Shown: positions 1 through 22,843 of the stretch, in pieces
Layout of the letters: every line of letters starts with the position of its first letter
Numbering within the stretch: the stretch's first letter is position 1
DNA from: Pseudomonadota bacterium
GTDB taxonomy: Bacteria; Bdellovibrionota_B; Oligoflexia; Oligoflexales; CAIYRB01
Assembly: GCA_031416315.1 (NCBI GenBank)
Contig: JANOTL010000191.1
Span: 1 to 22,843 of the forward strand
Length of the DNA: 22,843 nucleotides
Direction of reading: 5' to 3'
Program-made: the position numbers and the translations under genes
Notes under the pieces: generated by a model
Told to the model about the DNA's origin: nothing
Databases searched by the model: none
Seen by the model: the letters and a program-made list of their open reading frames with translations, nothing else

Positions 1-17
1 CGGATCGCGGGTCGCCG

Positions 18-1238
18 CTATCGGTTTCGGATGGCGGCCGCCTGAGTCCGCGCCGCGCCCGCGCCCCGCAGCGGGAAGATGACGGCGGTCGCGAGCAGCG
101 CGGCGGCCGCGCCGCACCAGTACGGCCAGGAGATGTGCTGGTCGTAGAGCGCGCCCGCGACGAGCGGACCCACGGCGCGGGCCAAGGCCGACATGCCCTG
201 GCCGAGGCCGATGACGCTGCCTTGCTCGTGCGCGTCGGCATTCAAGGACAAGAGGCTCGTCAAGGCCGGCGAAGCCATCGCCTGGCCGAACGCCATGACG
301 CAGAGCGCAAGGACCGCGCCCGTCAAAGTCGGGGCGATGCCGATCGCCGCGAGGCCAATGGCCATCACGACCGGCCCCGTGACGGCGAGCTTGCCCTCGC
401 CGAACTGCTTTGACAGCCGTCCGATGAGGCCGCCCTGCACGATCGCGACGACGACGCCCGAGAGGGTAAACAAGAGACCTAGAGTGCGGGCGTCGACGGC
501 GAACCGGTCGGCCGCAAGCAGCGCGAAGGTCGCCTCCATCGCGACCATGCCGAAGGTCACGAGAAAGCCGGCGATCAGGATGGGGCGGATGGACCCGCGT
601 CCCAGCGCCTCGAAGAGCGCGCCCACCGAAGCTTTGCGCGCCGCGCCGCTCGCGTCCGGCGCGCGCACGGGCTCTTTCAGCTTCACGTAGGCGAAGACCC
701 AGTTGGCGGCCGCGAGGCCGGCCGCGACGAAGGCGGCGCCGCTGAAGCCATAGTTCGCCAAGGCCGCGCCTAAGGCTGGCCCGAAAACGAAGCCCATGCC
801 GATCGAGGCGCCGAGGAGGCCCATGAACTTGGCGCGTTCGGCCGGCGCCGTGACGTCGGCGACATAGGCCTGCGCGGCGGAGATGCTGCCGCCGCAGAGT
901 CCAGCGCCGAGCCGAGCCACAAAGATGAGGCCCAAGCCGTCGGCGACGCCCATCAGCGTCATCGCCGCGACCGATCCCGCCAGCGTCGTGAGAATCACCG
1001 GCCGGCGGCCGTAGCGATCCGAGAGACGGCCCATGATGGGCGCGCCGACGAACTGCGCCGCCGAGTACGCGGTCATCAGCGCGCCGAGCATGAGGCCCGA
1101 TGCGCCAAACGTACGCGCCGCATACGGCATTAAGGGAATGATGATCCCGAAGCCCAAGAGATCGAGGAACACGGTGGCGTAGACCGCGAAGAGTCCGGCT
1201 TTGCGCGACGGCGCGAGAGGGGAAACGCTGGAGCTCAA
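18..1238 (-). CDS. MFS drug:H+ antiporter (TetA/DHA1 family)
   Basis: About 12 hydrophobic segments, TM1 'VFLDLLGFGIIIP', motif A 'GRLSDRYGRRPV', antiporter motif C 'GFVFGPALG'. The ORF track starts at 1376. A TTG at 1238 preceded by GGGAG (6-nt spacing) gives a typical ~406-aa protein. ATG 1307 is an alternative start. Confidence 0.9.
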   Translation of the reverse strand: MSSSVSPLAPSRKAGLFAVYATVFLDLLGFGIIIPLMPYAARTFGASGLMLGALMTAYSAAQFVGAPIMGRLSDRYGRRPVILTTLAGSVAAMTLMGVADGLGLIFVARLGAGLCGGSISAAQAYVADVTAPAERAKFMGLLGASIGMGFVFGPALGAALANYGFSGAAFVAAGLAAANWVFAYVKLKEPVRAPDASGAARKASVGALFEALGRGSIRPILIAGFLVTFGMVAMEATFALLAADRFAVDARTLGLLFTLSGVVVAIVQGGLIGRLSKQFGEGKLAVTGPVVMAIGLAAIGIAPTLTGAVLALCVMAFGQAMASPALTSLLSLNADAHEQGSVIGLGQGMSALARAVGPLVAGALYDQHISWPYWCGAAAALLATAVIFPLRGAGAARTQAAAIRNR

Positions 1239-1338
1239 GAGCCTCTCCCGACTGGGCAAATACGCGTAGGGGCTTTCATAGTCGGCGATGCTTGCCGGTT
1301 TGTCCATGGGGCCCTTGGGGTAGCCAGCCCGAGGGGTA

Positions 1339-1366
1339 TTGCTTTCGCTTTCCAATGACTTAGATT
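1339..1366 (+). promoter_or_regulatory. Candidate sigma70 promoter for the tetR-efflux operon
   Basis: TTGCTT-N16-TAGATT upstream of the tetR ATG (1418). Motif match by eye only. Confidence 0.4.
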
Positions 1367-1386
1367 GAGTGTACACCTTGGATCGC

Positions 1387-1409
1387 TGACCAAATCAGTC
1401 ACCTGGTCA
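1387..1409. promoter_or_regulatory. Candidate TetR operator (inverted repeat)
   Basis: TGACCA-N11-TGGTCA with a nested TGAC-N7-GTCA (1387-1401), 8 nt upstream of the TetR start codon. Confidence 0.65.
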
Positions 1410-1417
1410 TTTCGACG

Positions 1418-2032
1418 ATGTCGCGAGCGCAGGAAAAAGAATCGAAAGAAGCGCATATCCTCGAGTGCGCCGCGCGCCTCTTCGCGCGTTTCGGCCTCAG
1501 GAAAACCACGATAGACGACATCGCGCGCGACGCCGGCCTGGGTAAAGGGACGATCTACCTCTACTTCGAGAGCAAAGAGGCCATTTTCACTGCGTTCATC
1601 AAGAACGAGATGGCGCAGACGGTGAAGAAGCTCAAGCGCGAGGTTGAGCGCGCGGTCTCCGTCGAGGACAAGCTGAAGCGCTACCTCCATTCGAACGTGC
1701 GCTACGTCGCCGAGCGCATGAAGCAGCTCGGCGTGACGCGCGACTCCATCCTCGAGTCGCATCTGCTCATGCCGGAGATGGACAAGCTCAGAGACGACTG
1801 CCGCGCCGAGGTCCGCGAGGTCCTGCGCGGCATCGTCGAAGAAGGGATGCGGCTCGGCATTTTCCGCGTACGCGACCTCGACATCGCGCTGCTCGCCATC
1901 TCCTCGACCGTCGAAGGGCTCCTCTCCCCGTGGTGCGGCTTGGGCCGCAACCTCCCGGTCGAGGCGACCGTCGACGCGCTCTCCCAATTTCTGATCGAAG
2001 GACTGAGAGGCTCCGAGCATGCGCAAGCTTGA
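1418..2032 (+). CDS. TetR/AcrR family transcriptional regulator
   Basis: N-terminal HTH 'ILECAARLFARFGLRKTTIDDIARDAGLGKGTIYLYFESKEAIF'; 204 aa; overlaps the next gene by 14 nt. Confidence 0.95.
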   Translation: MSRAQEKESKEAHILECAARLFARFGLRKTTIDDIARDAGLGKGTIYLYFESKEAIFTAFIKNEMAQTVKKLKREVERAVSVEDKLKRYLHSNVRYVAERMKQLGVTRDSILESHLLMPEMDKLRDDCRAEVREVLRGIVEEGMRLGIFRVRDLDIALLAISSTVEGLLSPWCGLGRNLPVEATVDALSQFLIEGLRGSEHAQA

Positions 2033-3344
2033 ATTCCTGGTGATTCCTTTGGCCCTGAGCGCCCTGTCGTGGTCGTCTGGTGCTCGAGCGGTGGCCTTGA
2101 CCTTCGACGCCACGGTCGCCAGAGCTCTCGAGAGCTCGACGCGCGTCAAGGCGACCGCGCACGAGCTGGAAGCCGCCGTCGAACGGCGCCGCGCCTCGTG
2201 GGCCGACGCGGGTCCCCGCGTCAGCGCCGACTTCAGCGAGGTGCACTTCGAGGACGAGCAGACGGCGCAGCTCGGCGCGCAGGAGGTCTTGCTCCGTCCG
2301 AAGGTGACGCGCTCGGCGAGCATCACCGCCTCGCAGCCCTTGACCGGTGCGGTCGCCCTCATCGCCAAGGCCGGGTTGGACGGCACGACCGAGGACGTGA
2401 AGGCGCTCGCGCTCGCGCAGGCGAAGATCGAGACGGCGTTCGCCGCCGCCGAGGCTTGGCTGCGCGCCGCCGAGAAAGAGAAGCTCGTCAAGGTCGCGAC
2501 CGAGTCGGTCGCGGCCGCCGAGAAACAGTCGCAAGACGGCGCCGCGCTCGAGCGCGCCGGCCGCATCAACCGCGGCGACTTGCTGCGTTTACAGCTGGCG
2601 ACCTCGGAGGCGAAAGCGCGCCTCGCCGGCGCGCGCGCGGCGGCGGAGATCGCCTTCGCCGTCCTGCGCGAGACCGTCGGCATGCCGGCCGGCACCACGA
2701 TCGAGGTCCAAGGCGCGCCCGAAGCTCAGGTCGTGGCGGAAAAAGAGACCCCGGCGCCCGCCGGCGACGTCCAAGGCGCGCTGAAGAGCCGCCTCGAGCC
2801 GCAGCAAGCCGCCCTCGGCGTCGAGATCGCAGGTTTCTACAAGAAGCTCGCCTATTCGCAATTCTCGCCGAACGTGAACGTCTTCGTGAAATGGGAGCGG
2901 AACCTAGGCGAGCTCGCCGGCGGCCTCGGCGGCACGCCGAAGCGCGACGCGAAGACGTACGGCATCACCGCCAACTGGCTCCTGTGGGACAACATGAGCC
3001 GCGTGTTCCAGGTGCGTCAGGCGTCCGAGGAAGTCGCGCGCACGGAGGCGCTGAAGAGCGGTGCCGAAGCGGCGATCCGGCTCGACGTCGCCTCGGCCGA
3101 GGCGATGCTGAAAGCCTCGCGCGAGAGCCTGGCGCTCGCCGTCAGCGCCGTCACGCAGGCCGACGAGTCCTACCGCATCGAGGAGGCGCGCTTCAAGACC
3201 GGCTCCCGCTCGGCCACCGATCTCATCCTCTCGGAGGCCTCGCGGACGGGCGCCCGCGGTCGCCTCGTCACGGCGCGCACCGACTTCGAGGCTTCGCGCC
3301 TGAAGCTCGCGAAGGCCCTGGGCCAGGACCGTCCGAAACTCTGA
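2019..3344 (+). CDS. TolC-family outer membrane efflux protein
   Basis: Signal peptide, two OEP-like helical repeats, C-terminal 'RFKTGSRSATDLI'; GAGAGG RBS; lies upstream of MFP and RND genes. Confidence 0.9.
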   Translation: MRKLEFLVIPLALSALSWSSGARAVALTFDATVARALESSTRVKATAHELEAAVERRRASWADAGPRVSADFSEVHFEDEQTAQLGAQEVLLRPKVTRSASITASQPLTGAVALIAKAGLDGTTEDVKALALAQAKIETAFAAAEAWLRAAEKEKLVKVATESVAAAEKQSQDGAALERAGRINRGDLLRLQLATSEAKARLAGARAAAEIAFAVLRETVGMPAGTTIEVQGAPEAQVVAEKETPAPAGDVQGALKSRLEPQQAALGVEIAGFYKKLAYSQFSPNVNVFVKWERNLGELAGGLGGTPKRDAKTYGITANWLLWDNMSRVFQVRQASEEVARTEALKSGAEAAIRLDVASAEAMLKASRESLALAVSAVTQADESYRIEEARFKTGSRSATDLILSEASRTGARGRLVTARTDFEASRLKLAKALGQDRPKL

Positions 3345-3391
3345 AGCTGAGCTGACGCCTTAACGCGCTGAATTCTGGAGAAGGAGCCCCC

Positions 3392-4324
3392 ATGCGGACG
3401 TGGAAGATCGCGACTCTCGTGGTGACCGCGGCAGCCCTCGCCGGCTGTCCCGAGACGACAGACGACAAGGTGAGCCTGCCGGCAAGGCCTGCAGCGCCGG
3501 TCGTCGCGGACGGCGGCGGCGAGGTCGCCACGCCCGCGCCTGGCGGCGGTGTCGTCACTTCGCCGGCCGAAGCCGAGACGGCCGCGGCGACTCCGGTGCC
3601 CGTCGCGCCGCAAGCGCCCGCAGCCGTCGTGATGCGCCTCAATGGGCAGGTAACGGCGATCCGGACCTCAAAGCTCGCCTTCGAGGCGGTTGGCTTCGTC
3701 AAGGAGGTCATAGCGAAGCCCGGCCACGTCGCGAAAAAAGGCGAGGTCCTCGCGACGCTCGACGACGACGACTTCAAGCTGCGCCTTGATCTCGCCACGG
3801 CGCGACGCGAGCTGGCGAAAGTCGGCGTCGCCGCGGCGAAGAAGGAGCTCGAGCGCGAGCGCCAATTGAAGGCCGAGAACGCCTCGACCGCAAGCGTGTG
3901 GGACAAGGTCGAGAACGGCTACGAGCAGGCCCGCCTCCAGCTGCGGCTCGCGGAGCTCGACGTGACGCAGGCCGAGCGCTCGCTCGCCGACACCAAGCTC
4001 AAGGCCCCGTACGATTGCGTCGTGTCGGCGCAGCTGAAGTTCGAGGGCGAGAACGTCGCCGCCGGCAGCGTCGCGATCGAGGTCGTCGACGTCACCGCGC
4101 CGGAGGTCACCTTCGACGCGCCGGAGGCGCTCCTCGGCAAGCTCGAGATCGGCGCGAAGCTCGACGTCGACGTGCCTGCCGGCGGCTTCAAGGGCCAGGC
4201 CGAGATCGTCCGCTTGATCCCCGTCATCGCCGAAAAGACGCGGACCTTCCGCGTCATCGCCAAGCTCCCAGAAGGCGCGGTCAAGGTCGCGCCGGGCTCC
4301 TACGCCGAAGCCAAGATCGACTGA
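3392..4324 (+). CDS. RND periplasmic adaptor (membrane fusion protein), lipoprotein
   Basis: Lipobox LAGC, lipoyl-like 'GFVKEVIAKPGHVAKKGEVLATLD', alpha-hairpin, 'LKAPYD', 'TRTFRV'; AAGGAG RBS. Confidence 0.92.
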   Translation: MRTWKIATLVVTAAALAGCPETTDDKVSLPARPAAPVVADGGGEVATPAPGGGVVTSPAEAETAAATPVPVAPQAPAAVVMRLNGQVTAIRTSKLAFEAVGFVKEVIAKPGHVAKKGEVLATLDDDDFKLRLDLATARRELAKVGVAAAKKELERERQLKAENASTASVWDKVENGYEQARLQLRLAELDVTQAERSLADTKLKAPYDCVVSAQLKFEGENVAAGSVAIEVVDVTAPEVTFDAPEALLGKLEIGAKLDVDVPAGGFKGQAEIVRLIPVIAEKTRTFRVIAKLPEGAVKVAPGSYAEAKID

Positions 4325-4347
4325 AACACCCTGTGAGGTGAGCTGCC

Positions 4348-7300
4348 ATGTTTCTTTCTGATGTCTCGATCCGTCGCCCCGTCACCGCGACGATCATGAA
4401 CGTCGTGCTCATCGTCTTCGGGCTCTTCTCGTTGCCGCGTCTGGCGATCGACCAGATGCCCGACGTCGATTTCCCCGTCGTCACGATCAGCGTCCTCTAT
4501 CCCGGCGCCGACCCGGAGACGGTCGAGCAAAGAATCCTGGAGCCCCTCGAGCAGGCGGTGAACTCGATCGGGGGCCTCGACAAGATCTCGTCGACCGCCT
4601 ACCCAAGCCTCGGACAGATCGTCCTCCAGTTCAAGCTGGAGAAGAACGGCGACCAGGCCGCGCAGGCCGTGCGCGACAAGGTCTCTGCCGCCGTCGGTCT
4701 CCTTCCCGACGAGGCCGAGGCGCCGATCGTGCAGAAGTTCGACATCGGCGGCGCGCCGATCCTGAACATCGCCGTCTCCGGCGATGGCATCGGCTACGAC
4801 AAGCTCTCCGCCTTCGCCAAGGACGACGTCGAGAAGATGCTGCAGCGGATCGACGGCGTCGCGACGGTCAACTCCGCCGGCATCCGCGAGCGCGAGGTCC
4901 AGATCAAGGTCGACCGCGACCGGCTGGCCGGCTTCGGCCTGACGCCGCAGGACGTGATGCAGGCCGTCCAGCAGCAAAACCTCGACATGCCGGCCGGCCG
5001 GGTGAAGCAGGAGGCGACCTACCAGACGCTCCGCGTCAAAGGGCGCCTCTCGAACGCGGCGCAGATCGCGGCGCTCCCGATCACGAAAGCGGGCGGCGGC
5101 ACGATGCGTGTCGGCGACGTCGCGACCGTCGAGGACACGATCGCCGAGGAGACTACGGCGGCTTTCATCGGCAAGACGCCGACCATCTTGATGTCCTTGC
5201 AGAAGCAGGCGGGCTCCAACACCCCGGCCGTCGCCGCGGCGGCGATCAAGGCGCTCGAGAAGCTGAAGGAGCGGACGCCGCAAGGCGTGAAGATCGAGGT
5301 CGTCACCGACAACTCGAAGTATATCAAGGGCTCGATCGACTCGGTGAAGCTCGACTTGGTGCTGGGCGCCGCGCTCGCGACCTTCATCGTCCTCGTCTTC
5401 CTGCGTCATTTTTGGATTACGGTGATCTCCGCCGTCGCCCTGCCGACGGCCGTCATCGCGACCTTCGCCTTCCTGCAGTCGATGGGCTTCACGCTCAACA
5501 TGATGACGACGCTCGGCCTGTCGTTGTCGATCGGCATTCTCATCGACGACGCCATTATCGTGGTCGAAAACATCGCGCGCCATTTGGCGATGGGGAAGGA
5601 CGGCCCCCGCGCCGCCAAAGACGCCGTCGACGAGATCGGCCTCGCCGTCGTCGCCACGACCGCCACGATTTGCGCCGTGTTCGTCCCGGTCGCCTTCATG
5701 GAAGGCATCATCGGCCGCTTCTTCTACCAGTTCGGCCTGACGGTCGCCTTCGCCGTCGCGGTCTCCCTCTTCGTCGCGTTCACGCTGACGCCGATGCTGT
5801 CGGCGCGTCTTCTAAAGGCGGACGCGGGCGGCCACCACGTCCCACTCCTCGCCGTCCCCTCGGCGATGATCGAACGCTTCTTGGTCGGCATCGAGTCGGC
5901 CTACAAGCGCATCCTGATCTGGTGCCTAGGTCATCGCGCCATCACGCTCGCGCTCGGCGTCGCGACCTTCGTCCTGTCGATCGTGCTCCTGCGCTTCGTG
6001 CCGGTCTCCTTCTTCCCGAAGGAGGACCGCTCGCAGTTCAACATCGCGTATACGCTCCCCGAGGGGACGACGCTCGAGGAGTCGAAGAAGCGCGCGTTCC
6101 AGCTCGTCGAGGCGCTCCAGGAGTATCCGGGGGTCGACAAAGTCGTCACGGCGATCGCGGCGACCCGCGAAGCGAAGCCGAACAAGCTCCGGCTCGACGT
6201 CCTCCTCGTGCCGAAGGACAAGCGCTCGTTCTCGCAGGCCGACTTCATGGTCCGGGTGCGCGACGACCTCGCCAAGCGCTTCAGCGACGGCGGCAAAGCG
6301 GAATTCTTGGTCCAGGACAACGATGGCGGCGGCGGCGGCGGTCGCTCGCAGCCGATACAGCTGATTCTGACCTCCGACGACTGGGAAGCGCTGTCGAAGT
6401 ACGCCGACGAAGTGAAGACCTTCGTCGCCAACGAGGTCCCGGGCGCGGTCGACGTGGCGACGACCAAACCGAAGTCGCAGCGTGAGTTCCGCATCGAGGT
6501 CGACGCGTCCCGAGCGGCGGACCTCGCGGTCAGCTCGGCCCAGGTCGGCGGCGTGCTCCGTGCCCTTTTCGAGGGCGACAAGATCAGCGAGGTGCAGGAA
6601 GCCGGCAAGACTTACGACGTCCGTATGCGCATCGCCGACAAGGACCGCGTGCGCCCCGAGGACATCGCCGCCGTCACGATCACCAACCGCCGCGGCGAGC
6701 AGATCTCGCTCGGCTCACTAGCGCAGATCCGCGAGTCGGAGGCGCCGTCGGCGATCGAGCGCTACGACGGCCAACGCCAGATCGTCGTGCTCGCCAACTT
6801 CACCGGCAAGGACTTGCGCGGCGCCACGGAAGCGATCAAGAAGAAGGTCGCCGCGACCATCCCGCCCCAAATCGGCTCGAACCTCTCGGGTCAGGCCGAG
6901 ATCATGGAGAAATCGATCAACGCGATGCTCCGCGCCCTGGCGACAGCCGTCCTCCTCGTCTTCATGGTGATGTGCGCCCAATACGAGCGCTATCTCGCGC
7001 CGCTCGTCATTATGGCGGCCCTGCCCCTTTCCCTCGCCGGCGCCTTCGGCTCCCTGCTCATCACCGGACAGGTGATGTCGATCTACTCGATGATCGGAAT
7101 CATCCTTCTGATGGGCATCGTGACGAAGAACGGCATTCTGCTCATCGACTTCGCCCTGCAGCGCATCAACCAAGGCGCGAGCGTCATGGCCGCGCTCCTC
7201 GAGGCCGGGCCGATCCGTCTGCGCCCGATCTTGATGACGACCTTCGCCGCGGGCGGCGGCATGCTGCCGATCGCGATCGGTCACGGCGAAGGCGGCGAAG

Positions 7301-7482
7301 CGCGGTCGCCGATGGGCGTCGCGGTCATCGGCGGTCTCTTGATGTCGACCTTCCTGACCCTCGTCGTCGTCCCCTGCCTCTTCTCGGCGGTGGAGGGCGG
7401 ACGCGAGCGCTTCAAGAACCGCCGGTGGCTGCGTTTCGGTGGGGCGCCAGAGCATGAGTTGCCGCCGCGAGCGGCCAGCTAA
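4348..7482 (+). CDS. AcrB/AcrD/AcrF-family RND efflux permease
   Basis: 1044 aa; N-terminal 'SIRRPV', proton-relay '[13 protein letters not shown]' and 'KNGILLIDF', 'RLRPILMTT'; GAGGTG RBS. Confidence 0.97.
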
Positions 7483-7511
7483 GACGCCGTCCCGAACCCG
7501 CCAAGGCCGCG

Positions 7512-8231
7512 CTAAATGGACACCCGAAGGCTCGCCAGAGTCAGCAAGATCCGGAAAGAAGAAGTCTTCAACTTCGACTCGGCGTCCGCGCTCGAGTCGT
7601 AACCGATGCCGACGCCGCCGGCATAGCTCACGTTCTTCGCGAGCGGCACGACGACGAGGCCCTCCGCTTCGAAGCCGAAACCCGAACTCTCGGTCTTGGT
7701 CTCGGTCTCAACCTCGGGATCACCGGATTTGGTGGTCGTCGTGGATGAGCTCGAGGCGTAACGCACGCCGCCGCGGGCCTCGACCGCGAACTTCCCGAGC
7801 TTCTGCGAACCCACGCCGTAGGCGCCGAGGAGCATCCTCGAACTCTCGGTCTCAGGCTCCTTCGTCGAAGTCGAGTTGTAACCGAAGTCGGCGCCGACCT
7901 CGAGCTTCGGCATCACCATGAACCCGAGCGATAGCACCTTCGCGTCGGCGAAAGGATTGAGGGCGACCACGAACTTCGCCCAAAAGACCGAAATCTCGGC
8001 TTCCTCGAGGAGCGCCGTCGCAACGCCGCCCGAGTCGTTCTTGGTCTCTTCGCCTTCGTCCGGCGTCAGGGTCTGCGAATCGCTGACGTAGTGCAGCATC
8101 GGGAGCGAGAGCCTGACCTGCGTCTCAGCGCGCGCCGCGGTCGACATCGTGGATGCGGCGGTCAACGCCAGGGCAATCGAGGCCGAGACGAAAACTGGAG
8201 TTGTGCGGCGGATAGGCGGCGTTTTACTCAT
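7512..8231 (-). CDS. Putative outer-membrane beta-barrel protein
   Basis: Signal peptide ending 'AARA', then alternating amphipathic strands (e.g. 'LEVGADFGY', 'FAVEARGGVRY', 'FGFEAEGLVVV', 'VSYAGGVGIGY') separated by Ser/Thr/Glu-rich loops. Start taken at ATG 8231 rather than the ORF-track start at 8324. Confidence 0.65.
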   Translation of the reverse strand: MSKTPPIRRTTPVFVSASIALALTAASTMSTAARAETQVRLSLPMLHYVSDSQTLTPDEGEETKNDSGGVATALLEEAEISVFWAKFVVALNPFADAKVLSLGFMVMPKLEVGADFGYNSTSTKEPETESSRMLLGAYGVGSQKLGKFAVEARGGVRYASSSSTTTTKSGDPEVETETKTESSGFGFEAEGLVVVPLAKNVSYAGGVGIGYDSSADAESKLKTSSFRILLTLASLRVSI

Positions 8232-8241
8232 GACCGTGCAT

Positions 8242-8324
8242 CGGCTTTTCCCGAGCGAGCATAAGCTCAACCCTGCCGGTTTACGGCCGAAAAGCCGCAT
8301 TGGGTAGCCAGCGTAAGCTCCCAA
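8242..8324 (-). promoter_or_regulatory. Multi-stem structured 5' leader upstream of the beta-barrel gene (unassigned family)
   Basis: 9-bp outer stem CGGCTTTTC/GAAAAGCCG (8242-8250/8289-8297) enclosing two hairpins, plus an adjacent hairpin at 8300-8324. Confidence 0.4.
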
Positions 8325-8418
8325 AACTCTCCAAGCTTCCCAAGTGTATTAGGGTCGTTCCGCCAAGTTTCAGAGTCGCGATCTTGACGGTGTTTAAGGG
8401 AAGGACCGTCTGAAGCCC

Positions 8419-9114
8419 TCACTGCGTTCCGGGGTCGTGCGTCAGACGCGCATCGCCCTCGATCGGAATCGCGGGACCGAAGAACTTCGGCCCCGTTCCC
8501 AGGATCTCGATGTCGAGCGCCGCCTTGGCGCGGGCGAGAAATTCCCGGCGCGCATAGTGGCCCGCGTAGGCGTAACGCCGGCGGTCCGCGACGAGCCCGA
8601 CTGCGTCGATGCCGGCCGCGCGAGCAAGATAGATGCTGCGCGCGAGGTGAAATTCTTGCGTGACGACGATCGCGGAGCGCACGCCGAAGACGGCGGCGGC
8701 GCGCCGCATCGAGTCGAGCGTGCGAAAGCCGGCGTGGTCGAGGAAGATCGCGTCGTTGGGGACACCTTCGGCCAGAAGGCGAAGACGCATCGCGCGCACC
8801 TCGTCGTATTCGGCGGTGCCGTGATCGCCAGAGACGAGGATGCGCGCGGCGCGGCCTCCGCGATAGGCAGCCGCCGCCGTCATGATGCGATCCTCGAGGA
8901 CGTTGGAGAGGCGGTCGCCGTGGACGGCCGCACCCGGAACGATGAGCGCGTAGCGCGCCGGAACGTCGGCTGCGGCGCGGAAAATCAGCCCGTCGGTCGA
9001 CTCCGCCACCCAAAGATTGGCGAGCCCGCAAACGCCGACACCGGCGCCAGTGACGCCGAACAGCGCAAGGAGAACGCGCCCCCAGCGGATCTTCGGCCAG
9101 GCTCGGTCACGCAT
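8419..9114 (-). CDS. sanA: SanA/YdcF (DUF218, ElyC-like) membrane-anchored envelope protein
   Basis: N-terminal TM helix; 'LIVPGA', 'ILVSGDHG..EYDEVRAM', 'IFLDHAGFRTLDS', 'IVVTQEFHLARSIYLA', 'REFLAR', 'PKFFGP.I' match SanA-family signatures. Overlaps the ferredoxin stop (ATGCGTGA). Confidence 0.9.
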   Translation of the reverse strand: MRDRAWPKIRWGRVLLALFGVTGAGVGVCGLANLWVAESTDGLIFRAAADVPARYALIVPGAAVHGDRLSNVLEDRIMTAAAAYRGGRAARILVSGDHGTAEYDEVRAMRLRLLAEGVPNDAIFLDHAGFRTLDSMRRAAAVFGVRSAIVVTQEFHLARSIYLARAAGIDAVGLVADRRRYAYAGHYARREFLARAKAALDIEILGTGPKFFGPAIPIEGDARLTHDPGTQ

Positions 9115-9409
9115 CCTCGACCTCGACCTCGCAGTCGCCTAAGATCCGCGTCTGGCAGGCGAGCCGCTCGTTCGGCTCGGCGCGCATCGCCTTCAGAAAG
9201 TCGGCCTCGGATTTCGTGTGCGGGCCTAGGCTCTCTAGGCCTTCGCGCACGCGGATGAGGCAGATGCCGCAGTCGGCCTCGCGGCAGTCGAACTCGAGCG
9301 GCGCTTCCTTGTGCCGCGCGCACACAGCCTGAAACCCTAGGCCTTTGCGGACGAGGTAAGTCGTCTGCTGACCGCGGGCCCAGATTTTGACGGTGACGTC
9401 CTCGCTCAT
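9107..9409 (-). CDS. 2Fe-2S ferredoxin
   Basis: C-x4-C-x2-C 'CREADCGIC' and 'RLACQ'; 100 aa from ATG 9409. Confidence 0.92.
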   Translation of the reverse strand: MSEDVTVKIWARGQQTTYLVRKGLGFQAVCARHKEAPLEFDCREADCGICLIRVREGLESLGPHTKSEADFLKAMRAEPNERLACQTRILGDCEVEVEDA

Positions 9410-9422
9410 GCCCGTGACACTA

Positions 9423-11408
9423 TCATGGAGCGTGAGCGCGTGCCTCCACGCCGGGGTCGGTGAGGGCATGGAGGAAGGCCAAGATCGCGTCGATTTCGTG
9501 ACCGGAGAGGTTGGTGATTGGCGCATCGTTGGCGGCCGCGATGGCCGCGCGGACGTTGCCGTCCTCCCAGGCGGTCCAAAGGGCCGGATCCTTGATCGCG
9601 AAGGGGAAGACGGCCTCGTGGGGCTTCCAGTCGCCGAGCGAGGCGACGGGATTCGAGTAGTGCGCGACGAAGCGCTTCAGCGAGTTGTAGGCGCCGTTGT
9701 GGCCCCAGGGGCCGCTCAGAGTGACGTTGCGCAGGGATGGGGTGCGGAAGGTGTAGCGATCCTCGTCGCGCTTGGAGAAGCGGGCGTAGCCGTAATCTTC
9801 TTTGCCCGAGGGGCCGTCGCCCATGCCGGGGCCGAACTGCGGCATCGCGATGCCGTGATGCTCGTTGTCGGTCTGGAAGACGCCCGTATGGCAGGAGGCG
9901 CACTGGGCCTTGCCGTAGAAATAGAGGGCGCCCTGCTTTTGGATCGGGGTCATCGCGTTCTTGTCGCCGCCGAGCCAGCGGTCGAACGGCGCGGCGTCGG
10001 CACGCCAAGCCCAAGTTTCATACGCGGCGATCGCGTTGCCGATCTGTGCGATCGTGAACTGGTTCAGCGCTTGCGCCGGGTAGGCGTGGCCGATCAAGGC
10101 CTGGTAGCGCGGCTCGGCGACCACGCGTTGCACGACCGAGTCCCAGACCTGCGTGAAGTCGACCGAGCTTTGCTCGTCGCCGCTGAGACAGCCGAGCATT
10201 TCATCGCGGCTGGCAAGCGGGAAAAGCGCCTGCGCGGCGAGCGCGCTGCGCAGCCCGTAGGGGGTTTTATCGCCCGCGGGGGTGATGATGCCGGTCGGAT
10301 AGTAGGAGACGCGGCTGTCCCAGAACATCTTGGTAAAGGACTTCGCGCCGCGGTTGTAGAGCGAAGGGGAATGGCGCGGCAAGACGTCGGTCGCCAAGAA
10401 TTGGCTCGTTTTCGAGCGCGCGGCGAGCGTCGGGCCCAGGGCGACGCGGTTCGAGGTGCCGAACTCGGGGACGTGGCAGGTGGCGCAGGACGTGTCGTTT
10501 TTGGTCGAGAGCAGCTTGTCGTAAAAGAGCTCACGGCCGAGACGGATCTCGCCTGCGCTCCCCATCTCGTAGTCGGCGTCCTGCGTGGCGACGACGCCGT
10601 AGTTGCCGATGGCGGCGCGGAGGTTTTGATCGAGCAGGTACGGGTTCGGATGGCCGCCCCCTGGATACGGAGTCGGCTGCGGCGTCGGCGTCGGGTAAGG
10701 TCCCGGGGTCGGTTGCGGTGCCGGCGTCGGGTAGGGCCCGGGCGTCGGCTGCGGCGCGGGCGTCGGATAGGGGCCCGGCGTCGGATAGGGGCCCGGCGTC
10801 GGTTGCGGCGCCGGATAGGGCGACGGGGTCGGCTGGGGACCCGGCGTCGGATAAGGCTTCGGACCCGGCGCGGGATATTGCGGCGCCGGCATAGGTTTGC
10901 GGTAGTAGTAATAACGGTACGCGCCGCGCTTGCAGGAGTGCAGCCGCGTGTACGTATACGTCTTGCCGGTGGCGGTATATGCCTTGGGCTGGTAGTTGGC
11001 GTAGCTCGTCTCTTGTGTATAAGGCTGCCACGACGAAGTCGACGTATCCCGGTCGAGCTCCTCGCCCTGGGCGAGCGCGTCCTTCACCGGAGCCTTCCGG
11101 CCGACGAGGTAGGCGGCTTCGACTTCCGCGTCGAGCTGGGCCGTCTCGTGCATCGCGATGACCGCGAGATCAGCTTCCGTGGTGCGCATCTTGGCGGTGG
11201 CGGGCAGGTCTTGACCCTCGCCGTCGACCTCGACGCGGATGATCGTGCCGGCCTCGAGAGACTCGGTCTCCGCTTCGGGCGCGGGCTGCGCGACGTTGGG
11301 CGCGTCAGGCGCGGGCTTGGAGTCTTTACCGTTGCCCGCGTCGCAGGCGGCGATCGCCGCCGTGAGCGCGAGACAGACGAGACGACTTTGGGCTTTGCTC
11401 AGAAGCAT
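9423..11408 (-). CDS. Lipoprotein di-haem cytochrome c peroxidase/MauG-family enzyme with Tyr-rich N-terminal module and Pro-rich linker
   Basis: Lipobox IAAC22; 'LGRELFYDKLLS', CATCH (308-312), 'MFWDSR', CASCH (503-507), 'FRTPSLRNV..SGPWGHNG', 'LAFLHALTD'. Confidence 0.93.
   Translation of the reverse strand: MLLSKAQSRLVCLALTAAIAACDAGNGKDSKPAPDAPNVAQPAPEAETESLEAGTIIRVEVDGEGQDLPATAKMRTTEADLAVIAMHETAQLDAEVEAAYLVGRKAPVKDALAQGEELDRDTSTSSWQPYTQETSYANYQPKAYTATGKTYTYTRLHSCKRGAYRYYYYRKPMPAPQYPAPGPKPYPTPGPQPTPSPYPAPQPTPGPYPTPGPYPTPAPQPTPGPYPTPAPQPTPGPYPTPTPQPTPYPGGGHPNPYLLDQNLRAAIGNYGVVATQDADYEMGSAGEIRLGRELFYDKLLSTKNDTSCATCHVPEFGTSNRVALGPTLAARSKTSQFLATDVLPRHSPSLYNRGAKSFTKMFWDSRVSYYPTGIITPAGDKTPYGLRSALAAQALFPLASRDEMLGCLSGDEQSSVDFTQVWDSVVQRVVAEPRYQALIGHAYPAQALNQFTIAQIGNAIAAYETWAWRADAAPFDRWLGGDKNAMTPIQKQGALYFYGKAQCASCHTGVFQTDNEHHGIAMPQFGPGMGDGPSGKEDYGYARFSKRDEDRYTFRTPSLRNVTLSGPWGHNGAYNSLKRFVAHYSNPVASLGDWKPHEAVFPFAIKDPALWTAWEDGNVRAAIAAANDAPITNLSGHEIDAILAFLHALTDPGVEARAHAP
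10662..10895 (-). repeat. Pro-X tandem repeat (unit ~PQPTPGPYPTPA) inside the di-haem enzyme
   Basis: Residues 172-249; degenerate 18/36-nt units, including an exact tandem GGCGTCGGATAGGGGCCC at 10759-10776 and 10777-10794. Confidence 0.95.
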
Positions 11409-11420
11409 GGGGCCACCCTG

Positions 11421-11507
11421 TCAGTGATAATAGAATCAATAAACGATAAGAGGTTTCTAAATGATTTTAAGACATTCATCAATAGTCTTCTATAAAATGT
11501 CGTGATT
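11421..11507. promoter_or_regulatory. AT-rich upstream control region of the di-haem enzyme
   Basis: About 26% GC (23/87 by manual count) in a GC-rich window; contains inverted repeats TGAT-N6-ATCA, GACATT...AATGTC and ATAG-N4-CTAT. Confidence 0.6.
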
Positions 11508-12287
11508 TCAAGGCACTTGCCGCGAGCGGTGCCCGGCGACGATCCAGTGGCCGAGCCAGTCGAGCCCGAGGCTTAAGGCGAGCGACTCGATCTCACGCGT
11601 AAGGCTTCGGTCCGCGGCCGAGGCCCTCAAGGCGCCCGAGGGGTGGTTGTGGGCCAGGAGAATCGCCGACGGCCGTGTCGCGAGGATGCGAGCGGCGAGG
11701 GTTTGGCGATCGCAGCTCACGCCGTAGCGATGGCCGTGGCCGACGACGACGAGCGCGCCGACCGCGCCGTGGCGAGAGACCGGGACGAAGCCAAGCCACT
11801 CCTTGGCAGCGGCGCGATGCTTCGGCGAGATCTGGGCGAGGGCTGCCGCGGCGACCTCGTCAGCAGCGCACGGCGGACCCGCGTGCATGGCGACGAGCTC
11901 CTCGCGGAAGGCTGCGTACCTTCGGGCCAGCTCGAACGCGGCCGCGAGCCGGGCCAGGGCTCCGGCGTCGAGCAGAGGCAGCCCGGCGCGCGTCGGTCGC
12001 AGCGCCGTGTCGCGAGCCTTACGGGACGGCCGCCGAGGGGCGCCTAAGGGCGGTCCCAAATCGAGAACGCCGTCGGCGTCCTCGAGCGCATGGAAAAGCG
12101 CGGCCTCGAAGCTCTCGGTCCGCCGCGACGGCCCGGCGCCCAATCTTTTCCCCAGCCGGCGCGCCGCGGCCATCGCCGCGGCGGGAGAGTCCTGCGCGAG
12201 GAGCGCCGCAACCAGCTCGGTCGCGCCAAGTCCGCGCCCGCCGGTGGCGAGGATGCGGGCGCGCGGGTTGTCGGAGGCGAGCGTCAT
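11508..12287 (-). CDS. radC: RadC/UPF0758-like JAB-domain protein (divergent)
   Basis: N-terminal 'PRARIL..G...L...ELVAALL', 'AAFELARR', JAB motif E...'AHNHPSG..RASAADRSLT'. Confidence 0.8.
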   Translation of the reverse strand: MTLASDNPRARILATGGRGLGATELVAALLAQDSPAAAMAAARRLGKRLGAGPSRRTESFEAALFHALEDADGVLDLGPPLGAPRRPSRKARDTALRPTRAGLPLLDAGALARLAAAFELARRYAAFREELVAMHAGPPCAADEVAAAALAQISPKHRAAAKEWLGFVPVSRHGAVGALVVVGHGHRYGVSCDRQTLAARILATRPSAILLAHNHPSGALRASAADRSLTREIESLALSLGLDWLGHWIVAGHRSRQVP

Positions 12288-12354
12288 GCCGGCGACAGTG
12301 CGCCGGCGCTGCGCTCAAGGCGAGCGACATGCGAGGTCCGCGAAGGACCTCAGC

Positions 12355-12645
12355 TCAGTGCGCGGTCACCGCGAAGACTTCCGCGCCAGAGGCCTCGTTG
12401 AAGCAAGTGAGGAACTTGTCGGTGTTGACGAGGCCGGAGGTCGAGCGCCCGCCCATGCTGTAGCCCTTCTCGAAGCAGCCGTCGAAATGCTTGTCGACCG
12501 CTGCCGTGCAGGTCGCGTCGGCGCGGCACTTTGCGCGCAGCTCGCTGCGCAGCTCATCCTGCGTCTTTGCCTTGTTGTAGAACTTCAGCGCGAGCACCGC
12601 GGCGATGCCGAGGACGATGCCGGTGAACTGTTTGGCCTTCTGCAT
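12355..12645 (-). CDS. Small membrane-anchored hypothetical protein with 4 Cys
   Basis: AGGGGA RBS, N-terminal hydrophobic helix, GC3-rich codon usage; 96 aa. Confidence 0.75.
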   Translation of the reverse strand: MQKAKQFTGIVLGIAAVLALKFYNKAKTQDELRSELRAKCRADATCTAAVDKHFDGCFEKGYSMGGRSTSGLVNTDKFLTCFNEASGAEVFAVTAH

Positions 12646-12812
12646 GGCGGTTCCCCCTAAGTGCCCGACCGATGCGAGCGCTTCGTCGCGTTTTGCCGAA
12701 AACTTGAGATTTTTTGACGCAAGGCCTCAATACGACTGAAGATGACCGTTCTTACGTCAAGTTGCCGACGGTTTGGTCCGAGGTTTTCCCCAGTGACCAA
12801 CGGAGGCTCCCC

Positions 12813-14333
12813 ATGAAAATGATCGCGCTCGTGTCCCTGATCCTTGCGGCCAGCAGCTGCGGCAAAGCCGAAGACGACGAGGTCGACGAGGCGGAGGAGT
12901 CTTCGAGCACGGTCACCGGCGTGGGCGGCGCCGCGGGAACCGAGGGCGTCGGCACGCTGACGATCGGCTCGGGCCTGGCCTCGATTCCAGATCCGGCCTC
13001 GGTGTTCAAGGCTTCGCTCGCGAGCCTAAGTCTGGCCGCCGTCGGTCAGCCCCCGCTCTTCGCCACGCTCGGCGAGGACGTCGCGGGCAATCTCTCCGGC
13101 GACGTCACCGAGCTGATCGCAGCCATCGTCTCCGCGCAAGCCGCGCACGACTGGACAGGCGTCCGCGCCTTGACCGAGGACTTCCGGAACGCCCAGGCGA
13201 AATGTCGGGTGATGGAAGATACCGCGCGCCAGGTCCAGGACCTGGCCGACATGACCAACTCGACGTGCAAGATGAAGAAAGTCGGCGCCAAGGGCGCGGA
13301 CGCGCTGCGTGCCGTCACCGGCACCTTGCCCGCCGACGGCGACTTCTTCGTCAACACGGGTGACGCCGACGTGCGCCGCGTGATCAAGGTCGGCGCGCCG
13401 GATCTCGACAAGATCGCCTTCACGATCTCGGGCAAGACGGCGGTCCCGTCCGGCTACCGTATCAAAATGACCTTCTGTACCGCGGCCGGCAAGGCCAAAG
13501 GCGCCGAGCTGGTGGCAGTCGACGGCGCTCTCGGTACCGTGACCCACGAGACCGTGCACCACGACGAGCGCGTCGAGGTCCGTCAGGGCGTGAACGTCAA
13601 CGCCGAATTCCGGCGCCATGCGTTGATCAAGGGCGTCCTAAAGACCGAGGCCTTAGGCCTTGCCTTCGACGGCGCCAAAGCCCGCAGCGTTGCGATCGAG
13701 AATCTGGCCGCCTTCGCGAGCGACGTGCAATCCTCCGGCAACTCCTTCAACGCGCAGATCGAGATCGCCGGCGGCGAGCTCGTCACCAAGTTCGTCGGCG
13801 TCGACTCCTTCGTCGGCCCCGACGGCGTGAAGCAGGGCGGCAAGCGCCGCGGCATCGCGTCCACCGCGTTCACCGGCACGAGCGCGGCGACGGTCGCGAT
13901 CGCGGAAGGCGCCGGCAAGCAGATCGGCGAGTTCTACCGCGGCGAGCAACCGGCCATCCCGGCGACGAAGATCGTCGCTTTCAGCTACGACGAGACGAAG
14001 ACGCCGAAATACACCACCGTCACGTCGGGCAAGTACTTCGACACCGTCACGGCGATGGATTTCGCCTTAGACCCTCTGCTCAAGCTGGAAGCGCCGGCCG
14101 AGCCGGTTTTGACGCTGGCTGCCGACGCCGACTGCGACACGACGACGGCCGAGGTCGTCGCCCGCATGAACGGGAGTCCGGCCCTGCAGGCGTCGATGGC
14201 GGAATGCGACTCGGTGAAAGATCGCTTCAAAGGCGGCGACACGCTCTGCCAGGCCCTGGGGCAGCAAGAGCGTTACGTCTTCGAGGCGCTGCGCGCCGAC
14301 AAGGTCGCGAACCCGGGCACTGCGCCGCAGTAA
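12813..14333 (+). CDS. Hypothetical lipoprotein
   Basis: GGAGG RBS at 12802-12806; signal peptide 'MKMIALVSLILAASSC'; acidic tether; 506 aa; no recognisable catalytic motif. Confidence 0.8.
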   Translation: MKMIALVSLILAASSCGKAEDDEVDEAEESSSTVTGVGGAAGTEGVGTLTIGSGLASIPDPASVFKASLASLSLAAVGQPPLFATLGEDVAGNLSGDVTELIAAIVSAQAAHDWTGVRALTEDFRNAQAKCRVMEDTARQVQDLADMTNSTCKMKKVGAKGADALRAVTGTLPADGDFFVNTGDADVRRVIKVGAPDLDKIAFTISGKTAVPSGYRIKMTFCTAAGKAKGAELVAVDGALGTVTHETVHHDERVEVRQGVNVNAEFRRHALIKGVLKTEALGLAFDGAKARSVAIENLAAFASDVQSSGNSFNAQIEIAGGELVTKFVGVDSFVGPDGVKQGGKRRGIASTAFTGTSAATVAIAEGAGKQIGEFYRGEQPAIPATKIVAFSYDETKTPKYTTVTSGKYFDTVTAMDFALDPLLKLEAPAEPVLTLAADADCDTTTAEVVARMNGSPALQASMAECDSVKDRFKGGDTLCQALGQQERYVFEALRADKVANPGTAPQ

Positions 14334-14337
14334 CGGC

Positions 14338-15516
14338 TTACAGCAACTCGAAGATTCCCGCAGCCCCCATCCCGGTGCCGATGCACATCGAGACGAGGCC
14401 CCACTTCTGCTTGTCGCGCTTCATGCCGTGCAAGAGGGTGGCGGTCAGCTTCGCGCCGGTCGCCCCGAGCGGGTGACCGAGGGCGATGGCGCCGCCGGTG
14501 ACGTTGACCCGCTTCGGATCGAGCTTCAGGGTCTCGAGGACGGCTAGGGCCTGCGCAGCGAAGGCCTCGTTGAGCTCGATACGCTCGATCTGGTCGGCCT
14601 TGATTCCGGCCTGCGCGCAGGCTTTCGGGATCGCGGCGATCGGGCCGATGCCCATGACGCGCGGCGGCACGCCGGCAACCGAGTAGCCGGCGAAGCGGGC
14701 CATCGGCTTCAGGTTGTGCTTTTTTACGAACTCTTCCGAGCAGACGAGCGCCATGGCGGCGCCATCCGACATCTGCGAGCTGTTGCCGGCGGTGACCGAG
14801 CCGCCGGTCTTGAACGCGGCGCGAAGCTTCGCGAGCGCCTCGACGGTCGTGTCGGTACGCGGGCCTTCGTCGACGGCAAATTGCTGCGTGTCGACTTTCG
14901 CGGCACCGCCGGCCGCGGGGCTGCGGAAGCTGACGGGAACCGGCGCGATCTCGTCTTTGAAAAAGCCGGCCTCGATCGCCTTCGCCGCTTTCACGTGCGA
15001 CTCGTAGGAGAAGCGGTCCTGCGCCTCGCGCGTGATCTTGTAGTCGGCCGCGACGTTTTCCGCCGTGAGGCCCATGCCGAGGTAATACTCGGGGTGGCCA
15101 CCGTCCATGACCGTGCGCGAGCCCACGACCTTGTGGCCCATCATCGGGATCATGGTCATCGACTCAGTGCCGCCGGCCAAGATGCAGTGGGCTTCGCCGG
15201 CCTTAATCTGCGACGCCGCCTGCGCGATCGTCTGGATGCCGGAGGAGCAGAAGCGGTTCACGGTCACCCCCGGCACGCTCTCCGGCAGGCCGGCGAGGAG
15301 GAGCGCGAAGCGCGCGATGTTCATGCCTTGCTCGGCTTCCGGCATGGCGCAGCCGACGATCACGTCTTCGATCAGGGCCGGGTCGATGCCCGAGGCCTTG
15401 ACGACGGCGCGGATGACGTCGGCGCAGAGGTCGTCGGGACGTTTGGCGCGCAGGCTCCCGCGGAAGGCCTTGCCGACGGCGGAGCGCAGCGGAGATACGA
15501 TGTATGCAGCTTTCAT
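14338..15516 (-). CDS. fadA: Acetyl-CoA C-acyltransferase (3-ketoacyl-CoA thiolase)
   Basis: 'NRFCSSG', 'NEAF', 'GHPLGATG', 'MCIGTGMGAA' thiolase motifs; GAGGAG RBS. Confidence 0.96.
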   Translation of the reverse strand: MKAAYIVSPLRSAVGKAFRGSLRAKRPDDLCADVIRAVVKASGIDPALIEDVIVGCAMPEAEQGMNIARFALLLAGLPESVPGVTVNRFCSSGIQTIAQAASQIKAGEAHCILAGGTESMTMIPMMGHKVVGSRTVMDGGHPEYYLGMGLTAENVAADYKITREAQDRFSYESHVKAAKAIEAGFFKDEIAPVPVSFRSPAAGGAAKVDTQQFAVDEGPRTDTTVEALAKLRAAFKTGGSVTAGNSSQMSDGAAMALVCSEEFVKKHNLKPMARFAGYSVAGVPPRVMGIGPIAAIPKACAQAGIKADQIERIELNEAFAAQALAVLETLKLDPKRVNVTGGAIALGHPLGATGAKLTATLLHGMKRDKQKWGLVSMCIGTGMGAAGIFELL

Positions 15517-15534
15517 GCGTAGGCTCCTCGAGGA

Positions 15535-17928
<2,394 letters not shown>

Positions 17929-17969
17929 TGCAGCAACTCCCTGTAGTTCGTGTGCCGGCCAGCCGTCCG

Positions 17970-19934
17970 TTAGTTGAACGCGTGCTTTTGGATCTTCTCG
18001 ACGATTTGATCCGCGCTGAATCCGTATTCTTTCGCCAGAACTTCCGCCGGCGCCGAGGCGCCGTAGTGGTCCAGGCCGATCTTCAGGCCGAAGGTGCCGG
18101 AGTAACGATCCCAGCCGAGCGTCGTGCCGGCTTCCATCGTCACCCGCTTCACCACCTTCCGCGGCAAGAGGGCTTCCTTGTAGGCCGCCGGCTGCTCCTC
18201 GTAGAGCTCCCAGCAAGGCATCGAGACGACACGGATCTTTTGGCCCTTGAGCTGAGCCGCGACTTCCAGCGCCAGCGAGACCTCGCTTCCAGTCGCGATC
18301 AGGAGCAGGTCCGGCGTGCCGTCGCAGTCTTGAACCGCGTAGGCGCCTTTCGCCGCGAGCACCTTGTCGCGGGGAAGGCCGAGGACCGGCACCTTTTGGC
18401 GCGTGAGGCAGATGGCGCTCGGCAGATCGAGCTCGATCGCCTTGCGCATCAAGACCTCCGTCTCCTGCGCGTCGGCGGGGCGCATGACGTAGAAGTCGGG
18501 GATGACGCGCAGCGCCATGACCTGCTCGACCGGCTGGTGGGTCGGTCCGTCCTCGCCGAGATGGAAGGAGTCGTGGGTGAACTCGTGGATCACCCGCACC
18601 CTTTGGATCGCGCCAAGGCGCAGAGCCGGGCGCGAGTAGTCGGCGAACGACAGGAAGGTCGCGTCGAACGGCACGAAGCCGCCGTGCAGAGCGATGCCGT
18701 TGCACAAGGCCGACATCGGGAACTCGCGCACGCCGAAGTTCAAGTTCCGGCCCTTGCGGTTCTCCGCGTCGAAGTCGCCGACCGCCTTGGCGAAGGCGCC
18801 GGTCATGTTGGAGGGCTCGAGGTCGGCCGAGCCGCCGAAGAGGCGCGGGAGCTCGGGAGCCCACTGCTTGATGATGTCGCCGAAGGCGTTGCGCGTGGCC
18901 ACGGCCTTGTCGGTCCATTTCACTTCGGAGAGCTTCGACACGTCGAGATCCGCGAAGTGGCCGTCGTAGGCCTTCTTGAAGTTGGCGTCTGCGAGCTTCG
19001 TCTCGAGCTTGGTGCGCCAAGCCTTCGAGGCGGTCGCGAGCGCCGGGAAGTTCCTGCGGAAGTGCGTCAGGACGTCGGCAGGGCAGTGGAAGTCCTCGTT
19101 CTCGGGGAGCCCCATCTTCGCCTTGGTCTTGGTGCGCTCGTCGGCCGGAAGCGGCGAGCCGTGCGTCTTCGAGCTGTCTTCGAGCGTCGCGCAACCCTTG
19201 CCGATGACGGTGCGCGCGATGACGATCGTCGGCTTGCCGACGTCCTTCGCCGCTTCCGTGTACGCCTTGCGTAGCTCGGCGTGATCGTGACCGTCGACCT
19301 TGATCACCCGCCAGCCGAAACCTTGGAAAACCAGGGCGTCGTCGTCGGAGACCACCTTCTTCGTCGGGCCTGAGAGCTGCACGAAATTCTTGTCGTAGAT
19401 CCAGACCAAGTTGCCCAGGCCGAGGTGGCCGGCCAGGGAGGCGGAGCCGAGCGCCACGCCTTCCTGGAGGTCGCCGTCGGAGACGATGACCCAGGTTTTA
19501 TAGCCGAAGAGGTCGGGATCGAGCGTCGCCGTGAGGTGCTTCGCCGCCGTCGCAAAGCCGACCGACATCGCCGCGCCCTGGCCGAGCGGACCGGTGGTGC
19601 ACTCGACGCCCGGCGTCATGAAGTTCTCGGGATGACCCGGCGTGCGCGAGTGCAGCTGACGGAACGCCTTGAGATCGTCCATCGTCAGCCAGCCGATGCC
19701 GTAGAGCATCGCGTACTGCAGCATCGACATGTGGCCGGCGCTGAGGATGAAGCGGTCTCTGCCTTGCCACTCCGGATCCTCGGGATCGAAGCGGAGGAAC
19801 TCGCTGAAGAGCACGTACGTCAAGTCCATGCTCGACATCGGGCCGCCCGGGTGGCCGCTGTTGGCCTTGTGGACAGAGTCGATGACGAGGCCTTTGAAGA
19901 CGTTGACGAGACGTTGATCGGCGGAAGGATGCAT
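17970..19934 (-). CDS. tkt: Transketolase
   Basis: 'ANSGHPG', 'RDRFILSAGH', 'TPGHPE', 'TTGPLGQG', 'SDGDLQEG', 'FGVREF', 'THDS..LGEDGPTHQPVE'. Start is ATG 19934 or TTG 19943. Confidence 0.97.
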   Translation of the reverse strand: MHPSADQRLVNVFKGLVIDSVHKANSGHPGGPMSSMDLTYVLFSEFLRFDPEDPEWQGRDRFILSAGHMSMLQYAMLYGIGWLTMDDLKAFRQLHSRTPGHPENFMTPGVECTTGPLGQGAAMSVGFATAAKHLTATLDPDLFGYKTWVIVSDGDLQEGVALGSASLAGHLGLGNLVWIYDKNFVQLSGPTKKVVSDDDALVFQGFGWRVIKVDGHDHAELRKAYTEAAKDVGKPTIVIARTVIGKGCATLEDSSKTHGSPLPADERTKTKAKMGLPENEDFHCPADVLTHFRRNFPALATASKAWRTKLETKLADANFKKAYDGHFADLDVSKLSEVKWTDKAVATRNAFGDIIKQWAPELPRLFGGSADLEPSNMTGAFAKAVGDFDAENRKGRNLNFGVREFPMSALCNGIALHGGFVPFDATFLSFADYSRPALRLGAIQRVRVIHEFTHDSFHLGEDGPTHQPVEQVMALRVIPDFYVMRPADAQETEVLMRKAIELDLPSAICLTRQKVPVLGLPRDKVLAAKGAYAVQDCDGTPDLLLIATGSEVSLALEVAAQLKGQKIRVVSMPCWELYEEQPAAYKEALLPRKVVKRVTMEAGTTLGWDRYSGTFGLKIGLDHYGASAPAEVLAKEYGFSADQIVEKIQKHAFN

Positions 19935-20096
19935 GGACGACAAACCTCTCGGGTATCAAGGGGTTGCGCGCGCGAAAGGGGTCTTGGCACGGGTGCGGTC
20001 GGCGGGATTCTAGGGGCAAAGCTCCGCCACCGGCCAGTGAAATCGGCCGGTGATGTGCAGAAGTTCCGCGCGCCTAGAGACCCGGGGGGCCAAAGC

Positions 20097-21191
20097 CTAG
20101 AAGAGGTCGCGCTCCACCGGTAGATCGGCCGCCTGCGGCAGCTCACTCAGCGCGACGCTCACGTACGAGACGCCTTTGCCGCGGCGATAGATCTTGAGCC
20201 GGACGCGATCGGTCGGCTCCTTCGAGTTCATGAGGCGCTGCAGGTGATTGAGGTCCGTCACCTTCTCGACGTCGAGGCCCATGATCAGATCGCCGATCTT
20301 CAGGCCGGATTTGTGGCCTGGGCCCTCGACGATCAGGTTCGACACGATGACGCCGTAGACGCCGCCGCCGGCGTCGGCCGACTCGACCTCGTCGCTGGAG
20401 AGAATGTTTTTGCCGACGATGCCGAGATAGGGGCGCTTCACTTTGCCGAACTTCGCCAGGTCGCGGACGATGGTCTTCACCATGTTCACTGGGATGGCGA
20501 AGCCGATGCCTGAGCCCTCGGCCGCGACCGCGGTGTTGATGCCGATGAGGCGTCCGCGCGTGTCGAGGAGCGGTCCGCCCGAGTTTCCAGGGTGGATCGA
20601 GGCGTCGGTTTGCAGGAAATCGTCGTAGGGACCGGTGCCGATCACGCGGCCTTTCGCCGAGATGATTCCCGTCGTGACGGTGTGCGCGTAGCCGAAGGGG
20701 TTGCCGATGGCGATGACGACGTCGCCGACGCGCAGGCTGTCGGAGTCGCCCAGATCGAGCGGCGTGATCGGCCCAGCGTCCTTCACGGAAAGGAGCGCGA
20801 TGTCGGTCTTCAGGTCGGTGCCGACGATCTTCGCGCGCACCTTCTTCTTGCTCTTGGCGAAGAGCACCTCGATCACGCTCGCGCCGGAGATCACGTGGTA
20901 GTTCGTGACGATGGTGCCGTTCTTGTCGATGATGACGCCGGAGCCGACGGCGTGCGTCGAGCTCGACTTCGGCACGACCATGCCCTTCAGGAAGAACTGG
21001 TACAGGTCGAGCGCGGGGTTCTTGCCTGCGCCTAACTCCGAGCTGTAGCTCGTCGTGCGGATGTTGACGACGCCCGGGATCGCGCGCTCGGCGACGTCGG
21101 CGAACGAGACGAGGACGCGCGCTCCGGCGGGCGGAGCGAAGAGCGCGGTGATCGCGGCCGCGAAGGCGGCGCACACAGTCGATTGACGCAT
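20097..21191 (-). CDS. HtrA/DegP-family trypsin-like serine protease with one PDZ domain
   Basis: Signal peptide; triad motifs 'TNYHV', 'TDIALL', 'PGNSGGPL'; 'RPYLGI' PDZ start. Start taken at ATG 21191. Confidence 0.95.
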   Translation of the reverse strand: MRQSTVCAAFAAAITALFAPPAGARVLVSFADVAERAIPGVVNIRTTSYSSELGAGKNPALDLYQFFLKGMVVPKSSSTHAVGSGVIIDKNGTIVTNYHVISGASVIEVLFAKSKKKVRAKIVGTDLKTDIALLSVKDAGPITPLDLGDSDSLRVGDVVIAIGNPFGYAHTVTTGIISAKGRVIGTGPYDDFLQTDASIHPGNSGGPLLDTRGRLIGINTAVAAEGSGIGFAIPVNMVKTIVRDLAKFGKVKRPYLGIVGKNILSSDEVESADAGGGVYGVIVSNLIVEGPGHKSGLKIGDLIMGLDVEKVTDLNHLQRLMNSKEPTDRVRLKIYRRGKGVSYVSVALSELPQAADLPVERDLF

Positions 21192-21283
21192 GAGGAGGTG
21201 GATCCCGGGAGGGGAGGGACGGCAGTGGGGAAATTCTCTTACGATTCTACTCCATATGCGGGCTTTGCGGCGCTCCTCGGGCC

Positions 21284-21312
21284 TCGACAAGGTCCACGAT
21301 TTTGGCCATAAT
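21284..21312 (+). promoter_or_regulatory. Candidate sigma70 promoter for the PBP gene
   Basis: TCGACA-N17-CATAAT, 66 nt upstream of ATG 21379. Confidence 0.55.
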
Positions 21313-21378
21313 TTCCGGATCGTGCTGCGTTTTTCCGGCCCCTTGGCGATTTGGGGGCGGGACCTGGAAAGGGACGGA

Positions 21379-22843
21379 ATGGGTCTCAGCGTCAAAGGTT
21401 TTGCCAAAACGGCCGGCTGGTCGGCCGCGATCGGGCTCGTCGCCGCGCTCTCCGGCGTCCTCGGCGTCCTCGCCGTGATCTATGGCCTTGTCTACTTCGG
21501 CGACGACTCGGGACTGCGCAAGTCGGCGATCGTGGCGCGGATCAACGAAGAGACGAACATCTACATGCTCGACGAGCAGACGCAGATCGGCTCGATCTTC
21601 GCGAACGCGCACCGTCGCTACGTGCCGATCGACGAGGTGCCCGCGCACATGATCAACGCGCTCGTCGCCGCCGAAGACAAGAACTTCTACGACCACGTCG
21701 GCGTCGACCCCGTCGCCATGTTCAAAGCCGGCGTCCAGTACTTGAAGGGCGGCCGCATGCGGGGCGCGTCGACCCTGACGCAGCAGACCGTCCGCAACAT
21801 CCTCGGCTGGTGGGAGCCGACTGTGTCGCGGAAGTTCCGCGAATGGATCGCGGCGATGCAGCTCGAGCGCCTCTACTCCAAGCGCGAGATCCTCGAGTTC
21901 TACCTGAACCAGTTCTACGTCTCGGGCAACGGCAACGGGATCGGCATCGCCGCGAAGTACTACTTCAACAAAGAGGTGAAGGACCTAGACCTCGTCGAGT
22001 CGGCTTTCATCGCCGGCTCGGTGAAAGGTCCCTCGGCTTACGACCCGTTCATCAAGTTCACCAAGGAGCGCCGCGAGAAGGCGATCAAGAACGCCTACCA
22101 CCGCAAGAACTACGTCATCAAGCGCATGTACGAGCAGGGCTGGGTCTCCGAGACGCAGTTCAAAGAAGCTTGGGACGCGCCGGTGAAGTTCAACCGCGGC
22201 CGTTTCCGCTCGGAGGAGGTCGCCCTCGTCCAGCTCGTCCAGGACCAGCTGGCGCAAAAGGAAGTCCTGAAAGCGCTGAACATCGAGGACCCGCGAGAGC
22301 TCGCGGCCGCGGGCCTCAAGATCTATACGACCCTCGACAAGGACATGCAGACCTCGGCCCAGCTCGCCGTGCGCAGGAACCTCGCGCGCCTCGAGACCAT
22401 CCTGAAAGGCTACAAATCCGAGCCTCAGGAGATGTTCACCAAGCTCCGGAGCCTCACGGTCAACGACTTCTACTTTGGTCAAGTCACCGGCTTCGGCGGT
22501 ACCGAGAAAGAGCCGACCGTGAAGCTCTCGTTCGGCTTGCCGCAGGGCGAGATCCCGTACGAATCGCTCATGCGCTATGCCAAGATCATGGACTTACCTT
22601 GGTACAAGGGCTGGCAGAAGCAGCTCGACACCATGATGAAGGACGTCAAGGTCGGCGACGTGCTCTACGTCGAAGTGAAGGAATACGACGTCGAGACGCA
22701 CGAGGCCGTAGCCGAGATGATGAAGAGGCCCCGCGTCAACGGCGGACTCATCGCCATCGACAAGGGCGAGGTGCGCGCCGTGGTCTCGGGCTTCGACACC
22801 CACGGCTTCAACCGCTCGGTCTCGGCCAAGCGCCAGCCGGGCT
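21379..22843 (+). CDS. Class A penicillin-binding protein (PBP1A family), truncated by window end
   Basis: Manual translation from ATG 21379 (AAGGGA RBS): TM anchor, GT51 motifs 'EDKNFYDHVG', 'GASTLTQQ', 'RKFRE', 'KREILEFYLN'. Runs off the window at 'FNRSVSAKRQPG', just before the expected transpeptidase SxxK. Confidence 0.95.
   Translation, partial: MGLSVKGFAKTAGWSAAIGLVAALSGVLGVLAVIYGLVYFGDDSGLRKSAIVARINEETNIYMLDEQTQIGSIFANAHRRYVPIDEVPAHMINALVAAEDKNFYDHVGVDPVAMFKAGVQYLKGGRMRGASTLTQQTVRNILGWWEPTVSRKFREWIAAMQLERLYSKREILEFYLNQFYVSGNGNGIGIAAKYYFNKEVKDLDLVESAFIAGSVKGPSAYDPFIKFTKERREKAIKNAYHRKNYVIKRMYEQGWVSETQFKEAWDAPVKFNRGRFRSEEVALVQLVQDQLAQKEVLKALNIEDPRELAAAGLKIYTTLDKDMQTSAQLAVRRNLARLETILKGYKSEPQEMFTKLRSLTVNDFYFGQVTGFGGTEKEPTVKLSFGLPQGEIPYESLMRYAKIMDLPWYKGWQKQLDTMMKDVKVGDVLYVEVKEYDVETHEAVAEMMKRPRVNGGLIAIDKGEVRAVVSGFDTHGFNRSVSAKRQPG

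Follow-up and report, generated by a model that had tools for sequence, protein, structure and literature searches.

A tyrosine-rich module fused to a His/Tyr di-haem enzyme of the bCcP/MauG superfamily in a bacterial lipoprotein

To our knowledge, no substrate has been assigned to most enzymes of the MauG type. A gene on the minus strand of the window, by which we mean the whole stretch of 22,843 nucleotides analysed here, raises the question of what such an enzyme acts upon when it is joined to a tyrosine-rich module. The gene (9423–11408) is one open frame of 661 amino acids, the single polypeptide that an earlier note on this DNA had described, and encodes a lipoprotein in which a Tyr-rich module is fused to a His/Tyr di-haem enzyme of the bCcP/MauG superfamily. 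The start codon is backed by near-identical N-termini in the homologues P0003 and P0004, and a promoter scan gave no match on the strand of the gene. The signal peptide and lipobox (residues 1–22, 11343–11408, assigned from sequence and alignment) end at Cys22, which is nearly invariant across 22 aligned homologues, in agreement with the lipobox of the earlier note. The module that follows, encoded like all features of the gene on the minus strand, consists of a conserved first half with a β-hairpin and helices that is common to a free-standing family (residues 44–111, 11076–11279), an acidic loop with a conserved L-D-x-x-x-S motif that is a putative cleavage site (residues 112–126, 11031–11075) and a Tyr-rich core (residues 127–172, 10893–11030) that contains Trp127, 11 Tyr and a predicted C-terminal β-hairpin. 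A Pro/Thr/Tyr repeat linker (residues 173–252, 10653–10892) leads into the di-haem catalytic domain (residues 255–655, 9444–10646). As had been estimated, about 20 Tyr, in fact exactly 20, lie between residues 130 and 257, whereas the 'Trp/Tyr-rich' segment of the same description fails on Trp, of which residues 23–257 hold one, W127.

The catalytic domain matches Pfam CCP_MauG (PF03150) with an E-value of 5.9e-33 and 115.1 bits against a cut-off of 25.6, and its two-domain bCcP/MauG fold aligns with 6e1c (Foldseek E 5.8e-13, TM-score 0.71 by target length). Two CxxCH haem-binding motifs are present (residues 308–312, 10473–10487, and residues 503–507, 9888–9902), and the proposal of a MauG-like His/Tyr enzyme holds in the alignment, where the MauG-type residue set is found. 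Tyr584 (9657–9659) aligns with Tyr294 of MauG and with the Tyr of MbnH, and is predicted from this alignment to be the sixth ligand of haem 2, in place of the Met of canonical bCcP. Trp363 (10320–10322) aligns with the Trp of the FWD motif of 1nml, the inter-haem Trp of bCcP/MauG enzymes, and Q393, P397 and E403 were matched by motif spacing to Q103, P107 and E113 of MauG; a short-query PDB search for an alignment of the Gln/Pro/Glu motif returned only spurious TPR matches. All five residues are present in 21/21 fused enzymes. Among 101 other enzymes Trp363 is kept in 22 and Tyr584 in 11, and the full Trp/Gln/Pro/Glu/Tyr set occurs in 3 of the 101 other close homologues, 2 of which lie within the fused branch. 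Of the residues of the MauG calcium site (N66, T275 and P277), the last two align with Ser565 and Pro567, and His346 of this protein stands against Asn in 19 of 21 fused homologues. Residue 501, at the position of Trp199 in MauG, is Ala, Gly or Val and not Trp. Separately, Y496, W594 and W614 are more frequent in the fused branch.

In BthA and MauG, exchange of the ligand Tyr for His abolishes the bis-Fe(IV) signal, but BthA remains able to reduce H2O2 when an external donor is supplied, as far as the accessible text of PMC6405878 describes. Because of these effects, the retained Tyr ligand suggests use as an oxidant rather than as a scavenger. The ligand did not arise together with the fusion, as two basal relatives (P0030 and P0051) have the Tyr and lack the module; since the Tyr thus predates the fusion, it is inherited rather than independent evidence.

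An acidic domain and a separate Tyr segment had been proposed for the N-terminal region, but structure prediction merges both into one domain (pTM 0.81), of which the acidic loop residues 112–121 are the least confident part (pLDDT 53). The module has no match above cut-off in Pfam, NCBIfam or the PDB by sequence or fold, which leaves room for a remote family; Foldseek returned none at E 0.001 in the PDB and viral sets, the best fold match (VIA) reached Z 3.4 with rmsd 3.0 over 60 aligned residues, and the ESM Atlas gave no usable match. When all six frames of the genome are translated, only 7 of 83,342 ORFs reach 10 Tyr within 45 residues and 6 of these 7 belong to the family of the module itself, so its Tyr richness is beyond chance. 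A literature search, with subscription papers mostly outside its reach, found no paper on this fusion architecture or on the Tyr-rich family.

The linker is present much as had been described, with 39 Pro and 8 Tyr in 80 residues, but is not conserved among the 21 fused homologues. Its DNA consists of tandem repeats of 18, 36 and 48 nucleotides, residues 176–251 are predicted to be disordered (pLDDT <50) and its length varies from 13 to 80 residues across the fused homologues. It holds 8 Tyr in P0002, 7 in P0003 and 0–4 in the remaining 19 of 21, such that a long, Tyr-rich linker is limited to this protein and its closest homologue. The analogy with plant extensins, which had been drawn from these Pro/Tyr repeats, therefore loses its basis, and an extensin-like linker as the cross-linking substrate was rejected. 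Matches of the protein to AaBglC and to further Pro/Thr sequences are low-complexity artefacts.

The module also exists on its own, as a multi-copy family of secreted proteins of 136–299 residues that is nearly restricted to one bacterial order (42 of 95 genomes positive), and the source genome encodes five free copies besides the fused one, on contigs that include C173, C194, C19 and C192. Thus, the system is not 'self-contained', as the earlier note had it, since its module is one copy of a free family encoded elsewhere in the genome. A separate module search yielded 10 proteins only; the family comprises 448 clusters at 50% identity, and the best 150 of these 448 module-profile clusters are 146 free proteins (136–299 residues) and 4 that represent this fusion. 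The Pfam scan for fusion partners covered the 30 longest new clusters among these 150, and a search aimed at long module fusions gave no match and missed the known fusions too. This free family, a trait of a single bacterial order that has been little studied, has no name and belongs to none of the Pfam or NCBIfam families. Free and fused copies share the signal peptide or lipobox, the conserved first half, the acidic loop, in which S123 is kept in 138/143 free and 20/21 fused copies, and the Tyr-rich core. Free cores reach up to 50% Tyr, with a median of 19 Tyr against 9 in fused cores, where each module has 5–12 Tyr plus one Trp; the ratio of Tyr to Phe is 2746:265 in free cores, 177:31 in fused cores and 351:376 in the catalytic domains.

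Genes of one subtype of the free family lie close to a gene for a glutamyl-endopeptidase-like protease. A free copy is present within ~1.5 kb at 16 of the 30 loci of this protease, among them both such protease copies of the source genome, one of which is on contig C173. A role of S8 proteases as general partners was rejected, as a module gene is found at only 4 of 30 S8 loci and the source genome's own S8 copy has none alongside; an origin of the fused copies from the S8-linked subtype was also set aside, because the family tree does not resolve it. A RiPP-like precursor would have a conserved leader, a variable core and linked genes for a protease and a modifying enzyme. Here a half that resembles a leader precedes a variable core and a protease gene is linked, but no gene for a modifying enzyme was found beside the free copies, and none of 144 ORFs neighbouring them matches haem peroxidase, tyrosinase, multicopper oxidase or P450 families.

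We tentatively suggest, at somewhat less than an even chance, that the fused copy is a tag that docks onto members of its own family, and that the enzyme oxidises, and probably cross-links, the free Tyr-rich proteins. These are the better substrate candidates, in trans, because they are about twice as Tyr-rich and are encoded in the same genome. The first half and the core are predicted to fold as one domain, so that during export the first half would hold in solution a core that is up to 50% Tyr. Gene linkage suggests that a secreted protease would cut the acidic loop, after which the released core could associate with other cores. A cut at this site would also detach the fused enzyme from its lipid anchor with its own core still attached, an extrapolation in that the protease-linked subtype and the fused copy lie on different branches of the family. 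By analogy with MauG, MbnH and BthA, H2O2 would convert the enzyme, after periplasmic haem attachment, to a bis-Fe(IV) state from which oxidising holes may reach surface Tyr and Trp. The tyrosines of free copies would then be oxidised with H2O2, likely forming cross-links of the dityrosine type. The variable, flexible linker may allow the anchored enzyme to reach neighbouring cores, and the enzyme's own core may join the cross-links. Against this reading stand the occurrence of free copies in genomes with no enzyme match, the lack of an enzyme gene beside the free copies examined, the missing Trp at the Trp199 position and the known products of MauG-type enzymes, which are Trp modifications, not dityrosine, according to the accessible part of PMC11951088. 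A wider version, possible but more doubtful, is an undescribed materials system in which secreted precursors of a new fold chaperone cores of up to 50% Tyr, a dedicated acid-specific protease releases these cores to self-assemble, and a MauG-type bis-Fe(IV) enzyme, with its own copy of the building block, assembles with them and cures the material through Tyr cross-links.

The fusion recurs, as the earlier note had raised, in 21 of 122 compared proteins that form one branch of the enzyme tree. Its gene is flanked by housekeeping genes in the seven loci examined, with no conserved partner. The further idea that unfused enzyme and module genes might be neighbours found no example in the loci examined: no module gene was detected at loci of unfused enzyme homologues, and the most frequent neighbouring gene family is found at no more than 7 of 78 such loci. 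In family f13, 20 of 22 genomes have free copies and 1 of 22 has a close homologue of the enzyme, on which no module was detected, and in the bacterium's own family 3 of 11 relatives have free copies without an enzyme match (genomes 77%, 83% and 95% complete). Within the Tyr-rich system the enzyme is not obligatory but an accessory that one bacterial family has. The wide occurrence of the free family without the enzyme favours a reading in which the module merely sites a peroxide-removing or other redox enzyme on a Tyr-rich surface layer or particle and the family is not its substrate, as do the other N-terminal additions acquired within the enzyme subfamily (P0036; P0050, P0070, P0074, P0095, P0099 and P0100), the loss of Tyr from the fused core relative to free cores, and BthA, which has the same ligand set and reduces H2O2 through an external donor, with no known protein substrate in the accessible text of PMC6405878. 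We consider this reading unlikely, as no other enzyme carries the module among the best 150 of 448 clusters, contrary to a generic display domain found on many enzymes, and as all fused enzymes keep both the Tyr and the inter-haem Trp, whereas 57 of 101 other close relatives have His at both positions. In addition, the genome already has a separate paralogue of the canonical type with a Met ligand (contig C94), and MauG-type enzymes are generally poor dye-linked peroxidases in the part of PMC11892367 available to us.

Modification of the module in cis, as first envisaged, would have the enzyme dock on its own module and oxidise W127 or conserved Tyr there, with a cofactor, a site for a metal or a modified peptide that is then released as the product. 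The residues concerned are indeed conserved in fused copies (W127 in 21/21, Y139 in 20/21, Y153 in 20/21 and Y169 in 18/21), and the targets of MauG and MbnH are likewise particular Trp residues in a single partner protein (PMC11951088, accessible part). Modelling lends weak support to this reading and to the docking tag alike, with a module–enzyme docking score of 0.55 against 0.00 for the best control; the runs scored 0.55, 0.75 and 0.00, and agree in at least 12% of contacts with a partner pLDDT of at least 70. Among solved pairs 116 of 157 come up to the docking mark and among mismatched pairs 2 of 215, but scores of 0.60 or below account for only 18 of the 157 solved pairs and for both mismatched ones. 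The modelling suggested in the earlier note thus gives some docking, but the full-length prediction has a pTM of only 0.59. The same four positions are also conserved in free copies, which have no enzyme, and are hence explained by the fold; Phe is tolerated at several Tyr positions, the linker ranges over 13–80 residues and a one-off event would spend a whole enzyme on each substrate. We therefore regard self-modification as distinctly unlikely.

Very unlikely, in our view, is a module that serves as a sacrificial reductant to discharge the high-valent haems and protect the enzyme: decay of bis-Fe(IV) MauG damages nearby Met residues (accessible text of PMC6405878) and 5–12 Tyr plus a Trp sit on a flexible tether, but this gives no reason for keeping an entire folded domain, acidic loop included, and Tyr-type relatives without the module exist. 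Equally improbable is that the free proteins inhibit proteases or are peptides, for example antimicrobial ones, set free by a protease, and that the fusion arose by chance in this lineage and merely provided the enzyme with a signal peptide and a spacer. Although serine proteases of two unrelated types are linked to the free copies (9 and 5 of 66 loci), P0024 keeps a reduced module only and module-less lipoprotein relatives of the enzyme exist, the module is intact in all 21 fused proteins at full-length identities to this protein down to 39%, which implies selection.

The gene fusion points to a candidate substrate family for a MauG-type enzyme, and both partners are small enough for expression and testing. 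If the wider materials system is real, no MauG-type enzyme before this one would have had Tyr and a structural polymer as its targets. If the enzyme cross-links tyrosines, the reach of bis-Fe(IV) chemistry would extend beyond Trp cofactors to polymers with a structural role. Even without cross-linking, the free family is notable for its 448 clusters, a confident model without a fold match, extreme Tyr content and a linked protease.

Compared with MauG of TTQ biosynthesis (3l4m), the protein shares two CxxCH motifs, the Tyr at the Tyr294 position, the inter-haem Trp, the Gln/Pro/Glu pocket motif, Ser/Pro at Thr275/Pro277 and a common fold (Foldseek E 4e-11). By TIGR03791 it does not class as a true MauG, scoring 100.2 bits against a cut-off of 443.85 with ~21% identity, has no equivalent of Trp199 and is a lipoprotein with a fused module. 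As had been noted, no mau or mbnP-like partner is encoded in the window, with none found among its 9 ORFs by Pfam scan; the small subunit of methylamine dehydrogenase has no match in the genome, nor in the control genomes. MbnH (6e1c) is the best solved match by profile (E 3e-41) as well as by fold and has a Tyr aligned at the ligand position, but at 114.5 bits on TIGR04039 against a cut-off of 362.85 the protein is not MbnH, and a fused Tyr-rich module here contrasts with the adjacent Trp-rich partner there; MbnP was not found in the 93% complete source genome by a search whose control was positive in 1 of 14. The best named model is TIGR03981 (His-Xaa-Ser system-associated MauG-like), on which fused and unfused relatives score 221–285 bits and this protein 254.4 (E 1.8e-75), below the cut-off of 340, and the paired radical SAM model TIGR03978 reaches only 73 bits (cut-off 370), on another contig. 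BthA of Burkholderia (6nx0) is likewise a His/Tyr di-haem enzyme with no mau genes and no established substrate; in the accessible text of PMC6405878 it lacks the inter-haem Trp, which this protein keeps, and the Ca site, and its gene adjoins a phosphatase gene, whereas the fused gene has no conserved neighbour. In the spore coat of Bacillus subtilis, dityrosine links of CotG, CotC and CotU are ascribed to an unknown peroxidase (accessible text of PMC7944565), and if cross-linking is correct the present protein would be a named candidate for the enzyme that forms dityrosine in bacteria. The likeness, Tyr-rich secreted or surface proteins, is by analogy only, with no sequence relation seen, and the candidate here differs in being a c-type enzyme, matured in the periplasm and covalently joined to a member of the Tyr-rich family itself.

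The fused gene is an open frame of 661 codons on the minus strand (window 9423–11408) and, as the earlier note had proposed, encodes a single polypeptide that joins a lipobox to a predicted di-haem domain: the lipobox Cys is residue 22, two CxxCH motifs lie at residues 308 and 503, and 20 Tyr fall between residues 130 and 257. The segment described there as Trp/Tyr-rich is Tyr-rich only, since W127 is the sole Trp within residues 23–257. Tyr density is far above background, with at least 10 Tyr in 45 residues occurring in seven of 83,342 six-frame ORFs of the genome. Upstream of the gene is a RadC-like gene, and downstream of it follow genes for a 2Fe-2S ferredoxin and a SanA-like protein; at seven loci of relatives the flanks are other housekeeping genes, as judged from translated sequences, and thus no conserved operon surrounds it. 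The RadC-like gene (11508–12287, minus strand), separated from the fused gene by an AT-rich gap, encodes a divergent JAB-domain protein whose N-terminal half is unusual, and a 539-codon ORF (12714–14333, plus strand) encodes a probable lipoprotein with no match in Pfam or NCBIfam.

The catalytic domain matches Pfam CCP_MauG (E 5.9e-33), and the AlphaFold model of the fused protein has structural matches to MbnH, bCcPs and MauG. Tyr584 aligns with MauG Tyr294, Ser565 and Pro567 with MauG Thr275 and Pro277, and Trp363 with the Trp of a bCcP FWD motif; the protein is a bCcP/MauG superfamily member with the His/Tyr residue set. Identity as MauG, MbnH or a His-Xaa-Ser protein is ruled out by model cut-offs and partner genes: scores fall below cut-off for MauG (100 versus 443.85), MbnH (114.5 versus 362.85) and TIGR03981 (254 versus 340), no MbnP was found in the genome, and the genome's match to the His-Xaa-Ser radical SAM model scored far under its threshold. 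A search for the methylamine dehydrogenase small subunit drew no match in the genome, nor did it in the control genomes. At the calcium-site position, His346 (codon 10371–10373, minus strand) replaces the usual Asn, which 19 of 21 fused homologues carry, as do 118 of all 121 proteins compared with this one. The genome contains three matches to cytochrome c assembly genes and six CCP_MauG genes; in four others of the latter, caught by a sequence pattern, the ligand position is Met once and Tyr three times. A 1414-codon frame elsewhere in the source genome (G000:C94:101093-105334) carries a Tyr-type di-haem domain at residues ~860–1100 with long flanks.

The catalytic-domain search yielded 2813 proteins among 7997 scored candidates, and the best 120 were analysed with the fused protein and P0124 (122 in total). 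The fusion recurs, with the N-terminal module present on 21 of these 122 proteins, all within a 23-member branch of a quick, midpoint-rooted tree (SH-aLRT 91); the two remaining members are P0024, whose module is reduced, and P0025, a fragment truncated at its N-terminus. W363, Q393, P397, E403 and Y584 are kept in all 21; of the other 101 proteins, P0024, P0025 and the basal, module-less P0030 have the full set, and the Tyr thus predates the fusion. At position 584, 81 of the 101 have His and 11 have Tyr; at position 363, His is found in 65 and Trp is kept by 22. Close enzyme homologues (E ≤1e-30) occur in 15 of the 95 Oligoflexales genomes, source genome counted, including 8 of 11 relatives in its own family and 1 of 22 genomes in family f13; another Oligoflexales bacterium (L025) also holds the fusion. 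A sister subfamily of ~450 aa (P0026-P0122; loci L026-L100) is widespread (Methylobacter, Nitrosococcus, Verrucomicrobia and others), has no conserved neighbours and represents an uncharacterised di-haem class that may be bis-His: in 57 of 101 sequences the inter-haem Trp and the axial Tyr are both replaced by His. P0050, P0070, P0074, P0095, P0099 and P0100 bear another short domain at the N-terminus, in which a Trp-Ser-Ser-Asp-Leu-type motif is conserved, and the enzyme relative P0036 a longer beta-rich one.

The fusion is real, recurrent and undescribed, and brings to light an unnamed secreted family: no paper on the architecture or on the free Tyr-rich proteins was found in the open-access literature, and the module has no match above cut-off in Pfam, NCBIfam or the PDB. 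The acidic domain and Tyr segment, previously taken as separate parts, instead belong to one domain predicted by AlphaFold (residues 42–176; 62 sequences, pLDDT 86, pTM 0.81), whose least confident part is the acidic loop and for which a fold search found no match. The module profile detects five further genes in the genome (contigs C192, C200, C19, C173 and C194), of which the C200 copy is truncated where its contig ends; contig C181 begins with a repeat fragment that matches it. The module family is represented in 42 of the order's 95 genomes (11/11 in the source genome's own family, 20/22 in f13); across the phylum, at E 1e-4, it reaches 38 of 131 genomes, a single weak partial match falling outside the order. 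Among 1.84 billion representatives 448 clusters match, and the best 150 of these comprise 146 free proteins of 136–299 aa and four examples of this fusion. The family layout is a signal peptide (lipobox pattern in 89/144 copies), a conserved first half of ~70 aa, an acidic loop in which Leu-Asp and Ser are conserved, and, after a Trp, a variable tail rich in Tyr, Gly and Asn that closes with a conserved Tyr hairpin pattern; one of the source genome's free copies packs 24 Tyr and 5 Trp into its final 47 residues. One subtype (L103:2417-3037 and L155:1515-2270) carries an Arg/Trp-rich repeated motif directly after the loop, conserved between two bacterial families. The linker, predicted to be disordered, spans 80 residues in the fused protein (39 Pro, 8 Tyr); the proposed extensin analogy fails, as linkers range from 13 to 80 aa across the 21 fused proteins and hold seven Tyr in the closest homologue and 0–4 in the other 19.

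Around 61 free-copy loci 168 ORFs were called, and 144 were scanned with Pfam after 24, mostly near-duplicates from close relatives, were dropped; none belongs to a haem peroxidase, tyrosinase, multicopper oxidase, P450 or radical SAM family. Clustering of neighbours over 66 loci reveals a trypsin-fold protease at nine and a subtilase at five. The former resembles Bacillus glutamyl endopeptidase (1p3c, E 2.5e-6), whose catalytic His, Asp and Ser motifs are visible, and a corresponding cleavage specificity is suggested by this weak likeness only. Searching from the protease, a module gene lies within ~1.5 kb at 16 of 30 loci (of 34 matches), eight of the 16 being loci already known, and likewise at 13 of the 17 best-scoring loci; both such proteases in the source genome adjoin a module gene. 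This linkage extends across several families of the order, in which kin are not independent, and a lipobox is missing from most of the linked copies, which group in a branch of their own (SH-aLRT 99), separate from fused copies. Proteases with C-terminal extensions (L104:2053-3381, L105:3285-4769, L212-L241), secreted and glutamyl-endopeptidase-like, are tightly linked to this non-lipoprotein subtype. The subtilase link is weak (4/30 subtilase loci); 39 of the order's 95 genomes have a divergent subtilase lipoprotein (G000:C188:30181-31617; L182-L211), single-copy and carrying a long insertion, whose gene lies directly downstream of a Tyr-rich gene in five genomes. In two genomes the pair of protease and Tyr-rich genes is succeeded by a gene of the transglutaminase-elicitor family (PF16683, E 9.6e-35; L177:2123-3199, L178:2167-2709), a possible second cross-linking enzyme beside the Tyr-rich family.

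We tentatively favour a Rosetta-stone reading, in which the fused module copy would bring the enzyme to the free Tyr-rich proteins and let it join them, whether or not the acidic loop is first cleaved, and the enzyme would oxidise them, dityrosine being the simplest product. The chief problem for this reading is that the enzyme is missing from most genomes that have the free family; it can thus only be accessory. Tyr is preferred over Phe in free and fused cores, more so in the former (Tyr:Phe 2746:265 and 177:31, versus 351:376 in catalytic domains), with median counts in the same alignment columns of 19 Tyr per free and 9 per fused core; hydrogen bonding or solubility could also cause this preference. 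A docking prediction (0.55 versus 0.00 for the best control; runs 0.55, 0.75 and 0.00) lends weak support to the module docking on the enzyme domain, a pass at this level being wrong more often than right unless the interaction is likely beforehand. We consider it rather unlikely that the module is a display tag and the family unmodified. Oxidation by the enzyme of its own module in cis appears improbable. A Tyr-rich module acting as a hole sink that discharges the enzyme is very improbable. We likewise give little credence to the idea that, beside their proteases, the free proteins are inhibitors or peptides and the recurrent fusion is incidental.

For the favoured oxidation of free Tyr-rich proteins, two known systems offer comparison. 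According to PMC11892367 and PMC6405878, His-Tyr ligation sets MauG, MbnH and BthA apart from canonical bCcPs, these enzymes form a bis-Fe(IV) state, and a Tyr-to-His change abolishes it; PMC11951088 describes hole hopping by which MauG oxidises its partner over ~40 angstroms, and kynurenine in MbnP as the product of MbnH. By analogy, the fused enzyme may likewise oxidise a protein partner. Whether a new kind of protein-curing system is represented here seems doubtful, if conceivable. Dityrosine links detected in B. subtilis spores are ascribed, in PMC7944565, to an unknown peroxidase, and the fused enzyme may work in a manner like that of such peroxidase-cured Tyr-rich coats.
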